Positions 1-64,000 of a stretch of 64,000 bases of DNA are shown here, one piece after another. The position numbers and the translations under genes are program-made. Where the stretch lies: NCBI GenBank assembly GCA_963749655.1, contig CAVVOB010000021.1:1-64000 (forward strand), given 5' to 3'. This DNA is from Nitrospirota bacterium (GTDB taxonomy: Bacteria; Nitrospirota; UBA9217). Position 1 is the first letter of the stretch, and each line of letters starts with the position of its first letter. Below the pieces are notes generated by a model. The model was not told where the DNA came from. It worked only from the letters and a program-made list of their open reading frames with translations, and made no database searches.

Positions 1-30
1 TCTGGCTAGCCTTGGACCGATTACGTATTG

Positions 31-653
31 CTAGTTCGTCAATTGATTGTAGAACTCGCGCTGACATCTGCCGATGAAACCGCCACCGATCAGCACCTTC
101 CTGGCACGCGTGGCCTGAATGAAGGTGTATAGATTTACCATGTCTTCGGCAGGCAGCGTGCCGCTGCTGACGCAGCCGACAACACGTCGTCGATCGACCG
201 GCCGCCTGCTGTCACGGTGTTGAGATAAGACACATAGGACCGCGGCGCTTTGCTTTCCTCGAAATAGTCGCCGGGGATCACCAGCACCATAACGGCCCCC
301 GACGCTGCGTGGCTTCCGATCATGATCGCTTCGCTTTCGAACTGCTTTTTTTCCAGCCTGAACTTCGCAGCGTGTGTTGAATCTTTTTCCAGATCCCGAA
401 AAAAATGAGAATAGGCGGGGTGGACGATGATAAAGATTTCTGCCTGCTCTTTTGACTTTCGTGCGGCATTTGCCGTTTCTGCAGTAAGCTTCTGGACGGA
501 GAGCGCACCGTCGGTGGGAGGAAAGCGGTTCTGCAACTCGGGGAAATAGGTCGTGGACGGATCAAGTTGACTTGACGGGGCGCAGCCGGACGACAACAGG
601 ATTGAAATGATCAAGGCGACTGCACTAATCGAATACAGGATCGTTCTAATCAC
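31..653 (-). CDS. Putative lipoprotein, apparently frameshifted near 160-190
   Basis: Signal peptide ending LLSSGC; protein-like sequence continues in another frame (EDMVNLYTFIQATRARKVLIGGGFIGRCQREFY) to TAG at 31-33. Confidence 0.55.
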
Positions 654-791
654 GAAATGGCCCGCTCACCGATGCTGAATAATGATACATTGCATATATA
701 TTACTTGAATTCAGCGGGTCTGTAAATATGAAAAATTCAGCTGCCGCGCCGATGCAACAGCGCCGGCATAACAATCAGCCCCCCAGGCTTC

Positions 792-1571
792 TCAAACGAT
801 GGAACTCCAGACTTTCACCGCCGTAGCAATGATGATCGCGGCAAGCAGCCATTTGAGAAACCGCGTGTCGGTCCTTTTGCCGACAATGCTCCCCCAGCGG
901 GCCGACGGGATTGCACCCGCAACAAGGGGGACCGCCATGAGATAGGGAACCTGGCTCGTCGCAACCTTGCCGACCAGCCCGGCAGAGGAAGAAAAAAGCC
1001 CTATCGCAAGCGTGCTGCCCAGGGCGACCCGCAGCGGAATCTTGAGCACATAAAGCATGGTCGGGATCAAGATGAAGGCTCCTCCCTGGCCCACGAGGCC
1101 GATCGTGAAACCGAGCACGACGCCGATCGTTCCTGCCGTTGCCCGGTGAAAGTCCACCTTGTCTTCCGTCAGATCATCGTGGTGGTATTTTCGCGGGATC
1201 AGCATCATGATCGCGGCGATCAGGGCCAGCGAGCCGAACACCATCAGAAGCGTTTCATCGGACATTGATTTCGATGCCAGCGAGCCGATGAGCGAGGAGC
1301 CGAAAAGCGACAGCCCGAGGGTAAAGACGAGCTTCCTGTTGACCAGCGCATTCTTGTGGTAATACAGCATCGCCGTGAGCGCCGAAAAAAAGCCCTGGAT
1401 CATCGTGAGGCCGGTGACACTTTTCACATCGATGGCGGAGAGGCCGAGAAGCGGCGGAACATACAGCAGCAGCGGAAACATGACAATGCCTCCGCCGATC
1501 CCGAGCAGGCCTGACAGGAACCCGACAGCGGCCCCGACTGCAGCAGGAAACAGGAGATCGCCCGCGTCCAT
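792..1571 (-). CDS. Sulfite exporter TauE/SafE (TSUP) family membrane protein
   Basis: GFLSGLLGIGGG and GLVGQGGAF repeated motifs; about 8 hydrophobic segments. Confidence 0.9.
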   Translation of the reverse strand: MDAGDLLFPAAVGAAVGFLSGLLGIGGGIVMFPLLLYVPPLLGLSAIDVKSVTGLTMIQGFFSALTAMLYYHKNALVNRKLVFTLGLSLFGSSLIGSLASKSMSDETLLMVFGSLALIAAIMMLIPRKYHHDDLTEDKVDFHRATAGTIGVVLGFTIGLVGQGGAFILIPTMLYVLKIPLRVALGSTLAIGLFSSSAGLVGKVATSQVPYLMAVPLVAGAIPSARWGSIVGKRTDTRFLKWLLAAIIIATAVKVWSSIV

Positions 1572-1573
1572 GG

Positions 1574-2620
1574 TTAGGGCTCCACGAATAGACGCTTGGC
1601 GCCCTGCGGGACGGCAGCCAATAGGTCACCGATATGGGCGGCGGGATGTTTCGCCTTTCGGAGCTCCCTGTCAAGCCGTTCCCGCTTGTCCTGCGGCACA
1701 AAGATAAGCAACCCTCCCGACGTCTGGGCGTCATTCAGGAGCGCGCGGTCCGTAGCGGAAACGCCCTGCCCATACTCCACGAAGGGAGCATAATTTTTTT
1801 CATTCGCCCTCGTTCCTCCGGGAATCATGGACCGTTCTGCAAGTATTCGGGCTTCTTCAAAAACCGGGACCTGCCGCGCATGAATCTTCGCCGCGCATTT
1901 GCTTGCCGCAAGGACCTCGTTCATGTGGCCGATGAGGCCGAACCCGGTGATGTCCGTGGCCGTGCTGACGCCCACCTCTATCATGATTTCTCCGGCACGC
2001 TTGTTGAGCGTTGCCATCGACGAGGTGAACAGTTGGGCGGTCTCGGCGCTGCATGTTCCCGCCTTCAGGCCGGTGGCGATGATTCCGGTGCCGATAGGTT
2101 TCGTCAGGATCAGCGCATCGCCGGGCCTGGCCTTGGTATTGTCCAATATCGCGCCCGGGTGGATCGAGCCCAGCACGGCATAGCCGAACTTCGGCTCCTT
2201 GTCCTTGATCGTGTGACCGCCTATGATCGGCACGCCGGCCTCTTTCATCTTGTCGAAGCCGCCCTGGATGATGCGTTTATTGATCTCCCGAAAATCTTCG
2301 CTGCCCGGAAGCGCGGCAATGTTCAGGGCGACAAGAGCCTTTCCGCCCATGGCATAAACGTCGGAAAGGGAGTTTGCCGCCGCAATGGCGCCGAACCAAT
2401 AAGGATCATCGACGATAGGCGTGAAAAAGTCCGTGGTAAGGACCATGGCCAGGTCGTCCGAAATACGGTACACACCGGCGTCGTCCGCGTTCGCGGACCC
2501 GACAAGCACGTTCGGGTCGGATATCTGTGGCAATTGTCCCAGGACCTGGGACAGATCAGCAGGGCTGAATTTCGCCGCTCAACCGGCGCAGCTTGACAAA
2601 TGTGTAAGCTTTAGCTCCAT
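1574..2620 (-). CDS. selD: Selenide,water dikinase (selenophosphate synthetase), selenocysteine form
   Basis: Start ATG 2620 with SD AGGAGG; MELKLTHLSSCAG-UGA(2579-2581)-AAKFSP in frame with the 319 aa ORF; motifs DDAGVY, TTDFFTPIVDDP, ANSLSDVYAMGG, DITGFGL, DAQTSGGLL. Confidence 0.95.
2535..2553 (-). promoter_or_regulatory. Putative bacterial SECIS hairpin of selD
   Basis: TGTCCCAG-GTC-CTGGGACA perfect 8-bp stem; loop starts 34 nt after the UGA. Confidence 0.7.
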
Positions 2621-2796
2621 AGCCCCTCCTTTCGAAGGTGTCACGGCACGTTTCCCTTTGGAAAATTTTGTTTGCAATTATGTTCAATCTTATTGTTTTT
2701 TGATTAAATGTCAATCAATACTTGTTGTAGTATTCGTGGTTTGAACGAATGGGAAATCACATTTGCCGGATGAGTCGCCTCCGGCATTAGTCGCCG

Positions 2797-3030
2797 TTAG
2801 AATTCATATCGCAATTGTGAATACATATTGTCATCCTTCGCGCGCGAATTGTCCGAATTGGGTCCACGGTTTGCCCCCGCCGAACACGTTCCCTCCCAGC
2901 GCTATCCATACCGAATCCGTAAGGTTGTACTTAACTTCGGGGTTCAGCATGTAGTCTCTGTCCGAAAGACCGTAGAAAGCGAAGAAGGAAAGTCTCAGCG
3001 TCTGATGAACCATGAATTGCGTGATGCGCG
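2797..3030 (-). pseudogene. 3' fragment of an outer-membrane beta-barrel protein gene
   Basis: ...LNPEVKYNLTDSVWIALGGNVFGG..FGQFA then, after a frameshift, KDDNMYSQLRYEF-stop (alternating pattern, terminal Y-x-F); no 5' portion. Confidence 0.55.
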
Positions 3031-3104
3031 AGAATCTCCAGCCTCGCAGGGTTGGAAAAAACCTTGCAGAAATCGGCATGGAGCTTCAAAAGCTTTTTAT
3101 TCAC
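3031..3104 (-). pseudogene. 5' fragment of an ArsR/SmtB regulator gene
   Basis: GTG overlapping the sqr stop; MNKKLLKLHADFCKVFSNPARLEIL matches ArsR helix 1-2, then similarity ends. Confidence 0.55.
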
Positions 3105-4291
3105 GGCAAATTGCTGAGCCCCCTCTTCATTTTCCAAAGGAAGTATTTCTCGAATCTGACCTTCATCCATTTTGCCCAGATGGTCTTCTTCGTATAGGAG
3201 CTTTGCCTTGGCGGGAGGACCGGGTATGCCTTCATAAACGCGGCAGTATTCCCCATATCCATGAGGCAAACGACCCCTAATTCGTCGACGAGCGGAGGAG
3301 GCGTGCCAATGACATCCGAAGCGATCGTTGCCGCGGCGGTCTTGGCCATCTTTACCGTCATGAATCCCGTCTTGGGAACGCCCGTGGGCACCGGCGTTGC
3401 TTCCGGCGGTGCGATCGCCATCGTGACGCCGATCGCGAAGATGTTCTTGTATTTCGTGTGACGGTAGTTCTTGTCCACCGGGATGAAGCCGCGGGGATTG
3501 CCGATCGACATGACCGCGGGCACTCCCTTAAAGGGCGGCGCGATCATGGCCAACTTGAATGGAATCTTGTTTCCGTCCTTGAGTCTAATCTCTCCTGGCG
3601 CCACTTCCTGAATGGCCTGATTAATGACCGGCTTGATGTCCCGTTCGGCGAACTCGTACTCCATGAACGTTTTGGAGTTGCCGAGCCCACCTACGCCCAT
3701 ATGGCCGAGATAAGGTTCGGAGGTCAGGTAGGTGATGGGCACTTTGTGGCGCATCTTTCTGCGTCGAAGCTCCGCATCCATCTCAAAGGCCAATTCATAG
3801 GATGGGCCGAAACAGCTGACCATCTGGGACGAGCCGACCACGACAGGACCGGGATTCTCCAGAATCTTCTTCCATGTTTCCCTGGTTTTTACCGCATGGT
3901 CAAGGGTAAAGGTGCAGTCCGTGTGGCCTTTGTCCGGGCCCAGGCCCGGAATTTCATCGAAGGACAGATGCGGACCTGTTGATACAACGAGATGATCATA
4001 GGAAAGCTCTTTCCCTTGGTCCGTGACGACCTTCGATGAATCGGCGTCGATCTGCTTTGCCACATCATGAACGAACCCGATCCCCTTCGGCTTCAGGATC
4101 TCGCTCACTCTGAGCGTGATGTCCTCGGGTCTGCGCCAGCCCATGATGAGCCACGGCAAAGACGGCAGGAATACGAACCGGTCGTCGTTGCTTACCACCG
4201 TTACGACTGCTTTGCTTCCGAGCAGCCGCTTAAGTTCAAAAGCCGCTGTCAACCCCCCGAATGATCCCCCTAATACAACGATCTTTGACAT
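3101..4291 (-). CDS. sqr: Sulfide:quinone oxidoreductase family flavoprotein
   Basis: N-terminal FAD-binding fold (VLGGSFGG), FLPSLPW, SCFGPSYE, PVPTGVPKTGFM, VVCLMDMG, amphipathic C-terminus FEKYFLWKMK. Confidence 0.9.
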   Translation of the reverse strand: MSKIVVLGGSFGGLTAAFELKRLLGSKAVVTVVSNDDRFVFLPSLPWLIMGWRRPEDITLRVSEILKPKGIGFVHDVAKQIDADSSKVVTDQGKELSYDHLVVSTGPHLSFDEIPGLGPDKGHTDCTFTLDHAVKTRETWKKILENPGPVVVGSSQMVSCFGPSYELAFEMDAELRRRKMRHKVPITYLTSEPYLGHMGVGGLGNSKTFMEYEFAERDIKPVINQAIQEVAPGEIRLKDGNKIPFKLAMIAPPFKGVPAVMSIGNPRGFIPVDKNYRHTKYKNIFAIGVTMAIAPPEATPVPTGVPKTGFMTVKMAKTAAATIASDVIGTPPPLVDELGVVCLMDMGNTAAFMKAYPVLPPRQSSYTKKTIWAKWMKVRFEKYFLWKMKRGLSNLP

Positions 4292-4341
4292 AATATCCTC
4301 CCCAGGATTTTTGTCTTCGTGTGTCCTTCTTAAATGGACAT

Positions 4342-4623
4342 CTAAAACATTCCGTTTACCCTCTTGCCGCTCGTTATGATGTCCGTCAGTTTATGGTAGT
4401 CGATGATTTTAACCCGTTCGTCCATCTCGGAATCCTTGAGACCACGAAGCCTCTTGTCGTCATCCAGCACGTAGATGGTGCCTGACAAAGCTCCAAGCCG
4501 CTCCTTCTGGGCAAAATAGACCCCGTTCTGTAGGAGAACAAGATCAGCCCCGCTTTCCCTCGCAAGGGTCAATCCGAGTGCTCCATCGGTCGTGTCGGGC
4601 GCGCTTTTTATCATTACCAGCAT
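4342..4623 (-). CDS. DsrH/TusB-like sulfur relay protein
   Basis: 93 aa, LLQNGVY and DKRLRGL motifs; third gene of a DsrE-F-H-like triplet. Confidence 0.8.
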   Translation of the reverse strand: MLVMIKSAPDTTDGALGLTLARESGADLVLLQNGVYFAQKERLGALSGTIYVLDDDKRLRGLKDSEMDERVKIIDYHKLTDIITSGKRVNGMF

Positions 4624-4635
4624 TGCAGCCTCCTC

Positions 4636-4989
4636 TCAGAATATCATTGTCGCTTTTGCGTCCTTCATCAGCCTCGCGATCTTTTTACCGTCGATTACTT
4701 TTACGCCTTCGACCATATCTCTCAACCCAACACGTTGGGTTTTGAGAGAGTAGTCATCCGCGTAAACGGAGACCCCCATTTCCATACAGTCCTTGACAGC
4801 GCCTTCGAGGTTGGTAAACCCTGTCCCGGCATCGTTTTGCCCCTTTTTTGCGAGCAGCACCCCGCCGTCTACGAGGATCAGATCAACGCCCATTTCAAAC
4901 GACGCCGCGCCGAGGGCATGGCGCACGGCCTCGGCTGCGTTTATATCGCCGTACGGAGACCTCTTTAAAATCATCGCAACATTTGCCAT
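4636..4989 (-). CDS. DsrF/TusC-like (DsrE family) protein
   Basis: Start MANVAMILKRSPYG after SD GGGAGG; AEAVRHA and DGGVLLAKKGQ motifs. Confidence 0.8.
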   Translation of the reverse strand: MANVAMILKRSPYGDINAAEAVRHALGAASFEMGVDLILVDGGVLLAKKGQNDAGTGFTNLEGAVKDCMEMGVSVYADDYSLKTQRVGLRDMVEGVKVIDGKKIARLMKDAKATMIF

Positions 4990-5042
4990 GTTTTCCTCCC
5001 TGCATTTATTCCGCATTCCGCAATCCGCATACCGAATTTTCG

Positions 5043-5399
5043 TCATGCACCGAGATTGATCCATACATCCGTCTCGCCCATGGTTGCAAACAAACCTTTG
5101 AGCGAACCGACTTCCGTACCTGCAAGATAGTCGTCTTTCGCCGCACGGCGAAAGTTCAGGCATCCGCCTCAGAGATACACCTTCAGTCCTTTTTGGATGA
5201 GCCGGGTGAACTCCTCCTCGGCGTTCAGGATGCCCTTTGCTTTCTGTTTTGTCAAAAAACAATAGATACCGTCAGCCGAGGCGATAAGATTGACGGTATG
5301 CCCCTTGTCCAGGGCTGATTCCGCGATTCGGGCGCTTGTTAAAGTGTTCTCGTAGGAATACGGCGATGTTGATAAATACAGAGTTACTGTTTTCGGCAT
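5043..5399 (-). CDS. DsrE/TusD-like selenoprotein (UxxC)
   Basis: The 76 aa ORF stops at UGA 5169-5171 where the DsrE active Cys is expected (KVYL-U-GGC); frame stays open to TGA 5043-5045, giving 118 aa, a normal DsrE length. Confidence 0.85.
5135..5154 (-). promoter_or_regulatory. Putative SECIS hairpin of the DsrE-like gene
   Basis: CTTTCGCC-GTGC-GGCGAAAG perfect stem; loop starts 23 nt after the UGA. Confidence 0.7.
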
Positions 5400-5604
5400 A
5401 GCAGCCTCCTTTCTTTGATTGGGAAATTGCCAATTTCAGAACCCATCGCAACCAATCAGTTCCGAACATCAGGCGGTATCTGCTCGGGATCGATCGGGAA
5501 CGCGATCGATCCGACATTGTGGTAAGGATCTACTTCCGTCGTGGCCATCTAGAAAGAAAACCGCCGTCCAAATCCAATCCTGAAGGAGTGCCTAAAGGCG
5601 GTGT

Positions 5605-5878
5605 TCATGCGGTCTCCTTTACATCGCCGTCGCTGATGAGCGCCGTTTTGAGCGCCTCGAACGGTAATCGTGTCATTCTTCGCGAGGAGTCGACCGTTCA
5701 CCATGACTGACGGGCACGGCAGAGGATCTGTCATCTGGCTGTACTCCTTCGAAGTTTTTTTGATAACAACAATTTCGGCGCTGACTTCCTTCTCCGCCCG
5801 ACGGGCGGCGTCCATGTTGGACATTCAGCGCTTGCCCATCGGGTCATTTACATACAGCGTAATCGTGTGCTTTTTCAT
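5605..5878 (-). CDS. Small thioredoxin-like selenoprotein with NDPxGxxU motif (one probable indel near 5662)
   Basis: ATG 5878 with SD AGGAG; MKKHTITLYVNDPMGKR-UGA(5825-5827)-MSNMDAARR...CPSVMVNG; removing one base gives ...FEALKTALISDGDVKETA-stop. Confidence 0.75.
5794..5808 (-). promoter_or_regulatory. Putative SECIS hairpin of the NDPxGxxU gene
   Basis: CCGCCC-GTC-GGGCGG; loop starts 23 nt after the UGA. Confidence 0.6.
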
Positions 5879-5883
5879 AGCTA

Positions 5884-6225
5884 CTATCTTCTCCTTTCAC
5901 CTGGATAGGTCCCTTTTTTCGTCACCGGACAACAGGCCGGCGCAGGAACATCTTCTTTATACTGTTTTTTGAGCAGTTCGAGAAGGTCGGGAATGATCGG
6001 TTCTTTAAGGAAGTAGCACTTGAGCCTGCCGTCAACGAAGAAATCGATGACTCCGTTGGTCCGAAGCAACGTCAGATGCTGTGAAACATTGGGCTGGCTT
6101 ATATCGAGGGAGTCTTCGAAATCGCTCACGCATTTTACGCCTTGGGTGAGTTCTTCGAGGATCTTGATCCGGACAGGATGGGCAATGACTTTGAGCAGAT
6201 CCACGCGCTTGTCGATTGGGATCAT
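5884..6225 (-). CDS. ArsR/SmtB family transcriptional regulator with C-terminal CC
   Basis: KVIAHPVRIKIL, CVSDF, ISQPNVSQHLTLLR winged HTH; tail PACCP. Confidence 0.9.
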   Translation of the reverse strand: MIPIDKRVDLLKVIAHPVRIKILEELTQGVKCVSDFEDSLDISQPNVSQHLTLLRTNGVIDFFVDGRLKCYFLKEPIIPDLLELLKKQYKEDVPAPACCPVTKKGTYPGERRR

Positions 6226-6277
6226 GGAGACCTCCTTCAGGATGAACTGAGTTCCTCCAGCACGACATTCGGGGATG

Positions 6278-6517
6278 CTAGGTTTCCCTGGTCATGCGTA
6301 TATGCAGGATGGTGGAATCATCGTGGTCGAGCGTCTCAACGATTTGGTACCACTTATGCTTCAGGTAACTGTCGACCATTGCCTTCGAGGCAATGCAATT
6401 GTCGATTTCTATTTTCAGAGTATCGCCGGGCGCCAGTTTTCCCAGTTCGCCGAACAGCTTTTTCTTATCCGGGATGCAGCAATCAAGCATTATGTTTATC
6501 GGATCCGACAGCTTCAT
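6278..6517 (-). CDS. TusA/SirA-like small protein
   Basis: 79 aa; LAPGDTLKIEIDN and terminal beta strand typical of the SirA fold; N-terminal DCCIP instead of CPxP. Confidence 0.6.
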   Translation of the reverse strand: MKLSDPINIMLDCCIPDKKKLFGELGKLAPGDTLKIEIDNCIASKAMVDSYLKHKWYQIVETLDHDDSTILHIRMTRET

Positions 6518-6579
6518 GACTCTTATCCCTTTCCAGCGCAATAGAGTTTTAGAACTTGATACTCTCATATTACATGCAA

Positions 6580-6608
6580 ATATTATTATGCTTTTATGGA
6601 AATGTCAA
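6580..6608 (-). promoter_or_regulatory. Sigma70-like promoter of the sulfur/selenium cluster
   Basis: TTGACA (6608-6603), 17 nt spacer, TAATAT (6585-6580). Confidence 0.55.
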
Positions 6609-6743
6609 CGTGAAGTTTTAATTTGAGGTAACAGGATGAGTGAAGGATACGATGAGCAACGGAGACAGCAATACAGACAAAAATAAATCAATTTTTCAAT
6701 ATTTTATACGTAACGCATGCTATGAGACATGCCCGATGTGAAC

Positions 6744-8930
6744 TTAGCTGCCCCCCAGGTTGACGCTGATGTCCATCTCCTTTTCTCCGAGGAGGAACCG
6801 TTTTCGCAGGACGTGGACAGTAATCTTATCTCCGGATTTTTTGTAAAAGAGTTCGATTTTTAAATCATCGGCAGACTTCACGGGAGTCTTGTCGATCGCC
6901 AGGATCGAGTCTCCTGTTTCTATGCCCGCCATCTTTGAAATACTGTTTGCGGGCAGCTCCGAAACGACCACCCTTCCTGCGCTTTCCTTCAGCACCACCA
7001 TGAGCTTCGGAGCAGTCACTCCCTCCAGGGCTGCGGGGAAAACCAGGTAATCGGAAATATCCCGGTCAATGTCGCCGTCGTTCAGAATCGTCGCGTATTC
7101 ATATCCGTTTCGGCGATGAGACCGCTTCGGAATCCCCGATCCATAGGCCAGGTGTCCCACTCCCGCAAGCACGACCATCTGCCTGTCGGGATTCTTTTTC
7201 AGGTAGTCGTCCACGGACTGGGCCATGGTCTCATCCCACAAGATCTGTGCCTGATAGAAAAAGTCGAAACTCCTCTCGTTCTTGCTCTGGTGCTCGGCGA
7301 AAGCCTGCTCCAGCCGGTCGCGGTAGTCCCGGTCGGTAAGGTCCATCTCCGCGGGAAGCGCCTTACGCTCCTCGTCTGAAAGGGCGTCCATGCCCTGGCG
7401 GGAAACCTTTTCCGTTATCTCGCGCTGCATGTTCAGTGCGACCACGGGGATCTTCTCGGCGCGGGCGAAGTCAAGGATGGGCTTATAGAGATTGAAATCG
7501 AAGCTCCACCGTGAAAAATATTCGGTCCGCTTCAGGAATTCCCGCTCTTCGATCGAACCGCCGATATATTCATCGAGCACCTTCTGGAACGGCCGCTGGA
7601 ACATCTCCATGCCGATGGCGATGTGGCGGTTCTTCCGGTACAGCGCTTTGATCATCCTGAGTTCAACGGCGTGGTGCGCGAACCGGTCATGATACTCGCC
7701 TACATACACGATCTTTTTCCCGAACGCACCTTCGATTACCTGCTCCAGTGACTTTACCATTGAAACGTCGATTGCCAGAGGCTCTTCCCGCAGTTCCATC
7801 ACGATCCCCCTGTCGGAGTCTTCCGTTGTCCGGAGGACTGATCCTTTTTTGTCGATGATGACGGCGCTCGCGTCCCCAGCGTCGGCAAGAATACGGGCGG
7901 CTTCACCGGTTGCCTGCGCCGATGCCGCAGCCACGGTCACGATGACGGCGCCGCTTTTCCACGGATTCTTTCGCGCCCTGAGTCTCAGCTCGTCATCGCC
8001 TGTTTCAAATTGTCCGAAAAGCCTGCCGATGACCGGATTGTCGCCGCCGAGCACGATCAGGGACGACGTCCGGATATCGGCATCCTTTACGCCTGCCGCC
8101 GGGCGCGGTTCGAAACCGCGCGCTTTCAGGGCTTCAATGATTCCCCGGTAAAATTCGGTATTGCTCGCCGGGCCGACCAGGATCGGCGTCAGTTCATGCA
8201 GCGCCTGCGCCAGGAGGGGCGGCGTTTCGTCCCCGGTCAGCCTTCTCGGTACGTCATAGTCGCGGTCGATCGCGACTGACGCCGGCTCCTCATCAACAAG
8301 GACCGACACCTGCTGCCTTCCGCTGTCCAGCCTTGTTGACTCGGCCCTCTCTTTCCCGCGCAGGAATGAGATGACATATGGAACATCAAGGATATAGGGG
8401 TCTCCCTGCTGGACAAGGTCGAATCTCACCTCATATTTGCCGCCGTTTTTCCTGACTGAAGCATTCTCCACGCCGAGTTCAGGAAGTCCTTTGCGGTCTA
8501 GCCATTGTTTGAAAAACCAACTGAGATCCCGGCCCGCCTCCTTTTCAGCCAGCGCCTCTACGGCGCCCCACAATTCCTTCATCGGCTGGGGCTCCGCTGC
8601 TGTCTTTTCGGCAATCCGGGCAAACCGCTCCCCGCCGAGGAGCAGCTTCAACTGGTGCAATACCATCGCGGCTTTGTCGCGGCCTGCAGCCTGCAGCAGC
8701 GCACCGTGATTCTCACGAAGAGGCTGTTCGTTCTTTGTATCAAAATGCGCAGCGTGATCCAGAAGCATGCCTTTACGCTGGCCCCAGTCCTTTCCAGCGG
8801 ATTCCCGGCTCATAAGCTCGGCCATGCTCGTGCTGCGGGAATCGGCCTTACTGTCCCGGAATTGGCCCGGGAACACGGTTGCCGCCGTCGTTACGAAAAA
8901 CGCAACAAGGTACCGGAGAGATTTTTTCAT
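6744..8930 (-). CDS. Secreted protein: partial M1-peptidase-like region, ChaN-like (cofactor/haem-binding) domain and PDZ domain
   Basis: Signal peptide; KAAMVLHQL..DLSWFFKQWL; VYVGEYHD, IGMEMF, QILWDETMA, VVLAGVGH; C-terminal AGIETGDSILAID. Confidence 0.75.
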   Translation of the reverse strand: MKKSLRYLVAFFVTTAATVFPGQFRDSKADSRSTSMAELMSRESAGKDWGQRKGMLLDHAAHFDTKNEQPLRENHGALLQAAGRDKAAMVLHQLKLLLGGERFARIAEKTAAEPQPMKELWGAVEALAEKEAGRDLSWFFKQWLDRKGLPELGVENASVRKNGGKYEVRFDLVQQGDPYILDVPYVISFLRGKERAESTRLDSGRQQVSVLVDEEPASVAIDRDYDVPRRLTGDETPPLLAQALHELTPILVGPASNTEFYRGIIEALKARGFEPRPAAGVKDADIRTSSLIVLGGDNPVIGRLFGQFETGDDELRLRARKNPWKSGAVIVTVAAASAQATGEAARILADAGDASAVIIDKKGSVLRTTEDSDRGIVMELREEPLAIDVSMVKSLEQVIEGAFGKKIVYVGEYHDRFAHHAVELRMIKALYRKNRHIAIGMEMFQRPFQKVLDEYIGGSIEEREFLKRTEYFSRWSFDFNLYKPILDFARAEKIPVVALNMQREITEKVSRQGMDALSDEERKALPAEMDLTDRDYRDRLEQAFAEHQSKNERSFDFFYQAQILWDETMAQSVDDYLKKNPDRQMVVLAGVGHLAYGSGIPKRSHRRNGYEYATILNDGDIDRDISDYLVFPAALEGVTAPKLMVVLKESAGRVVVSELPANSISKMAGIETGDSILAIDKTPVKSADDLKIELFYKKSGDKITVHVLRKRFLLGEKEMDISVNLGGS

Positions 8931-9097
8931 GTCACCTGCCTGCCCTGATAAAGTGATTTACTCTATGCTATCAGAAAAAGGGCAACCTGGCTATAAAACC
9001 TTCGCCGGGAGCGTTCATGGGCGGGACCCCTGAGAAAAAACGGTCAGCGGCGTACGGGCGCCATGAAAAAGCAGCGAAGATTCCCTGACAAATTGAC

Positions 9098-9126
9098 TTG
9101 AATTTGCCTGAATAGACATCTATAAT
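9098..9126 (+). promoter_or_regulatory. Sigma70 promoter of the dksA-like gene
   Basis: TTGAAT, 17 nt spacer, TATAAT. Confidence 0.6.
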
Positions 9127-9169
9127 GAAAAAATACTTAACCAACCGGGCTCAAGAGAGGGAGTATACT

Positions 9170-9778
9170 ATGGCTGTTAAAAAAGTCGCGAAAAAGAAAA
9201 AAGCCACCCCAAAAGGTGCGGGCAGGAAGCCTGCTAAAAAAAAGGCGGCAAAAAAAGCCGTAGTCAAACCAAAGAAAAAAGCGGTAAAAAAAGCCGCTCC
9301 TGCAACAAAAAAACAGGCGCCAAAAACGGCCCGTGCCGCAGCACCCGCAAAAAAGGGACCGGCAACCTCACAGTTGTCGCCGGCAATGCAGAAACGTAAT
9401 GAAATGCTGAAAAAGCTTCTCCTTAAGAAGCGAAACGAGGTCGTCGCGGGGCTGGAGGCCCAGATGGGCCGCAAACTGCTCCGGGAAACGGGACAGAAAA
9501 TCGATTCTGCCATGGACAGCGCCGATCAGTCAGCGCTCGACATGGACCAGGGAATCGATTATTCCCTTCTGGAAATGAAATACGAGCAATATAAGGACAT
9601 TGCCGACGCATTCCGCAAACTCCAGAACAATACCTACGGCTTGTGCGAGGAGTGCGGAAACGAGATCAGCATAAAACGTCTGGAAGTGAACCCGTTGGCA
9701 CGATACTGCATCGAGTGCAAGACCCGCAAGGAAGAAATGGAGCGGATCCAGAAGGAAGAGACGAGGTTCAAGGAATAA
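9170..9778 (+). CDS. DksA/TraR C4 zinc-finger protein with Lys/Ala-rich N-terminus
   Basis: DSADQS coiled-coil tip; YGLCEECGNEI..RLEVNPLARYCIECK; SD GAGGGAG before ATG 9170. Confidence 0.85.
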   Translation: MAVKKVAKKKKATPKGAGRKPAKKKAAKKAVVKPKKKAVKKAAPATKKQAPKTARAAAPAKKGPATSQLSPAMQKRNEMLKKLLLKKRNEVVAGLEAQMGRKLLRETGQKIDSAMDSADQSALDMDQGIDYSLLEMKYEQYKDIADAFRKLQNNTYGLCEECGNEISIKRLEVNPLARYCIECKTRKEEMERIQKEETRFKE

Positions 9779-9925
9779 ATGTAAGCTCCAAATCTCAAAG
9801 TTTAAATAATATCGAAGTGCTGAGTGCCGATCTTCTGAACGGTTTGCTTTTGGCCTTGGAACTTTGGGATGTATCTGAGATTTGGCGGTTGTGGCTTGAA
9901 ATTTGTCTTGCGGGATTACTTTTTC

Positions 9926-9954
9926 TTGACAAAAAGGCCGCAATACAGTATCGT
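9926..9954 (+). promoter_or_regulatory. Sigma70 promoter of the tRNA gene
   Basis: TTGACA, 17 nt spacer, TATCGT. Confidence 0.55.
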
Positions 9955-9974
9955 ATGCCTCTGAATTTTCCCAG

Positions 9975-10050
9975 GGCGGTGTAGCTCAGTTGGTAGAGCA
10001 GGGGAATCATAATCCCTGTGTCCGGGGTTCGAGTCCCTGCACCGCCACCA
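9975..10050 (+). tRNA. tRNA with CAT anticodon, probably elongator tRNA-Met
   Basis: 76-nt cloverleaf, GGCGGTG/CACCGCC acceptor stem, TTCGAGT T-loop, encoded CCA, paired 1-72. Confidence 0.92.
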
Positions 10051-10174
10051 TTTTTCCGCCTCTTTTTCTCATCGTTATTATTCAACGCAATACTCGTTCA
10101 TGGAAAGTAAATAGAGAGAGCAAAGAACCGGAAGTAACTGCCACGTACGGGTCTCCGCACGATTCTCCATTGCC

Positions 10175-11593
10175 ATGCTGCTGGTCAAAGTTCGGAAAAC
10201 TATAAAAAGATTCTCCATGCTGAATCCGGGGGAGCGCGTACTCATTGCGCTGTCGGGCGGCCCGGATTCAGTCTGCCTTCTGAGCGTACTTCATACGCTG
10301 ACAAAGGATTACGGCCTGCAACTCCATGTAGCGCACCTCGATCACCGATTCCGGGGCAGGCAATCTGCCGACGAGGCAGCGTTCGTCGGAAAAATCGCCC
10401 AGAAGTTCGGAATCCCCGCGACGATCGAGGCCATCGACGTGCCGGCCTACTGCCGCGAACGCGGTCTCTCGGCACAGGAGGGGGCGCGGCAGGTACGATA
10501 CGATTTTCTGCAGCGGACCGCTCAGACCGCAGGCGCCTCGCGCATTGCCACGGGCCATACCGCGGACGACCAGGCTGAAACATTCCTCATGCGGCTGATT
10601 CGCGGCGCAGGCGTTGCCGGATTGTCGGCCATACCGCCGATCCGGGGAAATATCATAAGGCCGCTGATCGAAGTAACACGCCAGGAGGTCATGGACCACC
10701 TGAGCGCCGCCGGCCTTGAGTTTGCGACCGACCCGACGAATGCAATGCCGGTATACACGCGGAACCGGATCCGACTGGAAGTCATTCCTGTCCTGAAACG
10801 ATTTAATCCCGGGATCGTGGAGACGCTGGCGAGCGAAGCTGACCTGCTCCGGGAAGAAGACTCGGCGATCAAGGGAATCCTTGACACAATTCTGGAAGAC
10901 GCCATGGTCCCGCAGGAAGACGCCCTGGCGTTGAGGCTGTATGCATGGGCTGCCCAGCCCCGCGCTTTCCAGCGCCGGCTGCTCAGAATGGTCGCGGACC
11001 GTGCAGGAACCCGGTCGGCATCGCTGTCCATGGGTCGTATCGAAGAAGCCCTCTCGTTCATGCAAGGTGCCCAGAGCGGGCGGACAATGAACCTGGCCCC
11101 TAACCTCTGCATCACCCGTGAGTACGACAAATTCGTTTTCTTCGAACGGACCGAGCATGAGGGGTCCTCCCGGACCGTCAGGGTACCCGGCACGACCGCT
11201 CTGCCCGACCTCGGAGTGGAGGTCGGAACGTTCATTCTGGACAGGACCGAGGAGCAGAGGGACGCCCCCGGATACGGCAGTGAAACGGCTGATAGCGGCG
11301 GAAATTACCGCTGGCAGGCCCGGTTCGATTATGATAAGATAAGCCCGCCTTTCGTGGTCAGATTTCGGCAGCCGGGGGATCGGTTTTACCCATCGGGGAT
11401 GGGAGGCCGGAGCAAAAAACTCCAGGACTACCTGGTTGACGAAAAGATCCCCCGGAGGCAACGTGACCGGATCCCGCTGCTGTGCTCCGGGAAAGACATC
11501 CTCTGGGTCATGGGCTGCAGAACCGATGACCGGTTTCTTGTTGATCCGGAGACGAAGCGCACGCTTTTCATCGGCGTCCGAAGCGCTTCATGA
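10175..11593 (+). CDS. tilS: tRNA(Ile)-lysidine synthase
   Basis: SGGPDS PP-loop, HLDHRFR, TGHTADDQAET, RNRIR, C-terminal KKLQDYLVDEKIP. Confidence 0.95.
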   Translation: MLLVKVRKTIKRFSMLNPGERVLIALSGGPDSVCLLSVLHTLTKDYGLQLHVAHLDHRFRGRQSADEAAFVGKIAQKFGIPATIEAIDVPAYCRERGLSAQEGARQVRYDFLQRTAQTAGASRIATGHTADDQAETFLMRLIRGAGVAGLSAIPPIRGNIIRPLIEVTRQEVMDHLSAAGLEFATDPTNAMPVYTRNRIRLEVIPVLKRFNPGIVETLASEADLLREEDSAIKGILDTILEDAMVPQEDALALRLYAWAAQPRAFQRRLLRMVADRAGTRSASLSMGRIEEALSFMQGAQSGRTMNLAPNLCITREYDKFVFFERTEHEGSSRTVRVPGTTALPDLGVEVGTFILDRTEEQRDAPGYGSETADSGGNYRWQARFDYDKISPPFVVRFRQPGDRFYPSGMGGRSKKLQDYLVDEKIPRRQRDRIPLLCSGKDILWVMGCRTDDRFLVDPETKRTLFIGVRSAS

Positions 11594-11684
11594 ACCGGCG
11601 CTGTGAAGACCGGGCGCACCGGTCCCGGGACCGCTGTATTTCTTGTTTCATATTCGACATTAGAAGCATCGAGGAGGATTGTCA

Positions 11685-12242
11685 ATGGTAGGGATCGATT
11701 TCGGAAAACCGCTGTTTACGAGTGAGGAAATACAGAGAAAGATTCACGAGCTCGGCGGCAGGATTTCCACAGACTATGCCGACAAGGACCTCATCGTCGT
11801 CGGCGTCCTGAAGGGTGCTCTATTTTTCATGTCCGACCTGCTCCGGTCCCTCAAGATCTCGGTTAGAATGGACTTCATCCATTGCACCAGCTCGTCATCC
11901 AAGGGCAAAGGCGGCAACCCTGTTCAAATCCTCTGCGATATGAAGGCCGATATCAAGGGCAAACACGTGCTGCTCGTCGAAGACATCGTGGATTCGGGCG
12001 TCACGCTCCGTTATCTGAAGGACATGCTTCTGGAACGGGCGCCGGCTTCGCTCAAGGTATGCGTACTCCTTGACAAGGCAGACCGCCGCCTGGTGGAAAT
12101 CGAAGTCGACTATCCGGGGTTCCGCATTCCGAACAAATATGTTGTTGGCTATGGCCTGGATTACAAGGACCGGTACCGCAACCTTCCTTACATAGCTGTG
12201 CTCCCCATGGAGGAACGGCAGACGACTCCCCAGAATGAATAG
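11685..12242 (+). CDS. hpt: Hypoxanthine phosphoribosyltransferase
   Basis: VLKGALFF, LLVEDIVDSGVTL, VVGYGLDY..RNLP. Confidence 0.95.
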   Translation: MVGIDFGKPLFTSEEIQRKIHELGGRISTDYADKDLIVVGVLKGALFFMSDLLRSLKISVRMDFIHCTSSSSKGKGGNPVQILCDMKADIKGKHVLLVEDIVDSGVTLRYLKDMLLERAPASLKVCVLLDKADRRLVEIEVDYPGFRIPNKYVVGYGLDYKDRYRNLPYIAVLPMEERQTTPQNE

Positions 12243-12474
12243 CGCGAACGACTGAGGAGCGCACCGACAAGTACGAGTCCGCTCGGGTGCCACACCCTTA
12301 CCAGCGTCAAAAGGCGATTCCGTTATATCTGTTGTCATCAGCAGGGGAATATGTTACTATATTTAGATAAAATGATGTGCCGGACATCCTCTGGAAGGAC
12401 ATGAAAAATAACCTTTTTCGCTTTTCCGAAGGTCAAAAGCACGTTACCTATGATGCTACTGGAGGTTTCCACCC

Positions 12475-14271
<1,797 letters not shown>

Positions 14272-14278
14272 GGGACGC

Positions 14279-15421
14279 ATGGACCCTGTTCTCCGGATCA
14301 CCGGCCGCGGGGCGCCCCTGCTCACGCTTAGTGGCTTGAGTACCGAACAGGCCCGGGCATTGCGCGAGGTTCTGGAACCGACAGAGGCAGGGGCGCGGCG
14401 GGACGACGAATTGCCGACTCCCCTGACGCCTGTCGTGAGAGGGACCGTCGAGGAATTGAAGCGCGCCGCGCGGGTCCTCGGAACGCGCGACCTCTTCCCC
14501 TTTGACCTTTCCCGAAAAATCGATTCCCTGCTTGACAACTATCTGCGCTCAGATTATAAGATTGACTGCAGGGGAAAAACGCTCGACCTCGGCAGCCGCA
14601 CCCATGTGATGGGAGTCCTGAACGTCACGCCCGACTCCTTCTCCGACGGCGGACTCTACCGATCTGCCGAACGGGCGCTTGCACACGCGCGGGAGATGAC
14701 GGCGCAGGGGGCCGACATCATCGATATCGGCGGCGAGTCCACCCGGCCGGGCGCAGAACCTGTTCCGGAAGAGGAAGAACTGCGCCGGATCATCCCGCTC
14801 ATAGAAAAACTTTCTTCCGAGCTTCCGGTCCCGCTTTCCGTCGACACCTATAAATCCACCGTAGCCAGGAAAGCGCTCCAGGCAGGCGCATCGATGGTAA
14901 ATGATATCAGCGGGCTCCGCTTCTCGCCTGATATGGCAAAAGTTGCTGCGGATTTCGGCGCCGCTGTCGTCATTATGCATATCAAGGGCACGCCGCGCAA
15001 CATGCAGCAGAACCCCGTCTATCACGATGTGATCACCGAGGTCAGGGACTACCTTTCCGAAAGTATCTCGATCGCGATCGATGCGGGGGTGGACCGGGAA
15101 AAGATCCTCGTTGATCCCGGGATCGGGTTCGGCAAATCACTCGAGCACAATCTGACGATCATGAACCGGCTCGACGAGTTGAGTGCACTCGGCAGGCCGA
15201 TCGTGCTCGGGACTTCGAGAAAGAAATTCATCGGCACTGTCCTCGGTGTGGAGGTTCCCGAACTACGCGTCGACGGCACTGCAGCTACCGTTGCGCTCGG
15301 CATCGACCGCGGCGCCCGCATTGTACGGGTCCACGACGTGGCGCGCATGGTGCATGTTGCGCGCATGACCGATGCGATCATCAGACAAAGCACAACGGGA
15401 CAAACACCAAATCACCAGTAA
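14279..15421 (+). CDS. folP: Dihydropteroate synthase with N-terminal extension
   Basis: MGVLNVTPDSFSDGG, IGGESTRPG, DPGIGFGK, SRKKF, RVHDV. Confidence 0.95.
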   Translation: MDPVLRITGRGAPLLTLSGLSTEQARALREVLEPTEAGARRDDELPTPLTPVVRGTVEELKRAARVLGTRDLFPFDLSRKIDSLLDNYLRSDYKIDCRGKTLDLGSRTHVMGVLNVTPDSFSDGGLYRSAERALAHAREMTAQGADIIDIGGESTRPGAEPVPEEEELRRIIPLIEKLSSELPVPLSVDTYKSTVARKALQAGASMVNDISGLRFSPDMAKVAADFGAAVVIMHIKGTPRNMQQNPVYHDVITEVRDYLSESISIAIDAGVDREKILVDPGIGFGKSLEHNLTIMNRLDELSALGRPIVLGTSRKKFIGTVLGVEVPELRVDGTAATVALGIDRGARIVRVHDVARMVHVARMTDAIIRQSTTGQTPNHQ

Positions 15422-15516
15422 TCCAATTGCTTAATTTTAAACGTTTGCATAGTACGTTTTCGTGCACGAAATCTATTTAAGATTTGCAATTCGGAATCCG
15501 GAGTTCGATTCATCGC

Positions 15517-16317
15517 ATGTTCAACAACTTCGCCGAAATACGAGAGGCTCTTCTGCACTATCGCTGGTTCAACGATACCGTTGACATCGCGCTTGTCTAT
15601 TACATCTTTTACCGGGTACTTCTCCTCATCAAGGGCACACGAGCCTTCCAGATGCTCGTCGGCCTCGGCATCCTGGTGCTGCTGCTGATCGCTTCGCAGG
15701 CTTTTGAATTCTACACTCTCGACTGGCTTATCCACAGCTTCTGGTCACAGATCGTCCTCGCACTCGTTATCCTGTTCCAGCCCGAGATCCGGCGTGCACT
15801 CGCCCGAGTGGGAGAACGACCGCTGTTCCGCTCCCTGTCCTCGGTCGAAGGTTCCAAGTTCATTGAAGAGACGGTCAAAGCGGCCGTATCCATGGCCAAC
15901 AAGCGTATCGGCGCGCTCATCGTGATCGAGCGTGACACGGACCTGTCCACCATCGTCGAGATGGGGACCGACCTCGATGCCAAGGTGACCAAGGAGATCC
16001 TCGTGAGCATATTTCTCCCCTACTCACCTATCCACGACGGCGCGGCGATCATCCGCAGCGGCAGAATCGTGGCAGCAGGCTGTTTCCTGCCCCTTACCCT
16101 GTCGTCCAATCTGTCGAAGGCCCTGGGTACGCGCCACCGGGCGGCGGTCGGCCTGACCGAGGAGACCGACGCAGTCGTCGTCGTCGTGTCCGAGGAGACG
16201 GGCGAAATATCCGTAGTAAGGGGCGGTGGGATCGAGCACAATGCGGACGCGCCTTCCCTCAGAAAAACGCTGTCCGAAATATTCATGGCAAAGAAAAAAA
16301 AGGAAAGCCTGCTATGA
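15517..16317 (+). CDS. cdaA: Diadenylate cyclase CdaA/DacA
   Basis: Three TM helices, FQPEIRRAL, HDGA and GTRHRAA catalytic motifs. Confidence 0.95.
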   Translation: MFNNFAEIREALLHYRWFNDTVDIALVYYIFYRVLLLIKGTRAFQMLVGLGILVLLLIASQAFEFYTLDWLIHSFWSQIVLALVILFQPEIRRALARVGERPLFRSLSSVEGSKFIEETVKAAVSMANKRIGALIVIERDTDLSTIVEMGTDLDAKVTKEILVSIFLPYSPIHDGAAIIRSGRIVAAGCFLPLTLSSNLSKALGTRHRAAVGLTEETDAVVVVVSEETGEISVVRGGGIEHNADAPSLRKTLSEIFMAKKKKESLL

Positions 16318-16970
16318 GCGCGGAAAAACTCTGGACGGACAACTGGGGCATCAAAGCGCTGTCGCTGGGGCTTGCGCTCATGCTCTGGTTTTACGTAACC
16401 TCAAAGGGCAAGACGGAGATAACCATCAACGTGCCGATCGAATTGCGCAACATTCCCCAGAGCATGGCCGTTGTCGGCGATGTCGCCAGCTCCGTGGAAG
16501 TTCGCGTCCAGGGACAGGAGCGGGTGCTCCGGGACATCACCATCGGGAAAAAAGTGTTCGTGGTCATCGATCTGTCCATGACCGGCGCGGGTGAAAACAC
16601 GGTCCGCATTTCACCCGACGACATCCGCAGGCCTGCCGGGGTTACGGTTATGCACTTATCCCTGTCGGAGCTCAAGGTCAGGCTCGAGCCGCTGGTCAGA
16701 AAGTCCTTCCGGCTTCTGCCGGTCTTCCGCGGCGCGCCGCTGTCCGGGTACCAGATAACGAAGGTGACGGTCTCGCCCCAGAGGATTCCAGTCGAAGGAC
16801 CGAAGAGCGTCATTAAAACGATCGACCGTCTTCCGACCATGCCGATCGATATCCAGGATATCAGTGCAAGCGTCACGATCGAGCCCAAGATCGACTACCA
16901 GGGCAAGCCGGTAAAGATTCTCGCCGAGAGCATCGCGGTGCGCATCAGCATAGAAAGGGCGGCCAGATGA
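16314..16970 (+). CDS. cdaR: CdaR/YbbR-domain protein
   Basis: N-terminal TM ([15 protein letters not shown]), beta-rich YbbR-like repeats; lies between cdaA and glmM. Confidence 0.85.
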
Positions 16971-18316
16971 AAAAACTGTTTGGAACAGACGGCGTTCGAG
17001 GCGTGGCAAACCAGGACCCGATGACGTCCGAAATGGCCCTTCGTATCGGACGGGCCGCGGCCCACGTATTCCGCGATTCAGCGCGCCGCCATCGCGTCGT
17101 TATCGGCAAGGACACGCGGCTCTCCGGCTACATGATCGAGAGCGCGCTTACTGCGGGACTCTGCTCCATGGGCATGGACGTGCTGCTTGTCGGCCCCGTG
17201 CCCACGCCGGGAATCGCCTTCCTGACCCGAAGCCTCAGAGCCGATGCCGGCGTCGTCATTTCTGCGTCCCATAATCCGTACGAGGACAACGGCATTAAAT
17301 TTTTCGGCAGGGACGGGTTCAAGCTTCCCGACGAGGTCGAAAAGAAAATGGAGGACCTGATCTTTTCAGGGGCCGTCGACTCCATACGACCGACTGCCGC
17401 GGAAATCGGCAAGGCGTTCCGGATCGACGATGCTATCGGAAGGTACAACGAATTCGTCAAGTCCTCGATTCCCCGCGGGATGGATCTCTCAGGCCTGCGC
17501 ATCGTCGTTGACTCTGCCAACGGGGCCGCATACAAGATCGGGCCGCGCATCCTGACGGAGCTCGGCGCAGACGTTATTTCGCTTTACGATCAGCCCAGCG
17601 GCACGAATATCAACCGGGGCTGCGGGTCGCTCTACCCGGAGGTCATTTCACGGGCAGCGGTCGCGAACAAGGCCCACATCGGCATCGCCTTCGACGGTGA
17701 CGCCGACCGGGCGTTGCTCTGCGACGAAAACGGGGCACTCATCGACGGTGATGCCATGATGGCGATCTGCGCGCTCCATATGATGAAGGAAGGCAGGCTC
17801 AGGCACAACACCCTTGTGGCCACCGTGATGAGCAACCTGGGGCTGGAACTTGCCCTCCGGAATGCGGGTGCAAACCTCGTTCGGGCTGCTGTCGGCGACC
17901 GCTATGTTATGGAAAAGATGCTTGCCGGCGGCTACAACCTCGGCGGCGAGCAGTCAGGCCACATCATTTTTCTGGATCACAATACGACCGGCGACGGTCT
18001 CATTTCCGCGCTTCAGGTCCTCGCCATCATAAAACAGACGGAGAAACCTCTGTCGGAACTCGCCGGGTGCATGACCTCCTATCCGCAGATACTCGTCAAC
18101 GTAAAGGTACGTGAACGGAAAGACCTCTCGACGATCCCGGCCGTCGCAGATCGCATGTCGGACATCGAACGGACGCTCGGCAATTCGGGACGCCTCCTTG
18201 TCCGCTATTCCGGCACCGAACCCAAGGTCCGCGTGATGATCGAGGGCAAGGACCAGACAACGATTAAGAGGCTTGCCGAGGAATTGGCGCAGCTCATCAG
18301 GGAAAAACTGGAGTAA
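16967..18316 (+). CDS. glmM: Phosphoglucosamine mutase
   Basis: [36 protein letters not shown]. Confidence 0.97.
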
Positions 18317-18412
18317 TTTCATTCTGGATGAGCGACAGAAGGCACCTCCCTCTTTGTCGGTTACATGCTAGGGGATTCTTCGAGACTCCCCAATTCAAAA
18401 TCCGGAATTCCC

Positions 18413-20958
18413 ATGTCGACACCTCTCATCACGCTCACGCTGGCCTATTGTGCCGGTCTGCTGTTCGGACACGGATTTCTCCATTTCCCCTACGCAATTC
18501 TGCTGTTTCTGACGCTCCTTGTCGTGGTATTCGTCGTTCTCATTCTACGCCGAAGGCTGTCACTTCTCCGTTTCTCGTATTTTGTCCTCCCCTGCGCCGC
18601 CGGCTTTGCAGCTTATATCTACTCGGCCGCCTGGGTCCCACAAGACCATTACACGCGCCGGTTCCCGGCCGGAATAGCCGTCTATGAACTGACAGGCACC
18701 ATCGTATCGACGATCGATCGCGATCCGGAGCGAACCGGCTTCAGCCTTGCTTTGTCGACGATCGACGGGTCACCTGTTTCAGGGCTGGTCAAAGCAACAC
18801 TTCGCGCTGAGTCGCCTGCACTCGGCTATGGGGACACCATACGTGTACCCGGCAGATTGATCGAGCCCGTGGGTTTCAATAATCCCGGCGGGTTTGACTA
18901 CCCGGCGTTCCTGGCCCGAAGCGGCATTCGTCATACCGTCACCATTAAGCATGCTGATGCGATAGAGATCGTCAGACGCGGCAGCGGTCTGTTCAGGATG
19001 ATTCAAGATCAGCGGGAGCGTATCAGGCAGGCATTCCTTGCCGGGACAAGCGGCGACGGATCGGCAATCCTCCAGGCCATGGTCCTCGGAGAGGAAGGGT
19101 TTCTGACAAATGAAATGCGGGACGGATACCTGTCGGCAGGGGTAACTCATATCATCTCCATATCAGGGTCCCACCTCGCCATGGTCGCGGCGCTTTGCTT
19201 TTCCCTGATCAAGGGCCTCCTTCGCCTGATACCAGAGACCCGCTACCATGAGATCACCCTCCATGTTGATCCTAAAAAAATCGCCATCGTATTCACGCTC
19301 CCACTCGTTATCTTTTACACTGCACTCGCAGGAGGACAGGTGGCCACGGTCCGATCGCTGGTTCTGATTGTAGCCGGTCTCACGGCACTTTTACTTGACC
19401 GTGACCACGGCCTGCTGCAATCTCTCGCGCTGGCCGCCCTCATCATCCTTGCCGCAAGCCCGCAGGCGATCTTCGATATCTCCCTCCAGCTTTCCTTTAC
19501 TTCGGTCCTCGTTATCGCATTCATAATCGACGTCCGGAAAGAATTCGGCTTTGAAGCCCGGTCCGTGCTTCAAAGGACCGCGGGCAACATCGCCCTGCTC
19601 GTCGTTCTTTCTCTTGCCGTCAGCCTTGCGACGGGACCGCTGGTCGCCCACTACTTTAATCAGATTTCCCTCGTCGGCATCGTCGCGAACATGTTTGTCG
19701 TACCCCTTGCCGGAATGGTTGTGGTCCCCTTGGGCCTTTTTTCCGGGATCCTCTCCCTGTTCACGCATTCCCTGCCGCTGGAAAGCCTGAACCAGCTCGT
19801 CGCCGACGGTTTCAACGCCTTGGTCTTCTTCTTTGCGCGCTTTCCTTTTGCCCAGATCCATCTCCCGGCACCCGGCGTGTTGTGGGTGATCGCGTCCGTA
19901 TTTTTTCTCATCGCGCTCTTCGGCTTCCTTCGGGCAGGGCTGCTGTCCCAGTTCAAACCTTTCGAATTCTCGGCTCGCCGTCGACCGCTGCTCATTGCCT
20001 GCATGGTCCTCTCAGGTGCGATCCTGATTGCGCCCGCGCTGCCGGGGTTGGGATCCGAACGGGCAGTGCGGATCCGGTTCCCTGATGTGGGCCAGGGAGA
20101 CAGCGCGCTCGTCACGCTGCCCTCGGGCAAGACCATTCTCATCGACGGGGGAGGCGCTCGTGGAAGCCGTTTTGACATGGGAAGACGGGTGCTGGCGCCC
20201 TATCTCTGGACCCAGGGAATCCGAAAACTGGACCTGGTGATACTGTCGCACCCCCATCCCGACCACATGGAGGGACTCATCTATCTTCTTCAGACCTTCG
20301 ACGTCGGTGAGGTGTGGGAAAGCGGACAGGACAATGATCTGCCGGGACATTCAGAGTTCAGCAAAACGATCGAAAACAGGCACATACTCCTAAAACGGGT
20401 ATCTGCCGATGATCCGCCCGCTGTTCTCGGTGAAGCGGAACTGAGCGTGCTCCACCCGTCGCGCGACTACCGCATCCAAAGCAACAAGGCCTATGCTGAC
20501 GAAAACAACCGGTCGCTCGCCGTGCGAATCAAATCAGGGGGCAGGAGCTTCCTGTTCACCGGAGATATCGGCACTGCGGCTGAAATGACGCTCCTGAGAC
20601 GAGGGGAAGACCTGAAATGTGACCTCCTGAAGATCCCCACCACGGAAGCAGAAGCTCAAGCTCCCCTGCTTTTGTAGCGCGAACGAGTCCGGTGGTTGCA
20701 ATCGTGCCCGTCGGCTTGCGCAATCCTTACCATCATCCGTCAGACGAGATACTGGACCGCTACAAACAGCAGGGAACAAAGGTTTTGCGGACTGATCGGC
20801 AAGGGGCGATCACCGTGAAGGTGGAACAGGACGGACTGCACACGCAATCGTGGAATGAGCTGACGATAAACCGCATCGATCTCTACGATAACGGATCATG
20901 GTGGAAAACGGAGCGGGCCAACGGAAGGAGACTGCTGCTCAGGACAACGGCGTTTTGA
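18413..20958 (+). CDS. comEC: DNA uptake protein ComEC/Rec2 (1-nt indel near 20637, probably an artefact)
   Basis: NPGGFDY, HIISISGSH, DVGQGDS, SHPHPDH, FTGDI; the KIPHHG motif is split by a frameshift in a C run and continues ..NPYHHP. Confidence 0.9.
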
Positions 20959-21847
20959 TGGGGTAGACTTTGAGGAAGCTCAGAAATTCCTTAGCCGTGT
21001 GGGTGCAGTAATTGCGTTTCGGAGAGATGACGCTGAAGTTTCTGTGGAACTTGACGTCTTTGAACGTTGTGGCCTTGAGCGCGCCATGCTTGATGGACTG
21101 CCGGGCGGCCCAGGCGGACACGATGGAGACGCCCATCCCTTCTTCCACGGCACTCTTGATCGATTCCGTGCTGCCCAGCACGAGCGCGATCCGGAGGTGA
21201 TCGAGCTTGATCCCGTGGTCCTCGAGGTGCTTGAGAATGATCTGGCGGGTTCCTGAACCCTCCTCCCGGAGGATAATTGGTTCCTTGATCAGGTCCATAG
21301 CGGGAATATTGCGGCGCTCGGCCCAGGGATGGGCCGTCGACATGATTACCACGAGCTCGTCGGAGAGCAGCGTATCGACGGTGAACCTCTGTTTGCTCAC
21401 ATCCCCCTCCACGAGGGCGATGTCGATCTCCCCCGCATTGAGCCTCTCGGTGATGATCTTTGTGTTGCTCACGACGAGCGAGATGTTCACCTGGGGGACT
21501 TTTTTCTTGAAGGCCGAAATGATCTGCGGGAGCAGGTAGTTACCGATCGTCGAACTGGCGCCGATGGAAAGAGATCCCTTGATGGCGCCCGTGATTTCAC
21601 TGATGTTCTTCTGCGCCTCGGCGTAGAGGGCGAGGATCTCCTTGGCGCGCTTGTAGAGGATCTCGCCGGCCGGCGTCAGGTTGATGGTATTCCCCGAACG
21701 GTCGAACAGACGCGTCTCGTAGAGCTCCTCCATGGCCTGGACTTGAAGGCTCACTGCGGGCTGAGTCAGATGAATCAGCTCCGAGGCCTTGGAAAAGCTT
21801 TTCGTTTCCGCGACGGCACAGAATACTCTCAGCTTGTGGTCTTCCAT
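20939..21847 (-). CDS. LysR family regulator, CysL-like
   Basis: SFSKASELIHLTQPAVSLQV HTH; GASSTIGNYLLP; REEGSGTR. Confidence 0.92.
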   Translation of the reverse strand: MEDHKLRVFCAVAETKSFSKASELIHLTQPAVSLQVQAMEELYETRLFDRSGNTINLTPAGEILYKRAKEILALYAEAQKNISEITGAIKGSLSIGASSTIGNYLLPQIISAFKKKVPQVNISLVVSNTKIITERLNAGEIDIALVEGDVSKQRFTVDTLLSDELVVIMSTAHPWAERRNIPAMDLIKEPIILREEGSGTRQIILKHLEDHGIKLDHLRIALVLGSTESIKSAVEEGMGVSIVSAWAARQSIKHGALKATTFKDVKFHRNFSVISPKRNYCTHTAKEFLSFLKVYPIKTPLS

Positions 21848-22038
21848 AATAATTTCCCAAGGGCGGTGCGGTTAAGAGGGGCTGCGACTCTAGAGTTTGC
21901 AGGATTGCATAAACATTCTCGAAGATGTTATTGCGCCGGTGCTTATTTATAAAACATACCCCTGTCTTTGTCAAGGGGATTAAATGGAGAGCACAGCTTC
22001 GGCATGACCGGTCCGGAGGGGAAAGAATAAATATTTCC

Positions 22039-22066
22039 TTGACTTTTTCCCATTTACGGTTAAAAT
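22039..22066 (+). promoter_or_regulatory. Sigma70-like promoter of the small Cys protein gene
   Basis: TTGACT, 16 nt spacer, TAAAAT. Confidence 0.5.
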
Positions 22067-22105
22067 GCACAGGTTTTCGCGATATTATCCGGAGGTGAAC
22101 CAACC

Positions 22106-22276
22106 ATGGCAGAATTAAGTAAGACAGCTAAGGCAGCCAGCAAAAAGGCCGTCGTGAATCTCAACCCTCAGTGCTGCGGCAAGCCGATGCAGGCTGCGAA
22201 GATGATGACTACGACCGGCAAAGTTCGCGGCATGATGTGGCTTTGCGATAAGTGCTGGAAAGAAAAAGCAATCTAG
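22106..22276 (+). CDS. 56 aa Cys-motif (metal-binding) small protein absent from the ORF track
   Basis: SD GGAGGTGA; MAELSKTAKAASKKAVVNLNPQCCGKPMQAAKMMTTTGKVRGMMWLCDKCWKEKAI; own promoter and terminator. Confidence 0.8.
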   Translation: MAELSKTAKAASKKAVVNLNPQCCGKPMQAAKMMTTTGKVRGMMWLCDKCWKEKAI

Positions 22277-22300
22277 ACGTTTCCGCTGATTTCTCGGGCC

Positions 22301-22330
22301 AAGGCGGTGAGCAATCACCGCCTTTTTTTT
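22301..22330 (+). terminator. Rho-independent terminator
   Basis: AAGGCGGTGA-GCAA-TCACCGCCTT followed by a T run. Confidence 0.85.
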
Positions 22331-22592
22331 GCCCGCGAACCGTTCGACCGCCCTCTGCCGATGAATCCCGTGACAAGCGCCGCTCACGCAACTCCCCGGA
22401 ACCGTGGTCTGCAACAGTGCACCACGCTTTCTTCGAGGTCAAAACACCACGGCGAGCAATGAGTTCCCTCTTGCAAAAAACATCCGCCTGTGATAACGTA
22501 AGGGCGCTCGAAAACCGGATCTACTGCCGGTTTCACTTCGGGCATTCCGCAGTTCCATTCTTGAGTCCTGTAAGGAGCGTTACAACCAACCT

Positions 22593-23210
22593 ATGGCCCT
22601 CTTTCCCAGCAAAATAGACTTCTTCGAGCAGTTCGACCGCGCTCTGGAGAACCTTTCCCGGGCAGCGAATGTCCTCGTGGATACCTTCAATAACTTCGAG
22701 AGTTTCGAAAAGAAGGCCAAGGCCATCTACGAGTTCGAGCAGGAAGGCGACATGCTCACCCACGACATCATGAAGGATCTGAACAAAACCTTCCTCACGC
22801 CGCTCGACCGTGAGGACATTCATTCTCTGGCGTCGCGGATCGACGATGTCCTGGACCTCATCTGGGCGGCCGTGGACAGGATGGTCGTATATAAGATCGA
22901 AAAACCGACCCCCGAGGTCATTTCCATCGCCGAAGACCTCCAGATGACCACGGACGTGCTGAAAAAAGCGCTCCGCGAGCTCCGTTCAAAGCAGTATTCT
23001 CACGTGATGGAGCACTGCATCGAAGTAAACCGCCTCGAAAACCGCATCGACCGCAAGTATCGCGACGCACTGGGCAAGCTCCTGAACGACCATAGCGACC
23101 CCATCTATATCATTAAATGGAAAGACATCTACCAGCTCTTAGAAGACGCCTCGGACCGGGCCGAAGATATCGCCAACATCCTCGAAAGCATCGTCGTCAA
23201 AAATGCATGA
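22593..23210 (+). CDS. DUF47 / PhoU-like phosphate transport accessory protein
   Basis: EQEGD, TFLTPLDREDI, LENRID, WKDIYQLLE; upstream of pit. Confidence 0.92.
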   Translation: MALFPSKIDFFEQFDRALENLSRAANVLVDTFNNFESFEKKAKAIYEFEQEGDMLTHDIMKDLNKTFLTPLDREDIHSLASRIDDVLDLIWAAVDRMVVYKIEKPTPEVISIAEDLQMTTDVLKKALRELRSKQYSHVMEHCIEVNRLENRIDRKYRDALGKLLNDHSDPIYIIKWKDIYQLLEDASDRAEDIANILESIVVKNA

Positions 23211-24192
23211 AATCCTGATCCTCATCATCATTTTAGCGGTTTTTTTCGACATTGCGAACGGCTGGCATGACGCGGCCAACGCCATTGCCACCGTGGTGTC
23301 GACGAAAGTCCTTTCTCCTCTGGTTGCCGTTTCCATCGCGGCAGCCATGAACATTATCGGCGCGTTTCTGACCACGGCGGTTGCAAAAACCGTCGGATCG
23401 GGCATTGTGGACCCGAAGGCGGTAACCGATCTGGTCATTATCTCGGCACTTTTGTCGGCGATTTTTTGGAACATCATAACGATCCTGATGGGCCTTCCTG
23501 TGAGTTCCTCGCACGCGCTCTTCGGCGGTATTGCAGGAGCCGCCATGGCCCACGGCGGAGTCGGCATCCTGAACATGAGCGGCATCGCCAAGATCCTTAC
23601 CTCATTGCTCATTTCCCCCGTGCTCGGCATCATTGTCGGATACCTGTTCATGAAACTGATTCTGTATTTATTCGGCCATCTCTCGCCCGGCGTCATAAGC
23701 AAATACTTCGGCAGGCTCCAGATCATTTCTTCGTCGTTCATGGCTTTCGGCCACGGGTCAAATGACGCTCAAAAAGCCATGGGCATCATCACCTTGGCTC
23801 TGGTCAGCGGCGGAGTGATCAACAGCGTCGAAGTGCCCAAATGGGTTATTCTTCTCTGCGCCCTCGCCATGGGTTTCGGCACCCTTTTCGGCGGATGGAA
23901 GATCATCAAGACCCTAGGCGTTAAGATGCTGAAGCTCGAACCCATTCATGGATTTGCAGCAGAGACGTCTTCGGCCGCAATCATCGTCGTGGCAAGCCAC
24001 TGGGGCATGCCGGTCAGCACGACCCACGTCGTTTCGACTGCAATCCTCGGCGTCGGAGCGACCAAACGGCTTTCGGCGGTCCGCTGGGGTATCGCGGGCA
24101 AGATCGTAATGGCCTGGGTGCTCACGCTACCGGTCTGCATCACCATGGCCTGGGGCATCCAGAAACTCCTTTCCTTTTACCATGTAGGGTAA
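23203..24192 (+). CDS. pit: Inorganic phosphate transporter (PiT family)
   Basis: NGWHDAANAIAT, PVSSSHA, HGSNDAQKAMG, PVSTTH. Confidence 0.93.
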   Translation: MHEILILIIILAVFFDIANGWHDAANAIATVVSTKVLSPLVAVSIAAAMNIIGAFLTTAVAKTVGSGIVDPKAVTDLVIISALLSAIFWNIITILMGLPVSSSHALFGGIAGAAMAHGGVGILNMSGIAKILTSLLISPVLGIIVGYLFMKLILYLFGHLSPGVISKYFGRLQIISSSFMAFGHGSNDAQKAMGIITLALVSGGVINSVEVPKWVILLCALAMGFGTLFGGWKIIKTLGVKMLKLEPIHGFAAETSSAAIIVVASHWGMPVSTTHVVSTAILGVGATKRLSAVRWGIAGKIVMAWVLTLPVCITMAWGIQKLLSFYHVG

Positions 24193-24217
24193 GCACGGCT
24201 GTCCGTTCCTCTCACCC

Positions 24218-24598
24218 ATGATCAAGCCTCAACGTATAAAGACCTTTGTCCGGGTGACCCTCGGCTGGACATGTCCTGAGGACGTGTTTCAATCCATCGA
24301 CTGCAGGACTGCGTTCTGCCTCGCGGACAGGGTGGAATTCGAGACCCCAATAACAGTCGGCAACCGGCTTCTTATTTAAATTGTTGGCGCGGCCAAGGGG
24401 GGAGAGGTGCAGAAGCACCTTCCGTTTCTTCTGTCGGCAAGAAAGCAGAAACGTGATGAGCGGGGTTTGAACAGGTTCAGGCTCGTTGTTGTGTACGATG
24501 ATATGCAGGAAAAAATTGTAGGATTCGTTCCCGGAGATGGCGGAACGAGCGAAAAGATTCACCTGCATATTATCAACGAAAGTGACAACCCCTTTTGA
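24218..24598 (+). pseudogene. Hypothetical protein interrupted by an in-frame TAA
   Basis: MIKPQRIKTFVRVTLGWTCPEDVF...GNRLLI-TAA(24377-24379)-IVG...RDERGLNRFRLVVV is colinear in one frame. Confidence 0.5.
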
Positions 24599-24674
24599 AG
24601 AAGAAGATATCAGTCGGCCGGATTGAAATCCCTGCAGTAGACAGGCAAAGTGTCCGCCCGGAATGGATCCCGGG

Positions 24675-25310
24675 CTAGAATTGCTTCATCAACATCCTCG
24701 AAATCTTTCTTTTGTCCACGCCCCGGTATTTTCCCGCCTTAAGCCGAGGGATGAAGTTGTCCTCCGTCACTTCGTCGTCAAACTCGGTAAAACAGGAGCC
24801 GACCTCATGCGGTGCATGGGAATCCGAACCGCCTGTGTAGGGAATTTTCAGCATCTTCGCCGCTTCGATCGCCTTTACATTGAAGGCGTGCATATTGCAG
24901 CCGTTATATCCTTCCAGGGCCGCAATGCCTTCAACGCTCTGTATCGCATCTCCCAGACTGTTCATCGATCGGTAGGGATGAGAGGGAATCACCACGCCGC
25001 CGGCCCCGCTCACCATGGCAACGACGTCCCTGAAGGGCGCGTATTTCATCGTCATCCCGTCCGTATCAACGCCGAAGATCAGGCAATGCCCCTCGGCGGT
25101 CGAAAACTCGACACCCCGGAAGATCATGATGCGGCTCCGATACTTCTCCCGCAGGAGTTGGACATGCTCCGATGCCGCGTAGGTGTAATGCTCTGTAAAA
25201 GCGATGCCATGGAGGCCCCGCTCGATCGCCCGAATTATCGTTTCCTCGGGATCAGCATCGCTGTCGCCGCTGTATTGAGAATGAACGTGAAGATCGATAG
25301 TAAATTTCAT
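24675..25310 (-). CDS. PHP-domain metal-dependent phosphoesterase
   Basis: DLHVHS, FTEH, GVEFST..GH, SHPYR, GGSDSH. Confidence 0.9.
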   Translation of the reverse strand: MKFTIDLHVHSQYSGDSDADPEETIIRAIERGLHGIAFTEHYTYAASEHVQLLREKYRSRIMIFRGVEFSTAEGHCLIFGVDTDGMTMKYAPFRDVVAMVSGAGGVVIPSHPYRSMNSLGDAIQSVEGIAALEGYNGCNMHAFNVKAIEAAKMLKIPYTGGSDSHAPHEVGSCFTEFDDEVTEDNFIPRLKAGKYRGVDKRKISRMLMKQF

Positions 25311-25715
25311 AAAATTTGAAGCTTGCCGTGTCGAGTATATTTACCGGCCAAGACATACGCCCTGGCTGTTTCTGAAAAGCCGCTTGGAGGGCCGCCGCAA
25401 ACCGTTCTTGATAAAAATATGGCTGCTTTTTTATACCATGTCGCCCACTTATTTATCAATATGAAAGAAAGAAACCGACAAGATTATGTGGGTAGTTCAA
25501 AACCACCACAAGATGTGGGATCGCCCGCCCCGCTTCGCCGATTCGAAACGTATAATTATAAATTTACGTTGATTTTTTTAACTATTCGTGTTAGGAACTT
25601 AAGTAACGCTGCATCAAGAACCATACATCTACGTATACAAAAGAGCAAGTCAAGGCCTTTCCCGGCTTGACGATAACGTCGATTTTTCCTGGTTATGTTA
25701 CACGGGGGGGAAGCC

Positions 25716-25982
25716 ATGCGAGATATTGGACGTATTTTGAAGGAAGGAAGAGTTGCCCGCGGTCTGGAAATAGGCGATATTTCGAGAAAAACCTGCATCA
25801 GCGGCTATTACCTCAAAGCCATGGAGGAGGGCAAATTTAAGAGCATCCCCAGGGTGTTCGACAAGGGCTATCTGAAAATTTATGCAACTCTTCTCGACCT
25901 TGATGCAAAACCATTGCTGGCCCTCTACGAAGAGAAGAAACATGCAGAAACCGGCGAACAGCTGATGCGGACCACCGCCTGA
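25716..25982 (+). CDS. Helix-turn-helix protein (RodZ-type HTH_25)
   Basis: IGRILKEGRVARG..YLKAMEEG..KGYLKIYATLL. Confidence 0.85.
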   Translation: MRDIGRILKEGRVARGLEIGDISRKTCISGYYLKAMEEGKFKSIPRVFDKGYLKIYATLLDLDAKPLLALYEEKKHAETGEQLMRTTA

Positions 25983-26190
25983 CCACGAAAAGCAGTCTCT
26001 CCTTTCGCGTACGAACTACTAGTTGCCATAGAGGCCGAGCCTTCTTCTACAACGCTCGGGGACTGCAAACAGTCTTTCCAGCTTTTCGGGTTCGTAGCGG
26101 GCCTGCCTGATACTCAGCATAGAGACTCCGTCTCACCTCCTGCGTAAAAATCTCTCCGAATGAAACAGCTCCTGTTAGTTACCCGCCTCG

Positions 26191-27393
26191 CTAAACCATA
26201 CCCATGTTCGTCTCTCGCAGTCGTTGCGCCATTTCTCTCAGCATCTCCATCGCAAACTCAGGGTATTCGTTCATCAGGTTATTGATATTCTCGTTGTTAA
26301 TCGTAACGAGTTCCGTCTTGTCGAGCGCAACGGCTGATGCGACCCGGGGTGTGCCCAGAAGGAACGACGTGCCGCCGAACCATTTCCCCGGGTCGATGAC
26401 GGCGATCGCACGGTCTGCCTTCATGATCGCCACCTTGCCGGACAGGACCGAGAACATTGCGCCGCCCGGATCCCCCTCGTTGAAAATGACATCCTCCTTG
26501 TCGAAGGTGACGACATATTTGGCGACGACCTTCGAAGGGATGTTCCTTTTGCCCTCCATCAGCCGTTTGACATAGGAAGTCTCGCCCCGCCCCAGGCTTG
26601 CTGCGATCTCGGCACCGAAGAAAAAGACGATGAGCGAAAAATAAATCCAGATGATCACCACAAAAAGCGACTTGAATGATCCAAAGGCGAACCCGTATCC
26701 GGGATTAAATATCAGGAAAAGATGAAAGGCAGGCCGCAGGGCAAACCACAGCAACGCCGCGACCAGGGAGCCGCTCAGGAGATGGAGCGGACGAACACGC
26801 TTTGAGAACATGAAGTAGAGCGAAAAGACGGTCGCAGTCACGAAAAGAAATTGTCCCGCCCCCTCCAGGGGAGGAAGGCGGACGGGGACGGGGCTCCTGC
26901 TCTGGACCAGTGAAATGAAGATGCCGGCAATGGCTATCGCCGTCAGCCCGAGGAGGAGAATGATGCTGATCGCCGCATCCAGCATTTTTTCGATGAGAAA
27001 TGTCCGGGTTGGCTTCCTGCTGAACACCCTCCCCAGCAGGACCCGCAGGTCCGCAACGAGCGGCGTGACGCTCCAGAGCAGTACAAGGAAGTTCACAAGC
27101 CCGATCGTCCCCCGGTGAGCTGAGATGTGCCGGACCTCGCGCAGAACGTCCTGGCTGAATGCGGGAATCACCTGGGTGAGCAGTTCCTGGGTCTTTGCCA
27201 GGGCGCGGTCAGAGGACCCGATCGCTGCTCCGAGCACGAACGTCAGGAGAAAGAGCGACGGAATCAGGGCGATTGTTGCCGAGAAGGCCAGCGACGAGGC
27301 GGCTGACAGATCGTTGTTTTTCCGGAACGCGGCAAAGGCATCGGAAAAAACATTCCTTACCCGGCCTGCAGTATCAGAGATTTTTCCTGCCAT
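26191..27393 (-). CDS. YihY/BrkB family membrane protein fused to a cyclic-nucleotide-binding domain
   Basis: ASSLAFS, FGSFKSLFVVIIWIYFS..GAEI; C-terminal IFNEGDPG..G..FGG..PRVASA. Confidence 0.85.
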   Translation of the reverse strand: MAGKISDTAGRVRNVFSDAFAAFRKNNDLSAASSLAFSATIALIPSLFLLTFVLGAAIGSSDRALAKTQELLTQVIPAFSQDVLREVRHISAHRGTIGLVNFLVLLWSVTPLVADLRVLLGRVFSRKPTRTFLIEKMLDAAISIILLLGLTAIAIAGIFISLVQSRSPVPVRLPPLEGAGQFLFVTATVFSLYFMFSKRVRPLHLLSGSLVAALLWFALRPAFHLFLIFNPGYGFAFGSFKSLFVVIIWIYFSLIVFFFGAEIAASLGRGETSYVKRLMEGKRNIPSKVVAKYVVTFDKEDVIFNEGDPGGAMFSVLSGKVAIMKADRAIAVIDPGKWFGGTSFLLGTPRVASAVALDKTELVTINNENINNLMNEYPEFAMEMLREMAQRLRETNMGMV

Positions 27394-27574
27394 TGTTCCT
27401 CTCGCTCATGAAGCCTGATGCGCTGACGCCCCCTGAACAGCGAATGCTGTAGTTTTGCGATTCCCGCCTGCGCCCTTTTCACCGGAGAGGGGACACCTGC
27501 TCACCTTACAAAGACGGCCTGAAGATATGCACTGTGGACACCTCGGCCTGAGCCAGCGGATTCCCTCTTCCCAG

Positions 27575-28321
27575 TCACGATGCTTTCCCCGGATCGTCGG
27601 GTGCGATGTCCTTGGTCAGATGCTGCTTGATGAACGCCCGGATCAGAAGACGGTCAGTGTCCGGGAGATCGACAAACTTCATACCCATGCCCGGCTCGCC
27701 GTCCGGGCCGCGGCCAGGTTCATAACTGTAGAGCACGATTGCCTTGACCAGGAGCTCACAGTCCGGCAGAAAGATGCGAAGGGGAGTGAGGGCGTTCCGG
27801 GGCTGCGGATAACGCGTCCTGATGTAAAGGCCGCCCTCCGATATGGCGGTTGCATATTCCGTACGGCTGACGCCGCCCGTCAGGCTGCCGTCTCCGACAA
27901 TCACCTTGAGAGACGCATTGAGGCGGATATTCGCGCGCGGCATCGACTCCGACACGGACTGGAGCGTCCTGTACAGCAGGTCGGGCTCAACAGGCTGCTT
28001 CAGAAAGGCGGCGCAGCCGAGACGCTTGCAGCTTTCCTGGGCACCCGGCTCGGGATCGGACGCCAGAACAACGGCGGGAATAGCCTTGAGCGCATCCTTG
28101 CTCTTCAGTTGCTGGAGGAACTGCATGCCGCTCATCCTGGGCAGGACGAGTTCGGTGATTATGATGAACGGGACACTTTGCTCCATAATGCGCAGGGCAT
28201 CTTCGGCGCTCCGGGCAGTGACGACCTTGTAGTCGAGCCTCCTGAGCAGCATGGAGAGATATAACAACGTGGATGCGCCGCTGGTGACAAGCAGAAGTGT
28301 GCGACTTTCCCGGTCTGGCAT
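27575..28321 (-). CDS. Atypical receiver domain fused to a PilZ domain
   Basis: IITELVLPRMSG (Glu at the phospho-Asp position); PRANIR and AISEGG PilZ-like motifs; GMGMKF. Confidence 0.8.
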   Translation of the reverse strand: MPDRESRTLLLVTSGASTLLYLSMLLRRLDYKVVTARSAEDALRIMEQSVPFIIITELVLPRMSGMQFLQQLKSKDALKAIPAVVLASDPEPGAQESCKRLGCAAFLKQPVEPDLLYRTLQSVSESMPRANIRLNASLKVIVGDGSLTGGVSRTEYATAISEGGLYIRTRYPQPRNALTPLRIFLPDCELLVKAIVLYSYEPGRGPDGEPGMGMKFVDLPDTDRLLIRAFIKQHLTKDIAPDDPGKAS

Positions 28322-28504
28322 GGTATCCCTCCTGCGGCGCCCTGGTTGCATGCCGGGCGAGACACCTACAGAATATCATCTCCCATATGGTTGTCAAGAT
28401 AAACAACGGCCGAAAGATGATGTATCGCGGGCTGAATCGAAACATTCCGAGGAGGCATGAAAATGTAATACTGCAAGACGGGAAAAAGGAGCGAGGCGGA
28501 AAAT

Positions 28505-28582
28505 TGGCGTCCCCAGGGGGATTCGAACCCCCGTTATCGCCGTGAAAGGGCGGTGTCCTGGGCCGGGCTAGACGATGGGGAC
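28505..28582 (-). tRNA. tRNA-Glu (TTC)
   Basis: GTCCCCA/TGGGGAC acceptor stem, anticodon loop CTTTCAC, GTTCGAATC, CCA. Confidence 0.95.
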
Positions 28583-28585
28583 ATT

Positions 28586-28653
28586 TAACTTCAGTTTCAA
28601 GTTGTGAGTTTCAGGTTTATTAACTCAAAACTAAGAACTATAAACTCGAAACT
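28586..28653. repeat. Inverted heptamer-repeat hairpin between the tRNAs
   Basis: (TTTCAAG/TTGTGAG/TTTCAGG) arm facing (AACTCAA/AACTAAG/AACTATA/AACTCGA) arm. Confidence 0.65.
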
Positions 28654-28663
28654 GTTTTAATAA

Positions 28664-28739
28664 TGGTGAGCCGGCTGGGATTCGGACCCAGGACACCCGC
28701 CTTAAAAGGGCGGTGCTCTACCAACTGAGCTACCGGCCC
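28664..28739 (-). tRNA. tRNA-Lys (TTT)
   Basis: 76-nt cloverleaf, CCGCC-CTTTTAA-GGCGG anticodon arm, CCA; T-loop reads TCCGAAT. Confidence 0.9.
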
Positions 28740-28896
28740 GCGTTTGCGACGCGAAGAGGCGTATAATAGCAGAGAGGCCCCTGTTATGTCAATAGATTTT
28801 AGGGTTTTTTCCGAATCTCAATTCCCGGAGTCGAATCCACGGCAGGAGCAGCGCGGCCGGCTGCAACGACCGGCTTGACTGCATCGCCTGACGCGG

Positions 28897-30252
<1,356 letters not shown>

Positions 30253-30312
30253 TTAAATTCCCCTGTTCTGTCTCTCCCGTCTCACGTCGCACGTTTCACG
30301 CCTCACAGCTTA

Positions 30313-31890
30313 TTATATTCTTACCTGCCGCACTGACAGCACGTTCGGTATCTGTTTGACCTTGGCGAGAAGCGCGTCGGTCACCGGGTTGTCGATGCTG
30401 ACGACGGACATTGCGAGTCCGCCTGCGGTCTCGCGGCCGAATTGCATGCGTGCGATGTTGATCCCGTTCTGCCCCAGCAGGGTGCCGATGCCGCCGATGA
30501 CGCCCGGCTTGTCGTTGTTCATGAGCACGAGCATGTCACCCTCGGGCACGGTCTCCATAGGAAAGTTGTCCGCCTGGATGATGCGGGGTTCCTTCCTGCT
30601 GTTCAGCGTCCCTGCTACGGACCAGTCCTTACCGCCCGCCTTGATTCTTATCGTGATGAGGCTCGTATATTCCGTAGTATCGGTGGAACGCGACACTTTG
30701 ACTTCGATCCCGCGGTCCTTGGCGATCAGCGGCGCGTTGACGTAGTTCACATTTTCGTTCAAGATCGGCGTAAGCAGCCCCTTGAGCGCAGCGAGCGTGA
30801 TGGGCTCCTGCTTGAGGTTCGACACCTCGCCGCTGTATTCCACCGTCACCTGCGTCAGGCCGCCCTCGCACAGCTGTGCCTGGAACAGCCCCATCCGCTC
30901 TGCCAGGTTGATGTAGGGCGAGAGCGTGGGGAGCTGGTCCGCGGGTACCGATGGGACGTTCACGGCGTTCCGCACGGTCCCGGCAATCAGATAGTCCACG
31001 ACCTGCTCGGCCACGGCCACTGCAACATTTTCCTGGGCCTCCTTCGTGGAAGCCCCCAGATGGGGGGTAGCGATGAAATTGTCGAGCGACAGGAGCGGAT
31101 GATTCTCCGGCGGTTCTTTCTCGAAAACGTCGAATGCGGCTCCGCCGACCTTCCCGCTCTTGAGCGCCTCGAAGAGGTCCTGCTCATTCACAATGCCGCC
31201 CCGGGCGCAATTGATAATGCGCACGCCGTCTTTCATCTGGGAAATCGTGTCCTTGTTGATCAGGTTCGCTGTTTCTTTGGTTTTGGGCGTGTGGATCGTG
31301 ATGAAATCGGACCGCTTGTAGATCGTCGGCAGGTCCGCCAGCTCGATTCCGAGGGTCTTGGCCTTCTCCGTCGAAATGAAGGGGTCGAAGGCGAGCACCT
31401 TCATGCCCAGTCCGATCGCCCGGTTTGCGACGACGCCGCCGATGGCGCCGAGGCCGACAATGCCGAGGGTCTTGGCATAGAGCTCGATGCCTTCGAACTT
31501 CTTCTTTTCCCACTTGCCCGCCTTGAGCGAGGAGTAGGCCTGCGGAATCATGCGGGCGCACGCGAAGATCATGCCGATGGTATGCTCAGCTGTCGTGACC
31601 GTATTGCCGCCGGGCGTGTTCATCACCACCACACCCTTCTTTGTTGCAGCCGGGACATCTACGTTGTCCAGACCGCTGCCGGCGCGGCCCACAACCTTGA
31701 GCTTCGCCGCTTTTTCAAGCAGGCCCGCGGTGACCTTGGTGGCCGAACGGATGATGAGGGCATCGTAGTCGTGGATGATCTTTTCGATCTCTTCGACCGA
31801 CGTTTTGCTCCGGGCATCAACCTCGAGCCCGGCTTTTTCCAGGATTTCAACCCCTATCGGGGAAAGATTGTCGCTTATAAGAACCTTCAT
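30313..31890 (-). CDS. serA: D-3-phosphoglycerate dehydrogenase (with ASB and ACT domains)
   Basis: GRAGSGLDNVD, GLGAIG, NCARGG, TPHLGAST, DKPGVIG..INIARM. Confidence 0.96.
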   Translation of the reverse strand: MKVLISDNLSPIGVEILEKAGLEVDARSKTSVEEIEKIIHDYDALIIRSATKVTAGLLEKAAKLKVVGRAGSGLDNVDVPAATKKGVVVMNTPGGNTVTTAEHTIGMIFACARMIPQAYSSLKAGKWEKKKFEGIELYAKTLGIVGLGAIGGVVANRAIGLGMKVLAFDPFISTEKAKTLGIELADLPTIYKRSDFITIHTPKTKETANLINKDTISQMKDGVRIINCARGGIVNEQDLFEALKSGKVGGAAFDVFEKEPPENHPLLSLDNFIATPHLGASTKEAQENVAVAVAEQVVDYLIAGTVRNAVNVPSVPADQLPTLSPYINLAERMGLFQAQLCEGGLTQVTVEYSGEVSNLKQEPITLAALKGLLTPILNENVNYVNAPLIAKDRGIEVKVSRSTDTTEYTSLITIRIKAGGKDWSVAGTLNSRKEPRIIQADNFPMETVPEGDMLVLMNNDKPGVIGGIGTLLGQNGINIARMQFGRETAGGLAMSVVSIDNPVTDALLAKVKQIPNVLSVRQVRI

Positions 31891-32010
31891 GGAACCTCCG
31901 AAAAGCCTGTTAGACAGGATAACAGGATTGACAGGATACAATGAGGATTGCCCGCGCTGAGACCTCCGTTAATCCGCACGCATCCTGTAATCCCGTCAAG
32001 GTGTTTGTCA

Positions 32011-33147
32011 CTATTTCATCAATATTTCCTGCGCCGCACCGACACCGGTTCCAAGTTTGACCGGATGGCCCAGGCCCTTCAACACCATCTCGATGCCGGC
32101 GATAGCCGTGATCACGTCGAAGGTGTCGGCATAGCCCAGGTGGGCGATACGGAAGATCTTGCCCTTCAACTTGTCCTGTCCGCCCGCGCCGGTAATCCCG
32201 TACTTGACGCGCAGATCTTTGTAGATCGCCTGGCCGTCGACGCCTGCCGGCGCCTCAATGGCGGTCAGCGCGTTGCTCGGATTTTCCTTCGGGAACAGTT
32301 TGAGGCCCAGGGCCGTAGCACCCGCCCGAGTCGCCCTTGCAAGCCGTTCATGGCGGGCCAGCACGTTTTCCAGCCCCTCATCCTGCAGCATCTTGATGCA
32401 GGAGTTGAGCCCGATAATGAGCGTCACCGCCGACGTGAAGAGGGTCTGGTTCTTGGCAAGATTCTCCCGTTCCTTCTTGAAGTTGAAATAGAACTTGGGT
32501 GTCTTGGACGTATCAGCCATCTTCCAGGCCTTATCCGATACCGACACGAAGGCCAGCCCGGGTGGCAGCATGACACCCTTCTGGGAGCCGCCGATCATGA
32601 CGTCGATGCCCCACTCGTCGGTCCTGATATCGTGCGCCACGAGAGCCGAAATCGCGTCGACCACGAAAATGGCGTCGGTCTTTTTGACAACGGATGCGAG
32701 CGCCTTGACATCATGGTAGACGCCCGTCGAGGTCTCATTGGCCTGGACGAACACGGCCTTGATCTTCGGATTTTTCTTGAGCGCTGCCTCTACCAGCTCG
32801 GGCTTGATCGCGTAGCCCCACTCCACGACGATCTCCTCGACCTTCATGCCATAGGCCTGGCAGATCTTGGTCCAACGCTCGCCGAACTTTCCGCCGTTGA
32901 TGACAAGCACATCGTCACCGGGAGTCAAAAAATTGTTCACCGATCCGACCATGCCGCCGGTGCCAGTCGAACACAGGATGAGCACGTCATTTTTTGTCTG
33001 ATAGAGCCACTGCAGGCCCTTCTTTGCGGAATCGAGCACCGGAAGAAAGTCCGGGGCACGGTGGTGTATGATCGGCATGGCCATGGCCAGAAGCGCCTCA
33101 GGCGGCACCGGTGTCGGGCCGGGGGCCAAAAGATATTTTTTTTGCAT
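32011..33147 (-). CDS. Class V PLP aminotransferase (serine-pyruvate/phosphoserine aminotransferase-like)
   Basis: PGPTPVP, NETSTG, VDAIS, GSQKGVMLPPGL; adjacent to serA. Confidence 0.92.
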   Translation of the reverse strand: MQKKYLLAPGPTPVPPEALLAMAMPIIHHRAPDFLPVLDSAKKGLQWLYQTKNDVLILCSTGTGGMVGSVNNFLTPGDDVLVINGGKFGERWTKICQAYGMKVEEIVVEWGYAIKPELVEAALKKNPKIKAVFVQANETSTGVYHDVKALASVVKKTDAIFVVDAISALVAHDIRTDEWGIDVMIGGSQKGVMLPPGLAFVSVSDKAWKMADTSKTPKFYFNFKKERENLAKNQTLFTSAVTLIIGLNSCIKMLQDEGLENVLARHERLARATRAGATALGLKLFPKENPSNALTAIEAPAGVDGQAIYKDLRVKYGITGAGGQDKLKGKIFRIAHLGYADTFDVITAIAGIEMVLKGLGHPVKLGTGVGAAQEILMK

Positions 33148-33464
33148 GAGTAGATCCTCCATTTAATTTTGAGCGAAAACGTCCATCAGATGTTCTCGGG
33201 AAAAAACGTGATACGTGATAACGGAATTGTATTGTCTGTACTTAAGATTATAGTCCCGTCGGGGCGGGACCTATGCCCGGGGTAGGTGTGTCGCTGGGAT
33301 ATTGCGGATGTCTGTGCTGTTTCAACGTCTTGTTGCCTCTCTTTATGCCCGATTCTGGAGAAAAACCATATGACAGTAGCATAGGCCGGTAAAAAATGTC
33401 AAGAAAATAAGTGCCGCCTCGTCCCATTCTGCTCAATGGGCCGGACAATAAAAGCGCCGCCTTG

Positions 33465-33860
33465 CTACTTTTGAACTACATTCATGATCATGCTGAACGA
33501 CAATATGGGGTTTAAACTGTCGTTGGAATAAACGATAAAGTTCTTGATAAGACGTCCTTTTCTTCCTGCTGTCTTGACGCTCGCTTTGATCTGGCTCGTG
33601 GCTCCCGGCTCCAGGTGATCCGAACTGATCACCGCTGCAGTGCATCCTCAGGATGCGTGAACCCGTTCAATGACTAGGTTCCCGGTCCCTGTATTGCGTA
33701 TCTCGAAGACATGAGTTGCTTCCGTGCCTTCCGTCACCTGTCCAAAGTCGTACTGGAGTTCTTTGGCCGTCAGCTTCGGCCCTGCGACATCCTGAGCCCC
33801 AAGAAAGCCGGTAAACACGACAGCTGACAGAACGAAAAACCCGATTAACGCTCTTTTCAT
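33465..33860 (-). CDS. Secreted DUF1573 (Ig-like) selenoprotein, S-U-G-C
   Basis: Signal peptide; YDFGQV..HVFEIRNTG..VHAS-UGA(33648-33650)-GCTAAV..LEPG..VYSND; the family motif is SCGCT; open to TAG 33465-33467 (131 aa). Confidence 0.85.
33614..33633 (-). promoter_or_regulatory. Putative SECIS hairpin of the DUF1573 gene
   Basis: GGTGATC-AGTTCG-GATCACC; loop starts 22 nt after the UGA. Confidence 0.7.
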
Positions 33861-33897
33861 TGCTATTCCCTTCTCGCGGATTGAATCCGCATTTGGA

Positions 33898-34605
33898 TCA
33901 CAGTCCCATCTTTTTCGAGTAGATCATACTGACGAGTTCATCGCGGGTAATCAACCCTTTTTCGATGAGCAGGGTCGTCAACGCGTCTATCCGGAGCCTG
34001 CAGTCCTGCACGCCCTGCTGCAGGGACTCGTCTGAGGAAAGAATCGGCGAACCTGCGGTGGTTTTATCGGACTTTGCCATCGTGAGATCGCTGCCCCGGA
34101 TAATCTCCATTTTCCCGCCTGAAGAATGGCCCCGCTGGGGGAGAGGGCTCAGCGCCTGTTTGCGGACGACGGTCTCGCCGTCGTAGTATTTCCTGATAGC
34201 GTCCCTGATCTCAGACGCCATGGCAAGCGACGGTTTGATGTTGAAGCCCGTTGCAAAGCGAATTGCGTCGATGGCTTCGATGTCGAGGGGGTCCGACATT
34301 GCGAGGGTGAGGGTGCCTTTTTCCTTCCGTACGGGAACGACAAGGTACTTTTTGGCGACCTCCGCCTTGACCAGCTTGATAAACTCCCCAGGGAGTTCGG
34401 GCTCGAACAGATTAATATAGGGAGTCTTGAGTTTTTCGGCGATGACCTGCGCGAGATCTTCCTCGCGGACGAACTCCAGTTCAATGAGGATGTTGCCTAG
34501 TTTTCCTCCCCAGTTGCGCTGGTGGGAAAGCGCCGACTGGAGCTGGAAATCGTCTATAAGACCGGCATCCTTCAGCATGTCCCCAAGCTTTCTTTGTTCG
34601 GCCAT
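33898..34605 (-). CDS. MshEN / GspE N-terminal domain protein without an ATPase domain
   Basis: RKLGDMLKDAGLI..QLQSALSHQ..KLGNILIE; AMSDPLD. Confidence 0.85.
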   Translation of the reverse strand: MAEQRKLGDMLKDAGLIDDFQLQSALSHQRNWGGKLGNILIELEFVREEDLAQVIAEKLKTPYINLFEPELPGEFIKLVKAEVAKKYLVVPVRKEKGTLTLAMSDPLDIEAIDAIRFATGFNIKPSLAMASEIRDAIRKYYDGETVVRKQALSPLPQRGHSSGGKMEIIRGSDLTMAKSDKTTAGSPILSSDESLQQGVQDCRLRIDALTTLLIEKGLITRDELVSMIYSKKMGL

Positions 34606-34958
34606 AAAATCCGACCTCCCTCATAGCCCCCTGCTCATGAAACACGGATTTCATGAATTATATGCCCGGCCAATGCGGAATGTCAACGTATTTTAGGCGA
34701 AAACAGCATTTTGCAGGCCTCTGCCATAACAGCTCCCCGCCGGCAAAGAACGCCGTGCTGTCCGGAGACAACGCTCATGTTCTCAAGGCACACACCGTGA
34801 GGAAAGACTACGTGAAGGTCAAAGTCGGATGAGTATGGATCCGGGGGTGAAAAAATCGGCTTTACGGTGTTGCTTCGGCTTGTGCGGTTGACGCTGCCTG
34901 AGGCAGCTGCAGGATCGCCTCTTACCCGGCGCGGGGCTTCAGCCTCTGATTCCCACGA

Positions 34959-35732
34959 TCATTTGTCCTGCTTCATCTCAGCAGTGTCCTGCCCGGCGGG
35001 CAAGTGCCTCAGATCCACATGCCCCAACGCTGAGAGCAAGCTTGCCTTGATTCCCGGATGCTCCTGTTCGAGAAGTGCAAGCAGGTTTTTGATCCTTGCC
35101 CGTTTCATGTCCTGGTCGCCGCACGCCGGACAGGCGCAGCAGGCAATGGGAAAGCCGGCCTCCGCGGCATAGCGAATGATATCATCTTCAGGCACATAAA
35201 CAAGGGGCCGGATCACCACATTGGTGCCGTCGTCAGCGTGCAGAAGCGGCGCCATGGCTTTGATCCTGCCGTTGTAAAAAAGGTTCAGCAGAAGCGTTTC
35301 AATGAAATCGTCTCGATGATGGCCGAGGGCGATCTTGGTGCACCCGAGCTCCCGTGCCTTCGTGTACAGAACTCCCCGTTTGATCCTGGCACAGAGCGCG
35401 CAGGGAGTGTCATCGGGCGACAACTTGTCGAGCAGGAGCCGGTGGACCGGAGCGTGTGCAATGTGATACTCGAAGTTCCGGCTTTCGAGGTACTCTTCCA
35501 GGGAGTCGGTCCGGAATCCGGGGAACCCGGGATGAACTGTAACGGCGACGAGCGAGAACGTCACCGGGGCCCGCTTTCGGAGGTTTTCAAGAACCTGCAG
35601 CAATGTCCAGCTGTCTTTGCCGCCCGACAGGGCCACGAGAATCCGATCGTGGTTCCCGATCATAGCGAACTCCCCGATCGCGCGTCCCGCAAGACGCCTG
35701 ATGTCGTGCTCCAGACATTCTGCTTTTTGCAT
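34959..35732 (-). CDS. ttcA: tRNA 2-thiocytidine(32) synthetase
   Basis: SGGKDS, PCALCARIKRG, ALGHHRDD, IRPLVY, CCACPAC. Confidence 0.92.
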   Translation of the reverse strand: MQKAECLEHDIRRLAGRAIGEFAMIGNHDRILVALSGGKDSWTLLQVLENLRKRAPVTFSLVAVTVHPGFPGFRTDSLEEYLESRNFEYHIAHAPVHRLLLDKLSPDDTPCALCARIKRGVLYTKARELGCTKIALGHHRDDFIETLLLNLFYNGRIKAMAPLLHADDGTNVVIRPLVYVPEDDIIRYAAEAGFPIACCACPACGDQDMKRARIKNLLALLEQEHPGIKASLLSALGHVDLRHLPAGQDTAEMKQDK

Positions 35733-35836
35733 GCATCAATCCTAAATCCCGACACGGAATTAGTCAACCGAAAAGGACGCGCCATTTTTCGGAGCCGTCC
35801 TGTCCGGAATGCCGGCTGTTGAGGTGGAAAGCAAAA

Positions 35837-35864
35837 GGGGCTTCCGGATGAATCCGGAAGCCCC
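35837..35864 (-). terminator. Rho-independent terminator
   Basis: GGGGCTTCCGGA..TCCGGAAGCCCC stem followed by TTTTGCTTT on the minus strand. Confidence 0.8.
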
Positions 35865-35881
35865 TCGACAAAGCAAAATGT

Positions 35882-36241
35882 CTAGCGTTTTTTCCTGGCC
35901 GCCTTCTTTTTCCCGGCCTTTTTTCCGGCCTTTTTGGCAGCCTTCTTTTTCGCGGTTTTCTTCTTGACCGCCTTTTTTGCAGCCTTTTTTGAAGCCTTTT
36001 TCTTGGGCTTTGCCTTTACGGCTTTCTTTTTTACAGCCTTTTTCTTCGCTTTCTTCTTTGCCGCGGGCTTCTTCTTCGGCGCTGCCGCCGACGCCACACC
36101 GGACACTTCAGGAACATTCACTTCCGCTGCTTCCAGACCGCAGCAATAAACCGGTTCCTCGTAGACATCGCCTGTTCTCGTCACATCGATCCTTCTGCCG
36201 CATACCCTGCAACCATACTGCACAACCCTCTCAATAGCCAT
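35882..36241 (-). CDS. Desulforedoxin-like Cys motif domain with a histone H1-like Lys/Ala tail
   Basis: SD AAGGAGG; YGCRVCG...VYCCG followed by about 65 aa of KKAAKK-type repeats. Confidence 0.75.
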   Translation of the reverse strand: MAIERVVQYGCRVCGRRIDVTRTGDVYEEPVYCCGLEAAEVNVPEVSGVASAAAPKKKPAAKKKAKKKAVKKKAVKAKPKKKASKKAAKKAVKKKTAKKKAAKKAGKKAGKKKAARKKR

Positions 36242-36430
36242 ATGCGCTGCCCTCCTTGGCAAGCTGATAACCCGCTTCGAAACGGGTTGAATAACGCTCC
36301 CGGCTGGAGAAGCAAAGGCCCGGAACGGTGTCCTTTGTGCGGCTCAGTCGCCGATATGCAGTCATGTTGCTTAAAAGTTACTGTAGAATCATACGCGAAA
36401 AATGTCAAGTTTTTTTCAGCTTTTCAGCTG

Positions 36431-36622
36431 TCAACACCACAACCTCGGCTGCTTCCTGTTTGCGTTGACCATGGCGGTGCGCCTTTTGTCCGCCTGTTGC
36501 ATGTCCCAGATTCTTTCCATCCCTTCGATCGCTGCAGAGAGCGCTTCGTCGGTTATTTCTCCATCCCAGCTCTTTTTTTCGGCCAGCCGGTAGAGTTCCA
36601 GGATTACATCTTCAATCGTCAT
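36431..36622 (-). CDS. Hypothetical small protein
   Basis: SD AGGAGA; 63 aa helical-looking ORF. Confidence 0.5.
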   Translation of the reverse strand: MTIEDVILELYRLAEKKSWDGEITDEALSAAIEGMERIWDMQQADKRRTAMVNANRKQPRLWC

Positions 36623-36691
36623 GGGAATCTCCTTTTAAAATAATAGGTTGGCTGATTTAGTTTCTTTAAGGTCTTTTCCGATCGCTCCGGG

Positions 36692-36726
36692 TAAAAAAGA
36701 AAGCCGGGTGGATACGCCCGGCTTTG
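36692..36726 (-). terminator. Terminator downstream of nrdJ
   Basis: AAAGCCGGG..CCCGGCTTT followed by CTTTTTT on the minus strand. Confidence 0.7.
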
Positions 36727-36872
36727 CGACAGGTACGGTTGCCCTTCGGCAAAAGAACATTGGTTATATGAGATTTGATCACTTGCCCTCCGGTCAAACA
36801 GCTCTCAGGACAACAGCGGCTGGGTGCCGGACTGAAACCGTTCCAGCCGGACTCATGCAGCCCGCAGAGAAA

Positions 36873-39224
36873 TCAACCGCACTTCGAGAACCCGCAGCCC
36901 CTGCAGAAGGCGCACCCTTCGCCGAACTCCAGCAGACTTCCGCAGTCCGGGCATTCGGGGCAGAGCCCGAGATGGTTTTTGTTCCCGCCTTGGGCGCAGT
37001 CCGATGATGCATAGGCAACGGTCGCCTGGGGCGCTGCGGCGGCCTTCGGTTTATGCTGGTGATGGTGGCCCTCCTTGGCATACCGTTCGAGAGCGCGGCC
37101 GATCGCGTCGGGACAGGAGAGGATAGACCCCCCCTCTCCCCAGGCCGGCGACGGGCAGCGGATGCCCTTCACCTGCTTGATGATGGCGTCCATGGAAACG
37201 CCAGAACGGAGCGCCAGGGAAACCATGCGCGAGACCGCTTCGGACTGGCTTGCCGCGCACCCGCCCGACTTGCCCATGGTCGAAAAGACCTCGCAGATGC
37301 CCTCGTCGTCCTCATTGATGGTGATGTAGAGGTTGCCGCAGCCGGTGGGTATCTTCTGGGTCACGCCGTGGGTGAGAAGCGGCCGCTGGCGCGGCTTCTT
37401 CTCCTCTGCAAGCTCCGGCGACGCCGATGCCACCGTTATATGCTGGGCAGCGGCTTTGCGCGCCTTCTCCGTCGCCCCGGTGGACAGGACCTGCTCGTCG
37501 CGGGACCCGTCGCGGTAGATAGTAACGCCCTTGCAGCCCGTCTTGTAGGCCATCAGGTAGACCTTCTCAACGTCCTTCTGGGTCGCGCTGTGCGGGAAAT
37601 TGACGGTCTTGGACACGGCGTTGTCGGTGTACTTCTGGAATGCCGCCTGCATCCGGATATGCCATTCGGGAGTGATGTCGTGGGCCGTGACGAAAACCTG
37701 CTGCACGTCCTCGGGCACGGTCGGGATGTTTGTGCAGCCACCGTGCTCCGCGATCTCCTTCATGAGTTTCTCCGAGGCAAAGCCCCGCGCTTTTGCCACA
37801 CGCTCGAACACGGGGTTTACTTCGAGGAGCTCCGCCCCGTCGAGCACCTTCCGGACGAACGTAAGGCCGAAGAGCGGCTCAATGCCGCTCGAACAGCCGG
37901 CGATGATGGACAGGGTGCCCGTCGGTGCGATGGTCGTCACGGTCGCGTTCCTGATGCCCTGGGGCCGGGTGCCGTCGTCGTAGATGCTGCCCTTGAAGTT
38001 CGGGAAAGCACCGCGCTCCCTGGCGAGTTCGGTGCTCACGGCGCGTCCCTCATCGGTGATGAATTTCATGATCTTCTCGCCGGTCCGTACGGCCTCCTCG
38101 GAGTTGTAGGGAATGCCGATCTCCAGCAGCATGTCGGCAAAGCCCATGACTCCCAGGCCGATCTTGCGGTTTGCCCGGGTCATCTCGGAGATCTTGTCGA
38201 TGGGATAGCGGTTGACATCGATCACGTTGTCGAGGAAATGGACCGCCTGACGGACCGTATGCCGGATCTTGTCGAAGTCGATCTCCCTGCCCGGCGTCAG
38301 CATTCTGGCCAGGTTGATCGAACCCAGGTTGCAGGATTCATAGGGAAGCAGCGGTTGCTCGCCGCAGGGATTGGTGGACTCGACCTTGCCGATGTGCGGT
38401 GTGGGATTGAACTGGTTGATGCGGTCCAGGAAGATGATGCCCGGATCGCCGTTCTTCCAGGCCATGTTCACGATGGTGTCGAAGACCTTGCGGGCCTGGA
38501 GCCGCTTCACCGCGGTCCTGTTGCGCGGAGAGACCAGCTCGTATTCCCCGTCCGTGTCCACGGCGTCCATGAAGGCGTCGGTCATGGCCACGGAGATGTT
38601 GAAGTTGTTCAGGCGGTCGTTCTGCTGCTTGCAGGTGACGAAATCGAGGACATCAGGATGGTCCACCGAAAGGATGCCCATATTGGCGCCCCGGCGGGTG
38701 CCTCCCTGCTTCACCGTCTCCGTAGCGGCATCGAACACGGTCATGAAGGAAATAGGGCCGGAAGAAACGCCCTTGGTCGATTTCACTACATCGTTCTTCG
38801 GCCGGATGCGGGAGAAGGAAAAGCCCGTACCGCCGCCGGACTTGTGAATGAGCGCGGCGTTCTTCACGGACTCGAAAATCTCGTCCATGGAGTCGCCCAC
38901 CGGCAGCACGAAGCACGCCGAAAGCTGTCCCAGTTCGCGACCGGCATTCATCAGCGTGGGGCTGTTCGGAAGGAACTCGAGGGAGGTCATGAGGCGGTAG
39001 AATTCCGTGGCCGTCCGTTCCACATCGGCGGCGGTCCCGCCGTAGGCCCGGTCGGCCTCGGCAATGGTCCTGGCCACGCGGGTAAACATGTCAACTGCCG
39101 TTTCCACAACAGTCCCGTCTTCATTCCGTTTGAGATACCTTTTTTCAAGAACCTTGATGCAGTTTTCGGAAAGATTTAGTCCCTTGCCGGAAGCCGTTGT
39201 CGAAACAGAAGCTGTACTCTTCAT
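36873..39224 (-). CDS. nrdJ: Vitamin B12-dependent (class II) ribonucleotide reductase with C-terminal TSCPD and Zn-ribbon region
   Basis: PNSPTLMNAG, SACFV, TNPCGEQPL, TIAPTGT, KGVTIYRDGSR, SCPDAI, CPDCG..CRGCGFSKC. Confidence 0.95.
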   Translation of the reverse strand: MKSTASVSTTASGKGLNLSENCIKVLEKRYLKRNEDGTVVETAVDMFTRVARTIAEADRAYGGTAADVERTATEFYRLMTSLEFLPNSPTLMNAGRELGQLSACFVLPVGDSMDEIFESVKNAALIHKSGGGTGFSFSRIRPKNDVVKSTKGVSSGPISFMTVFDAATETVKQGGTRRGANMGILSVDHPDVLDFVTCKQQNDRLNNFNISVAMTDAFMDAVDTDGEYELVSPRNRTAVKRLQARKVFDTIVNMAWKNGDPGIIFLDRINQFNPTPHIGKVESTNPCGEQPLLPYESCNLGSINLARMLTPGREIDFDKIRHTVRQAVHFLDNVIDVNRYPIDKISEMTRANRKIGLGVMGFADMLLEIGIPYNSEEAVRTGEKIMKFITDEGRAVSTELARERGAFPNFKGSIYDDGTRPQGIRNATVTTIAPTGTLSIIAGCSSGIEPLFGLTFVRKVLDGAELLEVNPVFERVAKARGFASEKLMKEIAEHGGCTNIPTVPEDVQQVFVTAHDITPEWHIRMQAAFQKYTDNAVSKTVNFPHSATQKDVEKVYLMAYKTGCKGVTIYRDGSRDEQVLSTGATEKARKAAAQHITVASASPELAEEKKPRQRPLLTHGVTQKIPTGCGNLYITINEDDEGICEVFSTMGKSGGCAASQSEAVSRMVSLALRSGVSMDAIIKQVKGIRCPSPAWGEGGSILSCPDAIGRALERYAKEGHHHQHKPKAAAAPQATVAYASSDCAQGGNKNHLGLCPECPDCGSLLEFGEGCAFCRGCGFSKCG

Positions 39225-39346
39225 AAATCTTCCTCCTCATAAAATTGGCTGACTGTGGAAACAAACTGAGATAGAGCACCCCGCAGGCTGCTCACAAAAT
39301 TACATAAAAAATATGTTGAATGCTTATTTTTTGGTTAGAACAGGGT

Positions 39347-39394
39347 GCACTCTATTTTGTGGAACGGCATAATTATAGCCACAAGATGTTGTGT
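39347..39394. promoter_or_regulatory. Tandem NrdR boxes
   Basis: GCACTCTATTTTGTGG (39347) and CCACAAGATGTTGTGT (39379), 32 bp apart, upstream of nrdJ. Confidence 0.75.
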
Positions 39395-39401
39395 TTGTCA
39401 A
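39372..39401 (-). promoter_or_regulatory. Sigma70 promoter of nrdJ
   Basis: TTGACA (39401-39396), 18 nt spacer, TATAAT (39377-39372); one NrdR box lies in the spacer. Confidence 0.75.
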
Positions 39402-39761
39402 ACTAAAATTAAAGAATTGCACAATGTCGCAAAATGCCTGTTTATGCTTGTTTCATGCGGTTTTTTTTACCCTTTCGCAGTTCTCAAAGCCACCATCAAG
39501 GCCAAAATAAAACAGTATCTTAAAACCGCAGGCCAGGGGCTCCATTTCTTTGATGTTTTTTTTACGAAACCGCTCCTTAAAGACCGGATAGGTCTGGTTT
39601 ATAAAAAAGGAGCACTCAGTTTCAAGTCTCCGGTCTCAAGTTTCAAGTTTTGAGTCTCCAGCATGGGGTTCGGATCTTGTGTTTACTAAAGCCAGCTGGC
39701 AGGCCTGCAGGCTGACCAGCTCACAGGCTTGCGGACTAACCGCTTGTACGCTTTCATGCAT

Positions 39762-40382
39762 TCACGTTTTCCCCATTCCGCATTCCGCATTCCGCTTGCC
39801 CGCTGTTGCCGATTTCACGAGGACCACGGCACGACTGAACCGGACAGGCGGGGCATTGCTGGTCAGGAAACCTGCCTGTCGGGCGTGGCCGATGATTTCC
39901 CGAAACCGCAGTTCGCTCACATGCATCCTCGGCTCCGCGTACAGGACCCTTCCTTCGCTGACGAGGAGGGATGAAACCTGACGGAAAAAACGGGGGATGT
40001 CCCGCACCTCGTGCACCATCCAGAAAGCGAGCGCGAAATCCACGGAGCTGCGCAGCATGATGTCGTCCTCTGCGGCAAGCAAAGGTTTGATGCGGCCCGC
40101 TATACCGGCCTTTGTCGCACGATTCAGCATCACGTCCAGCATTTTCTGCTGAAGGTCGACCGCGATGACGGCCCCGCTCGCGCCCACCATCCCGGCCATG
40201 GCGATCGTAAAATATCCCATGCCGCATCCGATGTCGGCCACGGTCATCCCTTCCCGCACGAGGGACCCGAGCATCTTTCGGGGATCGTGCAGGAACCTGC
40301 GGAAGGGGTTATCGAAAGTATACGCCAGCCACCAGGGGCAAACGTGGTCTTCCCGCATAAGAACACTTCGGAGTGATTTCAT
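39762..40382 (-). CDS. Class I SAM-dependent methyltransferase
   Basis: HVCPWW N-terminus, VADIGCGMGYFT, FWMVHEV. Confidence 0.88.
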   Translation of the reverse strand: MKSLRSVLMREDHVCPWWLAYTFDNPFRRFLHDPRKMLGSLVREGMTVADIGCGMGYFTIAMAGMVGASGAVIAVDLQQKMLDVMLNRATKAGIAGRIKPLLAAEDDIMLRSSVDFALAFWMVHEVRDIPRFFRQVSSLLVSEGRVLYAEPRMHVSELRFREIIGHARQAGFLTSNAPPVRFSRAVVLVKSATAGKRNAECGMGKT

Positions 40383-40607
40383 GGACTGTCCTCGTCCTAT
40401 CCTGGGTCAGATTGCTGAATCATCATTGATCTAGAAAACAAGGGGAATGGAAAGACAAGATTGTACTGCCGTTATCTCAGCACAAACGTATTCATCCAGG
40501 CTGAGGTTTCCATTGTTTCATTGAACGAACATCTGAAAAAATCTCGAGCACCGCCACCCCTGCTGAGATCGCTCCGTCCTGCACCAGGACGGTCAGAATA
40601 TGCCGAA

Positions 40608-40766
40608 TCACTTCTTGGGAGCCTTGGATTCCTTCGCCTGTCCTGCCGGAGAAACGGCGCTGTTCTTGCCGCCCCCCGGCTCGCCTGCCGGCTCATGGGC
40701 CGCATAGATGCCGCAGCCTGCCATGAGCAGTGCAGCTGCAGTAACTATGAGCAGATATCGAATCAT
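40608..40766 (-). CDS. Small putative lipoprotein
   Basis: SD GAGG; MIRYLLIVTAAALLMAGC lipobox. Confidence 0.5.
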   Translation of the reverse strand: MIRYLLIVTAAALLMAGCGIYAAHEPAGEPGGGKNSAVSPAGQAKESKAPKK

Positions 40767-40805
40767 CGGCTGGTTAACCTCTCGGAAAAGATTTCGGTAC
40801 ACTCC

Positions 40806-41247
40806 TCATTGATCCAGCGCGGACGAAGCCTCAAGGTGTTGCTGCTCCATCCGCTGGTTGCGCTTTGTCGGACAGGTTCGCAAAATCCCGTCGTACCTTC
40901 TCGATGTTCTCGCGGAACCCCTCGCCGTCACGTTGAGGTGCGGGAGCGCATGGCGGTCCAGCATGATGTAGTCGCGGCGATGCACCTTGGGGATGCCGTA
41001 GATCGGGAAGCAGACGGCCTGGAACAGGGTCATCATGAGATCGAGCACCAGCGCCGCGGGCCCCGCGGATAAAGGGCATGATCTTCTTGATTAACGCCTT
41101 CTGCCCATGCTTGACCCATTCCTCAAAAGTCACCTTCCCGCCGAAGATCTTGTAATAGTACTCCACTTCCTTTTTCTGGATCTCCAGGACAAGCTCCAGC
41201 TCGAGTCCCTTGATCCTGGCGACCAGCGCCAGTAATCTCTTTTCCAT
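40806..41247 (-). pseudogene. Disrupted hypothetical membrane protein
   Basis: Pieces in different frames: MEKRLLALVARIKGLE.., LFQAVCFPIYGIPKVHRRDYIMLDRH.., GFRENIEKVRRDF. Confidence 0.5.
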
Positions 41248-41291
41248 GACGCCTCTTGTCCGGCCGATAGAGGCGCCGGCACGCGGATCCG

Positions 41292-41699
41292 CTATGCTTT
41301 AAGCTTCAGGAACATCCCCAAAGCCCGGTCGGAGTATTTGATATGGTTGAGCAGCCAGTCCACGCACAGGTCCGTTATCTCATCACCCAGCTGTTTGCTG
41401 AAGCCCTCCCTGAACAGGCGTGCCTTCTGCTTGTCGAAGGTCTTCACGAACTGCTCGTGCTGAGCCTTATGCTGGGATGTGCTGGAGTACTTGAAGCGGT
41501 CCATGTGTTTTTCTTCCGTCCCGAAGTGAAAAACGACATAGTCGGTCAGATACTGAATGATCTTCTCGAGTTCCTGCCTGTCGACCGCATTTTTGTCGAA
41601 GGATGCAAGCAGGCTGTTGATGCGGCTGAAAAGTTCCTTGTGCTGAGTATCGATTTCCGACGACCCCGACGCCAGGTTCTCGTTCCATTGTATCGGCAT
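41292..41699 (-). CDS. Bacteriohemerythrin
   Basis: W..L..G..EIDTQHKEL, HFGTEE, HKAQH, WLLNHIKYSD. Confidence 0.93.
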   Translation of the reverse strand: MPIQWNENLASGSSEIDTQHKELFSRINSLLASFDKNAVDRQELEKIIQYLTDYVVFHFGTEEKHMDRFKYSSTSQHKAQHEQFVKTFDKQKARLFREGFSKQLGDEITDLCVDWLLNHIKYSDRALGMFLKLKA

Positions 41700-41805
41700 G
41701 GTGTACTCCTTTTCCCCGGTGTTTGTGCCGCGGACCCGGTCCGCAGCGAGCCTGAACTATACCACAGTTTATAACGGTTACAATACAATTATTGCCGCGC
41801 GCCTT

Positions 41806-42276
41806 TCACTCCACAACCCAGACGGCGCAGTTTTTGGCTTCGTGAATGAGCCGGTTCGACGTGCTGCCGAAAAGGAACTCCTCGGCTTTTGATTTGTGAT
41901 GGCGTCCGACAACAATGGTGCAGCAGGTCAGGTCGCACCGCGTATCGAGAATGGCTTCGGACAATGAGGTGGAGTCTCCGACGCAGGACCGGATGCGGAC
42001 CTTGTCGGGATCGAACCCGGACTGGATCAGGATCTGCCGATACTTTTCGAGCATGATGTTCGCCTTTTCCAGGTGTTCTTTCGTCCAGGCGATCCGCTCC
42101 TGCTCGTCTTCGAAGAAGTCCTCCTCGGGCTCGGGAATGACCGAAAGGAGCGTCGCGCGGAAGCCGGGGAAACCGCCGAGAACGTCGGCAACGTACAGCA
42201 CTGCGCGGCGGGAGCTGTCGCTCTCCTCCACGGCGATCAGCAGGTGCTTGTCCTTGACCGGGTTGCCTGTCTGCAT
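41806..42276 (-). CDS. Universal stress protein
   Basis: LLIAVEES..SRRAV, IVVGRH, FLFGSTSNRLIH..AVWVV. Confidence 0.9.
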   Translation of the reverse strand: MQTGNPVKDKHLLIAVEESDSSRRAVLYVADVLGGFPGFRATLLSVIPEPEEDFFEDEQERIAWTKEHLEKANIMLEKYRQILIQSGFDPDKVRIRSCVGDSTSLSEAILDTRCDLTCCTIVVGRHHKSKAEEFLFGSTSNRLIHEAKNCAVWVVE

Positions 42277-42426
42277 GAGGGGCTCCTTTTAAAAATGCAA
42301 TAACGTTTACAGTCTCTTGTTTCGAGTTTCGAGTTGCAAGATGATAAAAAAAGACCGACAGGGAACCTTCGACCTGAGACTTGTATCGAAACCTGAAACT
42401 CGAAATCCGAAACTAAAAACTCGAAA

Positions 42427-43419
42427 CTATCTCCCGGATATCCGCCGCAACTCTTCCCTCGCGTCTCCCAGGTCTTCCAAAAGCTCCCGCGTTTCTTCGT
42501 AATAGACCTGCGAGCCCAGGGAGAAATGCATCAGCACCCGGTTCAACTTCTCCGGGATGTAGGGATAGATCTTCCGGAGATTGTTCACGCGATTGCGGAA
42601 CACGATGTTCACATCGTCGGAAGTCAAACGATCGAGCAGCGCCGGGGCCTGGTCGAGCAGGCGGTAGGTGGTCACGTCGCCCCGGCCCGTGATGAAGAGC
42701 AGTACATTCCCAAGCCCGAAAAGGTCATACCCGAAGCGGCTCTCACCATGGCGGTAGTTGAAGTCGAAATCGATCCAGCGATAGCCGCCGGTTGCGTCGT
42801 CCCGGATGATGTGATCGCGCCTGATGTCGCCGTGCTTTTCGTTGTTCTCGTGCAGAAACCGGATGGCCTCGACGATCGTGATGAAGTCGTCGAGCAGACC
42901 CGGGTAGCGGTTGAAAAAAAAATATTCGTGGTCGTCCCTGATCTCAACCACGAGCTGCCCCAGCGTCCTGCCCTTGATATAATCGAGGATGCGGAGCTGT
43001 CCGCCCGATGAGTCCAGCACCGTTTTGCCCTGCATGAACTCCGGTCTGCCGCGCACCAGTTCGAGGATCCGCGCCTCCTTCTGGGGGCTCCTGACGCAGT
43101 CGAACACGAGGTCCCCGATCCTCGCCTGGAACCGCTCCCGGAACACCCATTTCAGTATCTTGACCTCGCCGGTCCGGAGGTCCCGCGCACGCTTGACCCA
43201 GAACTTCTGCTCGTCCTCGAGGCCGAACCGCCCCTCGCGCTCGTTGTTCCTGACGAAATACGGCACCCCGTCGAGAAGAACGACATCATCGTAGTCCACG
43301 CGAAAAAAATCGGCGGTGTCTTTGACCGTTACCCGTCTGGGCACGCGTTCGCGCGGAACCCACCTGCGGATCATGCGCAGAAGGTCCTTCTCGCTGAAAC
43401 CGCCGTACTCAACTGCCAT
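42427..43419 (-). CDS. Protein kinase-like protein
   Basis: ILKW lysine, HGDIRRDHI catalytic loop, WIDFD, DLFGLG. Confidence 0.75.
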   Translation of the reverse strand: MAVEYGGFSEKDLLRMIRRWVPRERVPRRVTVKDTADFFRVDYDDVVLLDGVPYFVRNNEREGRFGLEDEQKFWVKRARDLRTGEVKILKWVFRERFQARIGDLVFDCVRSPQKEARILELVRGRPEFMQGKTVLDSSGGQLRILDYIKGRTLGQLVVEIRDDHEYFFFNRYPGLLDDFITIVEAIRFLHENNEKHGDIRRDHIIRDDATGGYRWIDFDFNYRHGESRFGYDLFGLGNVLLFITGRGDVTTYRLLDQAPALLDRLTSDDVNIVFRNRVNNLRKIYPYIPEKLNRVLMHFSLGSQVYYEETRELLEDLGDAREELRRISGR

Positions 43420-43842
43420 AGGGCGTCCTCATCCTAGTGACATTATATCAAGTTTCTCCTGACATAGGGCGTTGCCTGGGCCGCGGACCGCCGCACAGCG
43501 AAAGCCGGCGAGAGCCGGCGTCTTTAATACCGACGAGTACCGACGGACCCGACTGGATTCAACGAGAACCGACCGTCGACACTCGTCGCCTCTTTGTCTT
43601 CTCGCTTCCTCGTCAGCTTCAACGCCCGAACAGCCCGCGGCGCCTCGGCAGAGAGGGATTCTTTTCAGGGGGCCTCCGGATCGCGGCGAACCCTTCCGAT
43701 AAAACCAGGGAATTTGAGCGCATTTTGCGGGAAGATCATGCATTGTTCCGCGGTTTTTTCTTGACTTTTCGGGCAAATAACGATAATTTCCCCTGTAACG
43801 AATCTGCATGGCCGGGCCATGCACGGAGGCGCTGAACCACTC

Positions 43843-44605
43843 ATGTCGTATCAGATAAAGACTCGAGATCTTCGAAGGTCCCATGGACCTTCTTCTGCAC
43901 CTCATCAAGAAGCACGAACTCGACATCTACTCCATCCCCATCGCTCTCATCACCCAGCAGTATCTCGAATACATCGACCTCATGAAGAGCCTCGACATGG
44001 AGATCGCCGGTGAGTTTCTCGTCATGGCGTCGACGCTCACGCATATCAAGTCCAAAATGCTGCTGCCTCCTGTCGAGGACGCCGATGCCGATGAAGACGG
44101 CGTCGACCCGCGGGCCGAGCTTATCCGGCGGCTGCTGGAGTACAAGAGCTTCAAGGAAGCGGCGGGCTCCCTCGAGAACAAGGAAGAGACCTGGTCGCAA
44201 GGTCTACACCCGGCCCGCGGATTCCCTGCCCGACGCCCCGACCGAGGATGAGCCCCTGCTGTTCGACTTTCACCTCTTCGACCTGCTCGCGCGCGCTGAA
44301 GGACGTCATGGCGCGCGTGCCCGATGCCGAGCTTCGAGATCACGGCCGAGGCCGTCTCGATCACGGAAAAGATTTCCCAGATCCTCGCCCGGCTCGAGAC
44401 GATCGACAGCATTCTTTTCACCGACCTCTTTGAAGGGAGCACGTCCAAGGCCCAGGTGATCGGCACGTTCCTGGCGATCCTCGAGCTGATCAAGACGCGG
44501 GTCATCAAGGCTTTCCAGATCGAGCAGTTCGGCGCCATCAGGATCATGAAGTCCGTCACCGACACGCAGAACAAGGACACGGCGACGGGGAATTTGTTTG
44601 GATAA
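43843..44605 (+). CDS. scpA: Segregation and condensation protein A (several indels)
   Basis: [41 protein letters not shown] found across frames. Confidence 0.88.
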
Positions 44606-44619
44606 ACCGAGAAGAAGGC

Positions 44620-44695
44620 TTGAGTTGTGAATTTTTAGTGTTGAGTTAAAACAGCCGGTTAACTCAAAACTCAGAACTCAAAACTCAGAACTCAC
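44620..44695. repeat. Inverted heptamer-repeat hairpin
   Basis: TGAGTTG/TGAATTT/TTAGTGT/TGAGTTA facing five AACTCA(A/G/C) units. Confidence 0.75.
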
Positions 44696-44699
44696 CATA

Positions 44700-45548
44700 A
44701 TGAAACCCGACATCAAGACACTCGCTCACGAAAAAAAGTTCGGCGACATCGAGACGGCGGTCTACGAGGACCGGTCGCTCATCGGCGACTTGGTGCAGCT
44801 CCTTGCCGAGAAGAACGGCGATGTCCGGTCCGGCGTGCTGAATCTGCTGTCGCGCGTGGGCTTCGATTTTCCGAACGATACGCGTCCGCACCTTCCTGTC
44901 CTGATCGCCCTTCTGGACGATCCCGATATGTTCATCAAGATCGACGCGGCCAACGCGGTCGGGCAACCTGGGTTTCAGTTTCAAGGACTCCGCAACCAAG
45001 GCCGCGCCGAAGCTGAAGGCGCTCCTGGACCACGAACAGAGCCTGGTGCGGCAGGAGGCCGCCTACGCCCTCGGGAACATCGGCTTTGCGCACACGGACC
45101 TGGTCAAAGACACGGTCCCGCGCCTGATCGCCATGCTCGAACGGGGCGACGATGACGAACGCGAAGCAGCGGCGCATGCCCTGGGCAAGGTCGGCATCAA
45201 CGCTCCGGAGCTGATCCGCGGCATCCTGCCGAAGCTCGTCGAAGTGCTCGAGTTCTCGAAAGAGGCGACCTGCGGCGGCGTGCTCTTCGCGCTGGGAGCC
45301 ATCGGCCTGCACTATCCCGACGAGGTGGCAAGCCTGGTGCCGAAGCTGATGACCTACCTGGACAGCGGCCACCCCAACGCCGTCAAGAACGCGGTCGCTG
45401 CCTCGGGAACATCGGCAGCTCGAATCCCGAACTCGTCAAGGACGCGGTACCCAGGATACGGCAGATCATGGAAACGGCGACGGACATCGACGTCAAGATG
45501 AACGCCAAAGTGGCGCTCGGCAGGCTCGGCGATCCGGCAGCGATGTAA
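44700..45548 (+). CDS. HEAT/PBS-lyase repeat protein (indels)
   Basis: Repeated VRQEAAYALGNIG, EREAAAHALGKVG, LFALGAIG units over three frames. Confidence 0.75.
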
Positions 45549-45552
45549 AGCC

Positions 45553-45640
45553 AGTTTTTAGTTTTGAGTTTTGAGTTCTTAGTAATAGCAAAGGCGGATG
45601 TGCCGGTAGATCCATAACTCACAACTAAAAACTCAAAACT
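45553..45640. repeat. Inverted heptamer-repeat hairpin
   Basis: AGTTTTT/AGTTTTG/AGTTTTG/AGTTCTT facing AACTCAC/AACTAAA/AACTCAA/AACT. Confidence 0.75.
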
Positions 45641-45662
45641 AATCACTCACCAGAGGTGAAGT

Positions 45663-46392
45663 TTGGAAGATCAGGAACTGAAATCGGCAATCGAAGCGAT
45701 CCTTTTCGTCGCAGGCAACCCGCTGTCCGTGGATCGGCTCCAGGGGCTGTTCGAGGAGACGCCGCGGGAGCAGATCGAGATGCAGCTCGCCGCGCTTTCC
45801 CGGGAATACGACGAGCGCGGTTCGGGCATCATGCTCGCGGAGGTGGCCGACGGCTACCAGCTGGCGACGCGGCCCGAGCAATGTCGCCTGGATCCGGAAG
45901 TTCAAGGCCGTCAAGGTATCGACCAGGCTGTCCCGGCCGGCGCTCGAAACGCTCGCCATCGTGGCGTACAAACAGCCCATCACCCGCACCGAGGTGGAAG
46001 CGGTGCGCGGCGTGAACATCGGCGGCATCATGCGCAATCTTATGGAGCGCAGGCTCGTCAAGATCGTGGGCAAGAAGGACGTTCCGGGCAAACCCATGAT
46101 GTACGGCACCACGCCGGAGTTTCTCCAGTATTTCGGGTTAAAGGACCTCTCCTCCCTGCCCACGCTCAAGGAGTTCCAGGAGCTCGAGGCGGGAGAAGAG
46201 ATCATGGAAGAGGTCCCCGCCGGCGAAGAGTCCGTCGACGTGGCAGGTGAAGAGGGCGCCGGCGAAGCGGCTCTTCCGAATACCGGACCGCAAAACGAGG
46301 CCGACAGCGCCGATGAGGCGGAGGCCGGCGAAGAAGTCAGCCATGACGAACCGGTGACGATGTCGTCAACCGAGGAGAACGGACCGGGATGA
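45663..46392 (+). CDS. scpB: Segregation and condensation protein B (indel near 45880)
   Basis: AIEAILFVAG, EVADGYQLATRPE, AYKQPITRTEVEAVRGV, YGTTPEFLQYFGL. Confidence 0.92.
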
Positions 46393-47335
46393 TCGAACTT
46401 CAGGATGCCCTGCGCAAGAAAGAGATCTGGGCCATCGGCGGCGGCAAGGGCGGGATCGGCAAGAGCCTGATCACCGGCAATATCGGCATCCATCTCGCCC
46501 GCCTGAAGAAGAAGGTCCTGCTCGTGGACGCGGACCTGGGCGGGCGCCAATCTCCATACCACCCTCGGCATCGGCGTGCCCGAGATGACGCTTTCGGACT
46601 TCCTGAACCGGCGCGTCGAGAACATCCAGGACGTCATCATCAAGACCAGCATTCCCAATCTCTCACTCATCAGCGGCGCCCAGGACTTCCTGGACGCGGC
46701 CAATCCCAATTTTGCCCAAAAAGCGCGGCTGCTGCGCCACCTGGAGACCCTCGATGCGGACTACATCCTGCTCGACCTCGGCGCCGGCACGTCGTTCAAC
46801 ATCCTGGACTTTTTCCTCTTCTCCGACCACGGCATCCTCGTGGTGCTGCCCGAACCGACGGCCATCGAGAACGCCTACCGGTTCATAAAGAGCGCGTTCT
46901 ACCGCAGGTTCAAAAAGGTCGTGGCAAGCCAGAACATCAAGGACCTGATCGACGCGGCGATGGATCAGAAAAACTCCATGGGGATCCGCACGCCGCATGA
47001 CCTCATCGAGCGGGTGAAACAGATCGAAACGGGAAGTGGGCGAAATCCTCGAGCTCGAAGTGCTCAAGTTCAAGCCCAAACTGATCGTGAACCAGGTAAG
47101 AACAAAAAACGACATCCAGATCGGGTTCTCGATGAAGAGCGCCTGCCAGAAGTACTTCGGCATCAACCTCGAGTACCTCGGTTACGTCGAATACGACGAC
47201 TGCGTATGGCAGTCCATCCGGAGCAAGCGTCCGCTGGCCATCGAGTATCCCTACTCGCGGCCGTCACGGTGCATCGAGCGCATCGTCCACAACCTGCTCC
47301 GGAAGGAGCAGTTGACGCTCAGCATGCTATACTAA
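46389..47335 (+). CDS. MinD/FlhG-like ATPase (indels)
   Basis: GGGKGGIGKS deviant Walker A, VDADLG, LDLGAGT, PEPTAIENAY. Confidence 0.85.
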
Positions 47336-47523
47336 GCTTGACAGCCTGCAAGCTGCCGAGCCTGAGTTTTGAATTGCGGGTGCCGTGTTGCGAGGTCCTC
47401 AATTCCGCATTCCGCCTGTACCCAACGATTACGAGTGCGGATGCACGTAGTGCAGGGTGAAATCCGCATTCCGCATTTAAGGTCGCATGTCCGCTTGTCA
47501 ACGTGTCACGGAGTTGAACCACC

Positions 47524-48222
47524 ATGAAGAAGATCGAAGACCTCAATTACTACGAGCTGCTGGAGGTCCCTCCCACTGCGTCAGCGCAGGAGATTCATCG
47601 GGCTTATGAACGGGTCCGGAAGATCTACGAACCGAACAGCATTGCACTCTACTCGCTCTTTACGCCCGAGGAGACTGCCGCGATCCACCAGCGGATAGAG
47701 GAAGCGTACCGCACGCTTGTCTACGAGGACAACCGGCGGCGGTACGATGCGACGCTGAAGGGGGAGCCGGAGGAACTGCCTACGCCTGAGCCGACACGGC
47801 CCCGTCCCTCGCGCCCCTCCTATCAGTCGGCTCCGGCGCAGCCGGTGTTGTCACTGCCTGCGCAGAACCACTACCTTGCCTCCGAGGCGAAGCAGTCGCT
47901 GCCTTCTCCGAAGCCAGATCGGGAAGAGCCTGCAGCAGCTCCGGTATCGGAGTATATCGGGGAGTTTACCGGGCCCGCCCTCAAGGCGTTGCGGGAACAG
48001 CGGGGCCAGGACCTGCGCGCCTGCGCTGACCTGACGAAGGTAGGTCTGAGGTACCTCGAGGCGATCGAAGCGGAAAACTACCAGAAGCTGCCTGCCCGGC
48101 CATACTTACGCGGCTTTCTCATGCTCTATGCAAAAGCCCTCGGCTGCGATCCCGGGCGGGTGGCAAGCGACTATCTAAGGCGCTACGAGGCGATCATGAA
48201 ACCGGGGCAGGTAAAGAAGTAG
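47524..48222 (+). CDS. DnaJ-like domain (no HPD) with C-terminal HTH_25
   Basis: NYYELLEV..EIHRAY..IEEAYRTL..RRRYD; LKALREQRG..YLRGFLMLYAKAL. Confidence 0.8.
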   Translation: MKKIEDLNYYELLEVPPTASAQEIHRAYERVRKIYEPNSIALYSLFTPEETAAIHQRIEEAYRTLVYEDNRRRYDATLKGEPEELPTPEPTRPRPSRPSYQSAPAQPVLSLPAQNHYLASEAKQSLPSPKPDREEPAAAPVSEYIGEFTGPALKALREQRGQDLRACADLTKVGLRYLEAIEAENYQKLPARPYLRGFLMLYAKALGCDPGRVASDYLRRYEAIMKPGQVKK

Positions 48223-48302
48223 AGACCGCGACCAGCTATCAGCTTGAGGCTTGGCTGACAAGCTGGTCTTCTTGTTTAATTCCGCATTCCGAATTCCGCA
48301 AT

Positions 48303-51300
48303 TTATCCTTCTCTCCCCAGCTCCCGTTCCTTCCAGATCACATAGATGGCCGGATAGATGATGAGTTCCAGGATCGTCGATGTGACCACGCCTCCCACCA
48401 TGGGGGCCGCGATCCGCTTCATCACGTCCGCGCCCGTGCCGGTCGAAAACATGATCGGCACGAGGCCCGCGAGGATCACCGACACCGTCATGATCTTGGG
48501 CCTGATCCTCTTGACGGCGCCTTCCATGACCGCGTCTTCGATGTCGCGCAGGGTGCTGATTCTGCCTTCCTGCCGCCAGCGGTTGTACGACAGATCGAGG
48601 TAAAGCAGCATCACGATGCCCGTCTCGGCGTCGAGGCCAGCCAGCGCGATCACGCCGACCCAGACCGCGGTGCTCGTGTGATAGCCCAGGAGGTAGAGAA
48701 ACCAGACCGTGCCCACAAGGGAAAAGGGCACCGCCAGTAGCACGATCGACGTCTTGGTCCACGATGCCGTGTTCAGGTAGATCAGGACGATGATGATGAA
48801 CAGCGTGAGCGGGATGACGTAAAAGAGCTTGGCCTTCACGCTCTCCATGTACTCGTACTGCCCGCTCCACTGGAGCCGGTATCCTGCCGGGATCTTCATC
48901 TTTTCTGCGATCATCTTCTTCGCCTGCTTTACGTATCCGCCGAAGTCGCTCCCCTCGATAGTGAGCGTCACCGCCGCTGTAAGCCTGCCGCCTTCGCTCT
49001 GCACCATGCCCGGCCCGCGCGTGACGCGGATGTCGGCGAGCTGTCCCAGCGGCACCTGGGCCAACTCGGCATTGCGCACTGAGGATCCTTCCGGGGAGCC
49101 CATGGACCCGGCATTCGTTGACACCGGGACGAGCACCCGCTTCAGCTTCTCGATGTCGTCGCGCAGCTCGCGTCCGTAGCGGATGTTCACGGGATAGCGC
49201 TCGCGCCCTTCCACCGTGGTCGTCAGGTTCATACCGCCGATCGCCGACTCGATCACTTCCTGCACGTCCTCGATCCGCAGACCGTAGCGCGCGATCTCGT
49301 CGCGGTTGATGTCGAAATCGAGGAAATACCCCGTATTCGCCCGTTCTGCATAGACGCGCGCGTTCCCGGCACCTCGCGCAGCGTCCTCTCCAGGTCGAGG
49401 CCGATGCGTTCGATCTCGTCGAGTTTCGGTCCGAAGATCTTGAGGCCCAGGGGCGTCCTGATGCCCGTGGAAAGCATGTCGATCCTGCCGATGATCGGCA
49501 TGGTCCAGTTGTTGCCCACGCCGGGGATGGTGAGCGCCGTGTCCATGTCGTCGCGCAGGTCCTCCCATTTCTTGAACTGCGGCCGCCACTCGCTCTTCGG
49601 GCTTCGAGCGTTACATTGGTCTCGATCATCTCGAGCGGCGCCGGGTCGGTCGGCGTTTCCGCGCGGCCCGCCTTGCCGAACACCTGCTCCACCTCGGGGA
49701 ACTGCTTCATGATGCGGTCCTGGGCCTGCAGGATGCCGGACATGGTCGTGATCGACGCGCCGGGCACCGCCGTGGGCATGAACAGGAGCGTGCCTTCGTA
49801 CAGCGGCGGCATGAACTCCGAGCCGAGCTGCGGAAGGGGAAGATCGTGACGAGCACGATCACGATGGCGACGGCGATCACCGTCTTTCTGAACCGGAGCG
49901 AGAACTCCGCCACCGGGATGATAGACCTTGACGAGAAAATGGCTGATCGGGTTGTCGTCCTCATGCCGGATCTTCCCCTTGATGAACAGGGTCATCAGCA
50001 CCGGCGTGAGCGTGATGGCCAGAAAGCTCGCGAACAGCATGGAGAAGGTCTTGGTATAGGCAAGCGGCTTGAACAGCCTGCCCGCCTGGTCCTCGAGCGT
50101 AAAGACCGGCAGGAACCCGACGGTGATCACGAGCAGCGAGAAAAAGAGCGACGGCCCCACTTCCTGCGCCGCGTGGATGATCACGTCAACGCGCGAACCG
50201 TGGACGCGGCCCGCCTTCTCCCAGTCTTCGAGCTTTTTGTGGGCGTTCTCGACCATGATGATCGAGGCGTCCACCATGGCGCCGATGGCGATGGCGATGC
50301 CGGAGAGGCTCATGATGTTCGAGCTGATCCGCAGATAGTACATGCAGATAAAGGAGATGAGGATGGCGATCGGCAGCGTCAGGATCACGACCAGGGCGCT
50401 CGGCAGATGGAACAGGAAGACGATGCAGACCACGCTCACGGCCAGGCCGAGCTTGATCGATCTCTTCCTTGAGCGTGTCCACGGACCGGTGGATCAGCTC
50501 CGACCGGTCATAGGTCGTGACGATCTTCACCCCTTCCGGCAGCGATGGCGTCGATCTCTTTGATCCTGGCCTTGACGCGGTCGATGACCGACAGCACGTT
50601 CTCGCCGAACCGGACGACCACGATGCCGCCCACGGCCTCGCCCTTGCCGTCCAGGTCGGCCGCGCCGCGCCTGATCTCGGGACCGAGCTGGACCGCCGCG
50701 ATGTCGCGCAGCAGGATCGGCGTACCCTTGCCGTCGGTGCCGACGGCGATCTTTTCGATGTCGGCCTTATCCTTGATGTAGCCCCGGCCGCGCACCATGT
50801 ACTCCCGGCCGGACCATTCCACCACCCGGCCTTCGACGTCGCGGTTGCTCCTGCCGGACCGCCTCCATGATCTTCGATGAGCGACAGCTTGTAGGCGAAG
50901 AGCCGGTTCGGGATCGACGGTGATCTGGTACTGCTTCACGAACCCGCCCACGCTCGCGACCTGGGACACGCCGGGCACGGATTCGACAGCGTATTTGAGG
51001 GTCCAGTCCTGGAGCGAGCGGAGCTGGGCAAGGTCGTGCTTGCCGGTCTCGTCGACGAGCGCTACTGGAAGCCCCAGCCCACGCCGGTCGCATCGGGACC
51101 GAGCACGGGCGTCACGCCCGCGGGGAGCCTGCCGGGCACGCCCTGGAGATATTCGAGGACGCGGCTCCGCGCCCAGTAGATGTCGGTGCCGTCCTCGAAG
51201 ATCACGTACACGAAGGACAGGCCGAGGAAGGACTTGCCGCGCACCACGCGCACCTTGGGCGCCGAGAGCATGGACGAAACGATGGGATAGGTGATCTGGT

Positions 51301-51500
51301 CCTCGACCAGGTCCGGGCTCCTGCCTGCCCATTCGGTGAAGACGATCACCTGCGCGTCGGACAGGTCGGGGATCGCGTCGAGCGGCGTATGGTACACGGC
51401 CCAGACGCCCCAGCGCGGTCAGGAAGACGACAGCGAGAAAGACGAGGAACTTGTTCCGGGCGGATAGTTCGATGATTTTTGCTAACATTGATGACACCAT
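48303..51500 (-). CDS. cusA: CusA/CzcA heavy-metal RND permease (multiple indels)
   Basis: [55 protein letters not shown] over several frames; about 3.2 kb. Confidence 0.88.
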
Positions 51501-51617
51501 TTTATTAGTTCGGAGTTCATTAGTTCCACAACCCAAAACTCACCACTCAAAGACTTATAACTCTCTACCGCCCTTGTTCCCCAACTCAAAACTCAAAACT
51601 TGAAACTCCGCACTGCC

Positions 51618-52781
51618 CTATTGCCCTGTCCTCAGCTGGCTCTCGGAGTCGATCAGGAAGTTGCCGGACGTCACGACGCGTTCGCCCTTCTTGATGCCTT
51701 TCAGGACCTCGACGTACTTTTCCCCGCGCACGCCGAGCGTCACGGTGCGCATCTCGTACACGCCGGGTTTTTTCTCGACATACACGATCTGGCGCGTGCC
51801 GGAATCGATCACCGCTTCGCGGGGAATGACGAGCCTCGATCCCGAGGAAACGATTGATCTCCACGTTGGCGAACATCTCCGGCTTGAGGAGCAGACCGGG
51901 ATTCTTCATCGCAATCCGCACCTTGACCGTTCGGCTCACGGGGTCGAGGACCGGGTAAATATAGTTCACCTTGGCGCGGTAGCGCCTCGCCGGAGGAGTA
52001 CGGCAGGGTCACGATGCGCGGTCTGGCCCGTCCTCACCAGGGGCACCTCGTACTCGTAGATATCGGCGATGATCCAGATGGACGAAAGGTCCGCGATCTT
52101 GTAGAGGTTCATCCCCGGCGGTGACGTAGGCGCCGTCGAGCACCATCTTGTCGAGCACGATGCCGTTCAGCGGCGCCTCGATGGTCATGTCGGTCTCGGG
52201 CTTGCCGGTCTTTTCGAGCTCGTCGATCTGCTGCGTCAGTGATGTCCCAGAGCTGCAGCCGCCGCTTCGCCGACTGCGAGCAGCTCATTGCGCGACGACT
52301 CGAGCTCCCCCAGATCGCCGGTCCCGGTCTGCGACGACCGCACGGACCGGAGCGCGATCAGATATTCCTCCTGGGCGGTCACGAGGTCGGGACTGTAGAT
52401 CGAAAGCAGCGGCTGCCCTTTCTTCACTTCCTTGCCCGTATAATCGACAAAGAGCTTCTTCACCCATCCCGCGATCTTGGTGTTCACGAAGGCCAGCCGC
52501 GTCTCATCGGGCTGCGACTTTGCCGACGGTGCGGATGCTGCTTGTCCAGAGGACGCGCTTCGGCAACGGCCGTGCGCACGCCGATCAGCTGCACCTTGTC
52601 CGGCGATAGGGTGATGATGGGAGCGGGCGTCTCCTGCTTCGGTTCCCGACCCCCTCGCAGCCGCTGCCTTGCCCTGCTGCTGCCCTGCATGGCCCGCATG
52701 CTCCTGGGCAAAGGCCGTTCCGACCGAGATGAAAACGACGAGTGAAAGGGCAAGCGACGATGCGTAGATGCGTGCAAGCAT
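51618..52781 (-). CDS. cusB: CusB-like RND periplasmic adaptor (multiple indels; start uncertain)
   Basis: GWVKKL..VKKGQPLLSIYSPDLVTAQEEY, LKPEMFA, SGNFLIDSES. Confidence 0.82.
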
Positions 52782-52904
52782 GCGATAATGCGCGCAAACT
52801 CGCTCCCTATTCCTCTTTCCGCATTCGCACCCCTGCCCCTTGCCCCTTGCTGCTGGACCTGTCTTTTCAATATTCCGAATTCCGCAATCCGCAATTCGCA
52901 ATTT

Positions 52905-54152
52905 CTACTCATGTTCTTCTCCCGTAATCTCATGAAGCATAGACAGCGTCTTATTGAGGTTCACGATCTCCTCCTGCTCCATGAGCTGGTATTTAAGCAG
53001 CATGTTCTCGCTCTCGACGAGCGACAGGAAGTCGGTCTTGCCGACCTGGTAGTTCGACGTAGCGGACTGGAGCGCCAGCCTTGCCTGCGGAATGATCCCC
53101 ATCTCGTAGAGCTGCAGGTGGTGCTCCGAGGTGGTCACCGCGGAATAGAGGTCCCGGACCCGGGCGATCGTGTCGAGCCGCTCGGCGTCGTATTCGTGTT
53201 GCGCTGCACTGAGGTCCGCGGAGGCCGCGTGCACGCCCGCCGACTTGTTCCAGAAGTAGAGCGGAACTCTGAACATGATGCTCGCCTGCCAGACGTTCGA
53301 CTTCTCGCCCCGGTCGAACACGCCGCCGGAGACGACCATGTCGGGCAGAAATTCCCTGCGGCTCAGGGAAAGGTCCTCGCGGCTCTGCTCCACCATGAGC
53401 TTCTTCCCCTGCAACGCAGGGGCATGGTTCAGCGCCCGGTCGGCCAGCTCGTCGACGGACATGAGCATGGCCTTCGCCGGCAGTTCGGCAGGCTTACCCA
53501 GGGGGGCCCGGGGATCGCGGCCCGCCAGCTTGTTGATGCGCGTCGCCTGGGTCGCTTTCTTCAGGTCCTCCTCGGCGATCCGGTCGAGGAGCATGGACAC
53601 CTCAAGCTGCGCCCGGATCACGTCCTGCTGGGTCCCTACACCGGTCGCGTAGCGAGTTTCTGCGATGCGCTGAAAGTTCTTCATGAGCTCCTTGGTCTGG
53701 TCCAGGATCTCGGCAGAGCGATGGGCGAGATAGTAGTCGTAATAGGCCTGGCGCAGCTCGTTCAGCACCTTGAGCTGTGCAGCGCGGACCGACTCGTGCA
53801 TCTGCTCCGCCTCCTTTCCCGCAGCGCGGCCTTTGGTCCCGAGCTTTCCAGGAAAGGGAATCTCTTGGGTGAAGACAACGCCCTGCATACTCATATCTTC
53901 CGAGCCCACGCTCCACGAGAACGGAGCCCCCACATTCTGTACCATGTAGCCGATCATGGGGTCGGGCATGGCGGCGGCAACAGTCTTCTTGTCGTCGGCA
54001 GCCTCGGCCTTCCTGGCTGCCGTAAGTATTTCGGGATTGTTCCCGAGCGCCTCCTGCTCCAGATCTGAAAGCGAGAGCAGCGCCTCGTCGGCATGGACGC
54101 CGGAGGGAATAAGAAATAGAGCTATCACGGCAGAATTCAGGATTGTTCTCAT
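52905..54152 (-). CDS. TolC/CusC family outer-membrane efflux protein
   Basis: Signal peptide, ALGNNPEI, QEIPFPGKL, YQVGKTDFLSL; upstream of cusB-cusA. Confidence 0.9.
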   Translation of the reverse strand: MRTILNSAVIALFLIPSGVHADEALLSLSDLEQEALGNNPEILTAARKAEAADDKKTVAAAMPDPMIGYMVQNVGAPFSWSVGSEDMSMQGVVFTQEIPFPGKLGTKGRAAGKEAEQMHESVRAAQLKVLNELRQAYYDYYLAHRSAEILDQTKELMKNFQRIAETRYATGVGTQQDVIRAQLEVSMLLDRIAEEDLKKATQATRINKLAGRDPRAPLGKPAELPAKAMLMSVDELADRALNHAPALQGKKLMVEQSREDLSLSRREFLPDMVVSGGVFDRGEKSNVWQASIMFRVPLYFWNKSAGVHAASADLSAAQHEYDAERLDTIARVRDLYSAVTTSEHHLQLYEMGIIPQARLALQSATSNYQVGKTDFLSLVESENMLLKYQLMEQEEIVNLNKTLSMLHEITGEEHE

Positions 54153-54870
54153 CTTCAGGGCCTCCTCGCCGTATTTTGCAAAGTCCGGGCCATGGGGAGA
54201 GCAAAATAATACGACATAAATTCAATTACTTGTAGACAAGGCTGCAGTCCACCTTTATCATGCTGAAGCCTCTGCTTTACTCTCTGTAGTATTTGAGACA
54301 GCAGGAGGGTGTTTGAATCAGCTTTCGAAGATAATTTTACCAGAAAATCCAGCTGTCAGTGGGCGGCATGCATCCGTCAGCTTGCAGCGAACAGATTCAA
54401 AAAACAAGGGAAATGGATAAATGCGGAATTCGGAATGGGTAATGAAAATACGTACTGGCAGTCGGACAAACCGAGGCTTTAGAATCTTTGAGTTTTAAGC
54501 CGAACGCTGACCGCTGGCTGCTGATTTTACTGCGGAAAAAACAACCGGCCGTACCGGCTTGTGCCCGATACGGCCGTATCGCGGGGGGGTAACCGCACGA
54601 TTATAGGGAGGATTCGCCTGCATCCATATTGCAGCAGGATCAGAGTATAGTTATTGATACCGTAAATATAGCAGAATGTAAATCACCCGGGCGGGGTATT
54701 TTCAGGGTAGATGGAATCGGGCAGGAGGCCATTCTGAATTGTGGATTACGAGAACCAGCTAACAGGCGAAGCTTACGAGCTGTTCAGCTTACATGCCAAC
54801 CAGCTTGTCGGCTTGCCAGCTTGTACGTTTGCTTCATTCCGCATTCCTCATCCCGCAGTGCGTAACACTG

Positions 54871-55878
<1,008 letters not shown>

Positions 55879-56169
55879 TCAGCGGTCTATGTCAGCTGAC
55901 TAGCTTGGTTCATTAACCTGCGCTGAAAGCCGAAGCGGGATTGCTGGCATTCTTCATTTTTGCATTCCACATCTGGAGAGCCTTTTGTTTGACTGTGATT
56001 CGTTGCAAGCTGAGTGCTGATAGCCAACACTGTCCGAAATATACTCTAATCGTGGCGGAAATACAAGGGGAGGGGGCTCTGTTTAAAAAGGCAGCTGTTA
56101 GTGATCAGTCGTTCGTTTGTCAACTCGATTCCTCTACTCGATCGCCTGGCACTCTCCCTGAGACCTCTG

Positions 56170-56550
56170 TTACTGCGGCTCTCTGTTTTGCAGCCTTAGT
56201 TCAGGCAGACGCTTCAGCGATTCCCCTGTCACGCGCAAACGCTTTTTAATTCCTTTAGGCAGCGGATCGATCGCGACCCTGCTTCCCGAGCTCTTCAGGC
56301 TGCCGTCTTTTGCATGCACAGCGTAGTTCCAGTACCCGCTCTTTTCTTCACGCACGATTGTATAGCCGTCGGCAGTCTCCCAACCGTGCATGCGTTCGTC
56401 GCCCCAGAGCACGGCGCAAAACGTTGTTCCGTCGGGCTGTGACAGCTCGCGGACTCCGGGAAACGCGGGAACGGCGTGCGAATTCTTCGGCCAGGGTACT
56501 ACGAGTACAAATACGAACATTATGAGAGCAGCGGCTGCAAAATGCCTCAT
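56170..56550 (-). CDS. Secreted protein resembling the N-terminal propeptide of M6 (immune inhibitor A-like) metalloproteases
   Basis: Signal peptide then AVPA..QPDGTTF..WGDE..ETADGYTIV..W.YA; no HExxH domain follows. Confidence 0.6.
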   Translation of the reverse strand: MRHFAAAALIMFVFVLVVPWPKNSHAVPAFPGVRELSQPDGTTFCAVLWGDERMHGWETADGYTIVREEKSGYWNYAVHAKDGSLKSSGSRVAIDPLPKGIKKRLRVTGESLKRLPELRLQNREPQ

Positions 56551-57417
56551 TGTTGTGACCCCTGTGCCGGGCGCGATCCCACCCCTTTGTGCTCATAGAA
56601 CAGATCGCGCTTTCGGCACTTCCATGCGTCATCCTGTCAAAGGGAACCCCAAGTCCAGTCCAAAGCTTCCTACGCGATCCCGTAGGACTTATACAGATAG
56701 CTAGAAAAAGTGGCCTCTGAAAACGGTATTAGCAAAAGAGCGCCCTCGGGAGCCTGAGGATATCGCTCGTGTGCAATGTGTTGCGTAATTACAAATTCAA
56801 AATTATGACGGCTTGCTACTTGCCCATTGCCACTGGACCCTTGCGTTATTGATTCCGCACTCCGCAATTAGTTTTTTCTCTCCCTTTCTTCATTATACAC
56901 GGCACTGCAGGTGATGCGCCAATCCCCACCACTCCCGAACCTGTCTCCAGCTTGCCAGTACCACAGTTTAAAACAGTCATTTCGAGCAGTGATAACGGCA
57001 TTTCCTTATCTCCGAGCGACTGCCTGTTTTTTATCAGGATGATTACAAACAGAATCAACGATGTCGACCTTTGATTTCGCCCTATGAAGGAGTGACGAAT
57101 ATCGCTGCGGAAGGGATCGGGGCTGCAAATGACCATACGGAGACAGAGGGAGCATCTTGTCTGACATCAAGTCGATAAACCGGCCAGATGTAGAGTCAGA
57201 AGACATATGCTTTATCCTGAATGCGCTCTAAAAGCGGCGGTCTAAATGCACCGCAATGAAAATGACAGGGAGATGCTGCAAATCAACACCGACCAAGAAA
57301 GACAGAAAAACAAAGCAGGTTTTTTCAACGCAGGATCGCTCTCTTCGTTTAAAATCTTGAGTTTTTTGTGTGCATCTCCGGGAGGCGATCGAGGGAAGGA
57401 ATGGTTAAACCCGGCGG

Positions 57418-58287
57418 CTACTTTCCCATCTTGGCGAGCCTACCTTTGGCGATTTCAGCTTCGTTCGTTCCCGGATGCTCCTTGATCACCTTGTGAAAAT
57501 ACTCTTTTGCTTTGGCTGAGTTCTTTTCGCCCAGGTAGGAAAGTCCTATTTTAAGCTTGGCTCCTGCGACCTTGTCGCTCCGGGGATAGGTCTTGATGAC
57601 TTTGCTGAAAGCGTCGACGGCTTTTTTGAAATCATTCTTGGAATAATAACATTCTCCGATCCAGTACTGCGCCATGGCCGCCTGGCTGGCTTCGGGGAAC
57701 TGAGTGATATAATTCTGGAACCCTGCGAGCGCAAGATCGAAGTTGCCCGCGTCGTAATCACTCTTCGCCTGGCGATAGGCGTCTGAGGGTTCGATGGTTT
57801 TGGGAGGCGCTTGTTTCTCGAAAGCCGCCGATCCGGTCTGTCCCGAGACTGCGCCCGCTGCAGCGCCGGCCTGCTTCAGTTTCTGCTCGAGTGCTTCGAC
57901 CCGCGCGGTGAGCTCGACAACCTTGACCCCGCGGTCGTCGACCTTCTGCGCAAGCTCGGCGATCCGATAGTTATTCTCTTCGAGCTTGCCTTGGAGCAGC
58001 TGGATATCGGTCAGCAGCTGGTCGGATTTTGCCCCGTAGTCCGCCATGACCTTCTGCACATCGACCGTTCCCTTGAGGTTCGCGTCGAGGCTGTCGACAT
58101 GCTTCTGGAGCGCCTGCACGTCCTTGTCCAGGCGCTTCTGAATATCCTGGACTCGCTGTTTCGTCGTATTCACGTCGTCGCGCAGGCCGGTCATGTCAGA
58201 TCTCGTCTTGACCAACTCGGCCTGCGGCGCGCATGCCGAGACCAGAAACAGGACAGCGAAAACAGCAATTGAGCGGCTGATCGTCAT
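57418..58287 (-). CDS. cpoB: Tol-Pal system protein YbgF/CpoB
   Basis: Lipobox VSAC, coiled coil, TPRs (AQYWIGECYY, AKLKIGLSY); follows pal. Confidence 0.9.
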   Translation of the reverse strand: MTISRSIAVFAVLFLVSACAPQAELVKTRSDMTGLRDDVNTTKQRVQDIQKRLDKDVQALQKHVDSLDANLKGTVDVQKVMADYGAKSDQLLTDIQLLQGKLEENNYRIAELAQKVDDRGVKVVELTARVEALEQKLKQAGAAAGAVSGQTGSAAFEKQAPPKTIEPSDAYRQAKSDYDAGNFDLALAGFQNYITQFPEASQAAMAQYWIGECYYSKNDFKKAVDAFSKVIKTYPRSDKVAGAKLKIGLSYLGEKNSAKAKEYFHKVIKEHPGTNEAEIAKGRLAKMGK

Positions 58288-58382
58288 GGGGACCTTTCGC
58301 GCAGAGGGAAGATAAAAAGCTGCCGGAACGGGATTACGGGGACCGTAGGAGCACGGCCCGCTTTTCCCGCTCCGGACGTCGG

Positions 58383-58934
58383 CTACTCGGCAGCAACGAA
58401 ATCGTTACGCCGGTTCTTCTGCCAGCAATCCTCCGTGCCTTGTGTGCAGACGGGCTTTTCCTTGCCGTAGCTGATGAGCGAAATACGCTTGCCCGATATG
58501 CCCAGGTCGGTGAGGTACTTCTTGGCGCTCGCTGCGCGACGCTGGCCGAGGGCCTGGTTGTACTCTATCGTGCCGCGTTCGTCACAGTTTCCCTCGATCT
58601 TGACCTTGGCCTTGGGATTGGCCTTGAGCCAGTCGGCATTCGCCTTCATGACCGCCTTGGCATCGTCGCGGACAAAGGATTTGTCGAAATCGAAATAAAT
58701 CGGCTGCAGGCCTGCCTGGGCGGCCGGGGCCTGTTCCTTCACCTCTTCAGCGGGCTTGGCCGCTTCCGGCGCAGGCGCTGCCGGCTGCTCGGCTTTCGGT
58801 TCTTCCTTCGCAGGCGCGGTCTCGGCGGGCGTCTCGGGAGCGGTGGTCACTTCAGCCTTCTTGGGACATCCCCAGAGAACAAAGACACTTAACAATAAAA
58901 TGATCGGAACATTCATACGAAAGATGCGTTTCAT
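58383..58934 (-). CDS. pal: Peptidoglycan-associated lipoprotein
   Basis: Lipobox LWGC, IYFDFDKS, IEGNCDERGT.EYNQALGQRRA, SYGKEKP, NRR. Confidence 0.95.
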   Translation of the reverse strand: MKRIFRMNVPIILLLSVFVLWGCPKKAEVTTAPETPAETAPAKEEPKAEQPAAPAPEAAKPAEEVKEQAPAAQAGLQPIYFDFDKSFVRDDAKAVMKANADWLKANPKAKVKIEGNCDERGTIEYNQALGQRRAASAKKYLTDLGISGKRISLISYGKEKPVCTQGTEDCWQKNRRNDFVAAE

Positions 58935-59140
58935 GAGCTCCTCCTCTGTGATTCCATCATTTTTTCATCCGCAAAAATACGCACATGAGCATGCTTATTC
59001 CCGTCTTTAAAATATCATAGGCCTCCTCCCTTGTCAACCTTTGTCAACGGGAAACAGGGCCGCATCTGTTCGCTTTCGTTGATGCATACCTGCGATACAA
59101 AAAAGCAGCGGTCAGTAAAAGCAGCGTCAGCTTTTGAACT

Positions 59141-59649
59141 CTACCATCGATTTTCATGCACCCGCGAGGCATCAAATCGGTCAGTCGCAGTCCTGGTTTC
59201 CTCGGGAAAACCCAGCGGGACTAGGGAAAAGGGAACAACGGTTTCCGGCAGCAAAAAAGCTTGCGAAAGTTCGCGACACGGTCATCGGTCGGGTAGACAC
59301 CGCACCACACCGCGCCCAGGCCCTTTGCATGGGCCGCGAGCAGCATGTTCTCCGTTGCCGCCGCACAATCGAGCACCCAGTGACCGGCGTAACGTTCCAG
59401 GGCCGTATCGCCGCAGACGAGAATGGCGACCCGGGCATGCTTCAGCATCGCCGAGTAGGGATGGAATTCCATAATCTTGCCGAAGATCGCGGGATCGGAA
59501 AGGACAATGAAATGCCACGGCCGCTCATTGCCCGCTGACGGCGCGCTCATCGCGGCTTTCAGGACGTCGTTGACGGCGTCAGGGGACACCTGCTTTGCCG
59601 CGTAGAGCCGTATGCTGCGTCGCGTAAATATCGCCTCGAGTGCGTCCAT
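59141..59649 (-). CDS. Nitroreductase family flavoprotein (indel in the A run near 59255)
   Basis: RRSIR, APSAGNERPWHF, DCAAATENMLLAAHAKGLGAVW; C-terminus LPETVVPFSLVPLGFP..RVHENRW in another frame. Confidence 0.88.
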
Positions 59650-59780
59650 GGTGCACCTTCCTTTCAAGAGCTGCTGTCAGCGGCCAGCCGTCAGCTTTCA
59701 GCTTGAACCAAGAAGAGACAAAACTCCTGATTTTTTACTGCTTGCATCGATCTATGCTTTGACACAAGCTGACCGCTGCT

Positions 59781-60845
59781 TTACCCCATGAAACACTGCG
59801 GGTCGTCGGCAAGAAAGTCCTCTCCGCCTTGAGCGCGGGAATAGGCATAAGCGATCGCCCTGCAGCCCCTGCAGAGCGCCCAGCGGCTGCAGCTCCCGCA
59901 TTTCCCCGTGTATCTCTTCCGGTCCCTGAGCGCCTCGAGCACGGGAGAGGCGGCCCAGACCTCCCGCAGGGAATCGCGCCTGACATTGCCGAGCGAAAGG
60001 GGAAGCCGTCTGCAGGGCAGCACGTTGCCGTTCGGTTGAATGGTCAGCCCCGACACACCGGCTGCGCAGCCGCTTACCGCCGTCGCGCCCGCGTCTCCGT
60101 TCGCGGCGATCTTCATCTGCGCCGCGACGGGATCGCCGGTAGTAATATCGAGGTTGACGATCTCCAGGGACAGGAGCGACTGGTACAGCTCCCGGAGCGG
60201 CTCACGGTCGAGCATGCAGGACATCAGCGTCCGTCCCTTTCCCGAGGGAACCAGGCGGGAGAACCCGATGCGCTGCACGCCGGCATGGGAGCCGAAGGCC
60301 ACGACTTTTTTCGCCTGGTCCGCGTTCAGGCTCGAGAGTGTGATATTGAGGGTCACGGCGAGGCCCGCGTCGACGAGCCGCTCGATCCCCGCTGCGGCAG
60401 CGGAAAAGCTTCCCCCACCACGGATGGAGTCGTGAACATCTTCCGGACCTTCGATACTCACCTGCACGCCCTTGACGCCGAGGTCCGCGAGCTTCCGGGC
60501 GCGCACCTGGTCCACGAGCGTCCCGTTGGTCAGGAGGAACACGTCGAATCCGGTGTTTTTGATCTCCGCGAGAATGTCGAACAGATCGTGCCGCAGGAAC
60601 GGCTCTCCTCCCGTTACATTTATGCTTCGGGTAAAAGCCATATCGTAGGTCTCGGACCATGCATCGACCAGGTCCGCGGCCTCATGCAGGGCTTTCCGGA
60701 TTTCCGAAAGGGACATCTCGTCGATGCCGCGCTCGCCCTGGTAGCAGTGCCGGCACCAGAGGTTGCAGCGTTCGGTGAGATGCCACTGAAAAAAGAAATC
60801 AAAGGGCTTGTGGTCTGGCTGACCGTTATGACGGTTAGTAAGCAT
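59781..60845 (-). CDS. Radical SAM/SPASM domain protein (putative peptide maturase)
   Basis: QWHLTERCNLWCRHC (CxxxCxxC), TGGEPF, SPASM GCAAG..GNVLPC..CGSC..CRGCRA..DPQC. Confidence 0.93.
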   Translation of the reverse strand: MLTNRHNGQPDHKPFDFFFQWHLTERCNLWCRHCYQGERGIDEMSLSEIRKALHEAADLVDAWSETYDMAFTRSINVTGGEPFLRHDLFDILAEIKNTGFDVFLLTNGTLVDQVRARKLADLGVKGVQVSIEGPEDVHDSIRGGGSFSAAAAGIERLVDAGLAVTLNITLSSLNADQAKKVVAFGSHAGVQRIGFSRLVPSGKGRTLMSCMLDREPLRELYQSLLSLEIVNLDITTGDPVAAQMKIAANGDAGATAVSGCAAGVSGLTIQPNGNVLPCRRLPLSLGNVRRDSLREVWAASPVLEALRDRKRYTGKCGSCSRWALCRGCRAIAYAYSRAQGGEDFLADDPQCFMG

Positions 60846-60877
60846 GATTGATGGCAGTTAATGCGATTCCGGAAAAG

Positions 60878-61093
60878 TTACGACGGCACAGGCCGGAGCG
60901 CCCTGCATAGGAAGCAGGCGTCCTCACCCGGTCTGGCCGCCGGGCTCGTTTGTGTTGCTGACCAGCAACATCAGGTCTTTCAGCCTTTTCATTTGTGACA
61001 AAACAGGCCGGGGCTCGATTTGGCCCGCTCTTTCAGGGCCTTCCAATATGCGGCTTCCTTGAGAAGGACCTCCCTGCTCACATTCTTCTTCAT
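60878..61093 (-). CDS. Putative selenocysteine-containing RiPP precursor peptide (34, 37, 40 or 71 aa depending on UGA decoding)
   Basis: SD GGGAGGTGA 7 nt before ATG 61093; MKKNVSREVLLKEAAYWKALKERAKSSPGLFCHK-UGA-KG-UGA-KT-UGA-CCW...; first non-UGA stop is TAA 60878-60880. Confidence 0.7.
60953..60970 (-). promoter_or_regulatory. Putative SECIS hairpin for the peptide UGAs
   Basis: TGTTGCT-GGTC-AGCAACA; loop starts 26 nt after UGA1 and 17 nt after UGA2. Confidence 0.65.
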
Positions 61094-61192
61094 CCGGTTC
61101 TCACCTCCCTTCGCTCCGCATAAAATAAAGCATAGCATATTCCGGCAGTGCCGGACGACAGTCGCAGATACTCACCGCGCAGGACTTGATTC

Positions 61193-61954
61193 TCAGGGAT
61201 GGGCGACAGGCCGTCGTGTAAGCAGAGCTGCGGCTTCGCGATCGATCATCCACGTGACCGTGCCGCGCTCCGGCTTTACGAGCCCGGCAGGACAGCGTTT
61301 CGGATTGCCGTCTTCGAGGATCTCGTGCAGCACAGCCGCCTTTGCGCTGCCCGAGAGGAGGTACAGGACCTTTGCCGCATGGTTCAGGACCGGGAGCGTC
61401 AATGACACACGGTTCAGGTCCGGCGGTTCACGGAAGACGGGAACGGCAAGCCGCGTTCGTTCGCGCAGTGCCGGCGATCCGGGAAACAGGGACGCTGTAT
61501 GACCGTCTGCGCCAGCGCCGAGAAGGACGAGATCGAACACGGGGTAGCTTCCCTTGCCGAAATAGGAAGACAGGGACACCTCGTACTCCCGGGCCGCTGC
61601 TTCCGGGTCCGCTTCTCCGCGGATCCGGTGTATGTTTCCTTCCGGGATCATGACCTCGTCGAGCAGCGTTCTCTTCAGCATCCCGAAATTGCTGTTCCGG
61701 TCGCCAGGGGGCACGCACCGCTCATCGGTCCAAAAAAGGTGAAGCGAGGACCAGTCGATGCGTGCGCGGTAGGGGTCCGCAGCAAGGATGCTGAAAAGCC
61801 GTTTCGGCGTCGTTCCGCCGGACAGCGCAACGGCGACTCCACGCGCTGGTTTGTCCTTCTGCTCCGAGCAGGAAACGACAACATCGGCAGCCGCGCTGCT
61901 CAGGTCCTCGATGCTGTCGTAGACGCGCACCGCGGGATGTTCATCCTTCCTCAC
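61193..61954 (-). CDS. pgl: 6-phosphogluconolactonase
   Basis: [32 protein letters not shown]. Confidence 0.95.
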
Positions 61955-63525
61955 AGCTGTCTCCAGGACCGGCCGTCCCGCCCGATCAGCTGCTGCGCAA
62001 CCGAAGGCCCGGCAGTGCCGGCGGCATAACGGGGAATGGTTGCTGCCGTGAGCGAGGCATCGAGTTTCTCGATCGCCGGCGAGAGGATCGCCCAGGACCG
62101 CTCCACATCATCCTCGCGGGTGAAGAGCATATGGTCGCCCTGCATGCAGTCCAGGAGCACCCATTCGTAGGCATCGAGCTCCACGTCCCGCGGATAGGAG
62201 TAGTCCATTACCACGGGAGCCAGGCAGACCTTCGTACCCGGCAGCTTTGCCTGGAAAATGAGGCTCATTCCGTCGTCGGGCTGCACCCTGAGCACTAGGA
62301 CGTTGGGCTCGATGGGTCCCTCTACCGTAGGAGGAAAGAGGAAGTGCGGGACCTGGCGGTAGTGGATCGAGATCTCGGTTATGCGACGGGGAAGCCGCTT
62401 GCCCGAACGAAGATAAAAGGGCACGCCGTTCCAGCGCCAGTTGTCGATCAATATTTTCATGGCCGCGAACGTGGGGGTCTTTGATTGGGACGATACACCC
62501 TGCTCCTCGCGGTAGCCCGGCACGGACGCGCCCTGGATGGCACCGCGGTCGTACTGGCCCACGGCGATGAATTCGTCCAGCTTGTCCGCGGGGAAGGGGC
62601 GGATGGAGCGGAACACCTTGATCTTTTCATCCCGCACCCGGTCCGCCTCGAAACCTGCCGGCGGCTCCATGGCCGTGAGCGCGAGCAGCTGAAACATGTG
62701 GTTCTGGAACATGTCGCGGATCACACCGGCATCCTCGTAGTAGCCGGCGCGGTGCTCGATGCCGAGGGTCTCGGCGGCTGTGATCTGCACGTGGTCGATG
62801 TAGCGCCTGTTCCAGAGGGGCTCGAAGATCGAGTTTGCGAAGCGGAACATCAGGATGTTCTGGACCGTTTCCTTCGCAAGATAATGATCGATGCGGTAGA
62901 TCTGACTTTCCTTGTAGTAGGTATGCATGAGCGCATTCAGCTTACGGGCCGATGCGAGATCGCTGCCGAAGGGCTTTTCCACGACCACCTGGCTCCGGCC
63001 TTTTTCCTCGCTTGCCAGTCCTGTGGCGCCGAGATTGTGGATCACATCCTCGAATACCGTGGGCGGGATGGCGAGGTAGAAGAGGCGGTTTCCGCCGGTC
63101 TGATGCTTCTTCTCCAGCTCCGGGAGCCGGTCCCGGAGGTCCCGAACATAGGAATTCCGGTTGCCGTAGTCGAAGGTGGAGTAGTACAGCTGGGGGGCGA
63201 AAGCGTCCCAGGCCTTGGGGTCGAAGTCACGCGGCAGGGCGATCTTCACCGCCTCCTCCATGGCGGTCCGAAACTGCTCCGGGGTCATCTCGATCCGGCT
63301 CGTGCCAAGGATGAAGAAGTGTCCGGGCAGGATACGGTTCTTGAAGAGCCGGTACAGGGAGGGAAGGAGCTTTCTTTTCGTGAGGTCCCCCGATGCGCCG
63401 AAAATGACGATGCCCGCAGAACGCGGAATCTCCATGTCGCAGTTCCCGATGGTCCGGTACTCAGGCTCTTCCGGGGAGCTCCGCTCCAGCACCGCTTCAC
63501 CGCCTTGTTTATCATGCTGCTCCAT
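61951..63525 (-). CDS. zwf: Glucose-6-phosphate dehydrogenase
   Basis: [35 protein letters not shown]. Confidence 0.97.
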
Positions 63526-64000
63526 AGACCCTCGCTTTCGGCTCGCTGATCAGGGCATTCCAGTCCGCGGAGAATTTCTCCATGCCCTTCTTCGTGAGCT
63601 CATGGTGAATATCGTAGTCTTGCCAGGGTTTGCCGAGGTCGATATGCCGGTACGCGATCGGCCTGAGGCCCCTGCTCTCGTAGTGGTAATCTTCACGGGG
63701 AACCGGCATGCCGGCCTCGCTCCATGTTTTCAGGACCTCATAGGGTGCGGTAATGATGTCCGACCCCAGCCTGAGGGCATAGAGCATATGGTCGAGGCTG
63801 CGCACGCTCGCGGTAAGGACCTCGACGTGCCCGTCTCCGGCCGCGTACATCTCGAGAATATGGGCGATCAGGTCCATGCCCTCTTCTCCCCGATCATCGA
63901 GCCTGCCGACAAAGGGAGAAACGTAGACCTGGCCTTTTCGCGCGCCCCGCGTTGCTGCATACACTGCAGCGGCCTGCTCCTGGGAGAAACAGAGCGTCAG
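63512..64000 (-). CDS. tal: Transaldolase family protein (3' part; cut by the window edge)
   Basis: [25 protein letters not shown]; upstream of zwf. Confidence 0.8.

What the first reader, a model, noticed from the sequence alone, without database searches (positions are those of the whole stretch)
59141..61110. Candidate poly-selenocysteine RiPP system: CxxUxxUxxU peptide, radical SAM/SPASM maturase and nitroreductase
Seen: an ORF missing from the track (ATG 61093, strong SD) encodes a basic, helical leader-like 31-mer, then C-H-K-UGA-K-G-UGA-K-T-UGA-C-C. The UGAs (60989-91, 60980-82, 60971-73) are in frame and continue the every-third-residue spacing of the Cys. A perfect hairpin with a GGTC loop follows, resembling the SECIS elements of the four other selenoprotein genes here. 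A radical SAM/SPASM gene starts 32 nt after the TAA. Known: SPASM enzymes mature Cys-rich peptides (SCIFF/ranthipeptides); as I recall, the QWHxT motif before CxxxCxxC also occurs in the selenobiotic (SbtM) and ACGX maturases. The genome carries a Sec-type selD. Inference: the precursor carries 2-3 Sec residues that may be cross-linked (selenoether or similar). It does not resemble the precursor families I recall. The enzyme shows no obvious RRE domain.
Basis: partly seen in the sequence, partly recalled or inferred. Interest (0 to 1): 0.92.

Follow-up and report, generated by a model that had tools for sequence, protein, structure and literature searches.

The report
Two-selenocysteine peptide and its maturase

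Summary
On the minus strand an SD-led ORF (61093-60974) encodes MKK…FCHK-U-KG-U-KT, followed by TGA (60973-60971), a perfect GGUC-loop hairpin (60970-60953), a long GC hairpin, and a radical SAM/SPASM gene (60845-59781). In 72 distinct homologous sequences both UGAs are invariant. Translation past them is shown by amino-acid-level conservation: the Ser after U-K uses both AGY and TCN codons. The third position is TAA, TAG or TGA, so it is the stop: two Sec, not three. The hairpin covaries (99.3% paired, 3 of 6 pairs compensatory), and selA, selB, selC and selD are present. Across 301 Nitrospirota genomes, peptide and enzyme occur together in 55, the enzyme alone in 2, the peptide alone in 1, and neither in 243. 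Where they are unlinked, the peptide lies elsewhere in the genome in 9 of 10 cases, three times beside selB or selD. No Cys variant was found. Neither gene reaches any NCBIfam model; the closest known system is SbtA/SbtM (selenobacteriocin). The nitroreductase is a lineage-specific neighbour, frameshifted here, not a core part. Best reading: a new di-selenocysteine precursor plus dedicated maturase. The chemistry is unknown.

The parts
61101..61110 (-). Shine-Dalgarno sequence AGGGAGGTGA, 7 nt before the ATG
   Evidence: Sequence. The same AGGAGGTGA-type motif sits before the start codon in most homologous loci.
60974..61093 (-). Precursor peptide ORF of 40 codons: a basic, leader-like 31 residues (invariant E13; near-invariant K12, A14, W17, P28), then C32-H-K-U35-K-G-U38-K-T
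   Evidence: Translation. Alignment A3 of 66 peptides has invariant E13, C32, K34, U35, U38 and K39. No NCBIfam or Pfam hit.
60989..60991 (-). UGA read as selenocysteine 35
   Evidence: TGA in 72 of 72 distinct homologous sequences. All 55 full-length matches in Nitrospirota and 15 of 16 matches in a second phylum carry exactly 2 TGA.
60980..60982 (-). UGA read as selenocysteine 38
   Evidence: Same as above. The codons after it stay in frame: Lys 72 of 72, then Ser 63 of 72 spelled AGC, AGT, TCT, TCC, TCG or TCA.
60971..60973 (-).
   Evidence: The homologous position is TAA 31, TGA 27, TAG 14. The hairpin starts 1 nt later, leaving no room for a SECIS spacing.
60953..60970 (-). SECIS-type hairpin lying wholly 3' of the stop codon: a 7-bp stem with a GGUC loop. 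It starts 10 nt after UGA2 and 19 nt after UGA1
   Evidence: Fold. On alignment A2 (71 sequences), 99.3% of cells pair, 3 of 6 pairs have compensatory changes (45 cells), and the closing pair is C-G 34, U-A 32, A-U 4.
60881..60942 (-). Long GC-rich hairpin between the peptide and the enzyme, read as a terminator or attenuator. Only a 4-T run follows it in the window (60876-60873)
   Evidence: Fold. In relatives there is a conserved inverted repeat GGCAGATATGGC…GCCATATCTGCC followed by a T-rich run. The simple terminator scan did not call it in the window.
59781..60845 (-). Radical SAM/SPASM enzyme, 354 aa, with no RRE domain. CxxxCxxC is at C27, C31, C34, and seven further conserved Cys are C260, C278, C316, C319, C325, C328, C351
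   Evidence: Pfam PF04055 plus PF13186. Conserved Cys in the 74-sequence alignment A4. No NCBIfam cut-off is reached.
59141..59667 (-). Nitroreductase-family gene, frameshifted near the T-run at about 59257-59262. A lineage-specific neighbour, not a core part of the system
   Evidence: Pfam PF00881. Two frames are needed. tblastn of an intact homologue switches from frame 3 to frame 2. It is present near the rSAM in 13 of 100 loci.

Best explanation
This is a two-gene cassette. The small gene is translated into a 40-residue peptide. Both internal UGA codons are read as selenocysteine by SelB, which is bound to a single SECIS hairpin lying just beyond the stop codon. The peptide is the dedicated substrate of the adjacent radical SAM/SPASM enzyme. 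That enzyme recognises the conserved helical leader (K-E-A-A-[FY]-W … N-P-G) without an RRE domain. It then acts on the invariant C-terminal C-x-K-U-K-x-U-K motif. The likely route is binding of a Sec or Cys to the open site of an auxiliary Fe-S cluster, followed by abstraction of a nearby hydrogen atom by the 5'-deoxyadenosyl radical. This would give a selenium heterocycle (SbtM-like selenooxazole) or a selenoether cross-link. The long hairpin between the genes probably lets the peptide message outnumber the enzyme message. No exporter, protease or signal peptide is conserved, so the product most likely stays in the cell. Shown here: the gene, its conservation, the Sec-decoding signals and the genomic coupling to the enzyme. 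Inferred: the substrate relationship, the chemistry and the cellular role.
For: Coding beyond the UGAs: 72 of 72 distinct sequences keep both TGAs. The frame after them is kept, and the Ser after U38-K39 uses both AGY and TCN codon families.

SECIS: the conserved GGUC-loop hairpin shows covariation. The spacer from UGA2 to the stem is 8-19 nt, with a mode of 10 (35 of 72). The genome's own Sec-type selD has a GGUC-type hairpin 27 nt after its UGA, so both peptide UGAs lie within the range this organism uses.

Machinery: selA and selB, selD and tRNA-Sec are present.

Coupling: the peptide lies within 1.5 kb upstream of the rSAM in 81 of 100 loci. Of 10 genomes tested whose rSAM lacks an adjacent peptide, 9 carry the peptide elsewhere. 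Among 301 Nitrospirota genomes: both 55, rSAM only 2 (one of them with an internal TAA), peptide only 1 (a genome 88% complete), neither 243.

Enzyme: it has a full CxxxCxxC plus 7-Cys SPASM set. The nearest solved relatives by sequence are the peptide-modifying SkfB (3.9e-13) and PqqE (1.3e-11).

Precedent: SbtM modifies a Sec-containing peptide (passages read in PMC9204691 and PMC11002830).
Against: No biochemical evidence of any kind: Sec insertion, modification and product are all inferred. The enzyme has no RRE, and no PqqD-like partner is conserved nearby. Its best HMM hits are the tetrapyrrole enzymes AhbD and NirJ2, although far below cut-off. One complete genome (G020) has an intact rSAM but no peptide by either search. 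UGA1 lies about 19 nt from the hairpin, farther than the roughly 11 nt I recall as optimal in E. coli. Related genomes are not independent samples, and most are MAGs.
Confidence: 0.7

Rival explanations
1. The peptide is a real di-Sec mini-selenoprotein that works with the rSAM but is not its substrate. It could be a selenium donor or carrier, a redox partner or a metal chaperone for an enzyme that acts on a small molecule. It could also belong to selenium homeostasis.
For: Sec is invariant, with no Cys forms. Of 9 unlinked peptide genes, 3 lie beside selB (L114, L117) or selD (L121). No RRE is present. The best HMM resemblance is to small-molecule rSAMs, AhbD and NirJ2.
Against: The long, conserved, leader-like N-terminal region with an invariant Glu and a near-invariant Trp is what a recognition sequence looks like. 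The arrangement of a peptide gene, then a hairpin, then a SPASM enzyme is the classic precursor/maturase layout. The nearest solved relatives are peptide modifiers.
Confidence: 0.15
2. The small ORF is a cis-acting leader whose two UGA codons sense Sec-tRNA or selenium supply. It would control read-through of the downstream hairpin into the rSAM gene (attenuation), and the peptide itself would have no function.
For: Two rare recoding events lie directly upstream of a terminator-like hairpin and the rSAM gene.
Against: In at least 9 genomes the peptide gene is unlinked from the rSAM yet fully conserved, hairpins included. Amino-acid-level conservation runs along the whole peptide, unlike regulatory leaders.
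Confidence: 0.05
3. UGA1 is simply the stop codon. The product would be a 34-residue Cys-terminal peptide, and the hairpin would be only an RNA stability or termination element.
For: Gene callers would end the ORF there. No Rfam SECIS family matches the region.
Against: TGA is never TAA or TAG at either position in 72 of 72 sequences, while the real stop varies freely. The in-frame K-x-U-K-S is conserved with synonymous and codon-family changes. The GGUC-loop hairpin sits at SECIS distance and covaries.
Confidence: 0.05
4. The rSAM is an AhbD/NirJ-type tetrapyrrole enzyme (as some automatic annotations call it), and its adjacency to the peptide is incidental.
For: The best NCBIfam hits are AhbD (181.5 bits) and NirJ2 (174 bits). 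Some source names read 'AdoMet-dependent heme synthase'. No other AhbD candidate scores better in this genome.
Against: The scores are far below the 500-bit cut-offs. No AhbC over its cut-off is found in the genome. The enzyme occurs in only 57 of 301 genomes of the phylum and tracks the peptide almost perfectly.
Confidence: 0.03

Closest known systems
SbtA/SbtM 'selenobacteriocin' system (NCBIfam TIGR04081 peptide, TIGR04082 thio(seleno)oxazole radical SAM maturase)
   Same: A ribosomal peptide with two UGA-encoded Sec residues and a SECIS directly after the UGA. It is paired with a radical SAM/SPASM enzyme and found in anaerobic Deltaproteobacteria-type lineages (passages read in PMC9204691 and PMC11002830; table of PMC13188914). 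In 46 of 72 sequences the second Sec here is preceded by Gly, recalling SbtA's G-U motif.
   Different: The peptide does not match TIGR04081 (0 hits). The enzyme scores 127.9 bits against a cut-off of 350. It aligns only to profile positions 199-516, so it lacks SbtM's N-terminal ~200 residues. The motif is C-x-K-U-K-x-U-K at the extreme C-terminus rather than GGUG/SGUG. The range is wider: Nitrospirota plus a second phylum.
Radical SAM/SPASM peptide maturases of Cys-rich precursors (ranthipeptide PapB/CteB, sactipeptide SkfB, PqqE, MftC)
   Same: CxxxCxxC plus a 7-Cys SPASM set, and a short conserved peptide gene immediately upstream. The sequence is related to SkfB, PqqE and CteB. PapB can make selenoethers from Sec-substituted peptides (title and abstract of PMC10177961, seen in a search listing).
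   Different: None of these families' HMM cut-offs is reached (MftC 143.6/265, PqqE 88/381, PapB 81/340). There is no RRE domain or PqqD-like partner. The natural substrate carries Sec, never Cys, at the two key positions.
AhbD / NirJ heme-pathway radical SAM enzymes
   Same: These are the highest-scoring HMMs, with the same overall length and SPASM architecture.
   Different: The scores are about one third of the cut-off. No AhbC or Ahb context is present. The enzyme is strictly coupled to a peptide gene.
Bacterial selenoproteins with UxxU motifs (for example NF041115 metal-binding protein, TIGR02605 FmdB family; table of PMC13188914)
   Same: Two Sec residues three codons apart, so closely spaced UGAs are not unprecedented.
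   Different: Those are domains of folded proteins. This peptide matches neither model. It is 40 residues long and has its SECIS after the stop codon.

Membership tests
SbtA/SbtM selenobacteriocin system | Peptide matches TIGR04081 | tested here: not met
   0 NCBIfam families for the 71-aa read-through and for three 40/41-aa peptides, at E up to 10
SbtA/SbtM selenobacteriocin system | Enzyme reaches the TIGR04082 cut-off (350 bits) over its full length | tested here: not met
   127.9 bits, aligned to profile positions 199-516 of 516 only
SbtA/SbtM selenobacteriocin system | UGA-encoded Sec with SECIS in a peptide next to a radical SAM/SPASM gene | tested here: met
SbtA/SbtM selenobacteriocin system | Sec embedded in a GGUG/SGUG motif | tested here: not met
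   The motif is K-U-K and [G/S/A/E]-U-K; Gly precedes the second Sec in 46 of 72 and never follows either Sec
SbtA/SbtM selenobacteriocin system | Product is a thio(seleno)oxazole | not testable with these tools
   Needs MS/NMR of enzyme-treated peptide
Radical SAM/SPASM RiPP maturase with cognate precursor | CxxxCxxC SAM cluster motif and 7-Cys SPASM motif | tested here: met
   PF04055 and PF13186. C27/C31/C34, C260, C316, C319, C325, C328 and C351 are invariant and C278 is at least 90% conserved in 74 sequences
Radical SAM/SPASM RiPP maturase with cognate precursor | Short conserved peptide gene that co-occurs with the enzyme | tested here: met
   81 of 100 loci. Among 301 genomes: 55 both, 2 enzyme only, 1 peptide only, 243 neither. 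9 of 10 unlinked cases have the peptide elsewhere
Radical SAM/SPASM RiPP maturase with cognate precursor | RRE (PqqD-like) leader-recognition domain or partner | tested here: not met
   Only about 20 residues precede the SAM motif and there is no PqqD hit. No conserved small partner gene is nearby. Not every SPASM maturase needs one
Radical SAM/SPASM RiPP maturase with cognate precursor | Enzyme-dependent modification of the peptide | not testable with these tools
Bacterial Sec-decoding gene | Conserved in-frame UGA with conserved coding sequence downstream | tested here: met
   72 of 72 TGA at both sites; Ser spelled with both AGY and TCN after U38-K39
Bacterial Sec-decoding gene | Stem-loop with a G/U-containing apical loop a short distance 3' of the UGA | tested here: met
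   GGUC loop, covarying stem. Spacer mode is 10 nt from UGA2. No Rfam SECIS model matched
Bacterial Sec-decoding gene | selA, selB, selC and selD in the genome | tested here: met
Bacterial Sec-decoding gene | Selenium in the protein | not testable with these tools
   Needs 75Se labelling or MS
AhbD / NirJ heme-pathway enzymes | Reaches the equivalog cut-off | tested here: not met
   181.5/500 (AhbD), 174/500 (NirJ2), 136.2/515 (NirJ)
AhbD / NirJ heme-pathway enzymes | Pathway context (AhbC and other Ahb/Nir genes) | tested here: not met
   No AhbC over its cut-off in the genome, best 102 of 650 bits. The neighbours are pgl/zwf and pal/cpoB. The genome is 86.6% complete

The most novel reading that the evidence does not exclude
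An obligately selenium-dependent, cytoplasmic, peptide-derived cofactor or metal/selenium-handling molecule (a selenium analogue of mycofactocin, PQQ or a bufferin-type product). It would be made by a minimal two-gene cassette that is widespread in anaerobic Nitrospirota and Desulfobacterota-type bacteria. Its messenger would use one SECIS hairpin placed after the stop codon to decode two UGA codons nine bases apart.
Probability: 0.25. Interest if true: 0.9.

Novelty: new variant of a known kind. Interest (0 to 1): 0.78.

Why it matters
Only one natural selenium-bearing radical-SAM-modified peptide system (SbtA/SbtM) turned up in what I could search. This would be a second, unrelated and much more widespread one. 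It occurs in about one in five sampled Nitrospirota genomes and about one in twenty genomes of a second phylum. Neither gene reaches any NCBIfam model, and the sources name the enzyme only generically or as a heme synthase. No Cys variant was found at either Sec position, which suggests that selenium itself is what the product needs. That is unusual among selenoproteins and makes the chemistry worth solving. The cassette is small enough to test directly (a 40-aa peptide plus a 354-aa enzyme). Its messenger is a natural example of one post-stop SECIS serving two nearby UGA codons, which is useful for engineering selenopeptides.

Tried and rejected
Third Sec: rejected.

Nitroreductase as a system member: rejected. 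It appears in 13 of 100 loci, in one clade plus L040.

Other conserved partners were looked for by clustering all ORFs of at least 80 aa in the 100 loci. Among 93 unique loci, the gene directly downstream is a YceI-like gene in 12, an SDR in 10, an ICMT-like methyltransferase in 10, ArgS in 6, Pal in 4 and the nitroreductase in 2. The rest are singletons or none. Nothing beyond the peptide and the rSAM is conserved.

Cys (TGY) variants were sought with a protein-level search that reads through stops. None was found among 55 full-length matches in 301 Nitrospirota genomes, or among 16 matches in 301 genomes of a second phylum (15 with 2 TGA, 1 with 1 TAA).

Rfam: no SECIS or other family at gathering score in the window (only 3 tRNAs). 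At E up to 10 on 60850-61110 there were only two chance hits.

The simple promoter/terminator scan called neither a minus-strand promoter before the peptide nor the inter-gene hairpin.

A genome-wide naive screen of the window for further selenoprotein genes was too noisy to use; only selD was checked.

ESM Atlas gave only generic rSAM/SPASM cluster names.

Sequencing runs: no run holds half of the stretch. The best DNA holder has 0.23 of the sampled words, and the RNA runs 0.07-0.08. I laid four soil metatranscriptome runs from two studies. Their contigs come from relatives, not from this organism. Several per run cover 60954-60997 (core plus SECIS). One 288-nt contig covers 60810-61097 and one 196-nt contig covers 60951-61146. 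This is only a weak hint that such genes are transcribed, because DNA can be present in RNA libraries and contig depth cannot rank genes.

Literature: five full-text searches found no description of this peptide or motif. Lewis et al. 2021 (PMC8935624) and Haft & Basu 2011 (PMC3133131) are not held, so I know them only through passages in PMC9204691 and PMC11002830 and the table of PMC13188914. Supplements were not seen and could list this family.

Full report
**What is there**

On the minus strand, pgl (61954-61193) is followed by a 99-nt spacer and then a strong Shine-Dalgarno sequence (AGGGAGGTGA, 61110-61101). ATG 61093 opens an ORF that reads MKKNVSREVLLKEAAYWKALKERAKSSPGLFCHK-TGA-KG-TGA-KT-TGA.

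One base after the third TGA comes a perfect 7-bp hairpin with a GGTC loop (60970-60953). A 62-nt GC-rich hairpin follows (60942-60881). The ATG of a 354-aa radical SAM/SPASM protein is at 60845.

**The small ORF is a conserved gene, and both internal UGAs are sense codons**

I fetched orthologues of the enzyme from 19 relatives and the best 80 loci from a scan of one genome per species (548 relatives confirmed, 80 kept). A homologous ORF with C-x-[KR]-U-x-x-U lies within 1.5 kb upstream of the enzyme in 81 of 100 loci. After removing 7 duplicates there are 93 unique loci. On the tree these are 73 with the peptide, 1 with a broken copy (L049), 3 with too little flank and 16 without.

One search gives the codon statistics for 72 distinct DNA versions:
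- Both Sec positions are TGA in 72 of 72.
- The Cys is TGC in 58 and TGT in 14.
- The residue after Cys is His 43, Arg 25 or Gln 4.
- The residue after the first Sec is Lys in 66.
- The residue before the second Sec is Gly 46, Ser 21, Glu 3 or Ala 2.
- The residue after the second Sec is Lys in 72 of 72.
- The next residue is Ser in 63, spelled AGC, AGT, TCT, TCC, TCG or TCA.

A serine kept through both codon families can only reflect selection on a translated product. So ribosomes must pass both UGAs.

The real terminator varies freely (TAA 31, TGA 27, TAG 14), and 12 of the 72 sequences add one or two residues first. The window's third TGA is therefore the stop codon. The peptide has 40 residues and two Sec.

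The peptide alignment (66 sequences) has invariant E13, C32, K34, U35, U38 and K39, and near-invariant K12, A14, W17, P28 and K36.

**Decoding signals**

The hairpin after the stop is conserved as GTTGC-N-GGTC-N-GCAAC. On a 71-sequence alignment, 99.3% of cells pair and 3 of 6 pairs show compensatory change (45 cells). The closing pair is C-G in 34, U-A in 32 and A-U in 4. All slid controls fall to 17-61% paired.

The stem starts 8-19 nt after the second UGA, with a mode of 10 (35 of 72), so it starts about 19 nt after the first.

The genome's own Sec-type selD (TGA at 2581-2579) has a UCCCAGGUCCUGGGA hairpin 27 nt after its UGA. Both peptide UGAs therefore lie within the spacing this organism already uses.

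selA and selB, selD and tRNA-Sec are all present.

The GGUC loop, and the GUUGCAGGUCUGCAAC form seen in three loci, resemble the E. coli fdhF SECIS as I recall it; this resemblance was not tested. No Rfam SECIS model matched.

Two unusual features stand out. The SECIS lies wholly beyond the stop codon, and one hairpin appears to serve two UGAs nine bases apart. UxxU motifs are listed for other bacterial selenoproteins (table of PMC13188914).

**A second conserved RNA element**

Between the SECIS and the enzyme gene, relatives share an inverted repeat (GGCAGATATGGC … GCCATATCTGCC) followed by a T-rich run. The window has the equivalent long hairpin but only four T's, and the simple scanner did not call it. 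I read this element as a partial terminator that would make the peptide message more abundant than the enzyme message. That reading is an inference.

**Coupling of peptide and enzyme**

The loci without a peptide cluster mostly in one subclade of the enzyme tree. I tested ten genomes whose enzyme locus lacks a peptide. In 9 of them a bona fide copy, with leader, C-H-K-U-K-x-U-K-S, stop and hairpin, lies elsewhere in the genome. G020 has none. Six further peptide-less loci were not tested: L020, L044, L047, L079, L088 and L095.

In a sample of 301 Nitrospirota genomes:
- The enzyme is present at E ≤ 1e-90 in 57.
- The peptide is found in 55 by a stop-reading protein search, and every full-length match contains exactly two TGA.
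- One more peptide carrier (G144) is found by DNA pattern only.

Overlaying the two gives:

| Category | Genomes | Note |
|---|---|---|
| Both | 55 | |
| Enzyme only | 2 | G020; G155, whose enzyme gene has an internal TAA |
| Peptide only | 1 | G201, 88% complete, 390 contigs |
| Neither | 243 | |

In a second phylum, reached through a Desulfobulbaceae MAG, 16 of 301 genomes match: 15 with two TGA and one with a TAA. Record titles also place carriers in Syntrophobacterales, Syntrophorhabdaceae and Geobacter MAGs.

These genomes are related to one another and mostly MAGs, so the counts describe a pattern rather than a formal statistic. Even so, the pattern is nearly perfect and survives loss of linkage.

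**The enzyme**

Pfam finds Radical_SAM and SPASM only, and about 20 residues precede CxxxCxxC, so there is no RRE. Ten Cys are conserved in 74 sequences. Nine are invariant: C27, C31 and C34, plus C260, C316, C319, C325, C328 and C351. C278 is at least 90% conserved. This fits a SAM cluster and two auxiliary clusters.

No NCBIfam cut-off is reached:

| Model | Score / cut-off (bits) |
|---|---|
| AhbD | 181.5 / 500 |
| NirJ2 | 174 / 500 |
| GeoRSP | 166.6 / 400 |
| ACGX | 158.1 / 400 |
| MftC | 143.6 / 265 |
| SbtM | 127.9 / 350 (C-terminal 318 profile positions only) |

The nearest solved structures by sequence are SkfB and PqqE. The genome has no better AhbD candidate and no AhbC over its cut-off. 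Some sources label orthologues 'AdoMet-dependent heme synthase', which the co-occurrence data make unlikely.

**Neighbourhood**

Only the peptide and the enzyme are conserved. The nitroreductase lies within about 2.1 kb in 13 of 100 loci, all in the window's clade plus L040. In the window it needs two reading frames, so it carries a frameshift at a T-run near 59257-59262.

Among the nine unlinked peptide genes, two are beside selB (L114, L117) and one is beside selD (L121). No exporter, peptidase or signal sequence is conserved.

**Interpretation**

Best reading (about 0.7): a di-selenocysteine precursor peptide and its dedicated radical SAM/SPASM maturase. It works like SbtA/SbtM but belongs to a different family.

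The chemistry is not determined. By analogy with SbtM (Hβ abstraction from Sec giving a selenooxazole) and with thioether-forming SPASM enzymes, I expect a modification at or next to the two Sec residues. The product is probably cytoplasmic.

Rivals:
- A mini-selenoprotein partner or selenium carrier that is not the substrate (0.15).
- A selenium-sensing leader peptide (0.05), contradicted by the unlinked yet conserved copies.
- UGA1 as the stop (0.05), contradicted by the codon evidence.
- An AhbD-like enzyme with incidental adjacency (0.03).

**Known or new**

The kind is known: a Sec-bearing peptide paired with an rSAM/SPASM enzyme. This family is not, as far as I could find. Neither gene reaches any NCBIfam release 20 model. 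The 2026 selenoproteome review table that I read in passages lists SbtA ('selenobacteriocin', TIGR04081) but nothing with this motif. Five full-text searches found no description. Two key papers and all supplements could not be read.

**Limits**

There is no experimental evidence. The transcription evidence is only a weak hint from metatranscriptome contigs of relatives.

Noticed in passing
window 1685-2611 (-), TGA at 2581-2579: Sec-type selD (…SCAG-U-AAK…), with a UCCCAGGUCCUGGGA hairpin 27 nt after the UGA. selA, selB and tRNA-Sec lie on another contig (C39).
   Followed up: partly
window 59141-59667 (-), about 59257-59262: The nitroreductase-family gene needs two reading frames: a one-base shift in a run of T's. 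This is either a genuine pseudogene or a homopolymer assembly error.
   Followed up: partly
L114, L117, L121 (unlinked peptide loci): Where the peptide gene is not next to the rSAM, it lies beside selB (two genomes) or selD (one genome). L113 and L121 also share a small HAD-like gene on the other side.
   Followed up: partly
L012 (G014:C16), open frame of 687 aa: In one relative the rSAM reading frame runs without a stop into the downstream NAD-dependent epimerase/dehydratase-type (SDR) gene. This is a possible natural fusion. An SDR gene directly follows the rSAM in 10 of 93 unique loci but is absent from the window.
   Followed up: no
L032, L039, L043, L047, L050, L064, L086 and others: An ICMT/PEMT-like membrane methyltransferase directly follows the rSAM in 10 of 93 unique loci, and a YceI-like gene in 12. 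These could be lineage-specific tailoring or handling genes.
   Followed up: no
G155:C3:9828-10814, G230:C10:123973-125013, L049: Signs of decay in some lineages. The rSAM has an internal TAA in G155 (which has no peptide) and in G230 (which has the peptide). L049 has a disrupted peptide ORF.
   Followed up: no
G020 (L016): A 100%-complete relative has an intact rSAM orthologue (60% identity) but no peptide by DNA pattern or protein search.
   Followed up: partly
window 61193-63525 (-) and 57418-58934 (-): The cassette is inserted between zwf-pgl (pentose-phosphate genes) and pal-cpoB (Tol-Pal). zwf lies upstream in 25 of the 100 loci.
   Followed up: no
window 9975-10047 (+), 28508-28582 (-), 28667-28739 (-): Three tRNA genes are the only Rfam matches at gathering score in the window.
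   Followed up: no
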